DNA of 64,000 nucleotides from Candidatus Krumholzibacteriia bacterium (GCA_041484665.1 JBGPIA010000001.1:448001-512000), one strand, 5' to 3'. Shown: positions 1 to 64,000, numbered from the stretch's first letter. The notes: generated by a model from the letters alone, not told the origin. A program made the numbers and translations.

Positions 1-67
1 GGCTTGCACCGGTTGCACCGCGCTACCGGCCGGGCCCGCGCCACCGTCGCGCGCGCCGCTGCGGGGC

Positions 68-982
68 GTGACGCTGGTCGACTGGACCGCGGAGGGCTAT
101 GCGAGCCCGGACGCGGCGGCTTCGATCGATGCGCTGGCCGCCACGGGCGCCAGTACGATGGTGCTCGTGGTCACTGCCTACCAGGCATCCGCAGCCAGCG
201 CCACAGTCCGCGCCGATGACCCGCGCACCCCATCCTCCGCCGCGGTCGCGACGGCGCTGGCCCGCGCGCGGGGGCTGGGCCTGTCGATCATGCTCAAAGT
301 CCACGTCGACCTCGACGACGGGAGCTGGCGCGGCACGATCACGCCCAGCGATGCCGCAGCTTGGTTCGCCTCGTACCGCGCGTTCCTGAGTCCGTGGGCG
401 CAGCTCGCCGCCCAGCAGGGAGTGGCATGGCTGGTGGTCGGCACCGAGCTCGCCGGTACGCTTGCGCATGCCGCGCAGTGGCGTCAGACCATTGTCGCCG
501 CGCGTGCGGCGTTCCCGGGCGCGCTCACCTACGCAGCCTCGTGGGACGAGGCCGCGCTCGTGCCATTCTGGAGGGACCTCGACGCCGTGGGCGTCGACGC
601 CTACTTTCCGCTCGCCGCGCGCGGTGCTCCGTCGCGGCTGGAGATCCTGGGCAACTGGCAGCCCTGGCTCGCTCGACTGCTGCTGCTGTACCGCCAGACC
701 GGGCGCCCGGTCCTGCTGACGGAGATCGGGTATCGCAGCGTCGACGGGGCCGCCCAGGCGCCATTCGCCACCGCCGGCAACGCTCCCGCCGACCTTCAGG
801 AGCAGGCCGACCTGTACTGGGCGGCGCTGGCCGCCACCTCCGATCTCGACGGGCTGGAGGGCCTCTGTTGGTGGGACTGGCCGGCGCGCGCGGACCCCGC
901 GGCGTCGGCCCGGGACTACACGCCGCGCGGCAAGCCCGCCGAGAACGAGCTGCGCGCCGCGTGGAGACCGGTTACGCCGTGA
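68..982 (+). CDS. Glycoside hydrolase family 113 (beta-mannanase-like TIM barrel); true start may lie upstream of the window
   Basis: MLKVHVD..WRGTI, VVGTEL (acid/base), LTYAASWDE, VGVDAYFPL, LLTEIGYRS (nucleophile), YTPRGKPAE motifs. Confidence 0.8.
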   Translation: MTLVDWTAEGYASPDAAASIDALAATGASTMVLVVTAYQASAASATVRADDPRTPSSAAVATALARARGLGLSIMLKVHVDLDDGSWRGTITPSDAAAWFASYRAFLSPWAQLAAQQGVAWLVVGTELAGTLAHAAQWRQTIVAARAAFPGALTYAASWDEAALVPFWRDLDAVGVDAYFPLAARGAPSRLEILGNWQPWLARLLLLYRQTGRPVLLTEIGYRSVDGAAQAPFATAGNAPADLQEQADLYWAALAATSDLDGLEGLCWWDWPARADPAASARDYTPRGKPAENELRAAWRPVTP

Positions 983-1632
983 GCGTCGCCCCGCGGCAAG
1001 GGCAGAGGCTTCGCCTGCGCGCTGCGGCGTGCGCGGTGGGCGTGCTGCTGCATGCTGGGCCCCTTCCCGGCGTCGCGGCGGCAGCGGTCGGCGCCCCCAC
1101 GGCGGCGCGCGCGCCCGGTCTCGCCGCGTCGGCGCCCGCAGGCGCGCGGCGGGTCTTAAGCAGCAGCGCCGTCCCGGTCCTGTTGCGCCCGGGCGCCATC
1201 GAGCTGGGGCTGGCCGGCGCGGTCACTTCTGCCGCGGGGATCACCCGCACGCGGACCGCGCTGGGGGTGGGGACGTTCCGCGCAGCCGGTGCCGGCCTGG
1301 CCAGTGCGGAGCTGGAGCTGGGGTACGCGCACCTGCTCGCGCAGGACGTGTTCGACGCCGGCGCGTCGATCGCCTGGACGTGGCCCATCGGCAACCCGCC
1401 TCTCTATCCGTACGTCGCCGCGGGCGGCGGACTGCGCCAGGAGTGGCTGGGCAGCTTCAGCGCGGCGCGCTATCCGGTGGGCGCGGCGATGGGCTTGCGC
1501 GTCCTGGCCGGCCCGCGCGCCGACGTGCGCGTGGAGTATCGCTATCGCCGCGTACTGCACGATCCGGCCGCGGACTACGACGAGCACGAGCTGTGGTTCG
1601 GGATCGGGCTCCTTCTGCACAACGCTCGCTGA
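979..1632 (+). CDS. Secreted protein, probable outer-membrane beta-barrel
   Basis: GTG start overlaps the GH113 stop (GTGA); signal-like N-terminus; alternating beta-strand pattern (LYPYVAAGGG, VRVEYRYRR, ELWFGIGLLL). Confidence 0.55.
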   Translation: MSVAPRQGQRLRLRAAACAVGVLLHAGPLPGVAAAAVGAPTAARAPGLAASAPAGARRVLSSSAVPVLLRPGAIELGLAGAVTSAAGITRTRTALGVGTFRAAGAGLASAELELGYAHLLAQDVFDAGASIAWTWPIGNPPLYPYVAAGGGLRQEWLGSFSAARYPVGAAMGLRVLAGPRADVRVEYRYRRVLHDPAADYDEHELWFGIGLLLHNAR

Positions 1633-1654
1633 GCGGGGCAGCGCGCTTGCGCGC

Positions 1655-2770
1655 TCAGACGCCGGACCGCGCCGCCAGCACCTGCGCGTAGACCGCCGCG
1701 GTGGCCGCAGCCATGCGCTCGGAGCGGTACACCTGCGCGCGCGCCACGCGCTGCAGGGCGCTGGCGCGGGCAGCGGGCAGCGCCTGCAGCAGGGTCGCGA
1801 TGCGCTGCGCCCACGCCGGCGCGTCGCCGGCCGGCGCCAGGCAGTCCGGGAGCAGCCCCAGCTCTCGGCAGGCCGGCAGATCGCTGCACAGGAGAGGAAC
1901 CCCCAGCAGCATGGCTTCCTTGGGCACGGCGGGGGATCCTTCGCCGCTGATGGATGGGAACAGCAGCAGATCGATCGCGCCCAGTAGATCCGGGACGTCC
2001 TCGCGCGGCCCCAGCCAGCGGATCTGCTCTGCGATGCCCTCGCGCCGCGCCAGCGAGTCCAGGGCCGCGCGCAGTGGCCCTTCTCCCGCGATCAGCCACG
2101 AGGGGCGGGCCCCCTCGCGGCGCAGCGCGCCGAGCGCGCGCACCAAGACCGCGTGCCCCTTGTGCGCCACGAGCTGCCCGACGCTCAGCAGCACCGCTTC
2201 GTCGTCGCGCAGCCCCAACGCGGCGCGGACCTCCCCCCGCGGGCGCGACGCGGCGGCGCGCGCGGCGTCGATGGCGCTGGGCACCACGAAGATGCGCCAC
2301 GGAGCGATTCCGTCCCGCACGAGCTGCTCGCGCACGCTGTGCGCCACGGCAATCCAGGCGTCCGGCCAGCGCCGCTTGCGCCGTGCCAGCAGGTTGCGCG
2401 CGAGCGGGAAGTCCACGCGGCGGTGTGCCAAGAGCGGCGGGCGCTGCCCACGCCCTGCGCGCGGCGCCAACAGCCGCGCCAGGTGCCCGAGCGTGACCGC
2501 ATGGGCGGTGTGGGCGTGGACGAGGGCGATGTCGCTGCCGCGCAGCAGCCGCGCGAGCGCCGGCAGCGCGGCCGGTGAGATCTCGCCCTGCAACGGCAGC
2601 TCCACGACCGACACGCCCGCGACGCCGCGCAGCCGTGCGGCGAGCGGTGCGCCGCACGGCACGGCCACCGTGGCGGGATGCCCCGCGCGCGCAAGGTCGC
2701 GCGTCAGCAGCGCGACCTGCCGCTGCCCGCCGCGATCCTCTCGTCCGGTGTCCAAGTGCAGCACGTGCAT
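1655..2770 (-). CDS. Glycosyltransferase family 4 (GT-B)
   Basis: MHVLHLDTGREDRGGQRQ, VHAHT, HRRVDF, GQLVAHKGH, EGSPAVPKEAM (E-x7-E). Confidence 0.9.
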   Translation of the reverse strand: MHVLHLDTGREDRGGQRQVALLTRDLARAGHPATVAVPCGAPLAARLRGVAGVSVVELPLQGEISPAALPALARLLRGSDIALVHAHTAHAVTLGHLARLLAPRAGRGQRPPLLAHRRVDFPLARNLLARRKRRWPDAWIAVAHSVREQLVRDGIAPWRIFVVPSAIDAARAAASRPRGEVRAALGLRDDEAVLLSVGQLVAHKGHAVLVRALGALRREGARPSWLIAGEGPLRAALDSLARREGIAEQIRWLGPREDVPDLLGAIDLLLFPSISGEGSPAVPKEAMLLGVPLLCSDLPACRELGLLPDCLAPAGDAPAWAQRIATLLQALPAARASALQRVARAQVYRSERMAAATAAVYAQVLAARSGV

Positions 2771-2830
2771 CGAGCCGCCCACGATACACGCGAGGGCGAC
2801 GCGAGGGCCATCTCGCGCTATGCTGCGGCC

Positions 2831-3937
2831 ATGCGCACGCGCGCCATCTTGATCGAGCGCCTCGGTCCGCCCGGTGTGCTGGCCGAGCGCGAGGTGCCGC
2901 TGCCCGACCCCGGTCCGGGTCAAGTCCACGTGACCGTGGAGGCCGCGGGCGTCAACTTCGCCGACCTCATGATGCGTGAGGGGCTCTACTCCACGGTCCC
3001 GCCCCGGCCCTTCAGCCCAGGCTTCGAGATCGCCGGGCGCGTGGCGCGCGTCGGCCCCCCGGCGTGCGATGCGGCAGGACCCGGCCCAGCGCCGGGGACT
3101 CCGTTCAGCCAGCCGGAGGTATTCAAGGAAGGCGACCGCGTCGTGGCGCTCCTGCGCTACGGCGGCTATGCCCACGACGTGATCGTCCCCGCGGACCATT
3201 TGTTTCCGTGCCCCGACGCCTTCTCCGCCATCGAGGCCGCCGCCGTCCCCGTGGTGTTCCTGACGGCATGGGTGTGCCTGTTCGAGGCCGCCCGCGTCCG
3301 TCCGCAGGAGACCGTGCTCGTGCTGGGAGCCGGGGGCGGAGTGGGGACCGCAGCCGTCCAGCTCGCGGCACAGCACGGCCTGCGCGTCGTGGCCACTGCC
3401 GGCGATCCGCGCAAGCGCGAGTTCGTCTGCAAGGAGCTGGGCGCGGCCGCCTGTTTCGACTCGCGCGGGGACTGGGAGCAAGACGTACGCGCGCTGCTGG
3501 GCGAGCGAGGCCTCGATGTAGCGCTGGACCCCGTCGGCGGCCGGGCGACGGCTGCCTGCCGCCGGCTGCTGGGCCCGTTGGGCCGGCTGGTGTTCTACGG
3601 CCTCAGTGCGGCGGCGCCCGGCCAGCGCCGCAACTGGGCGCGCGTTGCGTGGACGCTGCTGCACACGCCCTGGTTCCATCCCCTGGGGCTCATCGAGCCC
3701 AACCTCGGCATCCTCGGCGTGCACCTGCTGCACCTGGGCCGCCGCGAGCCGCTGCTCCGCGAGGCCTTCGCGCAGCTGGCGCCCCGCCTGGTCGCGCGCC
3801 GGCTGCGGCCGGTGATCGACAGCGTGTTCCCCCTGACGCGCGCGGGCGCGGTCCAGGCTCACGCACATCTGCACGCGCGCCGCAACCTGGGCAAGGTGGT
3901 GCTCGCGGTGGACGCACCGGCCGCGGGTACGCGGTGA
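2831..3937 (+). CDS. Zinc-independent MDR / quinone oxidoreductase (VAT-1-like)
   Basis: AAGVNFADLMMREGLY, PGFEIAG, LGAGGGVGTAAVQLA, RRNLGKVVL. Confidence 0.9.
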   Translation: MRTRAILIERLGPPGVLAEREVPLPDPGPGQVHVTVEAAGVNFADLMMREGLYSTVPPRPFSPGFEIAGRVARVGPPACDAAGPGPAPGTPFSQPEVFKEGDRVVALLRYGGYAHDVIVPADHLFPCPDAFSAIEAAAVPVVFLTAWVCLFEAARVRPQETVLVLGAGGGVGTAAVQLAAQHGLRVVATAGDPRKREFVCKELGAAACFDSRGDWEQDVRALLGERGLDVALDPVGGRATAACRRLLGPLGRLVFYGLSAAAPGQRRNWARVAWTLLHTPWFHPLGLIEPNLGILGVHLLHLGRREPLLREAFAQLAPRLVARRLRPVIDSVFPLTRAGAVQAHAHLHARRNLGKVVLAVDAPAAGTR

Positions 3938-3944
3938 TCCGACT

Positions 3945-6056
3945 TTGAACGGCACCGCTCCACCGCCGCGCAGGGCGCGGGCGCGCCTGGCGCTCGCAGT
4001 CGCTCTGGCCGGCCTGGGTCCGCTGCTGCTCGGGCTGGTCGTGTTCCGGCAGGGCATTCAGCTGCGCGACGACGGGCTCTGGTTGCTGGGCGCCCAGCTG
4101 CTCGGTCAGGGCGGTGTGCTCTATCGCGACCTGTTCGTCGCCGACGGCCCAGCGCGCTACGTGATGTTGGGGCCATTCCTCGCCGCCGCCGGGGGCAGCG
4201 CTCTGGGGCTCGTGTGGCTGAAGAGCGTCTGCAGCGCAGCGGCAGCGGCAGCGGGCTTCTGGGCGGCGCAGCGCACGGGCGCGGGCGCGCGCGCGTGGCT
4301 GGTGCCGCTGGGCGTCGTTGCGTTGGGGCCCCCACCGCCGTGGATCGTCACGCTGGGCGTGCTGGCGGTGCTCTTTGGCCATGCGCTCGACTGTGCGCGC
4401 GATCGGTGGCTCCCCCCGCGCTCGGCGCTGCTGTGGGGCTGCGCGTTCGGCACGCTGGGCTGGTTCGGCGCCGGCGCCGGGGTGGCGGGGGCGTTCGTGC
4501 TGCTGGCGAGCGCAGCCATCGCGCGCGCGGGCATCCTGCGGTCGCGCGCTCTCGCGGCGCGGCTGGCCGTGGGGCTGCTCGCGGTCGTCGCGCTTCCGCT
4601 GGCGCTGGCGGCGCTCTCGGGTGCGCTCGATACCGCGCTCTGGGACACGGTGGTGCACCCGCTGCGACAGTGGCAGCAGCAGATGGCGCACGGCGGCCTG
4701 CTCGCGTGGCTGCGCACGCTGCGCTCTGGCGCATGGCTCGACCTCCCCTTCGCCGAGCTCGCGACGGGCGAGCGGCTGGGCGCCGCCTGGCCCGCCCACG
4801 CTGCCCTGCGCTCGCTGGCCTTGCGGCTGCTGCTGCTGGCGATCTGGGTGGTGCCGCCGCTGGCGTTGAGTCTGCGGCGCCGCGGCGCGCAGGCCGGGAT
4901 CGAGGCGGGGTTGTGCGCATTCGCGCTGGCCGGATGGGGCGTGCTGGTACCCGCCGGCGGCCTCAATCACCTGCGCGCCGGCTGGCTGGGCTCGCTGTGG
5001 GTGCTCCCGGCCGTGCTGGCGCCGTCACGCCTGCCACCGCGCGCGCAGCCCGTGGGGCGCGCCGCAGCGTGGGTGCTCGCGCTGGGCGCGCTCGGTCCGC
5101 TAGCCGCCGAGCCGCTCTGGCTCGGGCTGCACGCGCGGCGCGCAACGCTGCAGACGTGGGAGCGCCCGCGGGCGGGCGTCCAGCTCTCCCCGGCGCGGGC
5201 GGAGGGCCTCGACGGCGTGCTCGCCGACATCGTCGCGCGGACGGGCGGCAACAACGGCACGCCCGCCGCGCCCGTGCTCATCTGGCCCGCGCAACCGGGG
5301 CTGCAGTTCCTGCTGGACGCGCCGCTGGCCACCGCGCAGGCGACCGTCGGGCCCGGAGAGGTGCGCGACCCAGCCAGCGTGATCGCCTCGTTGGACGCCT
5401 CGGCCCCGCCGGTCGCGCTGCTGAGTCCGGTGTTGAGCCACTCGCGCGACCAGCTGCGGGCTGACGCCCCGCAGCTGTGGAGTTATCTGCGTCGCAACTA
5501 CTCCCTGGTCGGGAACGTCGTCGACCGCCCCGACGAGTTCCGCGTGCTCGCGCGCGTGCCGGGCGGGCTGAAGGAGATGCTCGCCCTGCCGCTGCCGGCG
5601 CGGCTGCCCGACCTGGAGCAAGCGGTGGGAAATGACGCGAGCCCTGCCTTGGTCAAGGACGCCACCGTGGGGCAGAGCTTTCCCGTCGGCGACCTCGACC
5701 TGGCGGGGATCGCCGTACGCTGGCGCACGCGGCGGCCGGACGTGCACGCGCGCGTGCGCGTCGCGGTCTGGCTGCAGCGTGGCGGGAAGTTCGACACGCT
5801 GCTGGACTTCTTCGACGTCGACGTCACGATCGCGCGCGATCTCGACCGCAGCTTCCTGCGCTTCGGGCCGATCACCGGCACGGCCAACGGTACCGTCGCC
5901 GTGACCTTCGAGCTGCGCGACACCACGCCGCAGGAGATCCGTCTGCTGTGGCACCGCCATGACGCGACGCAGCACGTGGCCGACTTCCTCCCTGACGGAT
6001 CGGCGCTGGTGAACATGCAGCCGGTGGCGGCCGACCTCTACTTCTTCTCGTACTGA
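3945..6056 (+). CDS. Polytopic membrane protein, GT-C-like (ArnT/PMT-type) with a C-terminal extracytoplasmic domain
   Basis: N-terminal TM helix followed by DDG...GGVLYRDLF..GP, about 10 hydrophobic segments, soluble beta-rich C-terminus. Confidence 0.55.
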   Translation: MNGTAPPPRRARARLALAVALAGLGPLLLGLVVFRQGIQLRDDGLWLLGAQLLGQGGVLYRDLFVADGPARYVMLGPFLAAAGGSALGLVWLKSVCSAAAAAAGFWAAQRTGAGARAWLVPLGVVALGPPPPWIVTLGVLAVLFGHALDCARDRWLPPRSALLWGCAFGTLGWFGAGAGVAGAFVLLASAAIARAGILRSRALAARLAVGLLAVVALPLALAALSGALDTALWDTVVHPLRQWQQQMAHGGLLAWLRTLRSGAWLDLPFAELATGERLGAAWPAHAALRSLALRLLLLAIWVVPPLALSLRRRGAQAGIEAGLCAFALAGWGVLVPAGGLNHLRAGWLGSLWVLPAVLAPSRLPPRAQPVGRAAAWVLALGALGPLAAEPLWLGLHARRATLQTWERPRAGVQLSPARAEGLDGVLADIVARTGGNNGTPAAPVLIWPAQPGLQFLLDAPLATAQATVGPGEVRDPASVIASLDASAPPVALLSPVLSHSRDQLRADAPQLWSYLRRNYSLVGNVVDRPDEFRVLARVPGGLKEMLALPLPARLPDLEQAVGNDASPALVKDATVGQSFPVGDLDLAGIAVRWRTRRPDVHARVRVAVWLQRGGKFDTLLDFFDVDVTIARDLDRSFLRFGPITGTANGTVAVTFELRDTTPQEIRLLWHRHDATQHVADFLPDGSALVNMQPVAADLYFFSY

Positions 6057-6226
6057 TCGCGCGGTATTCGTGCGAAACGCCCGCGCCGCGAGCGGACACG
6101 CTCGATGGGCGCGCGGCGAGTGCGCACCAGATTCTGCTCCGCTCGCCCGCGTCGCGCCAGCGCAGGACTCTCCGCGGCAGGATCGACCTGGCCGGGTGCG
6201 CGGCGCGGCGGTAGACTCCGCGCGCC

Positions 6227-7375
6227 ATGACCGAGGCGGCTCCTTCCTCCCGCGATCCCGCGCCCGGCTCCCCCGTCTCCCCCGTCGCCGAGCTGCGCCG
6301 CCGCGCGCTGGCCGTTGGGTTCGGGATCATCGCCCTCGTGCTGTTCACCCTGCTGGTGGTGATCTATGCGCCGGTGGCGCGGCCGATCCTGTGGGCCGCA
6401 GCGCTTGCAACCCTCTTCTTCCCGCTGCACCGGCGAATCCTGGCCCTGGTGGGCGGGCGCGCGCGGTTGGCCGCGACCATCTCCACGGTGCTGACGCTGG
6501 CGATCTTCGCCGTACCAGCCTGGCTGTTCGTGACCCGCTTCATTACCGAGGTGCGCGACCTGTGGCCGGCGATTCGCGCCTCCATGGGCTCGGAAGCATT
6601 CCAGCGCATCGCAACTTGGATCGACCATTCGCGACTGCGCCCGGCGCTCGTGTGGGTGCTCCCCGAGCAGGCGCGCCTGGGACCGCAGGGGATCGAGGAG
6701 AGCCTGCGGCAGGTCGTCTCGGGCTTCTCCGAGCTGGCCGTCAGTCATGTGCGCGAAATCGGCCGCAACGTGCCCGGCACTGCCGTCGGCGCTGGCATGA
6801 CGGTGGTCACCTACTTCTTCTTCTTGCGTCATGGCCCGGGCTGGCTGGCGCAGTTGCAGCGCGGGCTCCCCTTGGAGCCCGAGCTGGCCGCGCACCTGCT
6901 GCGCCTGGCCGGCCAGACGATCAATGCGGTGTTCCGCGGTGTGGTCATCACGGCAGTCGTGCAGGCGTTCCTGGCCGGCGTGGGCTACGCCGTGGCGGGA
7001 GCTCCGGTCCCCGTCGTGATGGGCACCATCACGCTGATCGCGGCGCTGATCCCGTTCGTGGGCCCGGTGGTGATCTGGCTCCCGATTGCCGTGGGTCTCA
7101 TGTTGACCGGGCACATGGCCGCCGGCGTCGGCCTGTTCCTGTGGGGCACGCTGGTGGTGAGCCTGGTGGACAACACGTTGCGTCCTTGGCTGATCGGACG
7201 TGAGACCAAGCTGCCGATCCTGTGGCTGTTCCTGGCCATCCTGGGCGGCCTGCGCGCGTTCGGGTTCCTGGGGCTGCTGCTGGGGCCGGCAGTGCTGGCG
7301 CTGTTCTTGGCCTGCTACCGCGTCTACAGCGAGTCCCGGCGGCCCGAGGTGGCTGGCCCCCCGGGCTCCCCATGA
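6227..7375 (+). CDS. AI-2E family transporter
   Basis: PILWAAALA, YFFFLRHG, LIPFVG, DNTLRPWLIG, GGLRAFGFLGLLLGP. Confidence 0.92.
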   Translation: MTEAAPSSRDPAPGSPVSPVAELRRRALAVGFGIIALVLFTLLVVIYAPVARPILWAAALATLFFPLHRRILALVGGRARLAATISTVLTLAIFAVPAWLFVTRFITEVRDLWPAIRASMGSEAFQRIATWIDHSRLRPALVWVLPEQARLGPQGIEESLRQVVSGFSELAVSHVREIGRNVPGTAVGAGMTVVTYFFFLRHGPGWLAQLQRGLPLEPELAAHLLRLAGQTINAVFRGVVITAVVQAFLAGVGYAVAGAPVPVVMGTITLIAALIPFVGPVVIWLPIAVGLMLTGHMAAGVGLFLWGTLVVSLVDNTLRPWLIGRETKLPILWLFLAILGGLRAFGFLGLLLGPAVLALFLACYRVYSESRRPEVAGPPGSP

Positions 7376-7408
7376 CCGTTTCCCCGGCGACGCCGGGCTT
7401 GCGACCGA

Positions 7409-8221
7409 ATGGTGAGCACGATGAGCACGACGCGGGACCTGGACGGACGGATCGAGACCCGCCACATCGCCGTCACCGGCGCCGGCACGGGAATCGGCCG
7501 GGCCATCGCCCTGCGCCTGGCGCGCGAGGGCCCACGCCTGAGCTTGATGGCACGCGACGTGGCGCGGCTGCAGGAGGCGGGCGAGGAGGCACGGCGCGCG
7601 GGGGCCGCCGGCGTAGCCTGGTGGCGTTGCGACATCCGCGCGCAGGCGCAGGTGGATGAAGCGTTCGCCGCCGCGGCGCGCGAGCACGGGCCGCTCCACG
7701 CGCTGATCGCCAACAGCGGCATCGGCGGCGCCAACGCGCCGGGCCCAGGCGACCGCTTCGACGAGCTCGTCTCCACCAACCTCAGCGGCACGTACTACTG
7801 CCTGCGCGCAGCGCAGCGGCAGCTCGCGCCCGGCCCGGGCGTGCGCCATCTGGTGGCAATCAGCTCCGTGCTGGCGCGCTTCGGCGTGCCTGGCCACACG
7901 GGCTATTGTGCAGCCAAGGCCGGCGTGTTGGGGCTGGTGCGCGCGCTGGCCCACGAGCTGGCGCAGGACAACGTGCAGGTTAACGCTCTCTGTCCGGGGT
8001 GGGTCGATACCGCGATGGCTGCCCGCGGCATCCGGGAGATCGCGGAGGGTCTGAAGACCAGCTACGACGTCGCCCGGCGCCGTGCTGTCGGCGCCGTGCC
8101 GCTGCGACGCATGAGCGAGCCGAAGGACGTGGCCGGCGTGGTGGCCTGGCTCCTGTCCGAGGACGCGCGCGGCATCACCGGGCAGGCGATCGACGTCAAC
8201 AACGGCGCCTGGATGGGCTGA
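7409..8221 (+). CDS. SDR family oxidoreductase
   Basis: TGAGTGIG, NSGIGG, YCAAK catalytic motif, VNALCPGWVDT. Confidence 0.92.
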   Translation: MVSTMSTTRDLDGRIETRHIAVTGAGTGIGRAIALRLAREGPRLSLMARDVARLQEAGEEARRAGAAGVAWWRCDIRAQAQVDEAFAAAAREHGPLHALIANSGIGGANAPGPGDRFDELVSTNLSGTYYCLRAAQRQLAPGPGVRHLVAISSVLARFGVPGHTGYCAAKAGVLGLVRALAHELAQDNVQVNALCPGWVDTAMAARGIREIAEGLKTSYDVARRRAVGAVPLRRMSEPKDVAGVVAWLLSEDARGITGQAIDVNNGAWMG

Positions 8222-8316
8222 GCGGCGCCGCGCCGCCCGTCCTGCCCGCGGCTGGCGGGCTCGCCGCGAGTTTTCCTGCGAGCAGCCTGCGCGCTCGCCT
8301 GCTATCTTGGTCCGCC

Positions 8317-9600
8317 ATGGATGCTTCAACGACCCCCAGCAAAGGCGCGGCTCGCGGCCCCCTGCTGGTTGTCTTCCTCACGGTCTTCATCGACCTGCTG
8401 GGATTCGGCATCGTCATCCCGCTGTTGCCGATCTACTCGAAGGCGTACGGGGCCAGCGAGCTGCAGCTCGGCCTGCTCTTCTCCTCGTTCTCGGCGATGC
8501 AGCTGTTGTTCGCGCCGATGTGGGGACGTGTCTCCGATCGCTGGGGCCGGCGGCCCGTCATGATCGGCGGGCTGTTGGGAACGGCCGCATCGTACTTCGT
8601 GTTCGGCCTGGCGCGCTCGCTGCCGCTCTTGTTCGCCTCGCGCATGCTGGCGGGCTTCTTCGGCGCCAACGTTTCGACGGCGCAGGCCTACATCGCCGAC
8701 GTCACGCAGGCCAAGGACCGCGCCAAGGGCATGGGGCTGGTGGGCGCGGCCTTCGGGCTGGGGTTCACCTTCGGGCCGCTGCTGGGCGGCGAGCTGGTGC
8801 GTGTGTCGCTCAGCATGCCCGGGTTCGTGGCCGCGGCGCTGTCGCTGACCGCAGCGACAGTGGGTTTCTTCCGGCTCACCGAGCCGCCGGGGCGCCGCGG
8901 CGGCTCCTCGCGCATCTTCTCGCTGGACACCTTGGGCGTGGCGCTGCGTGACGGGCGCATCGGCATGATCCTGCTGCTCTATTTCCTGGCGATCCTGGCC
9001 TTCTCCGCCTTCGAGTCCATGTTCATCCGGTTCGGGCTGGCGCGCTTCCCGGACGTGTTCCGGGTCGCCGGTTCGCTCACGGGGTCCACCACCGAGCAGG
9101 TGATGGCCGCCGCGCCCATCGCTGGACGCTACATGTTCTTCATCGGGCTCGTGTCGGCGGTGATCCAGGGCGGGTTGATCCGGCGCCTCGTGCCGCGCTT
9201 CGGGGAGAGCGGATTGATCGTCGCCGGTCCCTTCCTGCTGGCAGCGTCTCTGCTGACCATCGCGGCGGCGCCCACCTGGCCGATCGTCATCGTCGGCTGC
9301 GCCTTGATGCCGTTGGGCTTCGGGATCAATAACCCCTCACTCAACGGGCTGCTCTCCCGCGCCGCGCCGCAGGACGAGCAGGGGGCGTTCTTAGGCCTGA
9401 ACCAGTCGCTGGCGAGCCTGGCCCGCGTGGTGGGGCCGGTGATGGCCGCGACGGCGTTCCAGCTGCGCGGGCCTCGCAGCCCGTTCTTCATCTCGTCGGG
9501 GATCCTGTTGGTAGCCACCGCGCTGGCCGCCGACTTCCGCCGGCGCTTCGGGCGCCAGATCGAGCAGCAGATCCACGAGCCGGTCGTGACCGAGTTCTGA
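8317..9600 (+). CDS. MFS transporter (TetA/DHA1-like)
   Basis: DLLGFGIVIPLLP, GRVSDRWGRRP (motif A), AYIADVT, GAAFGLGFTFGPLLGG. Confidence 0.92.
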   Translation: MDASTTPSKGAARGPLLVVFLTVFIDLLGFGIVIPLLPIYSKAYGASELQLGLLFSSFSAMQLLFAPMWGRVSDRWGRRPVMIGGLLGTAASYFVFGLARSLPLLFASRMLAGFFGANVSTAQAYIADVTQAKDRAKGMGLVGAAFGLGFTFGPLLGGELVRVSLSMPGFVAAALSLTAATVGFFRLTEPPGRRGGSSRIFSLDTLGVALRDGRIGMILLLYFLAILAFSAFESMFIRFGLARFPDVFRVAGSLTGSTTEQVMAAAPIAGRYMFFIGLVSAVIQGGLIRRLVPRFGESGLIVAGPFLLAASLLTIAAAPTWPIVIVGCALMPLGFGINNPSLNGLLSRAAPQDEQGAFLGLNQSLASLARVVGPVMAATAFQLRGPRSPFFISSGILLVATALAADFRRRFGRQIEQQIHEPVVTEF

Positions 9601-9706
9601 GGGCGGTAGCACGCGGCGGCCGGCACCGGACGCTTGCGCGGCGCGCGTGCCCTGCGCGCCAGCGCGGGGACTCAGCACGCAACGACGGCGGAGCGGGCGC
9701 TGCGGC

Positions 9707-11362
9707 TCAGCTCGCCTGCGCCGCTCCCAGCTTCACCTGGCGGCAGTCCGCGATCTCCTCGATCGCGCGCAGCTCGCCCAGTACTGCCGGCGGGACCGGC
9801 TCGTCCACTTGCCAGAGGCTGATGGCGTGCTGCGGCTGGTCGCCGCGCCCCAGGCGCATCTCGCCGATATTGATGCCGCGCTCGCCCAGCAGCGTCCCCA
9901 CCTTGCCCATGACGCCCGGCACGTCGGCGTTGGTCATCACCAGCAGATTGCCGATGGCTTGCACGTCCATCCAATAGCTGTCCACGCGCACGATGCGCGG
10001 GCTGCGCGGCGCCAGTACGCCCCCATCGACCTGGTGCCAGCGTGCGCCGTCGTGCACCCGGGTGCACACCAGCAGCGGGTAGATCGGGTGCGCCGGCCCG
10101 CGGCCCTCGGTGACGGCCAGCCCGCGGTCGTTGGCCTTGAGCCGCGCGTTGACCGCGTTGACCTCCTCGCCGCACGCCTGGCGCAGCAGGCCGGACAGGA
10201 AGGCCTGCGTCAGCGGCGCGACGTCGACGGGCTCATCGCCGGCTGCCTCGACCTCCACGCGGGTGGGGGCTCCGTCGAGCAGCCCTGCCTGGAACCGGCC
10301 CAGACGCTCGGCCAGGTCCATCAGCGGGGCGAGCGCGCGCAGATTGGCCGCTGCGTACGGCAGGTTGACCGCGTGGGAGAGGTCGCCGTCACGCAGGAAG
10401 GCAGTCAGCGCCTCGGCGATCGTGACGCTGACGTTCTCGGTGGCCTCCCGCGTGGAGGCCCCCAGGTGCGGTGTATGGACCACGTTGCGCAGCCCCACCA
10501 GCGGGCTACCGGCGGGCGGCTCCTGGGCGAACACGTCCAGCGCCGCGCCGGCCAGCCGGCCGCCGCGCAGCGCGTCGGCGAGGGCCTGCTCGTCGATCAG
10601 CCCTCCGCGCGCGCAGTTGACCACCAGGGCGGTGGGCTTGAGGCGCGCGAGTCGCGCTGCCGACAGGATCTCGCGCGTGCTCTCCGTCAGCGGCACGTGT
10701 AGCGTCACGACGTCGGCCGTGGCCAGCAGCAGGTCGAGCTCGATCTTCTCCACGCCCAGCGTCCGCGCGCGCTCGTCGGAGAGGTACGGGTCGTAGCAGA
10801 GCACGTGCATGTCGAAGGCGCGGGCGCGCACGGCCACAAGGCTGCCGATCTTGCCCAGGCCGATGATCCCCAGGCGCTTGCCCGCCAGCTCGGTGCCGAC
10901 GAACTCGTGGCGTTTCCACTCCCCGCGCGCCAGCGACGCATGGGCGGCGGCCACGTGCCGAGCCAGCGAGAGCAGCAGCGCGAAGCTGTGCTCGGCGGCG
11001 GCCAGGGCGTTGCCTCCCGGGGTGTTCATCACTGCTATGCCCCGGCGCGTCGCCGCCTCGACGTCCACATTATCCAGGCCCACACCCGCCCGGGCGATCG
11101 CGCGCAGGCAGGGTGCCGCGTCGATCAGCGCGCGGTCGACCTTGGTGCCGCTGCGCACCAGGATGGCATCGGCGATGGCGAGCTGACGCTGCAGCGCGTC
11201 GCCCTCCAGCCGGTCGCCGCGCACGACGCTGAGTCCGGCCTGCGCGAGCAGCGCCAGACCGCGGTCGGCCACCGGCTCGAGCACCAGGACGATGGGCCCC
11301 TCGCCAGCGGGAAGGTCGCCGCCGACCGGACGGTCCGCGGGCTGCGAGCGCGCTGCGCTCAT
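9707..11362 (-). CDS. serA: D-3-phosphoglycerate dehydrogenase (ASB+ACT type)
   Basis: RAGVGLDNVD, GIIGLGKIG, NCARGGLIDE, TPHLGAST, C-terminal ACT domain (NADVPGVMGKVGTLLGERGINIG). Confidence 0.93.
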   Translation of the reverse strand: MSAARSQPADRPVGGDLPAGEGPIVLVLEPVADRGLALLAQAGLSVVRGDRLEGDALQRQLAIADAILVRSGTKVDRALIDAAPCLRAIARAGVGLDNVDVEAATRRGIAVMNTPGGNALAAAEHSFALLLSLARHVAAAHASLARGEWKRHEFVGTELAGKRLGIIGLGKIGSLVAVRARAFDMHVLCYDPYLSDERARTLGVEKIELDLLLATADVVTLHVPLTESTREILSAARLARLKPTALVVNCARGGLIDEQALADALRGGRLAGAALDVFAQEPPAGSPLVGLRNVVHTPHLGASTREATENVSVTIAEALTAFLRDGDLSHAVNLPYAAANLRALAPLMDLAERLGRFQAGLLDGAPTRVEVEAAGDEPVDVAPLTQAFLSGLLRQACGEEVNAVNARLKANDRGLAVTEGRGPAHPIYPLLVCTRVHDGARWHQVDGGVLAPRSPRIVRVDSYWMDVQAIGNLLVMTNADVPGVMGKVGTLLGERGINIGEMRLGRGDQPQHAISLWQVDEPVPPAVLGELRAIEEIADCRQVKLGAAQAS

Positions 11363-12459
11363 GAGCGCGGCCCACCCAGGGTGGCAAGCTCCTCGTCGAA
11401 GACCGCGAGCATCTCGCGCAGGAGCGAGGGGGTGATCTCGCCCATGTGGCCCACGCGGAAGACCTCCCCCTTGGTCTTGCCGTACCCACCGCCCACCACG
11501 TAGCCGCGCTTGCGCACGGCCGACAGGACGGCGCCCAGGTCTACGCCATTGCCGCGCAGAGTCGTGAGCGTGACGCTGCGGAAGCCCTCCTGGGCGAAGG
11601 GCGGGAAGCGCCCCTGTGCCCAGGTCAGCACCTGGTCGCGCATGGCGCGGTGACGCGCGTAGCGTGAGGGCAGCCCTTCGGACTCGATGCGGTCCAGGGC
11701 GGCCTCCAGCTGGTAGAGCAGGCTGATGGCCGGTGTGGCGGGGGTCTGCGCCTTGTCGAGGTACTTCTGGTGCTCGACCCAGTCGAAGTAGTAGCCCTTG
11801 CCTGGCGCCTGCGCGCTGCGCCGGAGCGCCGCCGGTGAGACCGCGCACAGCGTCATGCCCGGGGGGAGCCCCCACGCCTTCTGCGTCCCGGCGAAACACA
11901 CGTCCACACCCCATTCATCCAGGCGCAGCTCGACGGCGGCCATGGAGCTGACCGTGTCCACCAGCAGCAGCACGTCGTCCTGCTCCTTCACGGCGAGCGC
12001 GAGCTCGGGCAGCGGATTCATCACGCCCGTGGAGGTCTCGTTGTGCACGAGCGTGACCGCGTGGTAGCGCTTGGCCCGCAGCGCGCGTCGCACCTCGCCC
12101 GGATCGTGCACCTGGCCCCACGGTACTTCCAGCACGTCGCCGTCCAGGGCGCAGGCCTGGCGGATGCTAGCCCACCGCTCGCTGAAGGCCCCGCACACCA
12201 GGTGCAGGAACCGGCCGGGCGCCGCGTTGCGCACCGCCCCCTCCATGGCGCCGGTGGCCGAGCACGCCAGCGGGAATACGCTGACGCTCGTTCCCATCAC
12301 GGGCGCGACGCGCGCGAGCGTGCGGCGCAAGAGCTCACCGATCTCCGGGCCGCGATGGCCGATCATCGGACGCGCTCCCGCGCGCGCCACATCGGGGTGC
12401 ACCTCGGTGGGGCCCGGGATGAACAGGATCGGGTGGTCCGGGGCGGATGGCTTGGACAC
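11359..12459 (-). CDS. Class V PLP aminotransferase (serine-glyoxylate/phosphoserine aminotransferase-like)
   Basis: IPGPT, HRG, SATGAMEG, HNETSTG, DTVSS, GTQKAWGLPPG, FRVGHMG; 4-bp overlap with serA. Confidence 0.9.
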   Translation of the reverse strand: MSKPSAPDHPILFIPGPTEVHPDVARAGARPMIGHRGPEIGELLRRTLARVAPVMGTSVSVFPLACSATGAMEGAVRNAAPGRFLHLVCGAFSERWASIRQACALDGDVLEVPWGQVHDPGEVRRALRAKRYHAVTLVHNETSTGVMNPLPELALAVKEQDDVLLLVDTVSSMAAVELRLDEWGVDVCFAGTQKAWGLPPGMTLCAVSPAALRRSAQAPGKGYYFDWVEHQKYLDKAQTPATPAISLLYQLEAALDRIESEGLPSRYARHRAMRDQVLTWAQGRFPPFAQEGFRSVTLTTLRGNGVDLGAVLSAVRKRGYVVGGGYGKTKGEVFRVGHMGEITPSLLREMLAVFDEELATLGGPRS

Positions 12460-12468
12460 TCTGCCTCG

Positions 12469-13215
12469 CTACTTCTTGCGCAGCGCGGCCAGCGCCGCGG
12501 CGATGCGGGCCTGGGCCTCGTCGCTGAACCACAGGTCCAGCCAGGCCTCCTCGTCCGCCCGCGCCTCATCCATGGCGGCCAGCGTGGGCGCGTGGAGGCG
12601 GCCCTTGATGTCGGAGAACGCGCGCACCGAGGGTGTGAATTTCACGATCAGGTCGCAAGCGGTGGGCCCCAGCTCCGACTCGTCGGGAACGAGGTCGAGC
12701 ACCCCCATGTCGTAGGCCTTGTAGCCGGGGTAGAGGCGCCCTGAATAGAGCACCCGCTCCAGTACGGGGCGCGGGAGCGCGTAGCGCGCCACCTCCACCG
12801 CCCAGCCAGGCACCGAGAGCCCCAGGGCGATCTCGCTGAGGCCCCAGCGGCCTTCGCCACCGCACATCATGCGCACGTCGCAGCACAGCGAGAGCACCGC
12901 GCCCCCGGCGATGGTGTGCCCATTGAGGGCAGCGACCACCGGGCGCGGGAAGCTGAACAGTCCACGGCCCACCGCGTAGAGCGCCTCGAGCAGGTCGCGC
13001 ATACCGGCGCGGTCCAGGGCGAGAGCCACCTGCAGGTCCAGCCCGGCGCAGAAGGTCTTGCCTGCGGAGGTCAGCACCAGGCCGCGCGGCAGCGCCCGCC
13101 GCGCGTCCGCCAGCGTGGTGGCGATCGCCCGCAGAAACTCCGTGGACAACGAGTTGCCCTTCCCGCGGGTCAGGACGAGGGTGAGGATGTCATCGTGGGT
13201 CTGCGTCTGGATCAT
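12469..13215 (-). CDS. Enoyl-CoA hydratase/isomerase (delta-isomerase-like)
   Basis: FCAGLDL, NGHTIAGG, GLSEIALG (catalytic Glu present). Confidence 0.88.
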   Translation of the reverse strand: MIQTQTHDDILTLVLTRGKGNSLSTEFLRAIATTLADARRALPRGLVLTSAGKTFCAGLDLQVALALDRAGMRDLLEALYAVGRGLFSFPRPVVAALNGHTIAGGAVLSLCCDVRMMCGGEGRWGLSEIALGLSVPGWAVEVARYALPRPVLERVLYSGRLYPGYKAYDMGVLDLVPDESELGPTACDLIVKFTPSVRAFSDIKGRLHAPTLAAMDEARADEEAWLDLWFSDEAQARIAAALAALRKK

Positions 13216-14110
13216 GCGGCCCCTCCGGGCCTCGCGGGTTGCAGGGCACTAGTTTCGCGCCGCGGCGGTCCTGGCGCCAGCCCACAGCGTCTGCGCTCAT
13301 CGCCGCATCCCCGGGCGGCAGACCCGGCGGACGCCGGCGCAAGCCCGCCCGCGCCTCGCGCAGCAGCGCCTGGGTCGCCGGGTCGAACCACACGTCCAGC
13401 CAGGCGCGCGCACCGGGCGCCTGCGATCCCTCCGCCGCCAGTGTCTCCAGCCGCTCGATGGCGGCGCCACGCACGCGTACCTTGGCAGCGGCGTAGGCGG
13501 AGCCAGGCCCCGCCCCCAGCTCGCGCGCCTTCTGCCGCGCGCGCTCCGCCAGACAGTCGGCGGGAACCGGCTCCTCCACCAACTCCAACTGGGCCGCCTC
13601 GACGGGATCGAGACGCCGGCCGCGGTAGAGCAGGCGCTCGACGTGACAGGGAGCCAGCGCCGCGCGCAGCACCTCCACCGCGACGTCGGGGTAGGCCACG
13701 CCCAGTCGGATCCCGTGGATCCCGAAGGAGATGGGCGCGTCTGCGATCAGGCGCGCGTCGCAGGCCAACGCCAACAGCGCGCCCCCCGCCAGGGCGTGGC
13801 CCCCGATTTCCGCCACCACAGGACCTGGATACGCGAAGCAGGCCAGTAGGGCGTGATGGAAATCGAGCATCAGCTCTCCCATCTCCGCGCGATCGAGCCG
13901 GGCGGCCTGGTGGAGGTCCAACCCGGTGCAGAACGCTGCCCCGAGGGCCCCAAGCACCACGGGCGGTGCGCCCGCACCACGGGCCTGCGCGAAGGCGCGG
14001 GCCAGGGCCTGCAGGGTCTCGCGGTCCAGCGCGTTGCCGCGCCCGCGGCACAGCGCAAGCGTAACGAGGCCATCCTCGCGCTCGACCCGGAGGCGTTCCT
14101 GGGCAACCAT
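13190..14110 (-). CDS. Enoyl-CoA hydratase/isomerase paralog, catalytic Glu apparently replaced
   Basis: GRGNAL, FCTGLDL, GGHALAGG, FGIHGIRLG in place of xGLxExxLG. Confidence 0.82.
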   Translation of the reverse strand: MVAQERLRVEREDGLVTLALCRGRGNALDRETLQALARAFAQARGAGAPPVVLGALGAAFCTGLDLHQAARLDRAEMGELMLDFHHALLACFAYPGPVVAEIGGHALAGGALLALACDARLIADAPISFGIHGIRLGVAYPDVAVEVLRAALAPCHVERLLYRGRRLDPVEAAQLELVEEPVPADCLAERARQKARELGAGPGSAYAAAKVRVRGAAIERLETLAAEGSQAPGARAWLDVWFDPATQALLREARAGLRRRPPGLPPGDAAMSADAVGWRQDRRGAKLVPCNPRGPEGPHDPDADPR

Positions 14111-14315
14111 GGCCTCGTGAGGGAACCTGCGGCGCGCGCCGACGTCAAGGGCCGCGTCGTGCAACCCAGCGGCCCGCGCGCGCGTCTCATGCAACGTGAC
14201 GGCCGCGCCCCGCACCGCCAGCGCTGGAGGGGGACCGGCGTACTGCCCGCGCCGCCAGCGCGATCCGCGCGACGCGCACCGCAGCGACATCCCCGCGCCA
14301 GCAGGAGGAATCGCC

Positions 14316-15530
14316 ATGTCCAACCGAGCCGGCGCTCGCCGGGGTTCCGCGCGCGCGCACCGCCTGCGCCACGGGCCAGCCGCCGCGCTGCTGCTGCTGG
14401 CCGCGGCCCTGGGCACCACTGCTCGCGCTCTTGCCGCGGATCGCTCCCAGAGCTTCACGTTCCACGGCGAGGAGCTGGTGATCGCCGACCTGATCGGGCG
14501 GGTGGAGGTGACGGGCAACAAGGGAGACGCCTTCGAGGTCGAAGTGCAGGTGCATGGCCGCGACGCCAGCGACGCCCAGCCACGCATCGAGACCACCGAA
14601 GGAAGCCACGCACAGCTCTCGGTGCGCTTTCCGCTCGAGCAAGAGCGCGCCTTCATCTACCCGGAGCTCGGACCGGACTCGCAGTGCAACTTCCGCATCC
14701 GCGACGCCAAGGATCGGGAGGGGGAGCATCGCCGCTGGCTCGATGCGCTCTTGGCGGGCTTCGCCGGCCGCAAGGTCGAGGTCAAGGGTAGCGGCTTTGG
14801 ACTGGAGATGTGGGCCGACGTGCACGTCAAGGTGCCCAGCGGCGCGCGCCTGGAGGTGGATCTGGGCGTTGGGCGGATCGACGCCCGGGGCGTCGGCGCG
14901 AACCTGCGCCTGGCCCTCAAGAGCGGCCCGCTGCGCACTGCGAACGTGGACGGCGACGTGTGGCTGGACACGGGAGCGGGCGACGTCCAGGTGGACGGCG
15001 TGCATGGCCGGCTGGACGTCGACACCGGCTCCGGACAGGTCGACGTCTCCGACGTAGAAGGCGATCTGCACGTGGACACCGGCAGCGGCAATGTGAGCGC
15101 GCGCGGGTGCCGTGGGGAGAAGTTCGCGGTCGACACCGGCAGTGGCGACGTGCAGCTCGATCGCGTGCAGTGCCGCGACTTCGAAGTGGACACCGGCAGT
15201 GGCGGCGTCGAGGCGGGCGCCGTGAGTGCCGAGCGCCTCACGATCGACACCGGCAGCGGCGCCGTCTCGCTGCAGCTGGACGCGCTGCAGCGCGGCGCCT
15301 TCAAGGTGGATACCGGGGCGGGGACCATCACGCTTGACCTGCCCGACCACGCCTCGGCGCGGATCAAGGCGAGCACGGGCAGCGGCGAGGTACGCGTAGA
15401 CGTGAAGGAGGCCCGCACACAGCATCTGGCCCGCGATGAGGTGGAGCTGGTGGTGGGCGGCGGAGAGGCGCAGGTGGTGCTCGACACCTCCAGCGGAGGC
15501 GTGCGAATCCGGCAGCGCGGCCGCGGCTGA
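14316..15530 (+). CDS. Secreted DUF4097 (putative adhesin) beta-repeat protein
   Basis: AGGAGG RBS, signal peptide, about 9 xDTG(S/A)G repeats at roughly 19-21 aa spacing. Confidence 0.85.
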   Translation: MSNRAGARRGSARAHRLRHGPAAALLLLAAALGTTARALAADRSQSFTFHGEELVIADLIGRVEVTGNKGDAFEVEVQVHGRDASDAQPRIETTEGSHAQLSVRFPLEQERAFIYPELGPDSQCNFRIRDAKDREGEHRRWLDALLAGFAGRKVEVKGSGFGLEMWADVHVKVPSGARLEVDLGVGRIDARGVGANLRLALKSGPLRTANVDGDVWLDTGAGDVQVDGVHGRLDVDTGSGQVDVSDVEGDLHVDTGSGNVSARGCRGEKFAVDTGSGDVQLDRVQCRDFEVDTGSGGVEAGAVSAERLTIDTGSGAVSLQLDALQRGAFKVDTGAGTITLDLPDHASARIKASTGSGEVRVDVKEARTQHLARDEVELVVGGGEAQVVLDTSSGGVRIRQRGRG

Positions 15531-15584
15531 CGCCGCGATCGCCGCTCGAACGACCCACGAATGACCGAACGACGAGGAGGAGCC

Positions 15585-16694
15585 ATGCAGGAGACGAGCA
15601 GCACGCGCGGCCAGCGGGTGCCGCCGCGCGCGAGCCGCCCACGGTGCGCGCGGCCAGGCTGCGGCGCGCGATCCAGGCGGACAGTGCGAGCAGCGTGGAC
15701 AGCGCGAGCAGCGCGGACAGCGACCGATCTGACTGCGATCGTCGCGCTGAGCGGGCTGGCGGGGCTCGCGCTGCCGCCGGTTCCCGCGCGCGCCGACTAC
15801 GACCAGCACGTCAGCCTCAAAGGAGAGTCGCTGCTGCTGGTCAATCTGGCCGGCAGTGTTACGATCCTCCCCAACGACGGCCCAGCGTTCGAGGTGGACG
15901 TGGCAGTGCGCGGCAAGGACGGGACGCGCGAGACGGTGCGGATCGAGACCTCCGACGGGCCACAGGCGAAGCTGGTGCTGCGGTATCCCCTCGACAAGGA
16001 AGACCGCTTCGTCTACCCGCCCATGGGGCACGGGTCGACCACCGTCTTCGAGCACTCGCGTGGCGACCATGAGAAGCAGGAGTGGGTGCGCGAGCTGTTC
16101 GGCGGCGAACGCGGCCACCGCGTCCGTGTCACGGGCAGGGGCGCGGGTACGGAGGCGTACGCGGACCTGACCGTGCGGGTGCCGCGGGGGAGCAAGCTCC
16201 AGACGGGGCTGGCCGTCGGTGGCTATCAGGTCGACGGCGTGGAGGCGGATCTGACCCTCTTCAGCATGAGCGGCGACGCCACCTTGCGGCGCGTGCGAGG
16301 CGGCGTGCGCGTGGACACCGGCAGCGGCGACGTGGAGCTGTCCGACGTTACGGGCGACATCTCCGTCGATACCGGCAGCGGCGACGTGGAGATCGCCAAG
16401 GTGAGCGGATCGCTCAGCGTGGACACCGGGAGCGGCGATCTGGAGCTGGCGCTCACGCGCATGGGCGACGGTCGTTACGAGCTGGACACCGGCAGTGGCG
16501 AGATCCTGCTGCGCGTGCCCTCCGACGCGTCGGCCCGCGTGGAAGCGTCCACCGGCAGCGGGAGCATCCACCTCGACGTGAACGATGCCGTGGTGGAGCG
16601 CCTGAAGGAAGACGAGGCGACGTTCCAGCTCGGCGACGGTCGCGCACAGGTGCGGCTGCAGACGGGCAGCGGCTCGATCCGCATCGCGCGCTGA
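15585..16694 (+). CDS. Secreted DUF4097 beta-repeat protein, paralog of the upstream gene
   Basis: GGAGGAG RBS, signal ending PARA-D, VDTGSGD repeats, shared RYPL...FVYP motif. Confidence 0.85.
   Translation: MQETSSTRGQRVPPRASRPRCARPGCGARSRRTVRAAWTARAARTATDLTAIVALSGLAGLALPPVPARADYDQHVSLKGESLLLVNLAGSVTILPNDGPAFEVDVAVRGKDGTRETVRIETSDGPQAKLVLRYPLDKEDRFVYPPMGHGSTTVFEHSRGDHEKQEWVRELFGGERGHRVRVTGRGAGTEAYADLTVRVPRGSKLQTGLAVGGYQVDGVEADLTLFSMSGDATLRRVRGGVRVDTGSGDVELSDVTGDISVDTGSGDVEIAKVSGSLSVDTGSGDLELALTRMGDGRYELDTGSGEILLRVPSDASARVEASTGSGSIHLDVNDAVVERLKEDEATFQLGDGRAQVRLQTGSGSIRIAR
15679..15723 (+). repeat. Imperfect 9-bp tandem repeat x5 (GGACAGYGC / GAGCAGCGY)
   Basis: ggacagtgc gagcagcgt ggacagcgc gagcagcgc ggacagcga, within the N-terminal coding region. 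Confidence 0.6.
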
Positions 16695-16723
16695 GGGGTT
16701 GGACGGCGGAGCGGACGCGTTGG

Positions 16724-17725
16724 CTAGCGGCCCAGTTTGAGCAGGATCAGCCACTGGCGGCTGTCCGCCGCCTTGGCGTAGGCCTCGACCGCATCGTCGA
16801 ACGTGAAGACGCGGGTGACCACCTCGGTGGGATCGAGCAGCTTGGCGGCGAGGATGCCCATCACGGCCTCGAGCGGTCCCTCCCGCAGCCCGAGCACCCG
16901 CACGTTCTTGTCCTGGATGTAGCTCAATGCGCGTGGCTGGGCGTCATTGCCGCTACTGAGCATGAACAGCACGCCGCCGCGCGAGACCAGCCGCGCGGCG
17001 GCCAGCCAGCCCGAGGGCTGTCCGCTGGCCTCCACCACGTAGGGATAGCTGGCGAGCGCCGGCCCGAAGCGCCCCGGGCGCAGCCCCATGACCTCCGCCT
17101 CGTCGCCGGCCAGATTGAAGTGGATTCCGTGGCGGCGCAGCAGGTCGAAACAATGCCCGTGCTTGCCGCGCACGGTGACGGTGTAGCCGGCGCCGGACAT
17201 GGCGAGCGCCGCCAGCAGCCCGATGGCGCCGTCGCCGATCACCAGCACGTTGGTCCAGGTGGGCATGGCGCCGCGGGCGATCGCGCTGTAGACGCCGGCG
17301 ACCAACGGCGCGATCGCCGCGGCTTCCTCGCTCACCTCGGGGGGCACCAGACAGACGGCTCGCACGGGCAGCGTCACCAGCTCCGCGTGGCCGCCGTGCG
17401 CCAGGCGGTAGCCGGGGCGCACGCGGTCGCGGCAGCGCCACTCGGTGCCGGCCCGGCAGGTATCGCACGCGCCGCAGCCGTAGAGCCCGCGCCCCACAAC
17501 GCGCCGACCCACCAGCTTGCGCGCCGCGGTGCCGCGGGCGTCCTCCACAATCCCGGTGAAACAGCTGCCCGGGATGCCCCGGAACGGCACCAGGCGCTGG
17601 GCGACCTCCACATCGAGGGAGGTCACGACGCTCATGCGCACGCGCACGCGCAGCTCCCCCTCGCGCAGCTCGGGATCCGGGACGGTCGCGAGCGTGAGCC
17701 CTTCGTCGACCTGCAGCGCCCTCAC
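16724..17725 (-). CDS. MDR zinc-binding dehydrogenase-like protein, catalytic Zn ligands degenerate
   Basis: GTG start overlaps the upstream stop; CGACDTC-x7-C structural Zn site; IGDGAIG; GHE motif appears as GSC. Confidence 0.82.
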   Translation of the reverse strand: MRALQVDEGLTLATVPDPELREGELRVRVRMSVVTSLDVEVAQRLVPFRGIPGSCFTGIVEDARGTAARKLVGRRVVGRGLYGCGACDTCRAGTEWRCRDRVRPGYRLAHGGHAELVTLPVRAVCLVPPEVSEEAAAIAPLVAGVYSAIARGAMPTWTNVLVIGDGAIGLLAALAMSGAGYTVTVRGKHGHCFDLLRRHGIHFNLAGDEAEVMGLRPGRFGPALASYPYVVEASGQPSGWLAAARLVSRGGVLFMLSSGNDAQPRALSYIQDKNVRVLGLREGPLEAVMGILAAKLLDPTEVVTRVFTFDDAVEAYAKAADSRQWLILLKLGR

Positions 17726-18759
17726 TTGCCCAGCCTCGCGGTGTTCCCGGCGTCGCTGCGCAGGATGACTTTCAGCGCCCCGCGCTGCCCCGCCTTCTCG
17801 AACGCGGCAACGCCTTCCTGCAATGGCAGCGTGGCGTGCACCAACGGCAGGATGTCGATGCGCTTGCGCGCCAGGTAGTCCAGCCCTCCCTCCAGGGACC
17901 CGCCGCTGACCCCGATCACCTCGATCTCCCGGTCCACCAGCAGCCGCAGGTCGAATCCATCCTGCGGCCCGTAACGGCTGAGCACGACGAGCCGCCCGCG
18001 CGGCCGCAGCGCGGTGGCGGCGAGCTCGAAGCCCGAAGGCCGCCCCGAGCACTCGAAGACCGTACCGTAGGATTCGGGGGCGAACGGGCCGTCGGTCATG
18101 TTCCGGCCGAGCGCCGCATCCTCGTGGACCCCGGTAAAGCTGATCCCGTTGCGCCAGAGCAGATCCCGGCGGGACGGGTGACGGCCCAGGACGCTCACCG
18201 TGTGGCCTTCGGCGTGCAGCACCAGCGTCACGAGCAGCCCGAGGTTGCCATCGCCCACCACCAGCACCCGCTGCGGCGGTATCCCATCGATCCACGCCAC
18301 CGCGGCGAGAGCGGCCGAGAGCGGGTGAGCGAACACCGCCTCGTCATCGTCGACGGTTGGTGGGACGTCCACCAGGCAACGCTCCGGCAGAGCGATCCAC
18401 TCGGCAAAGGCCCCATCCAGCGAACCGGTGCCGATGGGCCTGGGCAGCTCACTCTCGCAGAGGCCCGGGTGCCGGGTCCGGCACGCGCCGCAGCGACCGC
18501 AGCCGCGATGGGATTGTGCGATCACCCGGCGCCCCACCCAGCGCTCCGGCGCGGGGGGGGCCACTTCCGTCACCTCGCCGACGAACTGGTGGCCCAGCAC
18601 GGTGGGCCGGACTTCGGGCAGACGCACCCCCCGTACGATATCCAGGTCCGGCCGGGAGATGGCGCAGGCCCGGATGCGGATGAGCGCGTCGCCGTCCTGG
18701 GGCTGGCCGCGCGGGAGCATGCCGAGGCGCAGCGCGCCGTCGTAGATCAGCGCGCGCAT
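17722..18759 (-). CDS. MDR zinc-binding dehydrogenase-like protein
   Basis: MRALIYDG, CAISRPD, LGHQFVG, CGRCGAC-x7-C, VGDGNLG, GALKVIL. Confidence 0.85.
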   Translation of the reverse strand: MRALIYDGALRLGMLPRGQPQDGDALIRIRACAISRPDLDIVRGVRLPEVRPTVLGHQFVGEVTEVAPPAPERWVGRRVIAQSHRGCGRCGACRTRHPGLCESELPRPIGTGSLDGAFAEWIALPERCLVDVPPTVDDDEAVFAHPLSAALAAVAWIDGIPPQRVLVVGDGNLGLLVTLVLHAEGHTVSVLGRHPSRRDLLWRNGISFTGVHEDAALGRNMTDGPFAPESYGTVFECSGRPSGFELAATALRPRGRLVVLSRYGPQDGFDLRLLVDREIEVIGVSGGSLEGGLDYLARKRIDILPLVHATLPLQEGVAAFEKAGQRGALKVILRSDAGNTARLGK

Positions 18760-18916
18760 GTTGCGGGGACGCTGGCCCTGGGCCACCTGCCGCATGAGCA
18801 CGAGGTCCCTCTGGGGGGCGGGCGGAGCCGGTGCTGCGGGCACCTTCCGGGCTCCCGGGGGAGCCACACCGTCGACGGAGCGGTCGTCTCGCAAGGCAAT
18901 CCCCGTGCCGCGGCAG

Positions 18917-20083
18917 CTAGCGTGGAGGCGGATCGGCCCAGTCGCCGATCACGACGTCGGTGTCCCGAGGCCTGTCGGGCACATAGTTACCACACCAGAC
19001 CAGCCGACGGCCATCGGGCGAGAACATCGGGAACCCGTCGAAGGCGGGATTCCAGGTCAGACGCCGGCTGCTGCCGTCCGCCAGGTCGAGCAGGTAAAGC
19101 TCGAAATTGAAGCCGTAGCGCCCCTTGAGGGTTCCATCGAAGTCGTCGCGGTTGCTGGCGTAGACGATGCGGTGCCCATCCGGGTGCGGGTAGGGCGCCC
19201 AGCTGGTGACGCCCTTGTCCCCCTCGGCGGTGAGCTGCTTCGGGTTGCCCCCGTCAGCGTCCATCATGAACAGATCGAGCCTGGCCGGCCGGATCAGGTG
19301 CTGGGCCAGCAGGCGCCGGTAGTCCAGAAGCTCCTCGCCCTGCGGATGGCGCGCACGGAAGACGATCCGCTGGCCGTCGGCGGTGTAGCAGCCCCCGCCA
19401 TCGTAGCCCGGCGTCTGGGTGAGCCGGCGAACTTCATGTCCTTCGGGGTCCATGTCATAGAGCTCGAGGTCGCCGTCGCGATCGGAGGTGAACAGGACGC
19501 GCTTGCCGTCGGGGCGGAAGACGCACTCGGCATCGTAGCCCGGCGTATCGGTCAGGCGGATGGGCACTCCGCCCGACGTGGGCATCTTGAAGATGTCGTA
19601 CGTGGCGTAGACCGCCCAGGTGTAGCCCGCGGTCTGGTCTGGCGGCGGCGGGCATCCGTCACCCGCCGGATGGGTCGAGGCGTAGACGATCCAGCGTCCG
19701 TCCGGAGAGAAGAATCCGCAGGTGGTCCGTCCCTTCCCGCTGGAGACCTGCCGCAGCCCCGTCCCGTCCGGGGCCATGGCGTAGATGATATCGCAGCCGG
19801 CAGTGTCGCGCGTCGACTGGAAGACGAGCGTGCGCCCGTCCGGGGAGAAATACGCCTCGGCGTTATCCCACTTCTTGTGCCCACCCGGGTTGTCGGTGAG
19901 CCGGCGGACGTTGCGCAGCGCGGCATCGAAGTGGACGTCCTTGGGCAGCGTGGCGGCCGCCGCCAGCGAGAACTCCTGCGCCGGCCGCGGAGGCTGGGAC
20001 TTCTGACGGGCGGTGCTCCGCCACAGCAAGAGCGAGAGCAGGGCCAGCATCATGATGAAGACCAGGGGAACAGTCCTGCGCAT
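18917..20083 (-). CDS. Membrane-anchored TolB-like PD40 beta-propeller protein
   Basis: N-terminal TM/signal; repeats AYFSPDG, FFSPDG, FRPDG, YPHPDG, FSPDG; RLTDTPGYD. Confidence 0.88.
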   Translation of the reverse strand: MRRTVPLVFIMMLALLSLLLWRSTARQKSQPPRPAQEFSLAAAATLPKDVHFDAALRNVRRLTDNPGGHKKWDNAEAYFSPDGRTLVFQSTRDTAGCDIIYAMAPDGTGLRQVSSGKGRTTCGFFSPDGRWIVYASTHPAGDGCPPPPDQTAGYTWAVYATYDIFKMPTSGGVPIRLTDTPGYDAECVFRPDGKRVLFTSDRDGDLELYDMDPEGHEVRRLTQTPGYDGGGCYTADGQRIVFRARHPQGEELLDYRRLLAQHLIRPARLDLFMMDADGGNPKQLTAEGDKGVTSWAPYPHPDGHRIVYASNRDDFDGTLKGRYGFNFELYLLDLADGSSRRLTWNPAFDGFPMFSPDGRRLVWCGNYVPDRPRDTDVVIGDWADPPPR

Positions 20084-22188
20084 CAGACTCCACCCGTGGC
20101 TCGTGTCAGACCGAGGTCCTGCGCCATGGCCTGCGGGTCGTGGGCCGGGCGGCGGCAGACGAAGCCGCGGCAGACGTACGCCGCGGGCGCGCCGCCGGGC
20201 TGCGGATGCTTGCCCTGCACGGGCGACAGCAGAGCGGCCGCAGCATCCCCCACGTCCGCAGCTGGCGCAAGGGAGATCGTGAGCCCCGGGTGGAAGCCCG
20301 ACCGGGCGGCCGCCACCAGGGCCCCGGTGCGCGGGTCGAGAGCGTCGCCGGCCAGCACCAGCTGCACGCGCTCCGACAGCCACGCGTCCAGTGCGAGGAG
20401 CATTGTGGCCAGGCTCAACGGCTGCTCGCTCAGGACGGCGCTGAACGCGGAGAGGATCCGCTCCGCCTGGGCGGCATAGGCGTCCTCGCCGGTGAGCTCG
20501 AAGAGCGTGATGGAGTTGGCGGCCGCGAGCGAGTTCGCGGTGGGAGTCGCGCCGTCGTAGCCCGTCTTCACGCGCACGATCACGTCCGCCTGGCCCGTCG
20601 GCGTCGTGAACAGCGCCCCATCGGCGGGATCGGCGAAGCGCTCCATCATCTCGCGATGCAGCTCGATGGCAGCGCGCGCGTAGCGCAGATCGAAGCCAGC
20701 CTGGTAGAGCTCCAGCAGTCCGCGGACCAGGCAGGCGTACTCCTCGCTGGCAGCGGGGATGGCGGCTTCGCCGTCGCGGTACCGACGAAGCAGGCCACTG
20801 GGCGTGCGCAGCGTGCCCACCACGAAGTCGGCGGCGCGCGTCGCGGCGCTCAAGTAGCGCGCCTCCTCCAGCACGCTGGCGCCACGAGCGAGCGCGTGGA
20901 TCATCAGCCCGTTCCAGGCGGTCAGCACCTTGTCGTCGCGATGAGGGCGCACCCGACCGCTGCGGGCCGCCCTCAGGATCTCCCGGCCACGCTGCAGGCG
21001 TGCTTCCACATCGGCGACCGGCAGCCCGCGCGAGCCCGCCAGCTGCTCCGTCGTCGTGGCGCGATGCAGGATGTTGCGCCCCTCGAAATTGCCCTGCGCG
21101 GTGAGACCGTAGTGGTCGATGAGCAGCGGCGCGATGTCGGTCGGCAGCAGGCGCTCGACTTCAGCCAGGTCCCACAGGTAGAAGCGGCCCTCCTCCCCCT
21201 CGCTGTCGGCGTCCTGTGCGCTGTGGAAACCCCCCGTGGGATCGGTCATGTCGCGCAGCACGTAGTCCAGCGTCTCGCGCGCCACGCGGGCGTAGCGCGG
21301 CTGCCGCGTGAGCTGGTAGGCCTCCAGGTAATGGAAGGCGAGCTGAGCGTTGTCGTAGAGCATCTTCTCGAAGTGCGGCACGAGCCACTCGCCGTCGGTG
21401 GAGTAGCGCGCGAACCCGCCGCCGAGATGATCGTAGATCCCGCCGGCGGCCATTGCGTCCAGGGTGCGGCAGGCGATGGCCAGCGCCGTCGCGTCGCCCG
21501 TGCGGTGGAAGGTCCGCAGGCAAAGCGCGCCGAAATCCGCACGCGGAAACTTGGGCGCCCGCCCGAAGCCGCCGCGGCGGTCATCGTGCAGCCGGACGAG
21601 CTGGGCGTAGCCCGCGTCGAGGATCTCCGCGCCCAATGCCGCGCGCGCGCTGGGGAGAGTGGCGAGCTGCGTGAGCGCCGCGGCGTACTCGCCCGCCGCG
21701 TTCTGGATGTCGCTGCGGCGCTCGCGATACGCGGCGGCGATGGCGCCCAGCACCGCCGCGAATCCCGGACGGCCGTGGCGGTCGGCGGGCGGGAAGTACG
21801 TGCCCCCATAGAACGGCTTGCGCTCCGGCGTGAGCCAGACGTTCAGCGGCCAGCCGCCCTGCCCGGTCAGGCTCTGCACGAACGCCATGTAGATCTCATC
21901 GACGTCGGGGCGCTCCTCGCGGTCGACCTTCACCGGAACGAACTGCTCGTTCAAGAGCGCAGCGATGGCGGGATCCTCGAAGCTCTCACGCTCCATCACG
22001 TGGCACCAGTGGCACGTGGAGTATCCGATGGAGACGAACAGCGGCCGGTCCTCGCGGCGCGCCTTGGCGAACGCCTCCTCCCCCCACGCGTGCCAGTCCA
22101 CGGGGTTGTGTGCATGTTGCAAGAGGTAGGGGCTCTTTTCGCGCGCCAGCCGGTTGGCGGGTCGCTGGGGCAGGGCGTGCTGCTCCAC
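20083..22188 (-). CDS. yyaL: Thioredoxin-domain protein YyaL/SSP411 (SPATA20-like)
   Basis: [69 protein letters not shown]. Confidence 0.93.
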
Positions 22189-22461
22189 GGGTGGCTCCTT
22201 GGCGTGGGAAAACACGGACGCGCAGGCCGATGCGGGGAGGAGCCGGGCGCCGGCCGCCATATCCCGCACGCACGGGAAGCCGCGGGGCCGGACGCGGCAA
22301 GATCCGTCGCCTTCGCCGGCCGGCCTCAAGGTAGAGGGGAGCTGCGGGTCCGTCCACGCCGCGCCCCTCAAGGGCGCGCGGGCGGGCGCCCGGGCCGGCC
22401 CTGCACCCTTGCCGGGCAATCTCTTCCCACGCGCGCACAGTCCTTGCAGGGACCCGCGCCA

Positions 22462-22594
22462 GAGATCCCCGGACCGATGAGGCTGCCCGGGCCCTGACGG
22501 GCGGCACCGCCACCGGTGGTGACCTTCGGCTTCCTCATCCCTGCGGGGGCGATGCCGCGCGAAGACCGCACGGGCAACCCCGGTCCGGGATCTC
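22462..22594 (-). ncRNA. Candidate structured RNA: 133-nt rod-like hairpin of unknown family
   Basis: Nested helices 22462-76/22581-94, 22480-89/22571-80, 22490-95/22562-67, 22501-11/22548-58; five positions pair as G-U only on the minus strand. Confidence 0.4.
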
Positions 22595-22640
22595 ACCTTC
22601 TGCTTTGCGCCCGCGCGCTGCCGTGACGCGTGAGCGCTCT

Positions 22641-22683
22641 ACGGCCCAGCCTTCCTCCCGAGGCTGGGCCGTTCCCTTTCCTT
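22641..22683 (+). terminator. Perfect 12-bp hairpin with pyrimidine tail (terminator-like)
   Basis: acggcccagcct-tcctcccg-aggctgggccgt followed by tccctttcctt. Confidence 0.5.
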
Positions 22684-22762
22684 GTGGTATCTTGCCCCGT
22701 CGCCGGCTCTGCCGGCCTCCGCGCGCACCTCCCGCGCAAGACGTCACGAGGAGCACTCCATC

Positions 22763-24280
<1,518 letters not shown>

Positions 24281-24337
24281 GTCCTGCGCGCTCCGTTGCG
24301 CAGGCGCACGCAGCAACGGCGGCCCGCTCGGCCGCGG

Positions 24338-24366
24338 TTGAGTTTTCCGGCCAGATGTGGTATAAA
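24338..24366 (+). promoter_or_regulatory. Sigma70-type promoter for the S8 peptidase
   Basis: TTGAGT-N17-TATAAA with an extended TG, in an AT-rich patch about 140 bp upstream of the ATG. Confidence 0.65.
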
Positions 24367-24506
24367 TACTTCTCCCTCAACGGTTTCACGGCTGGGACTG
24401 CCCGGACGGGACCGGGGGTTGCGTAGCCGACCCCAGGGCGCCCGGGACATTCCGAACGCTTCCTGCACCGAAGGCATCCCCCCATTCTGAAGGAGCCCGT
24501 CCACCC

Positions 24507-27500
24507 ATGGCACGTCGAGCTTTCTTCATTCTCCCGCTGCTGATCCTCGCGGCGGCCGGCTCCGCCCCGGGAGCGACCATCGACCCCGAGCTGCTGCAAA
24601 CGCTGAGCGCCAAGGGCCCCGGGGCCCAGGCTCCCGCGCTCATGCTGTTCGATGCCCCGGTCGATCTCGGGGCGCTGGACGCGTCGCTGCAGGGTGTGCC
24701 CTGGCGGGAGCGCCAGCTGCGCGTGATCGAGGTGCTGCAGGCCCACGCGGCCGCCACCCAGGCGGAGGCCATGGCGATCCTGCGCCAAGCTGAGAGCGCG
24801 GGACGCGTCTCGCAGTTGCGCTCGCTGTGGACCGTCAACGGCATCGCGTTCCGCGCCACGGCCGACGCAATCCAGAGCGTCGCACAAGCGAAAGCTCCGG
24901 CGGACATCGTCTACGACAAGCGCTATGACATGATCAGCGCGGTGACGGCGGCGCACCCGACGCCAGCGCAGGCGGCAGACCGCTCAGCGCCGGGCGCGCG
25001 CGTCCAGCCCCTGGTGCCAGTCACGGCGTGGAGCATCTCGTGGATCAGGGCGGATCAGGTCTGGCCGCTGGGCTACACCGGCGCGGGGGTGCTCGTCGCC
25101 GGAATGGACACCGGCGTCTGGCTGACGCATCCCGACATCGCAGGCCAGATCTTCACCAACCCGGGCGAGATTCCCGGCGACGGCATCGACAACGACAGCA
25201 ACGGCTACATCGATGACGTGCACGGCTACGACTTCGGCGATCGTGACTCCGACCCCAACGACGATGTGACCGGCGGGGGCTCCAACCACGGGACCCACAC
25301 CGCGGGCACCGTAGCGGGGAACGGGACCAACGGCACCTCCACCGGTGTCGCGCCGGGCTGCCGCTTCCTGCCGTGCAAGGTGTTCCCCAGCGCGGGCGGC
25401 GGCGCGGCGCTCAGCGACATCTGGGAAGCCCATGGCTACGCCATCCGGATGGGCGCGCGCGTCTTCACCGAGTCGCTCGGCGTGACCGGGATCCTGCCGC
25501 CCTCCCTGATGCGCAGCGCGCGCGTGGATGCCGACGCGATCCGCGTGGCGGGCGTGGCCTACTTCAATTCGGCGGGTAACGACGGTGGGACGTCGAACCT
25601 CCCGCCCGACCAGTTGGGCCTCACCGCCCGCGTCCCGTCAGCGTGGAACGCCAACGCGGCCGTGCCCTGGAGCTCGCGCGGCGGCGTGAACGCGGTCGGC
25701 GGCACCGGCTACAAGAGCGATGCGGCGTATGCGGGCTCGTCGATGGGCCCGTCGAGCTGGGCGCTGGTCGCCCCGTGGAACGACTGGCCGCTGCCGGACG
25801 GGCTCACCAAGCCCGATGTCTGCGCCCCGGGCGTGCTGGTCAACTCGCTGCAGAAGCCGAACGGGTACTCCGGCGACAGCTGGACCGGCACCTCGATGTC
25901 GTGCCCGCACACCGCCGGCACGGCCGCGCTCATGTTGCAGAAGAACCCAGCGCTTACCCCAGTGGACATCGATCGCATCCTGGAGCAGACCTGCGTGGAC
26001 CTGGGGGTCGCGGGCAAGGACAACCAGTTCGGCGCTGGGCGCATCGACGCGCTGGCCGCGGTCAACGCCGTGCCTGCGGCGCAGCTGCCCTACGTCGTAC
26101 AGACCGCGCTGGGCTTCCACGAGCCCGGCGGGAACGGCTACATCGACCCGGGCGAGACCATCGACGTGATCATCCAGCTCACCAACAACAGCGCGGTGAT
26201 CAACGCGACCGCGGTGACCGGAGCGTTGTCCGTGGCCGCGAACCCCTACGTGACGGTCATCGACGGCGCGAGCGGCTATCCCAACCTCGCGGCCGGCGGC
26301 GGCTCCGCCGACAACTCCGCCGACGTTTTCACCGTGAGCGTCGCCCCCGGCACGCCACAGGGCTTTCTGATGACGCTGCTGCTCACCATCACGACGGCAG
26401 AGGGCTACACCGTCACCATCGACAGCCAGCTACAGGTCGGCCTGACTGACTTCCTGACGCACGACGTCGGGGCCGTGTACGGCACGGTGACCGATTCGGG
26501 GATCCTCGGGTATACCGACAGCGACCACGGCTTCGGCGAGGGCTTCGGCCCCACCGGCGAGGCCAGTGCGCTGTACGTGGGCTCGTTGTGGGGCGGACAG
26601 AACGCCGGCTACGTTTGCAATCACGATTACCCCGGTACGGGCGTGACGCTCGAGACCGCCGAGTGGCGGACCGTGACCAACCCCAACGGACGCGTGCTGA
26701 AAGTCACGCCGCCCAGGTCCAACCAGGACTTCCGGTCGCTGTTCGACGACAGCGGTGCTCTCACGCCCAAGAGCCTCCAGATCACCCAGGAGAGCTACGC
26801 GTTCAGCACTCCGGGCTACGACAAGTTCATCATCCTCACGTACCGGGTGAAGAACCTGGCTGCGACCACGCTCACGACCTATCACGCGGGAGTGTTCTGC
26901 GACTGGGACATCGCCGATGGCAACAACCTGGGCGGTGTGGACACCGCCCGGCGCATGACCTACATGAACGCGGGGCCCGGCGTGGCGGATGGGCCATTCT
27001 ACGGGATCCAGCTCATCTTCCCCGCGGCCTACCGCAACCTCGCCCTGATCAACAACGCCACGTTCGTGTACCCCGACGGCCGCATCAACGATACCAACAA
27101 GGCGCGCCTCCTGCGCGGGCTGATCACCAACACGGTCGCGTCGAGCCTGATCGACTGGTCGGCGCTGACTTCGACGGGGCCCTACGATATACCGGCGGGC
27201 GCCGAGCTGGAGTTCACCTTCGCGCTCGTGTATGGAACGACGCTCGCCGACCTGCTGGCCAACGCCGACGCGGCGCAGAACCGCTACGCGTGGCTGCAGG
27301 CGGCCGACGCGAGCGAGCGGCCGCAGCCGCTGCCGGCCGCGCTGTTCCAGAACGCGCCCAACCCGTTCAACCCGGCCACTACGATCCGCTTCGCGGTGCA
27401 GCGGGAGGGCCCGGTGAGTCTGGCCGTCTACGACCTGGCGGGACGCAAGGTGCGGATCCTGGAGGAGCGGACGTTCACGGCCGGCCAGTGGTCGGTGCGC

Positions 27501-27608
27501 TGGGACGGGACCAACGACCGCGGCGAGCCGATGCCGTCGGGGATGTACTTCTACCGGCTCGAGGCGGACGGCAAGCGCCTCGCCCGCAAGATGATGATGG
27601 TCAAATAG
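24507..27608 (+). CDS. Secreted S8 (subtilisin) serine peptidase with a C-terminal FlgD-Ig/T9SS-like tail
   Basis: Signal peptide and propeptide; DTG, HGTHTAG, GTSMSCPH triad; DNDSNGYIDD; NAPNPFNPATTIRF...WDGTNDRG..SGMYFYRL. Confidence 0.92.
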   Translation: MARRAFFILPLLILAAAGSAPGATIDPELLQTLSAKGPGAQAPALMLFDAPVDLGALDASLQGVPWRERQLRVIEVLQAHAAATQAEAMAILRQAESAGRVSQLRSLWTVNGIAFRATADAIQSVAQAKAPADIVYDKRYDMISAVTAAHPTPAQAADRSAPGARVQPLVPVTAWSISWIRADQVWPLGYTGAGVLVAGMDTGVWLTHPDIAGQIFTNPGEIPGDGIDNDSNGYIDDVHGYDFGDRDSDPNDDVTGGGSNHGTHTAGTVAGNGTNGTSTGVAPGCRFLPCKVFPSAGGGAALSDIWEAHGYAIRMGARVFTESLGVTGILPPSLMRSARVDADAIRVAGVAYFNSAGNDGGTSNLPPDQLGLTARVPSAWNANAAVPWSSRGGVNAVGGTGYKSDAAYAGSSMGPSSWALVAPWNDWPLPDGLTKPDVCAPGVLVNSLQKPNGYSGDSWTGTSMSCPHTAGTAALMLQKNPALTPVDIDRILEQTCVDLGVAGKDNQFGAGRIDALAAVNAVPAAQLPYVVQTALGFHEPGGNGYIDPGETIDVIIQLTNNSAVINATAVTGALSVAANPYVTVIDGASGYPNLAAGGGSADNSADVFTVSVAPGTPQGFLMTLLLTITTAEGYTVTIDSQLQVGLTDFLTHDVGAVYGTVTDSGILGYTDSDHGFGEGFGPTGEASALYVGSLWGGQNAGYVCNHDYPGTGVTLETAEWRTVTNPNGRVLKVTPPRSNQDFRSLFDDSGALTPKSLQITQESYAFSTPGYDKFIILTYRVKNLAATTLTTYHAGVFCDWDIADGNNLGGVDTARRMTYMNAGPGVADGPFYGIQLIFPAAYRNLALINNATFVYPDGRINDTNKARLLRGLITNTVASSLIDWSALTSTGPYDIPAGAELEFTFALVYGTTLADLLANADAAQNRYAWLQAADASERPQPLPAALFQNAPNPFNPATTIRFAVQREGPVSLAVYDLAGRKVRILEERTFTAGQWSVRWDGTNDRGEPMPSGMYFYRLEADGKRLARKMMMVK

Positions 27609-27618
27609 GCACGACTGC

Positions 27619-27649
27619 CCGGCCGGCGGGGTCGTCCCCCGCCGGCCGG
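27619..27649. terminator. 13-bp GC hairpin between the convergent S8 peptidase and phoR
   Basis: ccggccggcgggg-tcgtc-ccccgccggccgg. Confidence 0.55.
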
Positions 27650-27725
27650 CGCGATGGCACGCGGTCCGATCGCGCTTGCCCGGCGTGGCGCCCGGGGTCG
27701 GGCCGTTCGTGTTGCCGGTCCGGCC

Positions 27726-29579
27726 TCACGCCGCGCCCGGACGCTCGCGTTGCGCCAGCGGGACCGCCGCGGACGCGGCGGCGCCGGCGCGGGCGCCGAT
27801 GCGCGGCAGGGTCAGCCAGAAGACCGAGCCCCTGGGCTGCGCGGGCTCCACGCCGACGCTCCCCCCCATGGCCGTCACGAGGTGCTTGACGATGGCCAGT
27901 CCGAGCCCGGTCCCGCCCAGTGCGCGGGAGCGTCCCGGATCCACCCGGTAGAACCGCTCGAAGATCCGCTCGCGGTGCTCGGGGGCGATGCCCGGCCCGT
28001 CGTCGCGCACCTCGATGCGCGTCGCTCCTGCGGCGGGCAGCGCGCGCAGGAGCACGTGGCCGCCGTCGGGCGTGTACTTGACGGCGTTGTCCGCGAGGTT
28101 GAGCAGCACCTGATCGACGGCTTTTGCGTCGCCGAGCACGGCGATCTCCTCGTCGCACTCCACCTGGAAGTGCAGTCGCTTCGCAATGGCCGGCACTTGA
28201 ACCGCCTCCAAGCTGCGCCGCAGCGCCGGCGCGACGGCCAATGGCTGTAGCTCCAACGGGTGACGCCCTGCCTCCAGCCGCGAGATATCCAGCAGGTCGG
28301 CCACCAAGCGGGCCAGGCGCTCCGCATTGCGCCCCAACCCCTCGAGGAATTCCCGGGCGCGCGCCGGGTCGGACAGCCCTCCGGCCAGCAGTGTCTCGGC
28401 GTTGGCCAGGATCACGCTGACCGGAGTGCGCAGCTCATGGGAGACGTTGGCCACGAAGTCGCGCCGCACGGCCTCCAGCCGGCGCAGCTCCGTCACATCG
28501 CGCAGGACGAGAACGCTGCCCCCGGTGGCGCGCAGGGGCGCCGCCCGTACCAGCAGCTGTTTGCCTCCAGCCAGCTCGAGCTCGCCCACGGCCTCGCTTC
28601 CACCCACGGCCCGCGCGACAAGCTCGTGCACGGCGGGTGCGCGGGTCACTTCCACCAGGGCGCGCCCCACGGGCGGATCCGCGAGGCCCAGCAGCGCCAG
28701 GGCGGCCCGGTTGGCGAGCGTGACTCGCTGGGAGCTGTCGAGAGCCAGCACGGCTTCCTCCATGCCCTCGAGCACGGCTGCGAACCGGTCGCGCTCCTGC
28801 GCGAGATCGGCGACGCTGCGCTCCAGCTCGTCGGCCATCCGATTGAAGCTGCCGGCCAGGCCGGCCAGCTCGTCGTGCGAGCGCACGGCCAGGCGCCGGG
28901 GCGACGCTCCGCGCGCGATGGCGCCGGCGTGCCGGACGAGGCTGCGCAGCTCCCGCGCGGAGAACCACGAAGCGCCCGCGCTCATCAGGACCGCGGTCAC
29001 CAGCCCCAGCAGGCCTGCGACGAGGATGAGGAAGCGTAGCTCGTCCAGCGTGTGGTCGATCTGGTCGTGCGGGAGCATCGCGCGGATCATCCCGCGGCCT
29101 TCCGGACGGACCCACGGGACGCTCACCGCAATCATGTCCGGAGCGCCCGCGATGGGCACGCCGAGCGTGCGGGCGCCGCGCGCAGGGCCGCCGGAGGCTG
29201 GCCCGGCCGGCGCGCCCTGGGGCGCGTCGGGCGGCCCGGCCTGCGGCCCGCCCCCTAAGCCGCTCTGCGCGGCCAGGACGGTGGCGTCGAACTGCGAGTC
29301 GCCCAGCACGCGGCCGCCGTGGTCGACGATGGTGATGCGCGCGCCCGTGGCTTGCCCCAGGCGGTCGGCCAGCGGGTCCACCTGCTCCACGGTGGCCGCG
29401 CCGCGCGCGTCCTCGACCAACGCCCGGCCAGATTGCGCGTCGGCGAGCAACTCGCGCTCGATGCGCCGCTCCATCCAGCGCCGCAATTCGTGCCCCAGGT
29501 AGGCCCCGCTGGCGAGACCAACGGCGAGGATCGTAAGCAGCGAGAGGACGAAGAGCTTGCCGCGGACGCCCAGCTTCAA
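27726..29579 (-). CDS. phoR: Phosphate regulon sensor histidine kinase (HAMP-PAS-HisKA-HATPase)
   Basis: RRDFVANVSHELRTP, NLADNAVKY, DDGPGI, FYRVD, GTGLGLAIVKH; in the pst-pho operon. Confidence 0.9.
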   Translation of the reverse strand: MKLGVRGKLFVLSLLTILAVGLASGAYLGHELRRWMERRIERELLADAQSGRALVEDARGAATVEQVDPLADRLGQATGARITIVDHGGRVLGDSQFDATVLAAQSGLGGGPQAGPPDAPQGAPAGPASGGPARGARTLGVPIAGAPDMIAVSVPWVRPEGRGMIRAMLPHDQIDHTLDELRFLILVAGLLGLVTAVLMSAGASWFSARELRSLVRHAGAIARGASPRRLAVRSHDELAGLAGSFNRMADELERSVADLAQERDRFAAVLEGMEEAVLALDSSQRVTLANRAALALLGLADPPVGRALVEVTRAPAVHELVARAVGGSEAVGELELAGGKQLLVRAAPLRATGGSVLVLRDVTELRRLEAVRRDFVANVSHELRTPVSVILANAETLLAGGLSDPARAREFLEGLGRNAERLARLVADLLDISRLEAGRHPLELQPLAVAPALRRSLEAVQVPAIAKRLHFQVECDEEIAVLGDAKAVDQVLLNLADNAVKYTPDGGHVLLRALPAAGATRIEVRDDGPGIAPEHRERIFERFYRVDPGRSRALGGTGLGLAIVKHLVTAMGGSVGVEPAQPRGSVFWLTLPRIGARAGAAASAAVPLAQRERPGAA

Positions 29580-30283
29580 AGCGGCTCCTCATCGGGATGG
29601 GCGCGCAGGCGGTAGCCCACGCCGCGCAGCGTCTCCACCAGGACTCCGGCCGGCCCCAGCTTCTCGCGCAGGCGTTTGACGTGGGTGTCGACGGTGCGGG
29701 TCTCTACCTCGGCGTGGATCCCCCACACGTCGCTCAAGAGCTGGTCGCGGCTCTGGACGCGCCCGCGGCGCGACAGGAACGTGGCCAGCAACCGGAACTC
29801 GAGCGCGGTGAGCTTGACCTCCCGCTCCTCCACCCACACGCGGTGGCTGGCGTGGTCCACGCGGATCGAACCGAAAACCGTCAGCGGCTCCGCACCGCTT
29901 TGGGGGGCGTGGGCGCGACGCAGCAGCGACTTCACCCGCAGCAGCAGCTCCCGCACGCTGAATGGCTTCACGACGTAGTCGTCGGCTCCCACCTCGAAGC
30001 CGACCACGCGGTCGATCTCCTCACCTTTGGCCGTGAGCATGAGCACCGGCACCGCGCGCGTGCGCTCAGCCTGGCGCAGCGCCCGGCAGATCTCGGTCCC
30101 CGAGACGTCGGGGAGCATGAGGTCCAGCAGCACGAGCTCGGGCAGCGGATCATGCTCCAACGCCGCCAGGGCCGCGCGGCCGGTCAGTACCGCCTGCGTG
30201 CGAAAGCCCTCGCGTTGCAGGTTGTACTCCAGCACGCTCACCAGGTCCTGCTCGTCCTCGACGATGAGGATCCGCTGCGCCAT
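29576..30283 (-). CDS. phoB: OmpR-family response regulator PhoB
   Basis: VEDE, LLDLMLPD, GADDYVVKPF, TRTVDTHVKRLREKLG, RGVGY. Confidence 0.9.
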   Translation of the reverse strand: MAQRILIVEDEQDLVSVLEYNLQREGFRTQAVLTGRAALAALEHDPLPELVLLDLMLPDVSGTEICRALRQAERTRAVPVLMLTAKGEEIDRVVGFEVGADDYVVKPFSVRELLLRVKSLLRRAHAPQSGAEPLTVFGSIRVDHASHRVWVEEREVKLTALEFRLLATFLSRRGRVQSRDQLLSDVWGIHAEVETRTVDTHVKRLREKLGPAGVLVETLRGVGYRLRAHPDEEPL

Positions 30284-30310
30284 TGCCGCGACGTCCCGCC
30301 CCCGGCCGCG

Positions 30311-31024
30311 TTACCCGCGCGGCTCGCCCGGCTGGGGCTTGTCCCCGCCGGCCGAGCCGCTGCGCAGGCGCTGGCCGTGCCGCTGGATGTCGCCGCGGGC
30401 CATGTAGAGGACGTCTTCGGCGATGTTCGTCGCGTGGTCGGCGATGCGCTCGAACTGCCGGGAGATCACCAGCAGGCTGATGTACTGCTCCGCGAGCTGC
30501 GAATTGGCCAGGATGCCGGCCTCGACGTGGTCATACATCCCGCGATGGATCGAGTCCACTTCATCGTCGGTCTTGAGCACCGACTCCGCGGCGTCGGCGT
30601 CGATCTTGACCAGCGAGTCCAGCGCGTGCTTGAGCATCACCTGGACCAGGGAGGCCATCCGGAAGATGTCCGGCGGGAGGCTAATCGTCCACGGACGGCC
30701 GATGCGCCGTGCGGACTGCTGTGCCAGGTTCACCGCCAGGTCGCCGATGCGCTCCAGATCGTTGTTGATCTTGAGCACCGCGACGATGTAGCGCAGGTCG
30801 AAGGCCACGGGCTGGTACAGCGCCAGCGCGTGGAGGCATTCCTCCTCCACCTCCACCTCCATCAGGTCGATCTCCAGATCGCTCTGGATCACCCGGTCCG
30901 CCAGGGCGACGTCCCGGGCCGAGATGGACCGGATGGCCCCCTCGACGGACTGCTCCACCAGGCCGCCCAGCGACAGGATCATGCGATTGATCTTGTCGAG
31001 GTGGTGCTGGAAGTGAAGGGTCAT
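30311..31024 (-). CDS. phoU: Phosphate signaling protein PhoU
   Basis: QPVAFDLR, DLERIGD, DDEVD, ERIADHATNIAE. Confidence 0.95.
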   Translation of the reverse strand: MTLHFQHHLDKINRMILSLGGLVEQSVEGAIRSISARDVALADRVIQSDLEIDLMEVEVEEECLHALALYQPVAFDLRYIVAVLKINNDLERIGDLAVNLAQQSARRIGRPWTISLPPDIFRMASLVQVMLKHALDSLVKIDADAAESVLKTDDEVDSIHRGMYDHVEAGILANSQLAEQYISLLVISRQFERIADHATNIAEDVLYMARGDIQRHGQRLRSGSAGGDKPQPGEPRG

Positions 31025-31040
31025 CGATCGCGCCTCCGTG

Positions 31041-31829
31041 CTAGCCGAAGCGGCCGGTGATGTAGTCTTCAGTTTCCTTCAGCCGGGGCTTGGTGAAGAT
31101 GTCCTCCGTGGGTCCATACTCGATCAGCCGACCCAGGTACATGAACGCAGTATAGTCGCTGGTGCGCGAGGCCTGCTGCATGTTGTGGGTCACGATCAGG
31201 ATCGAGTACTCGCCGCGCAGCTCCTGGATCAGGTCCTCGATTTTGCCGGTGGCGATGGGATCCAGGGCCGAGCACGGCTCGTCCATGAGCAGCACCTCGG
31301 GCTCGGCCGCGATTGCGCGGGCGATGCACAGGCGCTGTTGCTGCCCGCCCGAGAGGCTGAGGCCGCTCTCATGCAAGCGGTCTTTCACCTCGTCCCACAG
31401 GGCCGCGCCGCGCAGGCTGCGCTCGCACACCTCGTCCAGCATGCGACGGTTGCGCTCGCCGTCGATGCGCAGCGGGTAGACGACGTTTTCGTAGACGCTC
31501 ATGGGGAACGGGTTGCTCTTCTGGAAAACCATTCCCATGCGCTTGCGCAGCTCGATCACGTCCACCCCGGGACCGTAGATGGAGTCACCGTTGAGGCGCA
31601 TCTCCCCCTCGATGCGCACCGTCGGGATCAGGTCGTTCAGCCGGTTCACCGAGCGCAGCAGCGTCGACTTGCCGCAGCCCGACGGGCCGATCAGCGCCGT
31701 CACCTTGCCGCGCGGAATGGGCAGCGCGAGCCCGTAGAGCGCCTGCTTGCTCCCGTACCAGAGATTGAACGCGTCGACCTCCAGCACAGGGTCTTCGCGC
31801 AGCACGACCGGATGGATCTCGGCCGTCAT
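31041..31829 (-). CDS. pstB: Phosphate ABC transporter ATP-binding protein; an in-frame GTG at 32108 would add a Pro/Ala-rich extension
   Basis: [46 protein letters not shown]. Confidence 0.95.
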
Positions 31830-32109
31830 GCTGCCGCCCTGGGCGATGGCCTGGAGCCCAGCGGCCAGCGGCCCCCCGCCCGTCCCCGCCGTCAGGTGCG
31901 CCGGCAGCGCGGGTGCTGGAGACGCGGGGTCGAGCGGCACCGCCGCCGCGGGCCCGGCGGGCACTGCCGCCGCGGGCTCGCCCGGCGCAAGCGGGACGGG
32001 CCCGCCCTGCGCACCCGGCCAAGGCCCGCTGGAATTCGGTGGCGCGGGTGCGGTGGGCGCCGCGGGCGGGACAAGGTCGTCGGACGCAGACGGCTGCACG
32101 CTCTGCACC

Positions 32110-34032
32110 CTAGAAATGGCTGGCCACGAAGCGCCGGCGCAGGCGCGCGCGCAGCTGGACCGCCCCCACGTTGAGCGCTGCGACCACGGCAATCAAGAGC
32201 AGCGTTGTCGTGAACACCATCGGCTTGGCGGCCTCGCTGTTCTGGCTCTGGAATCCCAGGTCGAAGATGTGGAACCCCAGGTGCATGAAGCTGCGCTCCA
32301 GGTGCACGAAGGGCAAGACCCCGTCGACCGGCAGCTCCGGCGCGAGCTTCACCGCACCCACCAGCATCAGCGGCGCGACCTCTCCGGCTCCGCGCGCCAT
32401 CGCCAGGATCATGCCGGTCATGATCCCGGGCAGAGCCCGCGGCAGGATGATCCGGCGGATCGTCTGCCACTTGCTGGCGCCGCACGCGTAGGACCCCTCG
32501 CGCATCGAGCCGGGCACCGCGGCGAGGGCCTCCTCGGTGGCGACGATCACCACCGGCAGGGTCAGCAGCGCCAGGGTCAGCGACGACCACAGCACGCCGC
32601 CCTTGCCGAAGGTCGGATTGGGCAGGCGCGCGGCGAAGAAGAGCTGGTCGATATGCGCCCCGAGCGCGTAGCAGAAGAAGCCCAGGCCGAACACGCCGAA
32701 CACGATGCTGGGGACGCCCGCCAGATTGTTCACGGCGATGCGAACCGCGCTCACCACCGGGCCGGCCTTGGCATACTCGCGCAGGTAGAGGGCGGCGAGC
32801 ACACCGAAGGGCACCACGGCCAGCGTCATGACCAGCGTCATCACGACCGTGCCGAACAGGGCCGGGAACACGCCGCCTTCGCTGTTGGCCTCCCGCGGCT
32901 CGCCGGCGAGGAATTCTCGCCAGCGGTCCAGGTAGACCGCGAGCCGCTGCGGCCAGGTCAGCCGGTTCGCGGGATACGCGCGGACGATGTCGGCCAGCGG
33001 GAGCGACTTGCGCTGGCCATCGCTGATGCCCAGCACGAGCGCGTAGCGGGCATTCTCGGCATCGAGGCGGGCGGCGCGCTCCTGCAAGCGCGTGAGCTCC
33101 TGGTCGGCGGACTGGCGGGCCCGCGCGTAGTCGGCGGCCGCTGCCTCGGCCGGCGCCGACGCGGCGCCCTGGTCCAGCTCGGCCTGGCGCACGCGCAGGC
33201 GCGCGCGCTCGCAAGCCCGGTTGATGCGTCCGACCTCAGCCTGCTCGAGGGTGTGGCGCCGGCGCCAGCGGGCGCGGACCTCACCGTGGTAACGACGGAA
33301 CTGCTCCCAGGCCTGCTCCGGCTGCACGGTGACGTCCTGCCCGTCGATCTGGAAGGCCACCACACTGCCGATGAATCGGCCCCAAGCCATCCGCTCGACC
33401 GTGACCGCCCAGGGGGGCCGCTCCTCCCGCGCGACATCTTCGTCGTCGACCCAGACGAAGTGGATACCGGTCAAGTCGAAGTTGCCCGTGCGCACGAGCC
33501 TGCGATGCGCAAGGGGCAAACCCGCCGGCTCAGCTGCGGTCGCCGGTCCACCGGCCGGCGGCGCGCCGGCACCGCCGACGCGAGCCCCACTGCGGCTGCC
33601 GGCCGCCGGCGAAGGCGGCGGCAGTTGCGAGGCCTGCGCCGGGTGCGGCACCTGCGGCGGTTGCGGGCGGTAGGACTCGTGCCGGGTGATCTCCCCCACG
33701 ATCCGGCCGCCCTCGCGCGTCTGCAGCTCCACCACGCGCGACGGCCAGAAGGTGGCCGTTCCGCGCAGGAGCACCAAGAAGAGCAAGCCGGAGATCATGG
33801 CCAGCGCCACGGCCAGCGCTCCGCCGGTCACCCAGATCATGGGCTCGCCGTGGGCCAGCAGCGAGGCGCGTGCGCGCGTGCGCAGCCGCGCACCGGCCGA
33901 GCGCCGCGGGGTGACCGCGGGCTGGCCACCGGGGGGGCCGTCGGCGGGGCCGCCCGGCACACCGCCGGCAGGGCGGCCGGGCAGGCCGCCGGGCGCGGGG
34001 CGCGCGGGCCGGAAGAGGGTCGCTCCGTTCAT
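32110..34032 (-). CDS. pstA: Phosphate ABC transporter permease with a large periplasmic insert
   Basis: [34 protein letters not shown]. Confidence 0.92.
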
Positions 34033-36623
34033 AGCTCGAAGGCGCGCTTACGGTAACGCTGCCGCACGATCTCGGCCGCCGTGTTCAGCAGGAACGTCAT
34101 GGCGAACAAAGTCAGCGCAGCCAGGAACAGCGTGCGGAAGTGCGTGCTGCCCCGTACTGCTTCGGGCATCTCGACGGCGATGTTCGCCGAGAGCGTGCGG
34201 AAGCCATTGAACACGTTCCAGTCCATGATGGGCGTGTTGCCGGCCGCCATGAGCACGATCATCGTTTCCCCCACCGCGCGGCCCAGACCCACCATCACCG
34301 CGGAGAAGATCCCGCTCATGGCGGTGGGGATGACGATGCGATGCGCGGTCTGCCAGGGGGTGGCACCGGCGCCCAGCGACGCGGAGCGGAGGTGCTCGGG
34401 CACGGCCGCCAGCGCGTCCTCGGCGATCGTGTAGATGATGGGAATGATGGCGAAGCCCATCACGAAGCCGACGATCAGGGAGTTGCTCTGCACGTAGGTG
34501 CCCAGATAGGCGCCACGCGGGTCCAGTCCCAGGGCGGCCAGCGCACCGGAGATGCCCAGCGCCATCGCCAGGGTCAGGAGCACCCCCAGCGCGAAGCGCA
34601 GTGCGTCGGCCGCTGCCCAGCGCTGCCGGGACCAGCGTGGCCCCATCCGGCGCAGCCAGGGGCCGATCGTCCGATCGCCGAGTAGCGCCGCGGCCAGCGC
34701 GGAGATCGGCAATGTCAGCAGCGTCCATCCGCCCGCGGCCCCACCCACCTGCCCGTCGAGCCAGCGCATGATGTCGCCCGCGAAGAAGGCGCGCTCGACC
34801 GGCGGGCCGAGCAACGCCGCCCCCGCGATCCCGACCGGCAGCATGGCGCAGATGCAGGCAAAGCGTCCGCGCAGCAGCCGCAGGCTCGTGCCCTGCGGCA
34901 GCAGCTGCCACAGATAGGCGCCCGCAAGGAAGGCAAGCGGCACGGTTGCCAGCGCCGCGAGCACCGACGGCAGCACCGTGCGGACGAACGGCGCGATCAC
35001 CAGCGCGGCCAGGAAGCCGAGCACGACGCTGGGCAGGCTGGCCATCAGCTCGATCGCCGGCTTCACCCGCGCCCGCGCGCGCGGCGACAGGAACTCGCTG
35101 GTGAACACCGCCGCCAGGAGCGCGATGGGAACGCCCAAGAGCATGGAGTAGAGGGTTGCCTTCAGCGTGCCGAACACCAGCGGCATCACGCCCAGCTTGG
35201 GCTCGGCGTCATCGCTGCCGCCGGAAGACTGCCAGACGTGCAGCGGCTCCGGATAGCCCTCGTACCATACGGGCCGGAAGAGCCCCGCCAGCCCAGCCTC
35301 GGGATGCCGCGGATCCACGCGCCACAGCCCCGCGGCCGCGGCGCCCCATGCCAGCAGGCCGTCGTCCTTGGGCGCGAGCGCCACGGCGGCGATGGCTCCC
35401 AGTTGGGGCCGGCGCACGCTGGCAAGCTGGCGCCCGCTGGTCACGTGCAGCAGGCGCAGCTCGCCTCCCGCGTGACCGGCCGCCACCAGCCGCGTGCGCG
35501 ACGATGACGCCAGAGCGGTGACGGCACCCTGGCCCAGCCCCAGATCGTGGGCGAGCACCAGGCCCTGACCGTCGGCGCCGCCCGCGTGTGGGGAGGGTGC
35601 CACAAACCAAGCGCAGACCGACCCGCGGGAGTCGCCGGCGACCAGCGTGGTCCTGCCCAGCAGGAAGGCCAGCGCCGTGAGCCGGTCCCCCGGCGCAGCC
35701 ACCAGATCGGCCTGCTCCACGGGGCGCAGCGTCGCACCGTCGGACCGCAGCCGCAGCAGCTGGCCGTCCTCCCACGCCACGAAGACCTGATCGCCCTGCG
35801 CCGAGAGCAGCAGGAACGACGGGGCGCGCCCGTCGGCATGCGGCGGCAGCGGAGTCGTCGACGAGCGGGCGGTCCATGTCACCTGGCCGGTGAGCAGGTT
35901 CTTGCGTTGGCGCAGGCTGTGCAGCCGCAGCGTTCCATCCGCGCTGAGCGCGCAGACCACGGGCCCCGACGAGCGCCACGAGGCGTCGAGCAGCCGCACG
36001 GGCGAGCCCCCCGGCTCGGCGAGCGGCGCATCGAGCTGCGCCTCCACTCCGTGCACGCGCAGCTGCCCTTGCTGTGCGCGCACCGCCAGGCCGGCGCCCA
36101 GAGGAGCGGTCGCTCCCGCCGCCAGCGCGCGCACGGCTGGCGGGAGAGAATCGGCCGGGGGGAATCCCATTGTGAAGCGGATGTGCCCCAGCCGCACCGA
36201 GCCGTCGGCGAAGCCGAACACGGCGTCATCACCGCGCGCCGTGAACGCCGCGGCCGTCAGCGCCCCGGAGACGACCAGTGGCTCGCTGCGCAGCTGCTTG
36301 CCGTCGGCGAGGCTGAACACCGAGAGCGTTCCGTCGTCCCCCAGTGCATAGCCCAGGGTCTGGGTCTCGTCGACGGCGACATGGAGCGGGCGCGCCGGCG
36401 GACCGGCGCGCGGGATCTCCCGCCCGCGATCGAGCTTCGCGGGCAGGAAGAGAGGGACAACCACCCAGACCAGGAACACGCCGACCGTGGAGATCGCGAG
36501 AATCGTCCCAATGCCCCCGACGGTGATCAGGGCGCGCGCGACCTTGTCCACGACCCGGACGCTGCGCCGGGTCGTGCGGCGGCGGGAACGTCCCGTGAAC
36601 GTCTGGGTGTCCGGCGTGGCCAA
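34029..36623 (-). CDS. pstC: Phosphate ABC transporter permease with an N-terminal beta-propeller-like domain
   Basis: VWYEGYPEP..WQSS, GTLKAT, ELMASLPSVVLG, GRAVGETMIVLMAAGNT, RTLSANIA. Confidence 0.92.
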   Translation of the reverse strand: MATPDTQTFTGRSRRRTTRRSVRVVDKVARALITVGGIGTILAISTVGVFLVWVVVPLFLPAKLDRGREIPRAGPPARPLHVAVDETQTLGYALGDDGTLSVFSLADGKQLRSEPLVVSGALTAAAFTARGDDAVFGFADGSVRLGHIRFTMGFPPADSLPPAVRALAAGATAPLGAGLAVRAQQGQLRVHGVEAQLDAPLAEPGGSPVRLLDASWRSSGPVVCALSADGTLRLHSLRQRKNLLTGQVTWTARSSTTPLPPHADGRAPSFLLLSAQGDQVFVAWEDGQLLRLRSDGATLRPVEQADLVAAPGDRLTALAFLLGRTTLVAGDSRGSVCAWFVAPSPHAGGADGQGLVLAHDLGLGQGAVTALASSSRTRLVAAGHAGGELRLLHVTSGRQLASVRRPQLGAIAAVALAPKDDGLLAWGAAAAGLWRVDPRHPEAGLAGLFRPVWYEGYPEPLHVWQSSGGSDDAEPKLGVMPLVFGTLKATLYSMLLGVPIALLAAVFTSEFLSPRARARVKPAIELMASLPSVVLGFLAALVIAPFVRTVLPSVLAALATVPLAFLAGAYLWQLLPQGTSLRLLRGRFACICAMLPVGIAGAALLGPPVERAFFAGDIMRWLDGQVGGAAGGWTLLTLPISALAAALLGDRTIGPWLRRMGPRWSRQRWAAADALRFALGVLLTLAMALGISGALAALGLDPRGAYLGTYVQSNSLIVGFVMGFAIIPIIYTIAEDALAAVPEHLRSASLGAGATPWQTAHRIVIPTAMSGIFSAVMVGLGRAVGETMIVLMAAGNTPIMDWNVFNGFRTLSANIAVEMPEAVRGSTHFRTLFLAALTLFAMTFLLNTAAEIVRQRYRKRAFEL

Positions 36624-36636
36624 GTAGTGTATTCGC

Positions 36637-37665
36637 CTAGATCCCCGGACGAACGCCCACGGACTGCAGCGCCTCCTGGGCCATGGCAGCGGTCACCGGG
36701 AAGAACCCATCCTTGATCACGTCCTGTTGCCCCTGCTTGCTCAATACGTAGCGGAGGAATTCCCGGCGGAGCGGATCCAGCTCGGTGTTGGGCTTGCAGT
36801 TCACGTAGATGAACAGGAAGCGCGCGAGGGAGTACTCGCCCGAGTAGGCGTGCTCGCCCACGGCCTCAACGAACTTGGCGCCCGCCGCCTCGGCCAACGG
36901 CACCGCGCGCACGTCGGCCGTCTTGTAGCCGATCCCGCTGTAGCCCATCGCGAAGCGATCGCTGGCCACGCCCTGCACCACCGAGGAACTGCCCGGCATC
37001 TCCTTGACGGTGTCCTTGTAGTCGCCCCCGAACAGCGCGTGCTCCTTGAAGTAGCCATACGTTCCCGAGGCCGCGTTGCGGCCGTAGAGGCTGATCGGCT
37101 TATCCGCCCACTCGCCGGTCAGGCCCAGTTCGCCCCAGGTGCGAATCTCCTTGCTGACCCCACTCTTGCGCGTGCGGGAGAAGATCGCGTCCAGCTGCTG
37201 CAGCGTGAGCCCCTTGATCGGATTGTCCTTGTGCACGTAGACCGCGAGCATATCGACACTGGTCGCCACCGCCGTGGGCTTGTAGCCGAACTGCTTCTGG
37301 AAGGCGTCGACCTCCGCGTCTTTCATCTCGCGGCTCATGGGCCCGAAGGTGGACGAGCCGGCGATCAGCGCCGGCGGAGCCGTGGACGAGCCCTTCCCCT
37401 CGATCTCGACCTGCACGTTGGGGTAGAGCTTGCGGAAGCTCTCGCTCCACAGGGTCATCAGGTTGTTCATCGTGTCGGAGCCGATGCTCTTGATCGTGCC
37501 GGAGGCGCCCTGCGCCGTGCGGTATTCCGGCAGCCCGTCATCGACCTTGACCTGCGCGCGGACGGCGAAGGGTACGGCGAGCGAAGCGGCGAGCGCTGCG
37601 CCGGCCAGCGCCGTGCGGGCCGTGCTGCATCGACTGCGGATCATCCTGGGACTCCTCTTTTCCAT
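36637..37665 (-). CDS. pstS: Phosphate ABC transporter substrate-binding protein
   Basis: Signal peptide; GSDTM, GKGSSTA, GPMSR, GRNAASGTY, YSGIGY. Confidence 0.95.
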   Translation of the reverse strand: MEKRSPRMIRSRCSTARTALAGAALAASLAVPFAVRAQVKVDDGLPEYRTAQGASGTIKSIGSDTMNNLMTLWSESFRKLYPNVQVEIEGKGSSTAPPALIAGSSTFGPMSREMKDAEVDAFQKQFGYKPTAVATSVDMLAVYVHKDNPIKGLTLQQLDAIFSRTRKSGVSKEIRTWGELGLTGEWADKPISLYGRNAASGTYGYFKEHALFGGDYKDTVKEMPGSSSVVQGVASDRFAMGYSGIGYKTADVRAVPLAEAAGAKFVEAVGEHAYSGEYSLARFLFIYVNCKPNTELDPLRREFLRYVLSKQGQQDVIKDGFFPVTAAMAQEALQSVGVRPGI

Positions 37666-37704
37666 GGGTGGTGCGCCCGAGACCGGGCCCGAACCAGCGC
37701 CGTC

Positions 37705-37770
37705 ACGATAGCAGCCCCGTACGCTCGGTCACCGCGACAGACGGTGACGTTTGTGTGACGAACCGGTGAC
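37705..37770 (-). promoter_or_regulatory. Pho box array and putative -10 upstream of pstS
   Basis: GTCAC (minus strand) at 37766-70, 37755-59 and 37744-48, exact 11-bp period; CTGTCGC at 37734-40; TG-C-TATCGT at about 37705-13. Confidence 0.72.
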
Positions 37771-37823
37771 CGGCTAGGCGGGTGCGCCTGTAATTCGACA
37801 AATCGTTGTTTGACAATGGATTA

Positions 37824-38600
37824 TCAGACGCACGGCGGGCCGGTCGTCGGGCGAGCGGGCGCGGAGCCCACTGCAATGACCCCTGCACTCGACCGCGCGT
37901 CGTACCCCTCCGCGCGCCGGTACCAGTCCTCGTGGAGCCAGAGACGCGCGGGGTCGCCCCGCGCGAGCGTGAGGAAATGCACCAGCACGCGGCGCGAATC
38001 CTCGACCACCAGCAGTCGCCAGTCCTGCGGGGCGGGCGCAAACCACGTCCAGGTGCCGCGAGCGCCACCAGGAGTCGCTGGCTGCGCCGGCTCGCCCGGC
38101 TCGGGCGGCTCGGGAGGCTCAGGCGGTTCGGGAGGCCGCAACGGGGCGCCGGGCTTGTTCGCCGCCCCGCTCTTGCGCGACTGCGCCTGGGCATCGAGCA
38201 GCTCGTGCTCGCGCCAAGACGCGCTGCCGGCGCCACCCTCGCTGCGATCGTCTGCCGCCCCGCCGTTGCCAGGCAGCCCCATGCCCTGCAACGCAAGCAG
38301 CTCGCGGCGCAGCACAGAGGCACAGAGGTACGACCATGGAGTGCTGTCACCGTCAACCGCGTGCATGGGGTCCGCGGGCGCGAAGCGCAGGCGGCCCGCC
38401 TGCGCCCCCAACCCCCGCACGCACCATCCGGAGCGCACGAACAACGGTGGAAAGGCCGTGACGACCCTCGCCAGGTCGATTGGGCCCACCCCCGGCGCGC
38501 CGCGCGGGCCCGTCAGGCGCGACGCCGCCTCTGCAGCCCGGGCGCGAAAGGAGCGCAGCTGCGCGGCATCGGTCCCGCAGAAGTAGTAGCGCAGGCTCAA
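37824..38600 (-). CDS. Hypothetical protein with a (PPE)n linker; start uncertain (TTG at 38600 assumed)
   Basis: Globular-looking segments DGDSTPWSYLCASVLRREL and WTWFAPAPQDWRLLVVED..LWLHEDWY. Confidence 0.55.
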   Translation of the reverse strand: MSLRYYFCGTDAAQLRSFRARAAEAASRLTGPRGAPGVGPIDLARVVTAFPPLFVRSGWCVRGLGAQAGRLRFAPADPMHAVDGDSTPWSYLCASVLRRELLALQGMGLPGNGGAADDRSEGGAGSASWREHELLDAQAQSRKSGAANKPGAPLRPPEPPEPPEPPEPGEPAQPATPGGARGTWTWFAPAPQDWRLLVVEDSRRVLVHFLTLARGDPARLWLHEDWYRRAEGYDARSSAGVIAVGSAPARPTTGPPCV

Positions 38601-38661
38601 TGGCTCAGTGCCCGCGGGCGCGCACGACGCCGGCGCGGGGACGGCCCAGTATGGTGTGGTC

Positions 38662-38691
38662 GGCCGGCGGGGGCAACCGCCCCCGCCGGCC
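38662..38691. terminator. 13-bp GC hairpin downstream of the large secreted protein gene
   Basis: ggccggcgggggc-aacc-gcccccgccggcc. Confidence 0.45.
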
Positions 38692-38855
38692 TCGCGTGGC
38701 GCTCGTGCGGCAAGGCCCCGCGCGGCCTCGCCCACACTGACGGTGCCGCGGTGAGCGCCGCACCGCTCGGCACGAGCGCCGGTTGGAGAGCAGGGGCACG
38801 CCCTGGTCCCGGCAGGCACCTCTGCGCCGGTGACCTGGACCGCCTCTGCTGAGGG

Positions 38856-41800
38856 CTATTTCACCAAGGCCATCTTACGAACCTCTTCCTGGCCGAATCC
38901 GGTGACCTGGTACAGGTAGATGCCACTTCCGACCGGTGCGCCCGTGGCGTCGGTCCCGTTCCAGAGCACCGCGTGGGCTCCGCGATCCACGTTGGCGTCG
39001 AGCAGGGTTGCCACCCGCTCGCCGCGCACGTTGTACACCCTCACGCTCACGTGCCCGCGGGCCGGCGCCATGAACTCGATGCTGGTGACGGGGTTGAAGG
39101 GATTGGGACGATTCTGGCCCACGACCAGCCGGCGGGTGGCCACGCGATCGGCCGCGACCACGTTGCCACCCCCGGCCGGGTGGCCGAAGCACTGCAGCAG
39201 GTCGCGCAGCAGGTTGGCGCGCGCGGAGCGCCCGCCGCCGGTGGCCGGTCCGCCGATCACGTCGTAGACGTAGACGAACCCGTAGGGGAACGTCACGTGC
39301 ACGCGGTCGTACGCCTGTGCTGCGATGGTGTCACGGCGCGCGTAGTAGACGCTGGCCGAGGGGGCGAAGGGGCCCGGGCTGAACGCGTGCGCCTTGACGG
39401 CGCCGACGGCGCCCGGCCCGATGTTGTCGAACGAGTTGATCCCGGGGCACCCGCCAAAGGCGACGTACCGCGTGCTGAAGCACGGCACGGCACCGGTGGG
39501 AGTGACCTGGGGCGCGGTCTGGCCGCCGATGGACGGCCGTGCGTCGTTCGCCACGCGCAGAACGCCCATGACGTTGGCCAGGTAGACCAGCCCGTTGCCA
39601 CCCAGGCCGCTGGCGATTTCATCGCCGAAATAGGCCGCGTAGCGATTGTGGGGCTGAGCGTTCCAGGCCGTGAGCACGCCCACGTCGTCGCTCTTGTCGT
39701 TGCTGCCCGTCCCGCTGCCGTCACTGATCAGGAATCGCTCGAGATCCTCGCAGACGTAGATGAGGCATTCGTAGCCCTCCAGCTGCTGCGCGTTGGCACC
39801 GTGGACCCCAGCCGAGCCGAGCCCATTGCTGACACCCGAGTCCGGCCCCTGGCCGGTGTAGGAGTCGTACTCGATCCCCTCCCTCAGGCCGTTCTGACCG
39901 AAGGCGAACAGGTACTCGTTCTCGCCGCCGCGGCGGCCGAAGTCATTCCACAGCAGGATCTTCGGTTGGGTGATGGTCGTCTCGCCAGTCGCCACCGTGA
40001 GCTTCGCGCTGGGGAGCCCGCGCACGACGTAGGTGCGGTTGTAGTCGGCGCCCCGCGCGAATCCGCTGGTGTCGGCCGGGAGCACCGCCGACTCCGCCGG
40101 GTTGAGCGTCGCGGCGCTGAAGCAGTAACGCAGGACGTCGCCCGGGAAGAACAGCCCGTGTTCCGGCGTCTCGTACGGCGCCAGGGTCGTCGGCCCGTCG
40201 GGAAGGTCGAAGAACCAGCGATTGGGCACGCGCGCCCCGCCCGCGGTGTTCGACGGCCGGCCGGCGACGAAGCCTCGCCACCTGTTCGGTCCGACCTGCG
40301 TCACGCCGGAGCCGGGCTGCGCGGCAAGGTCGGCCAGCGCCGCTGCTCGCGCCGCATTGAATGCCGGGTTGGCGTCGAGCGCCCAGAGCATCTTGATCGA
40401 CGACTCGTCCACGACCGCGCCCGGTTTGCGCGCCACGATGTCCACGATGATGGAGTCGCCGGGCACGTTGGCAGCTCCGATCGGCCGGATGTCCTGGGCC
40501 ATGTCCAGGCGGATCGCCAGGTCCGAGGCCTGGAATCCTCCGTGGGTCCCATCGGTGATCGGAGTGCCGGACTGGGGGAACGAATCGTTGAAGATATCCA
40601 GCTCGCGGGTGGCGAAGCCGGGCCCGACGGCGTTGTACTTCGCGAACGCGATGTTGTCGTACAGCGGCGCCGGCGTCGCGTCGTTACCGGGGAAGTTGAA
40701 GATGTCCGCGAGGTCGACGACCCCCATCGCGATCTGGACGCTGTCCGGCGCGTTGACCAGCAGGTCGGACACCTCCAGGCGGTTGGTGGTGTTCAGCGGG
40801 CTGTTGTTGATGTAGGCGCCCGGGCTGCCGTAGTACACGAAGTTGCGGTCGACCCAGGGCCCCCACGTGCCGCTGTTCGGATCGGGGTAGCTGCGGATGT
40901 GCCAGATGCTGAAGATCCCGTTGAGCAGCGGGAGATCCGACCAGACCAGGTAGTGCAGGAACGCGCCACCCACGGCCCCGTCATCCGCAGGGCCGGGCAG
41001 GTCGTAGGCGAATGGTGGCGACCACACCTCGTTGTTGAGCGCGGTGCCGCCGAGAGTGAGGCCGCCAGTGTAGTTGACGACCCAGCCGCCGGGGATCCCG
41101 TAGCCCGCGGTGCCGACGTTGCCCCCCGTGCTGCGCCCCAGCGCGTCGTTGTTGGGCGGCGTGCCGTCATCGATGAAGCCCATCTGGGGCGACAGGTTGT
41201 CCAGGCACGGGTCGGTGTCCTGGAAGCGCGTGAACAACTTGGAGAAATCGCCCACGAAATCGGCCGGCACCGGGGTCCAGCCCCCGTCGCTGCCGCCCTC
41301 GAAGGTTGCCTGGGAGATCACCGTTCCGTTGCGGCGCACCTGGATCTGGTCGACCTGCGCACCGCCGTCGGTGGGCCACAGGCCGTCCTCGTCGGAGGCT
41401 GCTCCGTCGGACCCCAGGCGGATCCGCAGATGGATCTGATTGTGCGCTGGGCCCGCATAGGTGCCGGGGCGGTAGCGGATCGTGCGATTGAACTCCGCCG
41501 GAGCGCTGAACACGCCGCTGGTGTCGCGGTTGGAGGCGCTGACCGACAGCAGTGTCAGCATCGTGCCAGCGGAGTCCCACAGGGTCTGGAAGAAGTCGTA
41601 CCCGGGCTCGGTGTCATAGTTGTAGAGGAACGCCAGCTGCATCGCGGAGCTGTCCGCAGCGCTCGGGACAAAGAACCGGTAATCGAGCCAGTCGTTCCAG
41701 TTGTTGCCGTAGCCGGGCGCCGTGGCGAACCCGGGCGTGCCCGCCGGCACCCCGGCCCACGTCGCGTGGTTGGTGGGCGGGACAGTGTAGGCCCCCTGCC

Positions 41801-42164
41801 ACCAGCTCGGCTTGGCAGCGGGCAGCTGCGGCGCGTTGAAGGTCGACACGTGCCAGTGCGGGGGCAGCTCGGTGAGGTCCCGGCCGATCCAGCCCTGGCG
41901 TGAGGGCACCGCGGGCGGGGCCGTCTCGAACTTTCCCTGCCGCGTGGCCGGACCGCCGAACAGGAAGAACGTGTCGGCGGCAGCCTTGGCCGCGTCGCCC
42001 ACCGGACCCCCGGTGAGCGTGCCCGCGCCGCCTGGCTGCGCGGGCTTGTAGGTGCTGTAATCTCTCGCCACGCTGTGGGTCGCCGGGCCGCCCCGGGCCG
42101 CGGCTGCCGCAGCCAAGGAGAGCGTGAGTGCAACTCCCGTCACGAGAGAGAGGATCTGTCTCAT
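38856..42164 (-). CDS. Large (about 1100 aa) secreted protein of unknown function with a FlgD-Ig/T9SS-like C-terminal tail
   Basis: Signal MRQILSLVTG...AAAAA-R; GYGNNWNDWL, YDTEPGYD, SDGAASDEDG motifs; QNRPNPFNPVTSIEF..WNGTDATG..SGIYLYQV. Confidence 0.85.
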   Translation of the reverse strand: MRQILSLVTGVALTLSLAAAAAARGGPATHSVARDYSTYKPAQPGGAGTLTGGPVGDAAKAAADTFFLFGGPATRQGKFETAPPAVPSRQGWIGRDLTELPPHWHVSTFNAPQLPAAKPSWWQGAYTVPPTNHATWAGVPAGTPGFATAPGYGNNWNDWLDYRFFVPSAADSSAMQLAFLYNYDTEPGYDFFQTLWDSAGTMLTLLSVSASNRDTSGVFSAPAEFNRTIRYRPGTYAGPAHNQIHLRIRLGSDGAASDEDGLWPTDGGAQVDQIQVRRNGTVISQATFEGGSDGGWTPVPADFVGDFSKLFTRFQDTDPCLDNLSPQMGFIDDGTPPNNDALGRSTGGNVGTAGYGIPGGWVVNYTGGLTLGGTALNNEVWSPPFAYDLPGPADDGAVGGAFLHYLVWSDLPLLNGIFSIWHIRSYPDPNSGTWGPWVDRNFVYYGSPGAYINNSPLNTTNRLEVSDLLVNAPDSVQIAMGVVDLADIFNFPGNDATPAPLYDNIAFAKYNAVGPGFATRELDIFNDSFPQSGTPITDGTHGGFQASDLAIRLDMAQDIRPIGAANVPGDSIIVDIVARKPGAVVDESSIKMLWALDANPAFNAARAAALADLAAQPGSGVTQVGPNRWRGFVAGRPSNTAGGARVPNRWFFDLPDGPTTLAPYETPEHGLFFPGDVLRYCFSAATLNPAESAVLPADTSGFARGADYNRTYVVRGLPSAKLTVATGETTITQPKILLWNDFGRRGGENEYLFAFGQNGLREGIEYDSYTGQGPDSGVSNGLGSAGVHGANAQQLEGYECLIYVCEDLERFLISDGSGTGSNDKSDDVGVLTAWNAQPHNRYAAYFGDEIASGLGGNGLVYLANVMGVLRVANDARPSIGGQTAPQVTPTGAVPCFSTRYVAFGGCPGINSFDNIGPGAVGAVKAHAFSPGPFAPSASVYYARRDTIAAQAYDRVHVTFPYGFVYVYDVIGGPATGGGRSARANLLRDLLQCFGHPAGGGNVVAADRVATRRLVVGQNRPNPFNPVTSIEFMAPARGHVSVRVYNVRGERVATLLDANVDRGAHAVLWNGTDATGAPVGSGIYLYQVTGFGQEEVRKMALVK

Positions 42165-42565
42165 ACTGTTTCCCCCATCGTTGGTTCGATCGCGAAGGCC
42201 GTACGATTCGGGGGACGCTGGCGCGCGCGCGCCGGCACCCTCCGCAGAATGGGGTGGCAAACAGCATGGGCCTCGCGGCTGGGGGAGCAGCCCAAGGCAG
42301 GGATTCGTGATCGGGATCGCTACCTGGAGCGAAAGACTCAGCGATCCCTCAGGTGCGTCGAGTCTTCACGAAAGAGTGGAGGGCCAGGTGGGGGAGCACG
42401 CGCGCGCAGGCTTGCGATGGGTGGGGGTGGCTCGCAAGACCACTGGACGGCGGTGGGGTGGCACAGACCCGCATGCTATCTGCCACACAGGTTGCGCCGG
42501 GGGATCTCAACCTATGGATACGGAGACTCCCTGTCCCGGGTTGCACCGGGAGACGTGACGCCGCT

Positions 42566-43585
42566 GTGAAACTCCAGAGCATCGTGGCGGAAGCCGATGC
42601 CGGGCGTCGCCTGGACCGCTTCGTCCAGGCGGCGCTGGGTAACGTGCCGCCGTCCCTGGTCCAGCGTCTCCTGCGCGAGGGGAAGGTGCGCCTCAACGCC
42701 GGGCGGGGTCGGCCGGGCGACCGCATCGTGGCCGGCGATGAAGTGGTGATCCATCACCAGCCCCGCCCGGCGGACGCGGTGCGCGCTGCCCGCCCCGGCC
42801 CGTCGCCGCCCCACAGCGGGCAACCCCCGCTGGACTCCGCCGCGCCGCTGCGGGGCCCCCTCCCCGCTGTGCTCTATGAAAACGCCCGCTTCCTGCTGGT
42901 GGACAAGCCGGCGGGGTTGCCGTGCCACGCGCCGGCCGGCGCTGGCCCGTCGGTCCTGGCGTGGGCCGCGCAACGGTACGCGCCGGGTATCGCGTCGGGC
43001 CGTGTGCGCCCGGCGCTGGCGAATCGCCTGGACAAGGATACGACGGGGATCGTGGTGATCGCGCTCAGCGCCGCGGCGGTCGCCGACTTCCAGCGGCTGT
43101 TGGCCCAGGGGCGTGTGACGAAGACCTACCTGGTGGCCGTCTGGGGGACGCCTCCTGCCGATGCCTGGCGGATCGAGCTGCCGCTGGTGCGACGTCCCCA
43201 TGGCCCTCGCACTGCGCCGAAGGTCGTGGCCGCTGCAGACGCGCCGGGGGCGCGCGCGTCGTGCACCGCGCTGCGCGTGCTGGCCCGGGGGACGCACGCC
43301 GCGCTGCTGGCGGCTACGCCCGTCACGGGCCGTACCCACCAGATCCGGGCGCATCTGAAGGCTGCCGGGCTGCCCATCGTCGGCGATCCCCGTTACGGCG
43401 ACCCGTCCCGCGACCGCACCCAAGGGGTCGCTGCGCTGCTCCGCCGGCAGCTGCTGCATGCGGCGCTGCTCGCCTTCACGGACGGTGACCGGCCCGTGCG
43501 CGCCGCCGCGCCGCTGCCCGGCGACGCCCGGGCGGCGCTGGCGCGGCTGGGTCTGCCTGCTGCGGATCCGGAGCTATTGGGTTGA
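42566..43585 (+). CDS. RluA family pseudouridine synthase with an S4 domain (RluC/RluD-like)
   Basis: RLDRFV, VDKPAGL, NRLDKDTTG (catalytic Asp), TGRTHQIRAH, PIVGDPRYG. Confidence 0.92.
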   Translation: MKLQSIVAEADAGRRLDRFVQAALGNVPPSLVQRLLREGKVRLNAGRGRPGDRIVAGDEVVIHHQPRPADAVRAARPGPSPPHSGQPPLDSAAPLRGPLPAVLYENARFLLVDKPAGLPCHAPAGAGPSVLAWAAQRYAPGIASGRVRPALANRLDKDTTGIVVIALSAAAVADFQRLLAQGRVTKTYLVAVWGTPPADAWRIELPLVRRPHGPRTAPKVVAAADAPGARASCTALRVLARGTHAALLAATPVTGRTHQIRAHLKAAGLPIVGDPRYGDPSRDRTQGVAALLRRQLLHAALLAFTDGDRPVRAAAPLPGDARAALARLGLPAADPELLG

Positions 43586-45952
43586 GAGATGCCAGCGCTC
43601 GCGCAGGATCCACAGCAGTGCGCTGCGCAGATCGCCGAGGTCGAACGCCAGCGGGTGGAAGCCCCAGAGGTAGTCCTCCGCGCCGGGGAGTTGCTTGGTC
43701 TGCGCGTAAACCGTGCTGGCGATGGCGACCGGGGCGTGGTCGAGCGACGAGACGAGCCGGTGCTCCGGGAAGCAGAGTGAATCCGGTCGATCCACCCAGC
43801 CCTCCTCGCGGCGCGCCCGCAGCCGGTACATCGTCTGCTGACAGCTGCGTACGCTGAGGCTCACATCCCGGCGCGTGACGTTGGCGTTGTAGAACTCCTC
43901 GCGGTCGAACTGGTAGTAGGCGATCGTCTGCCCGAACTGCGCATCGCGCTCGGAGGTCGGGCGCAAGTCGTTCACCTCCCCGCGCGCGCTCGGGTACGCA
44001 TTGAGGAAGTCGTCATCGACCACGGCGCGCACCATCGCGTCACACTCCCTGGTCCGCAGCCGGCCGGCGCCGATGAGCTCACCAAAGATCTGACCGGGCG
44101 CGGGGCGAACCGAGTCGATTGCCTCGAGACACCAGGCGGTGTAGGGGTAGCGCAGCGTTCCCCGGTTGAAGGTTGAGCCGTCGACGGACAGGGCGGTACC
44201 AAAGCCCAGGTCACCGCCGTCCGGGACGTTGAACACCACGGGCAGGCGCCAGACGGGCGGATTGAACTCGATCGTCCCATTCATCGATTGCGGACCGCAG
44301 AACAGCACGTTGCCCACGCGCGCCTGGTAGACCTCGAACCAGTTGTAGCGCGTCGCCGTCGTGCTGAGGGGCGCCAGCAACTCGTGGAACTGGGTCTTGA
44401 AGTCGCTGCCCTTGTTGAAGTAGATGACGCCCTTGTAGTTGTTCAGCCGGCGGAAGGTGAAGCCCGTGGGGTCGTCGTGGGTGTCCAGCACGTCGGTGCC
44501 CCGGTCGAAGTTGGTCACCCGCCCCAGCAGTAGGGAGTTCCACCGGTCGTCCCACTTGCGCTCCAGGTTGCTCTCCAGCGCGGTGTTCCCCCGCGGCCAG
44601 TCCTGCACCAGCAGCAGATCACGCTGCTCATCGCGCCGCGCGACCTGGATGACATCGAACTGGAAGATGGCGCGCGTGACGGTCCCAGAGTTGTCCCGCA
44701 CCTGCACCACAAAATTCGGCGTGCCCTGCCCGAAGGACCTGGGGTTCGCCCGCCGATAGAGTTCTCCCAGGCCCCAGCCCACGGCCCAGCCCGGGTCGTT
44801 GGAATCGTTGTAGTCCTGCACCTCCCAGCCGTAGCGGAAGGCCTCGACGATCCCGGCGTAGGAGCTGGCGCCGGCGGTCCACGAGAACTGCAACGGCTGG
44901 CCGCTGACGATCTCGAAGGACTGGATCGTCCCCGGGCCGGAGAAATCGAAGGTCCCCAGGAACGGCTCGCTCACGGTCAGGAGCGGCCGGTTGCCGTCGG
45001 CGATCTGTACGTGGCGCACGTTCTCCCCCCACTCCAGCGTCGGGGTCACGGCGCCGGCGACGTCCTTCGCCTGGACGGCGAAGAAGAAGCTGCGCAGGAG
45101 GTCCTGGCGCCGCAGGGTTACGATCCGGCCGCTGTCCTGCGCTGCCCGGTACGGAATCCACGGGCTCCAGAGCGCGTCGGGCACGCTGGCCAGGGGATTC
45201 TCGCGCTCGTACTGCGTGCGCGTGTAGCAGCCTGGGACTTCATAGAGCAGGTAGCGCACCGACGCCGGCTCGAGGTTGGCGGCGTCGGGGTCCTGTCCGG
45301 TCCAGCCGAACGTGAGCACGCGGGCGGCGCTGACGCAGGACGTGGTCGTCTGCGCTGCAGGGATGTCGATGGCGATGATCGGGGTGAGCGTGGTGGCCGT
45401 GAAGCTCACCGTGGCCGGTGTAGGGTCGCCGACCCCATCGTTGTCCACCGCGCGCAGGAAGAAGGTGTGGGTCTGCCAGGCGCGGTAGCTGTGGGGATCC
45501 TGCCGGGGATCGGCGACGTCGATCGAGAAGGAGTCGAGGTCGGCCTGCACGACGAAGACCGAGTCGGTGACGGCCGTGCGGTGCCAGCGCAACCCCAGTG
45601 TGTCCGTTACGTCGACCTTGCCGTCGCGACCGTTGTTGCTGATGCGCCACTGGAAGTGGTCGATCCAGCCGTCGCGATCGGACCCGGTCCAGAAGAAGTG
45701 GACGGTGAATTCGGTCTGGGCCAGGACGGGCGGAGTGCCGGTCACGCGGCTGTCGGGGGCGGCATCGGGCACCACCGTCCCCATGAACGTGGAGTCGCCC
45801 CCGCATCCGGCGGCCAGCAGCGACGCCACGATTCCCAGCGCCAGGCAGAGCGCGGGCGTTGCGCCGGCTTTGCGGACGCAGGCGGTCGCTCCCTGGCGGT
45901 GCGAGTGTGCGGGGGAATGACTACAGGTCGCTCTTGCGCTCCCAGACCCCAT
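43574..45952 (-). CDS. Large putative lipoprotein of unknown function; start codon uncertain
   Basis: Lipobox LAAG-C; Ig/FN3-like motifs (FFWTGSDRDG, HTFFLRAVDNDG, FAVQAKDVAG, FVVQVRDNSG). Confidence 0.75.
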   Translation of the reverse strand: MGSGSARATCSHSPAHSHRQGATACVRKAGATPALCLALGIVASLLAAGCGGDSTFMGTVVPDAAPDSRVTGTPPVLAQTEFTVHFFWTGSDRDGWIDHFQWRISNNGRDGKVDVTDTLGLRWHRTAVTDSVFVVQADLDSFSIDVADPRQDPHSYRAWQTHTFFLRAVDNDGVGDPTPATVSFTATTLTPIIAIDIPAAQTTTSCVSAARVLTFGWTGQDPDAANLEPASVRYLLYEVPGCYTRTQYERENPLASVPDALWSPWIPYRAAQDSGRIVTLRRQDLLRSFFFAVQAKDVAGAVTPTLEWGENVRHVQIADGNRPLLTVSEPFLGTFDFSGPGTIQSFEIVSGQPLQFSWTAGASSYAGIVEAFRYGWEVQDYNDSNDPGWAVGWGLGELYRRANPRSFGQGTPNFVVQVRDNSGTVTRAIFQFDVIQVARRDEQRDLLLVQDWPRGNTALESNLERKWDDRWNSLLLGRVTNFDRGTDVLDTHDDPTGFTFRRLNNYKGVIYFNKGSDFKTQFHELLAPLSTTATRYNWFEVYQARVGNVLFCGPQSMNGTIEFNPPVWRLPVVFNVPDGGDLGFGTALSVDGSTFNRGTLRYPYTAWCLEAIDSVRPAPGQIFGELIGAGRLRTRECDAMVRAVVDDDFLNAYPSARGEVNDLRPTSERDAQFGQTIAYYQFDREEFYNANVTRRDVSLSVRSCQQTMYRLRARREEGWVDRPDSLCFPEHRLVSSLDHAPVAIASTVYAQTKQLPGAEDYLWGFHPLAFDLGDLRSALLWILRERWHLSTQ

Positions 45953-46130
45953 TCGCGCTCTCGAAGTACTCGCCGCGCAACGCCTCCCAGGCGAGGGTCT
46001 CCGCTCGCGCGGTATCGCCACTCGTCTGCTGGAGCGCCCTGCGATAGGCTTCACGGAAGAGTTCTTGTCCCTGCAGGGGCACGTTGTCCAGCACGATCCT
46101 GGGAAGGTCGGAGAACATCCGGTGTACCAT
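45921..46130 (-). CDS. chaB: ChaB family protein
   Basis: SDLP..V...VP..GQELFREAY..A......A...AWEALRGEY....GVW pattern; AGGAGG RBS. Confidence 0.75.
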   Translation of the reverse strand: MVHRMFSDLPRIVLDNVPLQGQELFREAYRRALQQTSGDTARAETLAWEALRGEYFESANGVWERKSDL

Positions 46131-46416
46131 CGCGCGCCTCCTCTGGTGACGGAATGCGCTCACGCGGCGGGCCGGAACACCCGAGAAACGGGAGTGGGGG
46201 CCCGCTTCCTCGTGCAATGAGTACGAAACCGGCCGCCGTCGCGCCAGCCTCCCGTTGTTGTGCCCGCACCGGTCGGGATGCTAGGGTCAGTTTTTCGCCG
46301 GCCCGGCCCGCCCCATCCTCCCGGGCAAACCCAGTTCCCCAGTGCCCGACCCCTGCCCCCGGCCGGGCGCGCGCGGTTGCGCGCGGGGTCAGAAGGGCTG
46401 CGCCGTGCTCTTCCGG

Positions 46417-47784
46417 ATGCTCCGTGGCGGCCGCGCGTCCGCCTTCTCCCCGGGCGTGATCGCACCCACCTTGCTGCTGGCCACCGCTCCCGTGGGAGCC
46501 GCTCCGTTCGAGGCGGGGAGCGTCCAGGAACACGCGCTCGCCAATGGGATGAAGGTGATCCTTTGCCCGGACCCCTCGATCCCCAATCTCGCGATCTACA
46601 CGTTCTGGCGGGTGGGGAGCCGCAACGAGGCTCCGGGGATCACGGGGTTGGCCCATTTCTTCGAGCACATGATGTTCAACGGGTCGCGCAACGTCCCGCC
46701 CGGCGAGTTCGATCGGCGGATGGAGGCGGCTGGCGGGTCGAACAACGCGTACACGAGCAACGACGTGACGGTGTACCAGGACTGGGTCCCCGCCTCCGCC
46801 CTGGATCTGACGCTGGACCTGGAGCGCGATCGCATCGGTTGGCTCTCGGTGGACCCGAAGCTGGTCGAGAGCGAGCGGGGCGTGGTCATGAGCGAGCGCC
46901 GCCGCACCGTGGAGGACGACAACTACAATCTCATGCACGAGCAGCTCCACGCCGCCGCGTTCATGGCGCACCCCTACCAGTGGCCCGTGATCGGCTGGCG
47001 CAGCGATATCCAGAGCTGGCGCCAGGAGGACGTCGAGGCATTCCACCGCAGCTGGTACGCCCCCAACAACGCCACACTGGTGCTCGTCGGCGCCTTCGAC
47101 CCCGGCAAGGCGCTGGCTCTGCTGCAGCAGAAGCTGGGATCGATCCCCGGACGGGAGCTGCCGCGGGGCGTCGTCACGGTGGAGCCGGAGCAACACGGGG
47201 AGCGGCGCGTCGAGCTGCGCAAGCAAGCCGGGCTGTGGAGCGTGCTGGCGGGCTTTCACGTGTCCGCGACCGTGGAGGCGGACACGCGCGTCCTGGAGCT
47301 GATCGACCTGATCCTGGCGAAAGGCGAGAGCAGCCGTCTGTACCGCAGGCTCGTGGACCACGACCAGCTCGCCCTGGAGGTCGACTGCGAGCTCGGCCTG
47401 AACTTCGATCCAGGGCTCTACACGATCCTGGTCGAGGGGCGCGAGGGCGTGCAGGGGACGCCGATGGAGGCGGCGCTCTACCAGGAGCTCGCGCGCCTGG
47501 GCAGCGAGGCGGTCTCCGACCGCGAGCTGCGCAAGGCCAAGAACATCCGCCTCGCGCACTTCTATGAGGGGATTGCCACGATCAGCGGCAAGGCAGAGGC
47601 GCTGGGCGTGTACGAGCTCTTCCACGGCGGGTGGCGGTCGCTATTCGGCGCAGCCGCCGAGTACGAGTCCGTGACCGCCGCGGACGTACTGCGCGTGGCG
47701 CGGGCGTACCTGCGCCCGGAGAACCGCACGGTGGTGACGCTGATTCCCACCGATCCGGCCAAGGGGGCGGAGGATGCGCGTTGA
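46417..47784 (+). CDS. M16 family zinc peptidase, catalytic subunit
   Basis: GLAHFFEHMMFNG (HxxEH), NAYTS, ERRR, HPYQWPVIG, YAPNNA. Confidence 0.92.
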   Translation: MLRGGRASAFSPGVIAPTLLLATAPVGAAPFEAGSVQEHALANGMKVILCPDPSIPNLAIYTFWRVGSRNEAPGITGLAHFFEHMMFNGSRNVPPGEFDRRMEAAGGSNNAYTSNDVTVYQDWVPASALDLTLDLERDRIGWLSVDPKLVESERGVVMSERRRTVEDDNYNLMHEQLHAAAFMAHPYQWPVIGWRSDIQSWRQEDVEAFHRSWYAPNNATLVLVGAFDPGKALALLQQKLGSIPGRELPRGVVTVEPEQHGERRVELRKQAGLWSVLAGFHVSATVEADTRVLELIDLILAKGESSRLYRRLVDHDQLALEVDCELGLNFDPGLYTILVEGREGVQGTPMEAALYQELARLGSEAVSDRELRKAKNIRLAHFYEGIATISGKAEALGVYELFHGGWRSLFGAAAEYESVTAADVLRVARAYLRPENRTVVTLIPTDPAKGAEDAR

Positions 47785-49300
47785 GGGAGCACGGAACGGC
47801 GGCAGGCCAGCCGGCGCGCCGTCGATCGGCCGGCAGTCCTGGAGCGCGGCGCTGGAGGGCGCGCAGTCGGGCCTGCGCGGATCCGGGGACCGGCGTCCGC
47901 ACCGCGCGCGGTGGGCCTGCGGGGCGCTGGCGCTGGGAGCGGCGATGCTGACCCAGGCGGCGCACGCCGCGGACGCCCCCGCGTTGCGGCTGCCCCCGTT
48001 CAAGGACGTCACGCTGCGCAACGGGCTGCGCCTGCTGGTGGCGGAGCGGCGCAACGTGCCGCTGGTCAGCCTGGAGCTGTGGATCGAGGCGGGCGCTGCG
48101 CTCGACCCCCCGGGGAAGGAGGGGCTGGCGTCGCTGACGGCGGACGCCCTGCGCAAGGGCGCCGGGTCCCATGACGCGGCGGCCTTCGCCGAGGCGCTGG
48201 ATTTCCTCGGCGCGAACCTCTCGACAACGGTGGATCACGTCAACGCCGTGCTGCAGTTGGAGCTCTTGTCGAAGGACTTCGACGCCGGCCTGGCGCTGCT
48301 CGGGGACGCTGTCGTGCGCCCGCAGCTGCCGGCCGACGAGATCGCCAAGCTCGCCGCGCAGATGGCCGACGCCGTGGTCCAGGCCAAGGACAATCCGCGG
48401 CTGATGATCAACGAGTACTTCCGGGCATTCTTGTACGGAGACCATCCGCTGGGCAATCCGGTGAACGGCACGGAGCACGGCGCGGCCTCGATCACGCGCG
48501 CGGACGCCGAGCGCTTCTACCGCGCGCACTACGGCAGCGACCGCGCGATCCTCGCGGTCGTGGGCGACGTGCGCGCCGACGAGGTGGCGGCCAAGGTGGA
48601 GGCGGCCTTCGCGGCCCTGCCCCGCGCCACCGCCGTGCGCCTCGCGCTGGAGCCGCCGGCACGCCCGGACCGATCGCGCGTGCTGCTGGTGAACAAACCG
48701 GACACTCCGCAGACCTGGTTCCAGATCGGCGGCCTGGGCCCCGCTTGGGGCGATCCGGACTATGCGGCCAGCGAGGTCGTCAGGACGGTACTGGGGGGTC
48801 GCTTCACGAGCTGGCTCAACACCGCGCTGCGCATTGAGAGCGGGCTGACGTATGGGGCGACCTGGGGCGTGCTGCGCAGCAAGGTGGCCGGCCCCTCACG
48901 ACTTTCGAGCTTCACGGCGACCGAACACACGCAGCAGGCCATCGATCTGGCCTTGGCGCAACTCGCGCGGCTGCACCGTGACGGCATCGACGAGCCGGCG
49001 TTGGCCGCGGCCAAGTCCTACCTGAAGGGACAGCTCCCCTACGACTACGAGACCGGGCGCGATCTTGCGTCGGCGCTGTGCCTGACCTCCTACTACGGCC
49101 TCGGCCGGCAGTTCGTGGACGGCCTGTTCGCCGGCATCGACGCGGTGGACACGGCCGCCTGCCGCGTAGCCATCGCGCGCGACTTCCCGGTGGAGAAGCT
49201 CGTATTCGCGACCATCGGGGTGGCGGACAAGGTGCGCGAGGTGCTGGCCCGCTACGGCGAGGTGACGGTGCGGGAGAACGCGGCCGAAGGCTTCCGCTGA
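47774..49300 (+). CDS. M16 family peptidase, non-catalytic partner subunit
   Basis: LRNGLRL, GLASLTA (no HxxEH), LGGRFTSWLNTALRIESGLTY (R/Y motif). Confidence 0.88.
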   Translation: MRVEGARNGGRPAGAPSIGRQSWSAALEGAQSGLRGSGDRRPHRARWACGALALGAAMLTQAAHAADAPALRLPPFKDVTLRNGLRLLVAERRNVPLVSLELWIEAGAALDPPGKEGLASLTADALRKGAGSHDAAAFAEALDFLGANLSTTVDHVNAVLQLELLSKDFDAGLALLGDAVVRPQLPADEIAKLAAQMADAVVQAKDNPRLMINEYFRAFLYGDHPLGNPVNGTEHGAASITRADAERFYRAHYGSDRAILAVVGDVRADEVAAKVEAAFAALPRATAVRLALEPPARPDRSRVLLVNKPDTPQTWFQIGGLGPAWGDPDYAASEVVRTVLGGRFTSWLNTALRIESGLTYGATWGVLRSKVAGPSRLSSFTATEHTQQAIDLALAQLARLHRDGIDEPALAAAKSYLKGQLPYDYETGRDLASALCLTSYYGLGRQFVDGLFAGIDAVDTAACRVAIARDFPVEKLVFATIGVADKVREVLARYGEVTVRENAAEGFR

Positions 49301-49361
49301 GCCGCCCGCTCTCCCGCCTCTGCTGAGTTGCTGCAGGACGTGCGGGCGAACCGTGCACGGC

Positions 49362-49415
49362 GGGCGGCATGGGCGGCATGGGCAGCGCGGGTGGCGCGGG
49401 TGGCGCGGGCCGCTC
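49362..49415. repeat. Intergenic imperfect 9-bp minisatellite x6 (GGGYRGCRY)
   Basis: gggcggcat gggcggcat gggcagcgc gggtggcgc gggtggcgc gggccgctc. Confidence 0.65.
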
Positions 49416-49436
49416 GTGGCCGGAACGGGCCGCGCC

Positions 49437-49901
49437 TCAGGCGCTTCCGCCGCCCGGGCGCGGGATCGGGAGGGGATGGCCCCCCGGGTCCACGTTCACG
49501 TAGACCACGTCGGCCTGTGTTACCAGCACGCTGGCGTCGCTCTCGGTGCGACGCTCCGACTCCACGGTCACGCGCACCGTGAGCGAGGTGCGCCCGACGC
49601 GCAGGATTTCGGTGTAGAAGCTCACGAGGTCGCCCACGTAGACCGGATGGTGGAACTCCACCTTGTTCATCGCCGCCGTCACGACGCGGGTGCACCCCAG
49701 ACGGTGCGCCTCGACCGCGCCGGCCTGGTCGATGTGGCTGAGGATGATCCCGCCGAAGATCGTTCCCCAGGCGTTGGTGTCGCGGGGCATCATCAGCACC
49801 CGGATGGCGGGCATCCGCGGGGCCGGTGCACGTCCGGCGCCGGGCTCAGCGCGACCGCGCGCGCGACCGGAAGCGGAGGAGCCGGGGGTTCGACCGTCCA
49901 T
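49437..49901 (-). CDS. Acyl-CoA thioesterase (YciA-like hotdog fold)
   Basis: MMPRDTNAWGTIFGGIILSHIDQAG, VGRTS, VVYVNVD. Confidence 0.9.
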   Translation of the reverse strand: MDGRTPGSSASGRARGRAEPGAGRAPAPRMPAIRVLMMPRDTNAWGTIFGGIILSHIDQAGAVEAHRLGCTRVVTAAMNKVEFHHPVYVGDLVSFYTEILRVGRTSLTVRVTVESERRTESDASVLVTQADVVYVNVDPGGHPLPIPRPGGGSA

Positions 49902-50075
49902 GATCCGAGGTCCCTTCGGGGTCGGGCTACCCTAGAGCGGGGGCGCGGATCTGGCAAGCCGCCGCCGGACGGCCTACACTGTCCCGCCGCTCCCTTGGAA
50001 TCGCACCTCGCGCGGGATGGCACGCAACCCGCGGCCCGATCCGGTCTCCGGCGCGGCCGCAGCCAGGAGGCATCC

Positions 50076-50558
50076 GTGGCAAAGCTCGAGGCCGGCCTCA
50101 AGGCGCCGGCGTTCCGGCTCAAGGACGGCGGCGGCGCCTGGGTGAGCCTGAAGGATGACATCCTCGGCAGCCGCGCGGTGATCTACTTCTACCCGAAGGA
50201 CGACACGCCGGGCTGCACCAAGGAGGCGTGCAGCTTCCGCGACCACTCCGCGGAGCTGCGCAAGCGCAGGGTGAAGGTCTACGGCATCAGCGCGGATACG
50301 GAGGCGAGCCACCAGAAGTTCGCGGCGAAGTACACCCTGCGCTTCCCCCTGCTCTGCGACCCGGGACACGTGGTCGCCCGCGCCTACGGCGCGTACGGCG
50401 AGAAGACCATGTACGGCAAGAAGGTGACGGGGGTGATCCGCAGCACGATCCTGCTGGAGGGGGACGGCCGCATCGCGCACATCTGGCGTAAGGTGGACAC
50501 CGCGCGTCACGCGCAGGAGATCCTCACCAAGCTGGACGAGCTCGACGCGCGCGCCTAG
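50076..50558 (+). CDS. bcp: Peroxiredoxin BCP/PrxQ (2-Cys)
   Basis: YFYPKDDTPGCTKEACSFRD; AGGAGG RBS. Confidence 0.93.
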   Translation: MAKLEAGLKAPAFRLKDGGGAWVSLKDDILGSRAVIYFYPKDDTPGCTKEACSFRDHSAELRKRRVKVYGISADTEASHQKFAAKYTLRFPLLCDPGHVVARAYGAYGEKTMYGKKVTGVIRSTILLEGDGRIAHIWRKVDTARHAQEILTKLDELDARA

Positions 50559-51412
50559 GACCGGGGCGTCGGCGCGGCGGCGAGCTGCAGCAGCTCGTAG
50601 CAGCCCGTGATGAGCGCCTCGCGCAGGCAAGGCACCGACGCGAGCACGCCGGCGCCCACCACCGGGAGCCCGTAGCGCAGCCGGAACGTCGGGCGCAGCA
50701 GGTAGTGCTCGGCCGCGGCCACGCGCAATCCGTGGCGTAGCGCGCTCTCGCGCAGTGCGCGCAGCGTGAGGCGCGCGCGCCGGACCGACATGACCTCCTC
50801 CCACTGCGGATCGTCGGCTCCGTCGCGGCCAGCGGCCAGCGCGCGCAGCCACGGCTGCGGCAGCCAGTGCACGAACGGCAGCTTGGCCCAGCGCACGCCC
50901 AGCCGGCGCGGCGGGTGGAGCGTCTGCTGGTGCCCCCCGTAGGGCGAGAGGTACGGAGGGAAGTCCACGACGATGCTCCCGCCGGGCGCGAGGCGCGCGA
51001 CGGTCTCGTGCAGCGCGGCGTCCCGGTCGGGGACGTGCTCGAGCACGTCGCGGAACAGGACCAGGTCGTACGACAGCGGCAGCCCCTGCAGCGACTGCGG
51101 CCGCGTGATGTCGCCGGCGACCAAGGTCAGAGCCAACCCGCGGGCACGAGCGCGCTCACGAGCGCTCTCCAGCAAGCGAGGATCGAGCTCCACGCCAACC
51201 ACGTGTGCGCCGGCCTCGGCGAAGGCGCACGTTCCCCCGCCGTCGCCGCACCCCACGTCGAGCACCCGGCGGCCGGGCCCCCACACGCCCCAGCGCTCCA
51301 AGGTTGGGATCAGGTAGTCGCAGGCCAGGCGATGCTGGTACTCCCAGTAGTACTCCGTCCAGCTGGGGAAGTCGGCGGGCCGCAGCAGCGGGCGCAGCGG
51401 AGAGAGCGGCAT
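50555..51412 (-). CDS. Class I SAM-dependent methyltransferase
   Basis: VLDVGCGDGG, DVLEHV, FPPYLSPYGGHQ. Confidence 0.88.
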   Translation of the reverse strand: MPLSPLRPLLRPADFPSWTEYYWEYQHRLACDYLIPTLERWGVWGPGRRVLDVGCGDGGGTCAFAEAGAHVVGVELDPRLLESARERARARGLALTLVAGDITRPQSLQGLPLSYDLVLFRDVLEHVPDRDAALHETVARLAPGGSIVVDFPPYLSPYGGHQQTLHPPRRLGVRWAKLPFVHWLPQPWLRALAAGRDGADDPQWEEVMSVRRARLTLRALRESALRHGLRVAAAEHYLLRPTFRLRYGLPVVGAGVLASVPCLREALITGCYELLQLAAAPTPRS

Positions 51413-51709
51413 GGGTGGGGGTCCTTCGTGCTCCGGGTCGGTCTGCGCGCCGCCGCGCGCTCTGGCCGGCCGGCGCCGCCCCCGCGTGCGAGCGAACGGG
51501 GCAGCATTCTAGCAGCGGCGAGCGGTGTCACGCCAATCGCGTACGCTCCACCCCGGGTGCCGCGCGCGGGGATTGCGCCGGGCGGGGGGAAGCCCGTTGC
51601 CTCCACTGCGCGCTGACGCTAGTCTGCTGGGCACAGCCGCGTGCCGGCCCGTCGCCAGGACGGCGCACGCCGTACGCTCCCACCGCAGTCGCACGCGAGG
51701 GCCGCGCCC

Positions 51710-52309
51710 ATGGACCGCCATCCGCCGTCGTCGGCGTTCGTACGCACCCGCATCGCGGAGAGCGTGGCGGTCAAGCAGGCGCTGCTCGAGCAGGCCGACG
51801 TGATCGCCGCAATGGCCGACGTCGTGGCCCAGGCGCTGCGGGCCGGGGGTAGCCTCCTGACGTTCGGAAACGGCGGAAGTGCCGCGGACGCCCAGCACAT
51901 CGCCGCCGAGCTGAGCGGGCGCTTCGCGCGCGACCGGGCGGCGCTGCCCGCCGAGGCGCTGACCGTCAACACCAGCGCGCTCACCGCGATCGCCAACGAC
52001 TTCGGCTACGACGAGGTCTTCCGGCGCCAGCTGCAAGGGCGTGCGCGCGAGGGTGACGTCGCCCTGGGAATCAGCACGAGCGGTAACAGCCGCAGCGTGC
52101 TGCTGGCGCTGGAGGAAGCGCGCGAGAGAGGGTTGTCGACGCTGGGCATGACCGGGGCGTCCGGCGGCGAGCTGCGCCGGCGCGCGCTGTGCGACCACCT
52201 GCTGACGGTCCCCAGCGACGACACCGCGCGCATCCAGGAATGCCACATCCTGGCCGGACACCTGATCTGCGAATGGGCCGAGCGGGAGCTCTTCGGCGCC
52301 GCCCCGTGA
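51710..52309 (+). CDS. gmhA: D-sedoheptulose-7-phosphate isomerase
   Basis: GNGGSAADAQHIAAEL, ANDFGY, STSGNS, RIQECH. Confidence 0.95.
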   Translation: MDRHPPSSAFVRTRIAESVAVKQALLEQADVIAAMADVVAQALRAGGSLLTFGNGGSAADAQHIAAELSGRFARDRAALPAEALTVNTSALTAIANDFGYDEVFRRQLQGRAREGDVALGISTSGNSRSVLLALEEARERGLSTLGMTGASGGELRRRALCDHLLTVPSDDTARIQECHILAGHLICEWAERELFGAAP

Positions 52310-52331
52310 GCGCCGCCGCGCGGGGGCCAGC

Positions 52332-53975
52332 CTACTCGGTTCCTACCTTCACCTCGAGCAGGCGTCCGTCGGCCACGCTGCGGACCCGGCCCGCCTTGCG
52401 CAGCCGCTCCTCGATCACGGCGCTGATCAGCCGGCCCGTGCGTTGCCGGTTGCGCGGCACCAGCCCCATGTAGGTCTCCGCCTGCGAGTACACGACGAAA
52501 TCGACGCTGGCTCCGCTGTACGTGCGCGCGGGGTCGAGGGGAGCGCCTCGGACGGTGGGGTCGACCAGCTCGATTCCGCGGGCGGTCCGTCTCCAACGCG
52601 AGGTGATGTGGCCCAGCTGGAGCACTCCCTTGTCCTCCTCCTTCGCGAGCCCGACGTTGTGCTCCAGGACCTGCCGGAGCTCGGCGCCGGTGACCTCGAA
52701 CGTCACGACTTCGTTGGCGAACGGCAGGAGCTCGACCACATCCAGGCGGGTGATCGGTCCCGGCTCGATGTTCTTGCGGATCCCGCCGCTGTTGAGCATG
52801 CCGAAGTCGGCCGACTCGGCGTCAGCGAGCTCATCGCACAACCAGTTACCGACGCTGCTGTCGCGGGCATGTTCCCGATGCCACGGTGTCTCAAGCTCTG
52901 CGATTTTCACTCCATATTCGCCTTTGATCTGCCTGTCGTACTGGTTAGTGAGTTCGAGGAGCTTCTGATCTTGGCGAATATTTGTCGAAAATAGTGTGAC
53001 GAGCTCTGCGTCTGCGGAAACTACGTGTCCGTCCTCGAACTCCAGCCGCACCAGACCGGCCTCCCTCAGGTCGCCGCCGGTTTGCACGATCATGGTCTTG
53101 CCGACATGGCGCGGCTTGGTCAGCCGTGTGTGACTGTGCCCCCCGACAATCACGTCCAGATCAGGGACAGCGCGGGCTAGCTCCTCGTCGGCGTCCACGC
53201 CCAGGTGCGTCAGGGCGACGAGTAGGTCCGGTCGGGGTTGCAGGCTGGCGATCCACTGCTGCGCGGCGGCGGCGGCCGACGTGACGCGCAGGGACTTCAG
53301 AGCCTCGCTGTTCAGCAGGCGCGGCAGATCCTCGGTGACCAGCCCCACCACTCCCACGCGCATTCCGCCGAGGGTGAAGACGTGCCCCGGCTCGGGAGCG
53401 TACGGCGAGCCGTCGGAATGGAAGAGGTTCGCGCAGAGCAGGCGCCGGTGGTGCGTGCGCGCGATCAGCCGGTCGAGCGTGGCCGCGCCGTGGTCGAACT
53501 CGTGATTGCCGATGGTCCCGGCGTCGTATCCCACGCGATCGAGCAGGTCCACGACGACGCCCCCCTCCACGCCGCCCAGCTTCAGCTCGCTCAGCGGCGT
53601 TCCGGTGAGGATGTCCCCGGCGTCCAGAACGAGCACCCGCTCCCAGCGCAAACGCTGGGTGCGCACGAACGACTCGAGCGCGACCACGCCCCCCACCACG
53701 GGATGGTCGTCGCGCCAGGGCGCGGGCTCGGGGAGCAGGTGCGAGTGGCTGTCGTTAGTGTGGACGATGACCAGCCCCTGCCGTTTGCCGCCCGCGCTGG
53801 CCGGGAGAGAGGCCGGTACGATCAGCGCCGCACTCAGCAGCACACGCGCAAGCGACGTCGTGCGACGGATGGCGCGTCTGACGCGCGGTTGCGCGGGAAC
53901 AGGCCACGGCGCTCGCGGGATCCGGGGGAAGCGGGGGGTCGGCGGGATCGGGGCCATGGCGATGCGGTGGATCAT
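52332..53975 (-). CDS. Secreted bifunctional metallophosphatase / 5'-nucleotidase
   Basis: HTNDSH, DAGD, GNHEFD, LTHLG, GGHSH, NSGGIR, PFAN; AGGAGG RBS. Confidence 0.92.
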   Translation of the reverse strand: MIHRIAMAPIPPTPRFPRIPRAPWPVPAQPRVRRAIRRTTSLARVLLSAALIVPASLPASAGGKRQGLVIVHTNDSHSHLLPEPAPWRDDHPVVGGVVALESFVRTQRLRWERVLVLDAGDILTGTPLSELKLGGVEGGVVVDLLDRVGYDAGTIGNHEFDHGAATLDRLIARTHHRRLLCANLFHSDGSPYAPEPGHVFTLGGMRVGVVGLVTEDLPRLLNSEALKSLRVTSAAAAAQQWIASLQPRPDLLVALTHLGVDADEELARAVPDLDVIVGGHSHTRLTKPRHVGKTMIVQTGGDLREAGLVRLEFEDGHVVSADAELVTLFSTNIRQDQKLLELTNQYDRQIKGEYGVKIAELETPWHREHARDSSVGNWLCDELADAESADFGMLNSGGIRKNIEPGPITRLDVVELLPFANEVVTFEVTGAELRQVLEHNVGLAKEEDKGVLQLGHITSRWRRTARGIELVDPTVRGAPLDPARTYSGASVDFVVYSQAETYMGLVPRNRQRTGRLISAVIEERLRKAGRVRSVADGRLLEVKVGTE

Positions 53976-54069
53976 GGACAACCTCCTGCCGGGAGCCTAG
54001 CCCAGGCGACAGCACGAGCGCCAGACTGGCGTTGCCAAGCACTCCCCCATCGAACAGACTCGCGCCGAG

Positions 54070-55380
54070 ATGCGCACCTCCCCGCGCTCGCTCCTGGGCC
54101 TGCCGCTCTACGCGTTCGCGCTCACCGCACCGGTCTCGGTCGCCATCGGCAGCGTCGCCGTCGCGATGGTGGGGGGGGTCGCTCTGCTGCGCCAGCTCTT
54201 CCCCGCGACGCGCAGCGTAGCGCTCCCGCCGCGCCCGGTGCTCGTCGCGCTGGCACTCTTCGTGGGAACCCACGCGCTTGCGACGGCCCTGGCGGCGCCG
54301 TTTCCCGCGCACTGGGCTACCTGGCGCGGCGAGATGTTCCTCAAGCTGCTGCTCTTGGCCGTACCCCTGCTCGCTGCCGACCGGCCGCGCGATGTGGAGC
54401 GGGCAGCGCAGCTGCTGGTGCTGGTCGGAGCCGCGGTCGCCGTGTACGGGATCTACCAGCACTTCGCCGGCTGGGACCTCTGGCGGGGGACGCGCACGTT
54501 CGACACGGGGCACGGCTATTTCGCGGTGGGGTTCTTCGACCATCATTTGAGCTACGGCGGCCACGTACTCCTGCTCTGGACGTTGGGGGCGGCCTGGGCC
54601 CTGCTTGCCGACCCCGGTCAGCGCCGCGCGCGCGGAAGCCTGCTCGCCGTGGCAGCCACGGCGCTGCTGACGGCGGCGCTGCTCTGGAGCTATGCGCGCA
54701 GCGCGCAGCTGGGCGCGGGGGCGTGCGCGGTCGCGCTGACTCTGATGCTCCGTGGGCGCCGGCGGCTGCTGGGGCTCGCCGTGCTGGGCGCCCTGGTGAC
54801 CGCCGTCATGGTGAGCCCGTTCCTCTTTGCGCGATTCAGCGCGATGAGCGCAGCCGGCAGCGAATCGACGCGCATCAATCTCTGGCGCAGCTCGCTGCAC
54901 GCGATCCACGCCCGGCCTTGGACCGGTTTCGGGGCGGGCAATTTCCAGGAGATGATGCGAGCCTACGGGCTGCCAGCCCAGTACGACACCATCGCCCACG
55001 CGCACAACGATTTCCTGATGCACGCCGTGAACGCGGGTCTGCCCGGACTGGCGGCGGCGCTGCTGATGCTGTGCTCCACGACGCTGGTGTTGTGGCTGGG
55101 GCGCGGGCGCGCGGGCCGTGCGCGCTGGGTTGTCCTGGCCGGCGTGTGCGCGCAGTTTGCCATCAGCGTGGCCGGCCTGTTCCAAGTTTACCAGACCGAC
55201 AACGAGGTGGAGATGGTCCTCTACTTCCTGCTGGGATGTGGTCTCGCCCTGATCAGCCGGGGAAGCCCCGCTGCAGCACTGCAGGAGGCCACGGTCAGCG
55301 GTACGACGTTCGCCGCCGCGCCACGCAGCGGCGCCGGCATCCGCCCAGCCTGCGCTGCCGCAGGTTCATCCTTTACATAG
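54070..55380 (+). CDS. O-antigen ligase family protein
   Basis: Multiple TM helices; SYARS, R..LW......I..RPWTGFGAGNF, HAHNDFL. Confidence 0.88.
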   Translation: MRTSPRSLLGLPLYAFALTAPVSVAIGSVAVAMVGGVALLRQLFPATRSVALPPRPVLVALALFVGTHALATALAAPFPAHWATWRGEMFLKLLLLAVPLLAADRPRDVERAAQLLVLVGAAVAVYGIYQHFAGWDLWRGTRTFDTGHGYFAVGFFDHHLSYGGHVLLLWTLGAAWALLADPGQRRARGSLLAVAATALLTAALLWSYARSAQLGAGACAVALTLMLRGRRRLLGLAVLGALVTAVMVSPFLFARFSAMSAAGSESTRINLWRSSLHAIHARPWTGFGAGNFQEMMRAYGLPAQYDTIAHAHNDFLMHAVNAGLPGLAAALLMLCSTTLVLWLGRGRAGRARWVVLAGVCAQFAISVAGLFQVYQTDNEVEMVLYFLLGCGLALISRGSPAAALQEATVSGTTFAAAPRSGAGIRPACAAAGSSFT

Positions 55381-55558
55381 TATTTATCTCAATTAATCCA
55401 CCATCTCAGATACAACCCGATCCGGCACCTGCCTTGCTCGCTCGCGCAGTCGACGCGCCCGGGCCGCCCTCCGGCGGCGCCGTGAGCGCGAGCGGGATGG
55501 CGACCGCCGACGGCTTCGCGGTGCGCCTGCCCGCTCCACCGGGAGAGAGGCGGACGGG

Positions 55559-56347
55559 ATGCCACGACGCGTCAGTGCACGGCTGGACGGCATCGCCGAG
55601 CCGGTGGGCGCCCTCCAGCAGGGGACCGCGCGGCGACGCCCGCGGGTGGTCATCACCATCGGTCCGGGTACCCCGGTGCTGGAGCGGATCGACATGATCC
55701 GCGTGGACGCGGCCCATGGCACCCTGCACGAGCTGGCTGCGCTGCGCGCGAGCTACCCGTGTCCCGCCATCCTGGACATCCCGGGGATGGACACCACCGA
55801 ACGCACATCGTTGCTCACAGCCACCGAGCTCATGATCTTCGCGTGCACCGAGCGGTTCGAGTGGGTGAGCCTGCGTGGGATCGACCGCGCCGACTTGTTG
55901 TACCATGCACGCGAGGTCCTCGACCCGGCGGTCAGGGTGGCGGCCACCCTCTCGACCTCTGGCGTCACAGAACAGTCCCTGCGCGAGATCTGTGTTGCGG
56001 CCGACTGCCTGATCCTGAGCCGTGAAGACCTCGTTTCGACCGTGGGCACGCGCGGCCTGCGCCGCTGCGTTCAGCTCGGTGTCCTCGAGGCGGCTCACTT
56101 TGGCAAGCCGTGCCTCCTCGCAACGGGACTCCCTTCGACCGCCCCCCTGCCCGACGTGGAGTTGAGCGGGCTGGTGGCGTTGGCCCGCGACGGGTGCGCG
56201 GGCTTCATCCTCAGCGGCCCGATCACCGCGGCCGCAGAGCCGCAGATCAGCATCGACCGTCTGCAGATGGTGCTCGCGCCCGCCGAGGGCGGCCCCGGGC
56301 TGCGCCCGGCTGCCCAGCTCGCGGGGCCAGCCAGCCTCGTGCTCTAG
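55559..56347 (+). CDS. Pyruvate-kinase-like barrel-only protein (no B or C domain, catalytic residues degenerate)
   Basis: VVITIGP, IRVDAAHG, ILDIPG, LILSREDL, GKPCLLAT, DGCAGFILSG in the same order as PK motifs. Confidence 0.7.
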   Translation: MPRRVSARLDGIAEPVGALQQGTARRRPRVVITIGPGTPVLERIDMIRVDAAHGTLHELAALRASYPCPAILDIPGMDTTERTSLLTATELMIFACTERFEWVSLRGIDRADLLYHAREVLDPAVRVAATLSTSGVTEQSLREICVAADCLILSREDLVSTVGTRGLRRCVQLGVLEAAHFGKPCLLATGLPSTAPLPDVELSGLVALARDGCAGFILSGPITAAAEPQISIDRLQMVLAPAEGGPGLRPAAQLAGPASLVL

Positions 56348-57387
56348 CCGGAAGCTCGAACAGCGCCGGTGCGCACGGCCTGCAGCGCGCTGGCGACGCG
56401 CGCCGCGGCCTGCCCGTCCACGGTTCCGCAGAGATGGCTGGCGGCGTCCATCCCACGCTCCAGCGTGGGCCGGGGGTTGCGCAGGATCCTCAAGGCGGCC
56501 GCGGCCAGATCCAACGGCTCGTCGACCCACTCCACCGCATCGGCTGCAGCGGCGACCGGATCGCAGAGGCACGTCGGCTCGCCGCCCGCGGCCGAGCCGG
56601 CGCGCGCGGGCGCCAGCGGCGCCGCCGTCGTGATTCCCAGCGCAGGGACGCCCAGCGCGAGCGCATCGAAGAGAGCCATCCCGCTCTCCGCGATCACCAG
56701 GTCCGCCGCCGCCAGCAGCTCCGCGCGCGTCGGGCGTCCGACAACCACCGAGACACCGGGGCCGTACAGCGCGTCGGGCACCGGACGGCGCCCGGACAGC
56801 CAGCGCAGCGAGGGGGGCGCCACGACGACGTCGGCGTCGGCACGCAGGGTGACGATCGCCCGGCCCATTTTCTCGAAGGCCACGCCGTCGGCAGACGGTA
56901 GCACCAAGACCAATGCGCGCTCGCCCGGCGCGCCGAGCCCCAGGTAGCCGCGCGCCCGCGCCGCCGCCCCCGGCTCGAGCGCGGCATCCAGGCGCGGATC
57001 TCCGGTGACCGCCAGGCGGGTTCCAAGAGCCCAGGCCTCGCCGGGTGCCAGCACCAGCGCGGCCAGCGGCAGCAGGGCGGCCAGCAGGTGCTCGGGAGTC
57101 TGCTCGTCGCGCCACAGCACGATGTCGCCGTCGGGCCGCAGCCACGCGCGCAGCCGCGCAGCGGGGACCTCCCCACAGGTGACGATGGCGCCCAGGTTTG
57201 CCGCCGGCCGTATCTGCGGTTGCCAGCCCCGCTCCCGCACGACGCGCGCGGTCCACTTGCGGGAGTCCATCCAGGCGGATGGCCACCGGCCACCGGTGAG
57301 CAGAAACCGGGCGCCGGCTAGACGCCGAGCGACCGGGTCGAAACGCTCGACGTGCTCGGGAAGTGAAACAAGGAAGCCGATGGACAT
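56344..57387 (-). CDS. Divergent CDP-glycerol glycerophosphotransferase (TagB/TagF)-like GT-B protein
   Basis: VTGDPRLD..ARGYLGL..LVLVLPS; ELLAAADLVIAESGMALFDALALGVP resembles xxDxxITDYSSxxFDxxxLxKP. Confidence 0.55.
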   Translation of the reverse strand: MSIGFLVSLPEHVERFDPVARRLAGARFLLTGGRWPSAWMDSRKWTARVVRERGWQPQIRPAANLGAIVTCGEVPAARLRAWLRPDGDIVLWRDEQTPEHLLAALLPLAALVLAPGEAWALGTRLAVTGDPRLDAALEPGAAARARGYLGLGAPGERALVLVLPSADGVAFEKMGRAIVTLRADADVVVAPPSLRWLSGRRPVPDALYGPGVSVVVGRPTRAELLAAADLVIAESGMALFDALALGVPALGITTAAPLAPARAGSAAGGEPTCLCDPVAAAADAVEWVDEPLDLAAAALRILRNPRPTLERGMDAASHLCGTVDGQAAARVASALQAVRTGAVRASG

Positions 57388-57520
57388 GGGATTGCGTGCG
57401 ACGGGCCTCCCTGGCCCGTACCGCACAGCAGCCGGCACCTCTCAAGAAGCGGGCCAAGCCCCGTACTCGACGGCGCACCCACCTGGACGGGCGCCCCGGC
57501 GCGGGCTAGGCTCTGCCCGC

Positions 57521-58831
57521 ATGGATGCGGTCACACCCTGCGACCCTTGGCGGCAGCGCACCCGATGGGTCGCGGCGGCGATCTTCTTGATGACTGCCTC
57601 CTTCATCCTCACCAAGACGGGGCGGGACGCGCTCTACTTCCAGGGCCGCGGCCTCTACGGACTCCCCACCGCCTACATTGCCATGGCCATGCTGGCTTTG
57701 CCGATGGCCGCCGCCGCGCTGAGCCTGATGCGCGTGGTCGGGGCACGCCGCGCGCGCGTGCTGGCGACCTCGGCCGTCGCCCTGGTGATCGGCGCGTTCG
57801 AGGGCCTGGCACGTCCGGGCAGCGGGCCGGTGATGACGGCGTTCTTCACGCTCGTCCTGCTGGCGTTCGGGATCCTGTTCTCGATGGGATGGCTGCTGGG
57901 CGCGGACCTGCTGGACCAGGCTCCACGCGCCAAGCTGGCGCACGCCTACAGCGTGATCGGGGCGGCTTCGATCGCCGGGGGAGTCGCGGCCGCGCTGCTG
58001 GCAAAGCTGCTGGCGCGCCACCTGGAGCCCCAACGGTTCTTGCTGCTGGGGGCCGTGGCGCTGGCGGGGTCCGCGTCGGTGATGGCCGCCACCCAAGGGC
58101 GTTTCCCGACCCGCATGAGCGCGGCCAGAGCGGATGCGGCGGCCCCCGGCTGCTCGGATCTGCGGCCGCTGCTGCGAACGCGTTATGTTGGATTGCTGCT
58201 GCTCACCGGGATGACGGCCGCGCTGGGTGGCTTGCTCATCGAGTTCCAGTTCTACGTCGCCGCGGCCACGTCGCGCAACGCGGTGCGCGCGAACACGAAC
58301 CTCTTCGCCAACTTCTACCTGTTGCTCAATCTGCTCGCGCTTTCCGCGCAGCTGTGGCTGATGCCCCGCTTCCAGCGCGCGCTGGGGGTGTACGGGAGCC
58401 TGTTCGTGCTCCCTGGCGCGTTGTTGGGCGGCTCGCTGGCGCTGTTGGCGGACGCATCCCTGCTCACACGCTCGCTACTGCGCGTGACCGAGGGCGGCCT
58501 CAAGGCGTCCATCCACCGCTCGAACTGGGAGCAGGCCTACGTGCCGCTGACGCGCGCGCAACGCTCACTGGCCAAGCTGCTGGTAGACGGCGCCGGCGCG
58601 CGCATTACCGAGGGGCTGGCAGCGGTAATGCTCTACGCGTGGCTGCGCTGGATCGTGGCCGGCCGCGCGCTGGTGGGCCAGAGCACGGCATGGGTCACCT
58701 GGTCGTTGCTGGCCAGCGCCCTGCTCTGGATCGCGCTCACGCGTGCGCTGCGGCGCAGCCTCGTCCCCGCCACCGTTGCCCATGGCGCGGACGCGGAGCT
58801 GCACCTGGACATCCCGCTGCCGGATACTTGA
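57521..58831 (+). CDS. Npt1/Npt2 (TLC) nucleotide-transporter-like MFS protein; possible Sec readthrough to 58894
   Basis: LTKTGRDALYF, IEFQFY, EGGLKASIHRSNWEQAYVPL..R..AKLLVDG motifs; about 12 TM. Confidence 0.75.
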   Translation: MDAVTPCDPWRQRTRWVAAAIFLMTASFILTKTGRDALYFQGRGLYGLPTAYIAMAMLALPMAAAALSLMRVVGARRARVLATSAVALVIGAFEGLARPGSGPVMTAFFTLVLLAFGILFSMGWLLGADLLDQAPRAKLAHAYSVIGAASIAGGVAAALLAKLLARHLEPQRFLLLGAVALAGSASVMAATQGRFPTRMSAARADAAAPGCSDLRPLLRTRYVGLLLLTGMTAALGGLLIEFQFYVAAATSRNAVRANTNLFANFYLLLNLLALSAQLWLMPRFQRALGVYGSLFVLPGALLGGSLALLADASLLTRSLLRVTEGGLKASIHRSNWEQAYVPLTRAQRSLAKLLVDGAGARITEGLAAVMLYAWLRWIVAGRALVGQSTAWVTWSLLASALLWIALTRALRRSLVPATVAHGADAELHLDIPLPDT

Positions 58832-58840
58832 GTGACGACG

Positions 58841-58862
58841 GCGACCCTCGGAGAGGGCTTGC
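58841..58862 (+). promoter_or_regulatory. Candidate bacterial SECIS element
   Basis: gcga-ccctc-GGA-gaggg-c-ttgc hairpin whose G-starting apical loop begins 19 nt after the TGA at 58829-31. Confidence 0.5.
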
Positions 58863-58908
58863 AACGGCAGGAGTGCGCGAAACGGGCGTGGTAGCGGTCG
58901 GGGCAGGA

Positions 58909-59385
58909 TCAGCCGCGCTGCAGCAGCCGCGCCGGCACGCCGGCCACCGTCGCGCCCGGCGCCACGTCGCGCGTGACGACGGCGCCGGCGCCAACCATGG
59001 CCCCGTCGCCGACGGAAATCCCGCCCAACATCACCACTCCCGACCCGATGGAGACGCGCTGGCCGATGCGCGTGCGTACGAAGCGCGGCTGCCAGTCCGC
59101 CTCACTCTCCGGCTCGCCCTGCGCATTGACCGCGCGGGGGTGCTTGTCGTTGATGAACATGACGCCGTGGCCGATGAAGCAGCCATCGCCGATCTCCACA
59201 CCCTCGCAGATGAACGTATGGCTGCTGATCTTGCAGTTGCGCCCGATGACGGCGCCTTTCTGGATCTCCACGAAGGCGCCGATGCGCGTGTCATCGCCGA
59301 TGCTACAGCCGTACAGATTCACGAACTGGTAGAGCTTCACCCTCTCGCCGAGCTTCACGTCGGGGGCGATGCAGACGTACTCCAC
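58909..59385 (-). CDS. Hexapeptide-repeat sugar N-acyltransferase (WbpD/WxcM-like)
   Basis: NLYGCSIG, IGAFVEIQK, SSHTFICEGV, FINDKHPRA, GAGAVVTRDV, GVPAR. Confidence 0.9.
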   Translation of the reverse strand: MEYVCIAPDVKLGERVKLYQFVNLYGCSIGDDTRIGAFVEIQKGAVIGRNCKISSHTFICEGVEIGDGCFIGHGVMFINDKHPRAVNAQGEPESEADWQPRFVRTRIGQRVSIGSGVVMLGGISVGDGAMVGAGAVVTRDVAPGATVAGVPARLLQRG

Positions 59386-59446
59386 GGCGGACCGGCTCCT
59401 TCCTGGTTGCGGCTGCAGTAAAGGGGGCGCACGTGCCGCGCCTGCG

Positions 59447-59899
59447 TCACGGGAGCTTCTTGACGGTCTCGAGCACTTCCTCGACGTGTCCGTCGGGCTT
59501 CACCCGGACGAAGCTGCGGACCACGCGGCCGTCCTCGTCGATCACGTAGGTGATCCGTTTGGTGTAGGCGTCGTCCGGCGAGGTGACCGCGCCGTATTCG
59601 GTGGTCATCACCCGGTCTAGATCCGACAGGAGGGGAAACGGCAGGGCATGCCTGCGGGCGAAGGCGGCGTTCTCGGCGAGCGGGTCGAGGCTGACGCCGA
59701 GGATGGCCACGTTGCTCCGCTGGAACTCGTCGTAATGCTGGGCAAAGGCGAGCCCCTCCGCCGCGCACGTCTGTGTGTCGGCCTTCGGGTAGAACCAGAG
59801 GACGACCTTTCTTCCCTCGTACTCGCTCAACCGCACATCGCGTCCCGCGTGATCGGGCAGGACGAAGTCGGGGGCGAGATCCCCGGGCTTCAGCACCAT
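59447..59899 (-). CDS. Peroxiredoxin BCP/PrxQ-like (1-Cys, atypical active site)
   Basis: APDFVL, WFYPKADTQTCAAEG, GVSLD, FPLLSD, RITYVID; AAAGGAG RBS. Confidence 0.85.
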   Translation of the reverse strand: MVLKPGDLAPDFVLPDHAGRDVRLSEYEGRKVVLWFYPKADTQTCAAEGLAFAQHYDEFQRSNVAILGVSLDPLAENAAFARRHALPFPLLSDLDRVMTTEYGAVTSPDDAYTKRITYVIDEDGRVVRSFVRVKPDGHVEEVLETVKKLP

Positions 59900-60166
59900 G
59901 GCTCCTTTCGCATCTCTAAGAATACCCAAGCTCCCCCCGCTGGCGTCAACGTCCGAAGGCGCGTCCCCCGGGCCGGCCGCCCCCGACCTCCCGGTCCACG
60001 CCCGCGCCCGCGGATGCGGGGCGGACCCGCGGAGACCTCCCAGACCCGGGCCCTGTGGGTGGGCTCACGCCTCCCGAGCAGCCGGGCCGTCATCCTACAG
60101 GGCATCTGGGCGGCAGAAACGACCGGACTGGCCGGCGCGGAGGGGGCTGGGTAGCATAGGGAGACC

Positions 60167-61342
60167 ATGGATGAGAGAGCGCGCCAGGAGCTGTTCCGCG
60201 GCAAGGTGATCCTCGCCCCCATGACCAAGGGCGGCAACCTGCCATTTCGGCAGCTCGCCGTCGAGCTGGGTGCCGAGGTCACCATGGGCGAGATGGCGAT
60301 GGCCGACAAGGTCGTTCGCCGAGCGCGCGGCGAGCTCGCCCTTTTGCGGCGCGCCCCCCAGGAGGGCTGCTTCGGGGCCCAACTGGCAGGCCGGCGGCCA
60401 GAGGAGCTCGCGCAGGCAGCCCACATCGCCCAGGAGCGCGGCGCCTCCTTCGTCGACCTCAACCTGGGCTGCCCCATCGACCTGTTCTGCAGGCGCGGCA
60501 TCGGGGCCGCGCTCCTGGAGAGGCCGGCCAAGGTGGGGACGCTGGTGGCCGCCATCCGCCGGGCAGTCGACATCCCCGTCACGGTGAAGCTACGCACGGG
60601 ATACGACGAGGAGCGGCCGCGCTATCTGGAGGTGGCCCGTGCCGCCCAGGAGGCCGGCGCCGACGCGGTCACGCTGCACGGGCGCAGCCGCACGCAGCGG
60701 TACCGGCGAGCGGCCGACTGGAATCTCGTGGGCGAGCTGACGGCGGCCCTCTCGATCCCGGTGATCGGCAACGGTGACCTGCTGACCTGGCGTGAGGTGG
60801 AGCAGCGGTGGCGGTCCACGGGTTGCGCGAGCGTCATGATCGCCCGCGGCGCACTGATCAAACCGTGGATCTTCCGCGAGATCCGCGAGCGGCGCGACCT
60901 CCTCCTCTCACCGGCGGAGCGGGCCGATCTACTGCGCCGCTGGGTCGCCCTGGCCCTTTTGCACTTTGGCGCCGACGAGCACGGCCGCACCCGTGTGCGG
61001 GACTTCCTCTGCTTCCATCTGGATTTCTTCAATCGCTACCGGCCGGTCGAGAGCGAGGCGGTCACGCCGGACGACCACCCGCTGATCCAGACGCGCGCCG
61101 ACTCACGGCCGCCCGCCGATGGCTGGCACGCCTTGCTCTACCGGACCGACCCCGAGGCGATCGCAGAGCTCGCCGACCGACTCATGGGCGAGACGCCCCG
61201 CGCCGACTGCGCGCAAGAGTCACCGGCGGCGAGAGCCCCTACCGACGAGGCGATCCTGGCGGTGACGGCCCGCGCGGCGACAGCCGCGGCGCCGGACCAC
61301 CCAACCGCTCCAGCGCCGCCTGCAGCCGCGCCAACTTCGTGA
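60167..61342 (+). CDS. tRNA-dihydrouridine synthase (Dus3-like motifs)
   Basis: LAPMTKGGNLPFR, DLNLGCP, LHGRSRTQRY, IGNGD, MIARGALIKPWIF. Confidence 0.9.
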   Translation: MDERARQELFRGKVILAPMTKGGNLPFRQLAVELGAEVTMGEMAMADKVVRRARGELALLRRAPQEGCFGAQLAGRRPEELAQAAHIAQERGASFVDLNLGCPIDLFCRRGIGAALLERPAKVGTLVAAIRRAVDIPVTVKLRTGYDEERPRYLEVARAAQEAGADAVTLHGRSRTQRYRRAADWNLVGELTAALSIPVIGNGDLLTWREVEQRWRSTGCASVMIARGALIKPWIFREIRERRDLLLSPAERADLLRRWVALALLHFGADEHGRTRVRDFLCFHLDFFNRYRPVESEAVTPDDHPLIQTRADSRPPADGWHALLYRTDPEAIAELADRLMGETPRADCAQESPAARAPTDEAILAVTARAATAAAPDHPTAPAPPAAAPTS

Positions 61343-61943
61343 TGGTCGAGGGACGCCAGGGGACGCGCGCGAGGCCGAACACCTCGCGCAGCCGCTGCTG
61401 CGCGTCCTGCTGCGCCTTGGGCCCGGCGACGGGGTCCACCTCGAGCTCCAGCTCCCGACCCACCGTTCCGTCCGGATAGTGCGTCTCGTCGAGCTCCGCC
61501 CACAGCGGCGCTCCCGGACCGGGAAGCCGCGCGGTCACGCGCACGTTCGTCAGCGCGCCCAGCGGCTGCAGGGACGCCGGATCCAGCTGCGGCGGCAACG
61601 GGGTTGCCCCGGCGGATTCCAGCAGCTGCGCAACTGCGGACCCCAGCGACGCACCGCCAGTGCCGAGCCGCTCCCACTCGCCCGCGGCGAGGGGGCGCTC
61701 CCACTCCCCACGCGTGACGAAGGCGGTGCCGGACGTCTGGGGCGCCGGCCCCTTGATCGTGAGCAGCCCATCGTTGCGTGTGCGTCGCAGACGCACGGCC
61801 CAACCCTCGGCCGCGAAGCGGTGCTGCGGGTCCTCGAAGTACAGGTTCTCCTGGCGGGTGGGCGGTCCTACGTCCTGCAGCACGGCGGCGAGCGCGCGCG
61901 CCTCGGTCTCGTTCTCCAGGATCAGCTTGATCTCGACTTCCAC
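61239..61943 (-). CDS. CYTH domain protein
   Basis: EVEIK (ExExK), QENLYFE, VRLR, TIKG, R.E.E, LDET.Y, ELELE. Confidence 0.85.
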   Translation of the reverse strand: MEVEIKLILENETEARALAAVLQDVGPPTRQENLYFEDPQHRFAAEGWAVRLRRTRNDGLLTIKGPAPQTSGTAFVTRGEWERPLAAGEWERLGTGGASLGSAVAQLLESAGATPLPPQLDPASLQPLGALTNVRVTARLPGPGAPLWAELDETHYPDGTVGRELELEVDPVAGPKAQQDAQQRLREVFGLARVPWRPSTITKLARLQAALERLGGPAPRLSPRGPSPPGSPRR

Positions 61944-62514
61944 AGCGTGAAGGGGATGGACCGCACCCCGAGCGTGAAAGGCCATGAGCGAGAGATCGGA
62001 TGCCGACAGGGATGACCGGCGGCGGAAACAAGAACGGGCTGAGAGGGAGCGCGGCCGATCACCAGCGGTTGGTTGAGGTCGGTCAGGTTGGTCCCATCAC
62101 CCGACCGACGACCGTTGGGTCGCGAACTCGCTGCGGAATCCCCGCCACGCCCAGCGGAAGATCCCATGAGGGGTGCTAGCGGCGCCCGTGTGCTAGTCAC
62201 TCCCCCGTAAGAATGCGAGCTCAGCGTATCGTGCCCGCGCTCCCTCCCAGCCCGTGCCCGCCTGTGGCAACAAGCAAGGAGAAGGCCTTGCTACCGTCAA
62301 GGCGTCGCATACATAACGTCACGGCCACCTGTCGCGCAAGCACCAATTCTGTGACTTAGGCGGCGGCGGCGCGAGCCTTTGCAACTCGTTGACATCTAAG
62401 GGACACCCACGCGGTCCAGGCATTGACTTGTTCCGCCCGCAGCGCGCACACTGGGTGTACTCGCCCACTGCATGCAGCGCCCTGCATCCAAAAGCACCCG
62501 CCCTGCCCGGACCC

Positions 62515-63042
62515 GTGCGCGCCGACCTTTCGCGCCAACCCGGCTACTGGCTGGACCGCGCACATCGGCGCTCCGTGAAGCGACTGTCCCGGTGTCTCCA
62601 CGATGCTGGGCTTCCGCAGCTCTCGCCCGGGTTTATCGGCGCGTTGCTGGCGCTGGCTGAGGCGCAAACTTGCGGCTCGCGTGGACTGAGCATGACGGAG
62701 TTGGCGCAGCGTCTGGGGCTGGAACGTGGCAGCGTGACCGGGTTGGTGGACCGGATGTCCCGCGACGCGCTGGTGGAGCGCGGGCCAGATCCGCAGAACC
62801 GCCGCTTCCAGCGCGTGCGCCTCACCGCACACGCGTCGCGCCTGTTGCAGCACGTCAGGGAGGCGGTGCGCTCCCACGGAGCCCGTACGCTGCAAGGCAT
62901 GCGTGACGGCGAGCAGCGGACGTTGCTGACGAGCCTGCGGCGGCTGGTGACGCGGTTCGAAGGCGAGATCGCCCGGCCAGGCGCACCGCGCGCCCAGGCC
63001 ACGGTCAGCGGCGCAGGATCGGCCCGAGCAAGAACGCGTTGA
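62515..63042 (+). CDS. MarR family transcriptional regulator; start approximate
   Basis: SMTELAQRLGLERGSVTGLVDRMSRDALVER.PDPQNRR...VRLT. Confidence 0.85.
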   Translation: MRADLSRQPGYWLDRAHRRSVKRLSRCLHDAGLPQLSPGFIGALLALAEAQTCGSRGLSMTELAQRLGLERGSVTGLVDRMSRDALVERGPDPQNRRFQRVRLTAHASRLLQHVREAVRSHGARTLQGMRDGEQRTLLTSLRRLVTRFEGEIARPGAPRAQATVSGAGSARARTR

Positions 63043-64000
63043 GCAACAACCGGCTCGGTCCTTCCCACGCGCCGCGGAACGCCAGGTCCTCTGCGAACAG
63101 GATCACGTGGCCCTTACCGCGTGGCTCGTCGACCACGTAGGCCATCCCGCGCAATGCCTCCTCCATCGCCGGCCAGATGAAGCCGGCCGCGCGCAGCCCC
63201 TCGCGCGCGTAGAGTCCGACGTTCCAGCCCGCCACCGACGGCCGCAGGATGCGGTCGCTCAGCATGGACGCGTAGAGCACCGTGTCGGACTGCCCGAACG
63301 TGAGGAAATGGGTCGGGTCGAAGTGGACGCGGACGATTGCGCCCGGTACGCGGCCGGGCCGGTCGCGCAGCGGGATGGGGGGATCCTTCCCACGCTCGGA
63401 TAAGCCGCCTGCCGCGGGCGTCGCCGGCCGCAGCGCCGGCGCGCCGAGCGCTGCGCCAACCGCAGCGGAGGTGGCGCGCGGCGCGCGCTCCGCGCGCGGC
63501 ACGGGCTTGGCTGCGACGTGTGCTGACGTCCGGGTGGGCGGCTCCGTGGACGGCTGCGCAGGAAGGCCGCCCCTTTCGCCCGCGTCTCGGCGTGCGTCAA
63601 CTACATCCAGCTGTTCCCGGTTCAGATCGAACCGGTAGTGGTTGCGCCGCCCACCGGGCCACAGCTGCGTATGCTCCAGGGCCTCGGGCGTGTCATCCGC
63701 GCCCGGCTCCTGGCGTCCGAAGGCGCGCACATGGGCCAGGAAACGGCGCCGCCCGTCGGGATTCTGGCAGGGGTCGATCAGCTCGATGGTGTGCTGCAGC
63801 ACCTGCAGCGTCGCGGGGTCGGTGCCGGCAGCGAGCTGGTAGGTCAGCGCGAGGCCTGCGTCGGAGCCGCTGGCCTCGTCGCCGTGCACGCTGCACGCGA
63901 TCGAGGTGGCCGGCAGGCAGCGCTGGCGCGCCTGTTGCCGCAGCGCCTCGTCCCCGCGGCGCGCGCGTACGCAAGAACGCAGGTGACCGGACAGGGGAAC
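63005..64000 (-). pseudogene. M14 zinc carboxypeptidase remnant with a large internal deletion; 5' end runs off the window
   Basis: SVHGDEASG, DPCQNPDGR, NHYRFDLNR are joined through low-complexity sequence to the C-terminal PGAIVR...GHVILFAED..FRG module. Confidence 0.6.

Follow-up and report, generated by a model that had tools for sequence, protein, structure and literature searches.

Known selenoproteins are mostly redox enzymes, and the MFS is the largest transporter fold. To this fold belong the NTT/AAA ATP:ADP antiporters (TLC, PF03219; TIGR00769), whose structures 9J3J-9J3O come from the NTT1 proteins of Arabidopsis and Chlamydia pneumoniae; our literature search found no paper on these structures. 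According to the available part of PMC2606016, all ATP/ADP carriers retain one particular lysine (K527 of AtNTT1, K446 of PamNTT1), and a K446E exchange prevents the uptake of Pi and impairs the import of ATP. NTT-like proteins, including NTT-HEAT(-cNBD) fusions, also occur in free-living bacteria, and most of these are functionally untested according to the text available from PMC5381601. Transporters that contain selenocysteine (Sec) have been predicted before: the available part of PMC13188914 names in its Table 1 MerT-like proteins (PF02411), a P-type ATPase, YeeE/YedE (PF04143), SaoP (NF040733) and SO_0444 (NF033936).

A transporter gene with an in-frame TGA

The window, which is the whole stretch of 64,000 nucleotides that was analysed, contains at 57521..58894 (+) a gene of 457 codons plus TAG for an NTT/TLC-like MFS transporter in which a TGA is predicted to be read as selenocysteine. 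The gene starts with the ATG at 57521, and the residues ...HLDIPLPDT precede the in-frame TGA (codon 437, 58829..58831, +), beyond which the frame remains open for 20 codons (VTTATLGEGLQRQECAKRAW, 58832..58891, +) until the true stop codon TAG at 58892..58894 (+). This is the course of the frame that an earlier sequence-only reading of the window had described, and its coordinates proved to be exact. A convergent hexapeptide acetyltransferase gene has its end at 58909, 14 nt beyond the TAG. The TGA is covered without a single difference by contigs of two runs (X4 and X6), which may share their source with the present DNA, and all 5 close relatives within the phylum carry one in-frame TGA each. 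A scan for promoters and terminators at the locus gave no match. Further upstream in the window, a short pyruvate-kinase-like ORF was observed at 55559-56347 (+), whose 262 aa fall far below the length of a full pyruvate kinase and match PRK06247 weakly (E 0.001).

TGA and cysteine alternate at codon 437

Related loci were obtained by an alignment-based scan of genome contigs, as a single-protein query gave none, and the relatives considered here are those within the reach of HMMER. Codon 437 could be placed in 145 of 171 loci; the other 26 had truncations or frameshifts, were long fusions or escaped the script. In the 145 loci, this codon was TGA in 57, TGC in 55, TGT in 32 and GTG in one (a distant fusion). 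When only unique loci were counted (n=136, query included), there were 51 with TGA, 84 with a Cys codon and the one with GTG, and neither TAA nor TAG was found at this site in either set. The invariance of the TGA argues against an ordinary stop codon, because a free stop would be expected to drift to TAA or TAG, as the true stops of the Cys clade have done (33 TGA, 29 TAA and 11 TAG). In addition, a stop within the ten codons that follow the TGA was seen in none of the 51 loci in frame, compared with 22/51 and 12/51 in the other two frames.

The tail behind the TGA is conserved at the protein level, with synonymous change, and it matches the tail of the Cys forms. The consensus of the TGA forms, in which the predicted motif is P-D-x-U, reads P-D-[TSG]-U-[VPI]-[TI]-[TV]-A-T-L-G-E-G, and Gly+7 is invariant while all four Gly codons are used for it. 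In a big Cys clade, which accounts for 72 of the 84 Cys loci, the corresponding segment is C-x-R-F-P-D-Q-C-P-C-T-T-E-L-G-K-G, with three tail cysteines in the arrangement C-x6-C-P-C. The sequence-only reading had suggested homologues with a tail like PDxCxxTTxLGxG, and this motif matches the PDQ-C-PCTTELGKG of the big Cys clade; the opposite outcome that it had considered, homologues ending at PDT with nothing conserved beyond and no Cys opposite the TGA, was not observed. A second Cys near the Sec position is present in only 20/51 Sec loci, so no resolving thiol is conserved there, and this speaks against a catalytic disulfide cycle contained in the protein itself.

Protein databases cut this family short at the UGA. 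Among the 120 protein relatives listed, 106 have their end directly before codon 437, Cys occupies the site in 13 and one stops short of it. A further 127 representatives (at most 600 aa, 14 long fusions having been set aside) comprised 60 that end before the site, 41 with Cys, 8 with another residue and 18 that stop short of it. Trp was never seen in this column of the alignment. The GenBank relatives are truncated 'hypothetical proteins', such as MFN0150855.1 (440 aa, ending LPDT), and records of the family come from Acidobacteriota, Gemmatimonadota, Myxococcota and Krumholzibacteriota/Latescibacterota. A tree was built with the tail excluded, by a quick search with midpoint rooting on 68 rows, for which only one in every five members of the Cys clade was kept and two rows were removed; it required 6 changes between Sec and Cys, 5 of them forced by well-supported branches. 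The tree fits repeated replacement of Sec by Cys, a direction that is one reading of a midpoint-rooted topology.

A SECIS-type hairpin is specific to the TGA forms

Just behind the TGA lies a candidate bacterial SECIS-type hairpin (58841..58862, +) with an upper stem CCCUC/GAGGG and a GGA triloop at 58850-58852. Its G-starting loop thus begins at +19, precisely where the sequence-only reading had put it. The hairpin (GCGA CCCUC GGA GAGGG C UUGC) has a folding energy of -11.6 kcal/mol and 5 bp, or 9 when the bulge is spanned. With its GGA loop, its 5 bp, its distance of 18 nt from the UGA and its -11.6 kcal/mol, it agrees with all four features given in the legend of Fig. 2 in the available text of PMC13188914. 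On the single sequence alone, the hairpin is not exceptional: shuffling gave z values of 0.27, -0.63 and 0.66 for three wider segments, and -2.05 (7/200 shuffles) for the 29-nt hairpin. A hairpin in exactly the same register follows 94 of the 101,024 TGA triplets of the genome.

The decisive signal for the predicted recoding is comparative. A 5-bp stem that closes a loop at +19 (GGN) was found in 43/51 TGA loci but in only 1/84 Cys loci (1/12 outside the big Cys clade). The native sequence folded better than its synonymous recodings in 50/51 TGA loci (mean z -1.51), whereas this was the case in 38/84 Cys loci (mean z -0.03). The codon for Leu+6 is CTC in 44 of 46 TGA loci, while six codons are used among the Cys loci. 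Covariation was evaluated in 46 of the 51 TGA loci, where double changes occurred at 6 of 7 pairs, 90% of the cells could pair and none of 500 shuffles reached the score; the five loci left out, three of which have an LGPRV tail that breaks the +19 register, raise the paired share by their omission. These three LGPRV-tail loci fold a G-starting loop of their own. Slid controls had far lower covariation scores, and RNAalifold agreed with the hairpin. Part of the stem pairing follows from coding, since the TLGEG motif itself favours the stem, and the synonymous control corrects for this partly. The hairpin has no U-run, no terminator was found at the locus and the structure is lost in the Cys forms.

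Selenocysteine machinery of the genome

The sequence-only reading had named selA, selB, selC and selD as genes to look for, and all of them are present in the genome. A tRNA-Sec above the Rfam cut-off is the sole tRNA with a UCA anticodon that was found; selA and selB were identified, and selD contains its own in-frame TGA, followed by a hairpin with a GGA triloop at +18 that resembles the hairpin of the transporter gene. An in-frame TGA with a similar hairpin behind it was also found in 2 of the 15 AhpC/TSA matches of the genome (G000:C15:47453-47821, -, and G000:C2:780512-780877, +), with motifs of the TxxU and UxxC types. A search for the molybdopterin Fe4S4 domain in this genome revealed no in-frame stop inside that domain. 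ARAGORN reported no tRNA gene on the largest contig (G000:C1, 1.06 Mb), which holds the window, and 18 on contig C2.

Across genomes, selA was present in all 27 with the TGA form, in 39 of the 47 Cys-form genomes (G244 and G272 among them are unpublished) and in 200 of 208 genomes of the phylum. The co-occurrence of selA is weak evidence and does not discriminate, because this gene is near-universal in these lineages, including genomes with the Cys form.

Taken together, the alternation of TGA and Cys, the conserved tail, the TGA-specific hairpin and the Sec machinery support the Sec-tailed protein end PDT-U-VTTATLGEG that the sequence-only reading had put forward. Because relatives carry at this spot either the same UGA with a recoding-type hairpin or a Cys codon, UGA codon 437 is very probably read as selenocysteine.

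An NTT-like carrier with a predicted C-terminal helix

AlphaFold, supplied with an alignment of read-through homologues, predicted 12 transmembrane helices (pTM 0.91), and together with fold matches and conservation this places a predicted 12-helix MFS carrier domain at residues 9-420 (57545..58780, +). The best fold matches were AtNTT1 and Chlamydia NTT1 (TM 0.74; Z 33.5, rmsd 2.6 A over 410 residues), whereas the next family reached a Z of 26.6; in the PDB, only two NTT1 sequences matched the family profile (E 1.5e-9). Searches of Pfam and NCBIfam with the query gave no family match. Three relatives matched TIGR00769 weakly (19-23 bits against a cut-off of 387) and the query did not, and a few relatives carry a precomputed PF03219. 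By these scores, the query is a distant NTT/AAA homologue and not a scored member, as it lies below the cut-offs of Pfam TLC and TIGR00769.

The core of the carrier has an NTT-like set of Arg, Lys, Asp and Glu residues and no conserved Cys; the invariant or near-invariant polar residues are R35, D36, R321, E324, H332, R333, W336, E337, R348, K352, D356 and E364. The last of these (58610..58612, +; Glu in 97/100 rows) aligns to the lysine in the GKSGG motif of Chlamydia and Arabidopsis NTT1, which we equate with K527/K446 from the numbering, as it is K448 in chain 9j3n and, in 9j3j, K443 with an offset of about 84-85 to be added. With Glu in place of the phosphate-binding Lys of the NTT proteins, the protein resembles the NTT carriers by its fold and descent and is probably no ATP/ADP translocase. 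Its substrate is likely a small phosphorylated or nucleotide-like solute rather than ATP/ADP plus Pi. The earlier label of an Npt1/Npt2-like, nucleotide-type carrier is therefore apt for fold and ancestry only, with NTT1 as best match.

MFS termini are cytoplasmic, and the distribution of K/R in the present protein, which is rich in these residues at the N-terminus, in loops 2-3 and 6-7 and at the C-terminus, fits this arrangement. The model confidence (pLDDT) of the tail was 42-66 when most sequences of the alignment stopped at the TGA and rose to 72-88 when read-through homologues were aligned (blocks of 72, 88 and 87). With the latter alignment, the tail was predicted to form a helix from 438 to 456 that begins right after Sec437, so that Sec would sit at its N-terminal end.

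Neighbouring genes and a second candidate selenoenzyme

The sequence-only reading had pointed to a peroxiredoxin two genes away. An AhpC/TSA peroxiredoxin does lie there (59447-59929, -), but its relevance did not hold, as this neighbour is not conserved across loci. Among the 88 nearest neighbours of 51 Sec and 12 near-Cys loci, no family recurred widely, hence no conserved neighbour of the Sec-form genes was found, and the peroxiredoxin link was rejected with only 3 AhpC/TSA matches in this set (in the window and at loci L051 and L073). The window holds a further Cys-type BCP/peroxiredoxin gene at 50135-50558 (+), and both it and the one at 59447-59929 lie at most 10 kb from the transporter gene. 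At L051, a peroxiredoxin-like/DsbD-N gene with an in-frame TGA (UxxC; about 2440-3267, +) was observed upstream of the Sec-form transporter.

In the big Cys clade (n=72), a GH63-like glucosidase occurred at 48 loci, cytochrome b at 35 and a Mo-oxidoreductase at 32, the latter two forming a pair; these figures are motif counts over loci of uneven length. A second, tail-less NTT-like gene (TLC match, R-x-G-D motif) lies near 4/51 Sec loci and 3/72 big-clade Cys loci; such genes were located at L038:4092-5468, L051:6320-7582, L053:6337-7620, L128:257-1681 and L065:8165-9505. In the genome of the window itself, an NTT-like domain at G000:C13:90326-91555 (-; locus L192) opens a frame of 1109 codons and is probably an NTT-HEAT-type fusion.

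A class-I flavin disulfide reductase of the GR/MerA/LPD-like type was found near the transporter at 15 unique Cys loci (one of them, L067, unpublished) and 4 unplaced loci, and it lies directly upstream in 13. Its redox motif, AGTCLxxG-U-IPKK, has an in-frame TGA at the second Cys, followed by its own hairpin, and the predicted motif is CxxxxU. At L070:1934-3274 (+), the protein has 446 aa, with the TGA at 2066 and a conserved hairpin whose 4-nt loop starts at +18; the gene also occurs at L061, L066, L068, L069, L071, L072, L091, L106, L109, L159, L160, L169, L183 and other loci. Orthologues were found in 11 of the 45 Cys-form genomes, and all 11 carry the TGA. Among its best 25 matches in NCBIfam no cut-off was passed, the closest families being mercuric and glutathione amide reductases; the best PDB sequence match is mercuric reductase, and the protein ends in FPT rather than HPT. 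A search of the genome of the window did not find this reductase (best match 31%, no TGA), nor was an orthologue found in any of the 27 TGA-form genomes, where the best match reached 42% across the 155 aa at the N-terminus. It is also absent from the table of 119 families in the available part of PMC13188914, so that a second apparently unlisted selenoenzyme stands alongside the transporter. The reductase ties part of the transporter family to thiol/metal redox chemistry and is not an obligatory partner. A different flavin reductase was observed at L200:1501-1956 in genome G212, which has a Sec-form transporter; in this reductase, the TGA occupies the position of the first Cys of the motif (GGT-U-VNEG-C, UxxxxC).

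Proposed role of the selenocysteine tail and alternatives

We propose, with a probability of about 0.5 overall, that the NTT-like carrier with its Sec tail acts as a redox- or metal-sensitive transport switch, a role close to the redox gating or metal binding that the sequence-only reading had suggested; with Sec itself taken as given, the chances of the switch role are again about even. SelB would bind the GGA-loop hairpin and Sec would be inserted at position 437, in a tail that would face the cytoplasm by MFS convention and the K/R distribution. The helix 438-456 may dock on the inner face of the carrier, as the model confidence scores suggest, and oxidation of the selenol or binding of a metal could then open or close the inner gate. 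If Sec insertion failed, translation would stop at the UGA and leave a complete carrier without the tail, so that the availability of selenium could also determine the number of regulated carriers. A fuller and decidedly more tentative version is that this is the first MFS/NTT selenoprotein family, in which a Sec-tipped helix gates transport by redox state or metal and competition at the UGA yields regulated full-length and unregulated tail-less forms, tying transport to selenium supply.

Two explanations dispense with Sec. The TGA could be an ordinary stop codon, with a relic tail behind it and a hairpin that belongs to some other RNA element, for instance a terminator; in favour of this, the carrier domain is already complete ahead of the TGA, the single hairpin does not rise above shuffles in the wider segments, and TGA also serves as a true stop in the genome and the family. 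This is nevertheless very unlikely in view of the lack of TAA and TAG at all 51 loci, which contrasts with the mixed stops of the Cys clade, of a tail that is kept as amino acids through synonymous change and matches the Cys-form tail, and of a hairpin that has no U-run and is missing in the Cys forms. Still less probable is that a suppressor-type tRNA or an alternative genetic code lets Cys or Trp be inserted at the UGA. Cys is the alternative residue of the family and UGA-reading Cys tRNAs occur in some bacteria, but the one tRNA with a UCA anticodon that was found lies above the Rfam cut-off for tRNA-Sec, selA and selD are present, and Trp is absent from the column of codon 437; moreover, TGA terminates neighbouring genes, which rules out codes 4 and 25.

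Two further explanations accept Sec and assign it another task. At the inner mouth of the carrier, the tail might catch a metal, a metalloid or a thiol/selenium species, which it would pass to a soluble reductase in the fashion in which MerT and MerA hand off mercury. The three-Cys tail of the Cys clade is typical of soft-metal ligands, a CxxxxU flavin reductase with mercuric reductase as its best PDB match lies beside part of the Cys loci, and the listed transporter selenoproteins are mostly linked to metal or metalloid resistance in the available text of PMC13188914. We regard such a hand-off as possible yet clearly less probable than the transport switch: the flavin reductase was found neither in the genome of the window nor in the 27 TGA-form genomes and in a minority of the Cys-form genomes, the NTT-like charged core of the carrier contains no conserved Cys, and the commoner neighbours of the Cys clade are glucosidases (48/72) and the pair of cytochrome b and Mo-oxidoreductase (35 and 32 of 72). 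Alternatively, the protein might be a sensor (transceptor) or scaffold, in which a ligand in the carrier moves the Sec helix and a partner reads this movement, as is thought for the coupling in NTT-HEAT-cNBD proteins. The next-closest relatives are indeed NTT-HEAT fusions, which have a cytoplasmic C-terminal module according to the accessible part of PMC5381601, and a second tail-less NTT-like gene lies near a few Sec and Cys loci. This seems improbable, as no partner gene is conserved and a profile comparison detected no kinship between the tail and the HEAT linker. We accordingly favour the transport switch among the roles considered.

Novelty and comparison with known systems

In its section 7 and Table 1, the available part of PMC13188914 (2026, 119 selenoprotein families) contains no MFS or NTT family, and no mention of MFS, Npt1 or an antiporter was found in the accessible text of PMC9312934, PMC13326102, PMC12013277 and PMC13745706. 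One supplement of BSepDB (about 4 million characters, possibly incomplete) gave no match, and the rest of BSepDB could bear on novelty. Our literature search found no paper on a Sec-tailed NTT-like transporter family, and no such transporter family was found in NCBIfam. The present proteins thus appear to be a selenoprotein family, built on an NTT-like MFS carrier, that has not been listed before. The position of Sec, on the short tail of a secondary carrier, suggests that selenium is used for regulation here. The family also offers a handle on the large group of NTT-like carriers in free-living bacteria; its natural Sec, single-Cys and three-Cys variants can be compared directly.

In form, the hairpin does not differ from the canonical bacterial SECIS (Fig. 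2A in the available part of PMC13188914; SelD example in Table 1 of the available part of PMC13326102): its 3-nt loop starts with GG, its stem has at least 5 bp, it lies 18 nt from the UGA and it folds with -11.6 kcal/mol, and by form it is a candidate SelB site. The predicted transporter selenoproteins of PMC13188914 share with the present family the Sec/Cys pair, the nature of a membrane transport protein and the kind of evidence. In view of these predicted precedents (MerT-like, P-ATPase, YeeE, SaoP and SO_0444), Sec in a membrane transporter is less unusual than the sequence-only reading had supposed, although none of those listed in the accessible part of that paper is of the MFS/NTT type, carries a PDxU motif or has its Sec on a helix at the C-terminus.

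The NTT-HEAT(-cNBD) fusions of free-living bacteria are the closest relatives outside the transporter family (E about 1e-49). In the available part of PMC5381601, most of the few motifs printed have an acidic residue or Gly at the position of the NTT lysine, and these fusions too have a cytoplasmic C-terminal extension, with a putative function. Their extension consists of 500 residues of HEAT repeats, whereas that of the present protein (457 aa) has about 35 residues with Sec/Cys. The possibility that the tail is a remnant of HEAT repeats found no support, since only the last transmembrane helix aligned in a profile comparison (probability 36%). With the NTT/AAA antiporters, the query shares the 12-helix MFS fold and the segment E-x-A-Y-x-P-L...K-x-x-x-D. 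It differs from them in its low identity (12-16%), in the Glu that takes the place of their phosphate-binding Lys and in its Sec/Cys tail, which has no counterpart in the solved structures, where the alignment ends at residue 423. Compared with the NTT/AAA antiporters, the present family occurs in free-living bacteria of soil and sediment.
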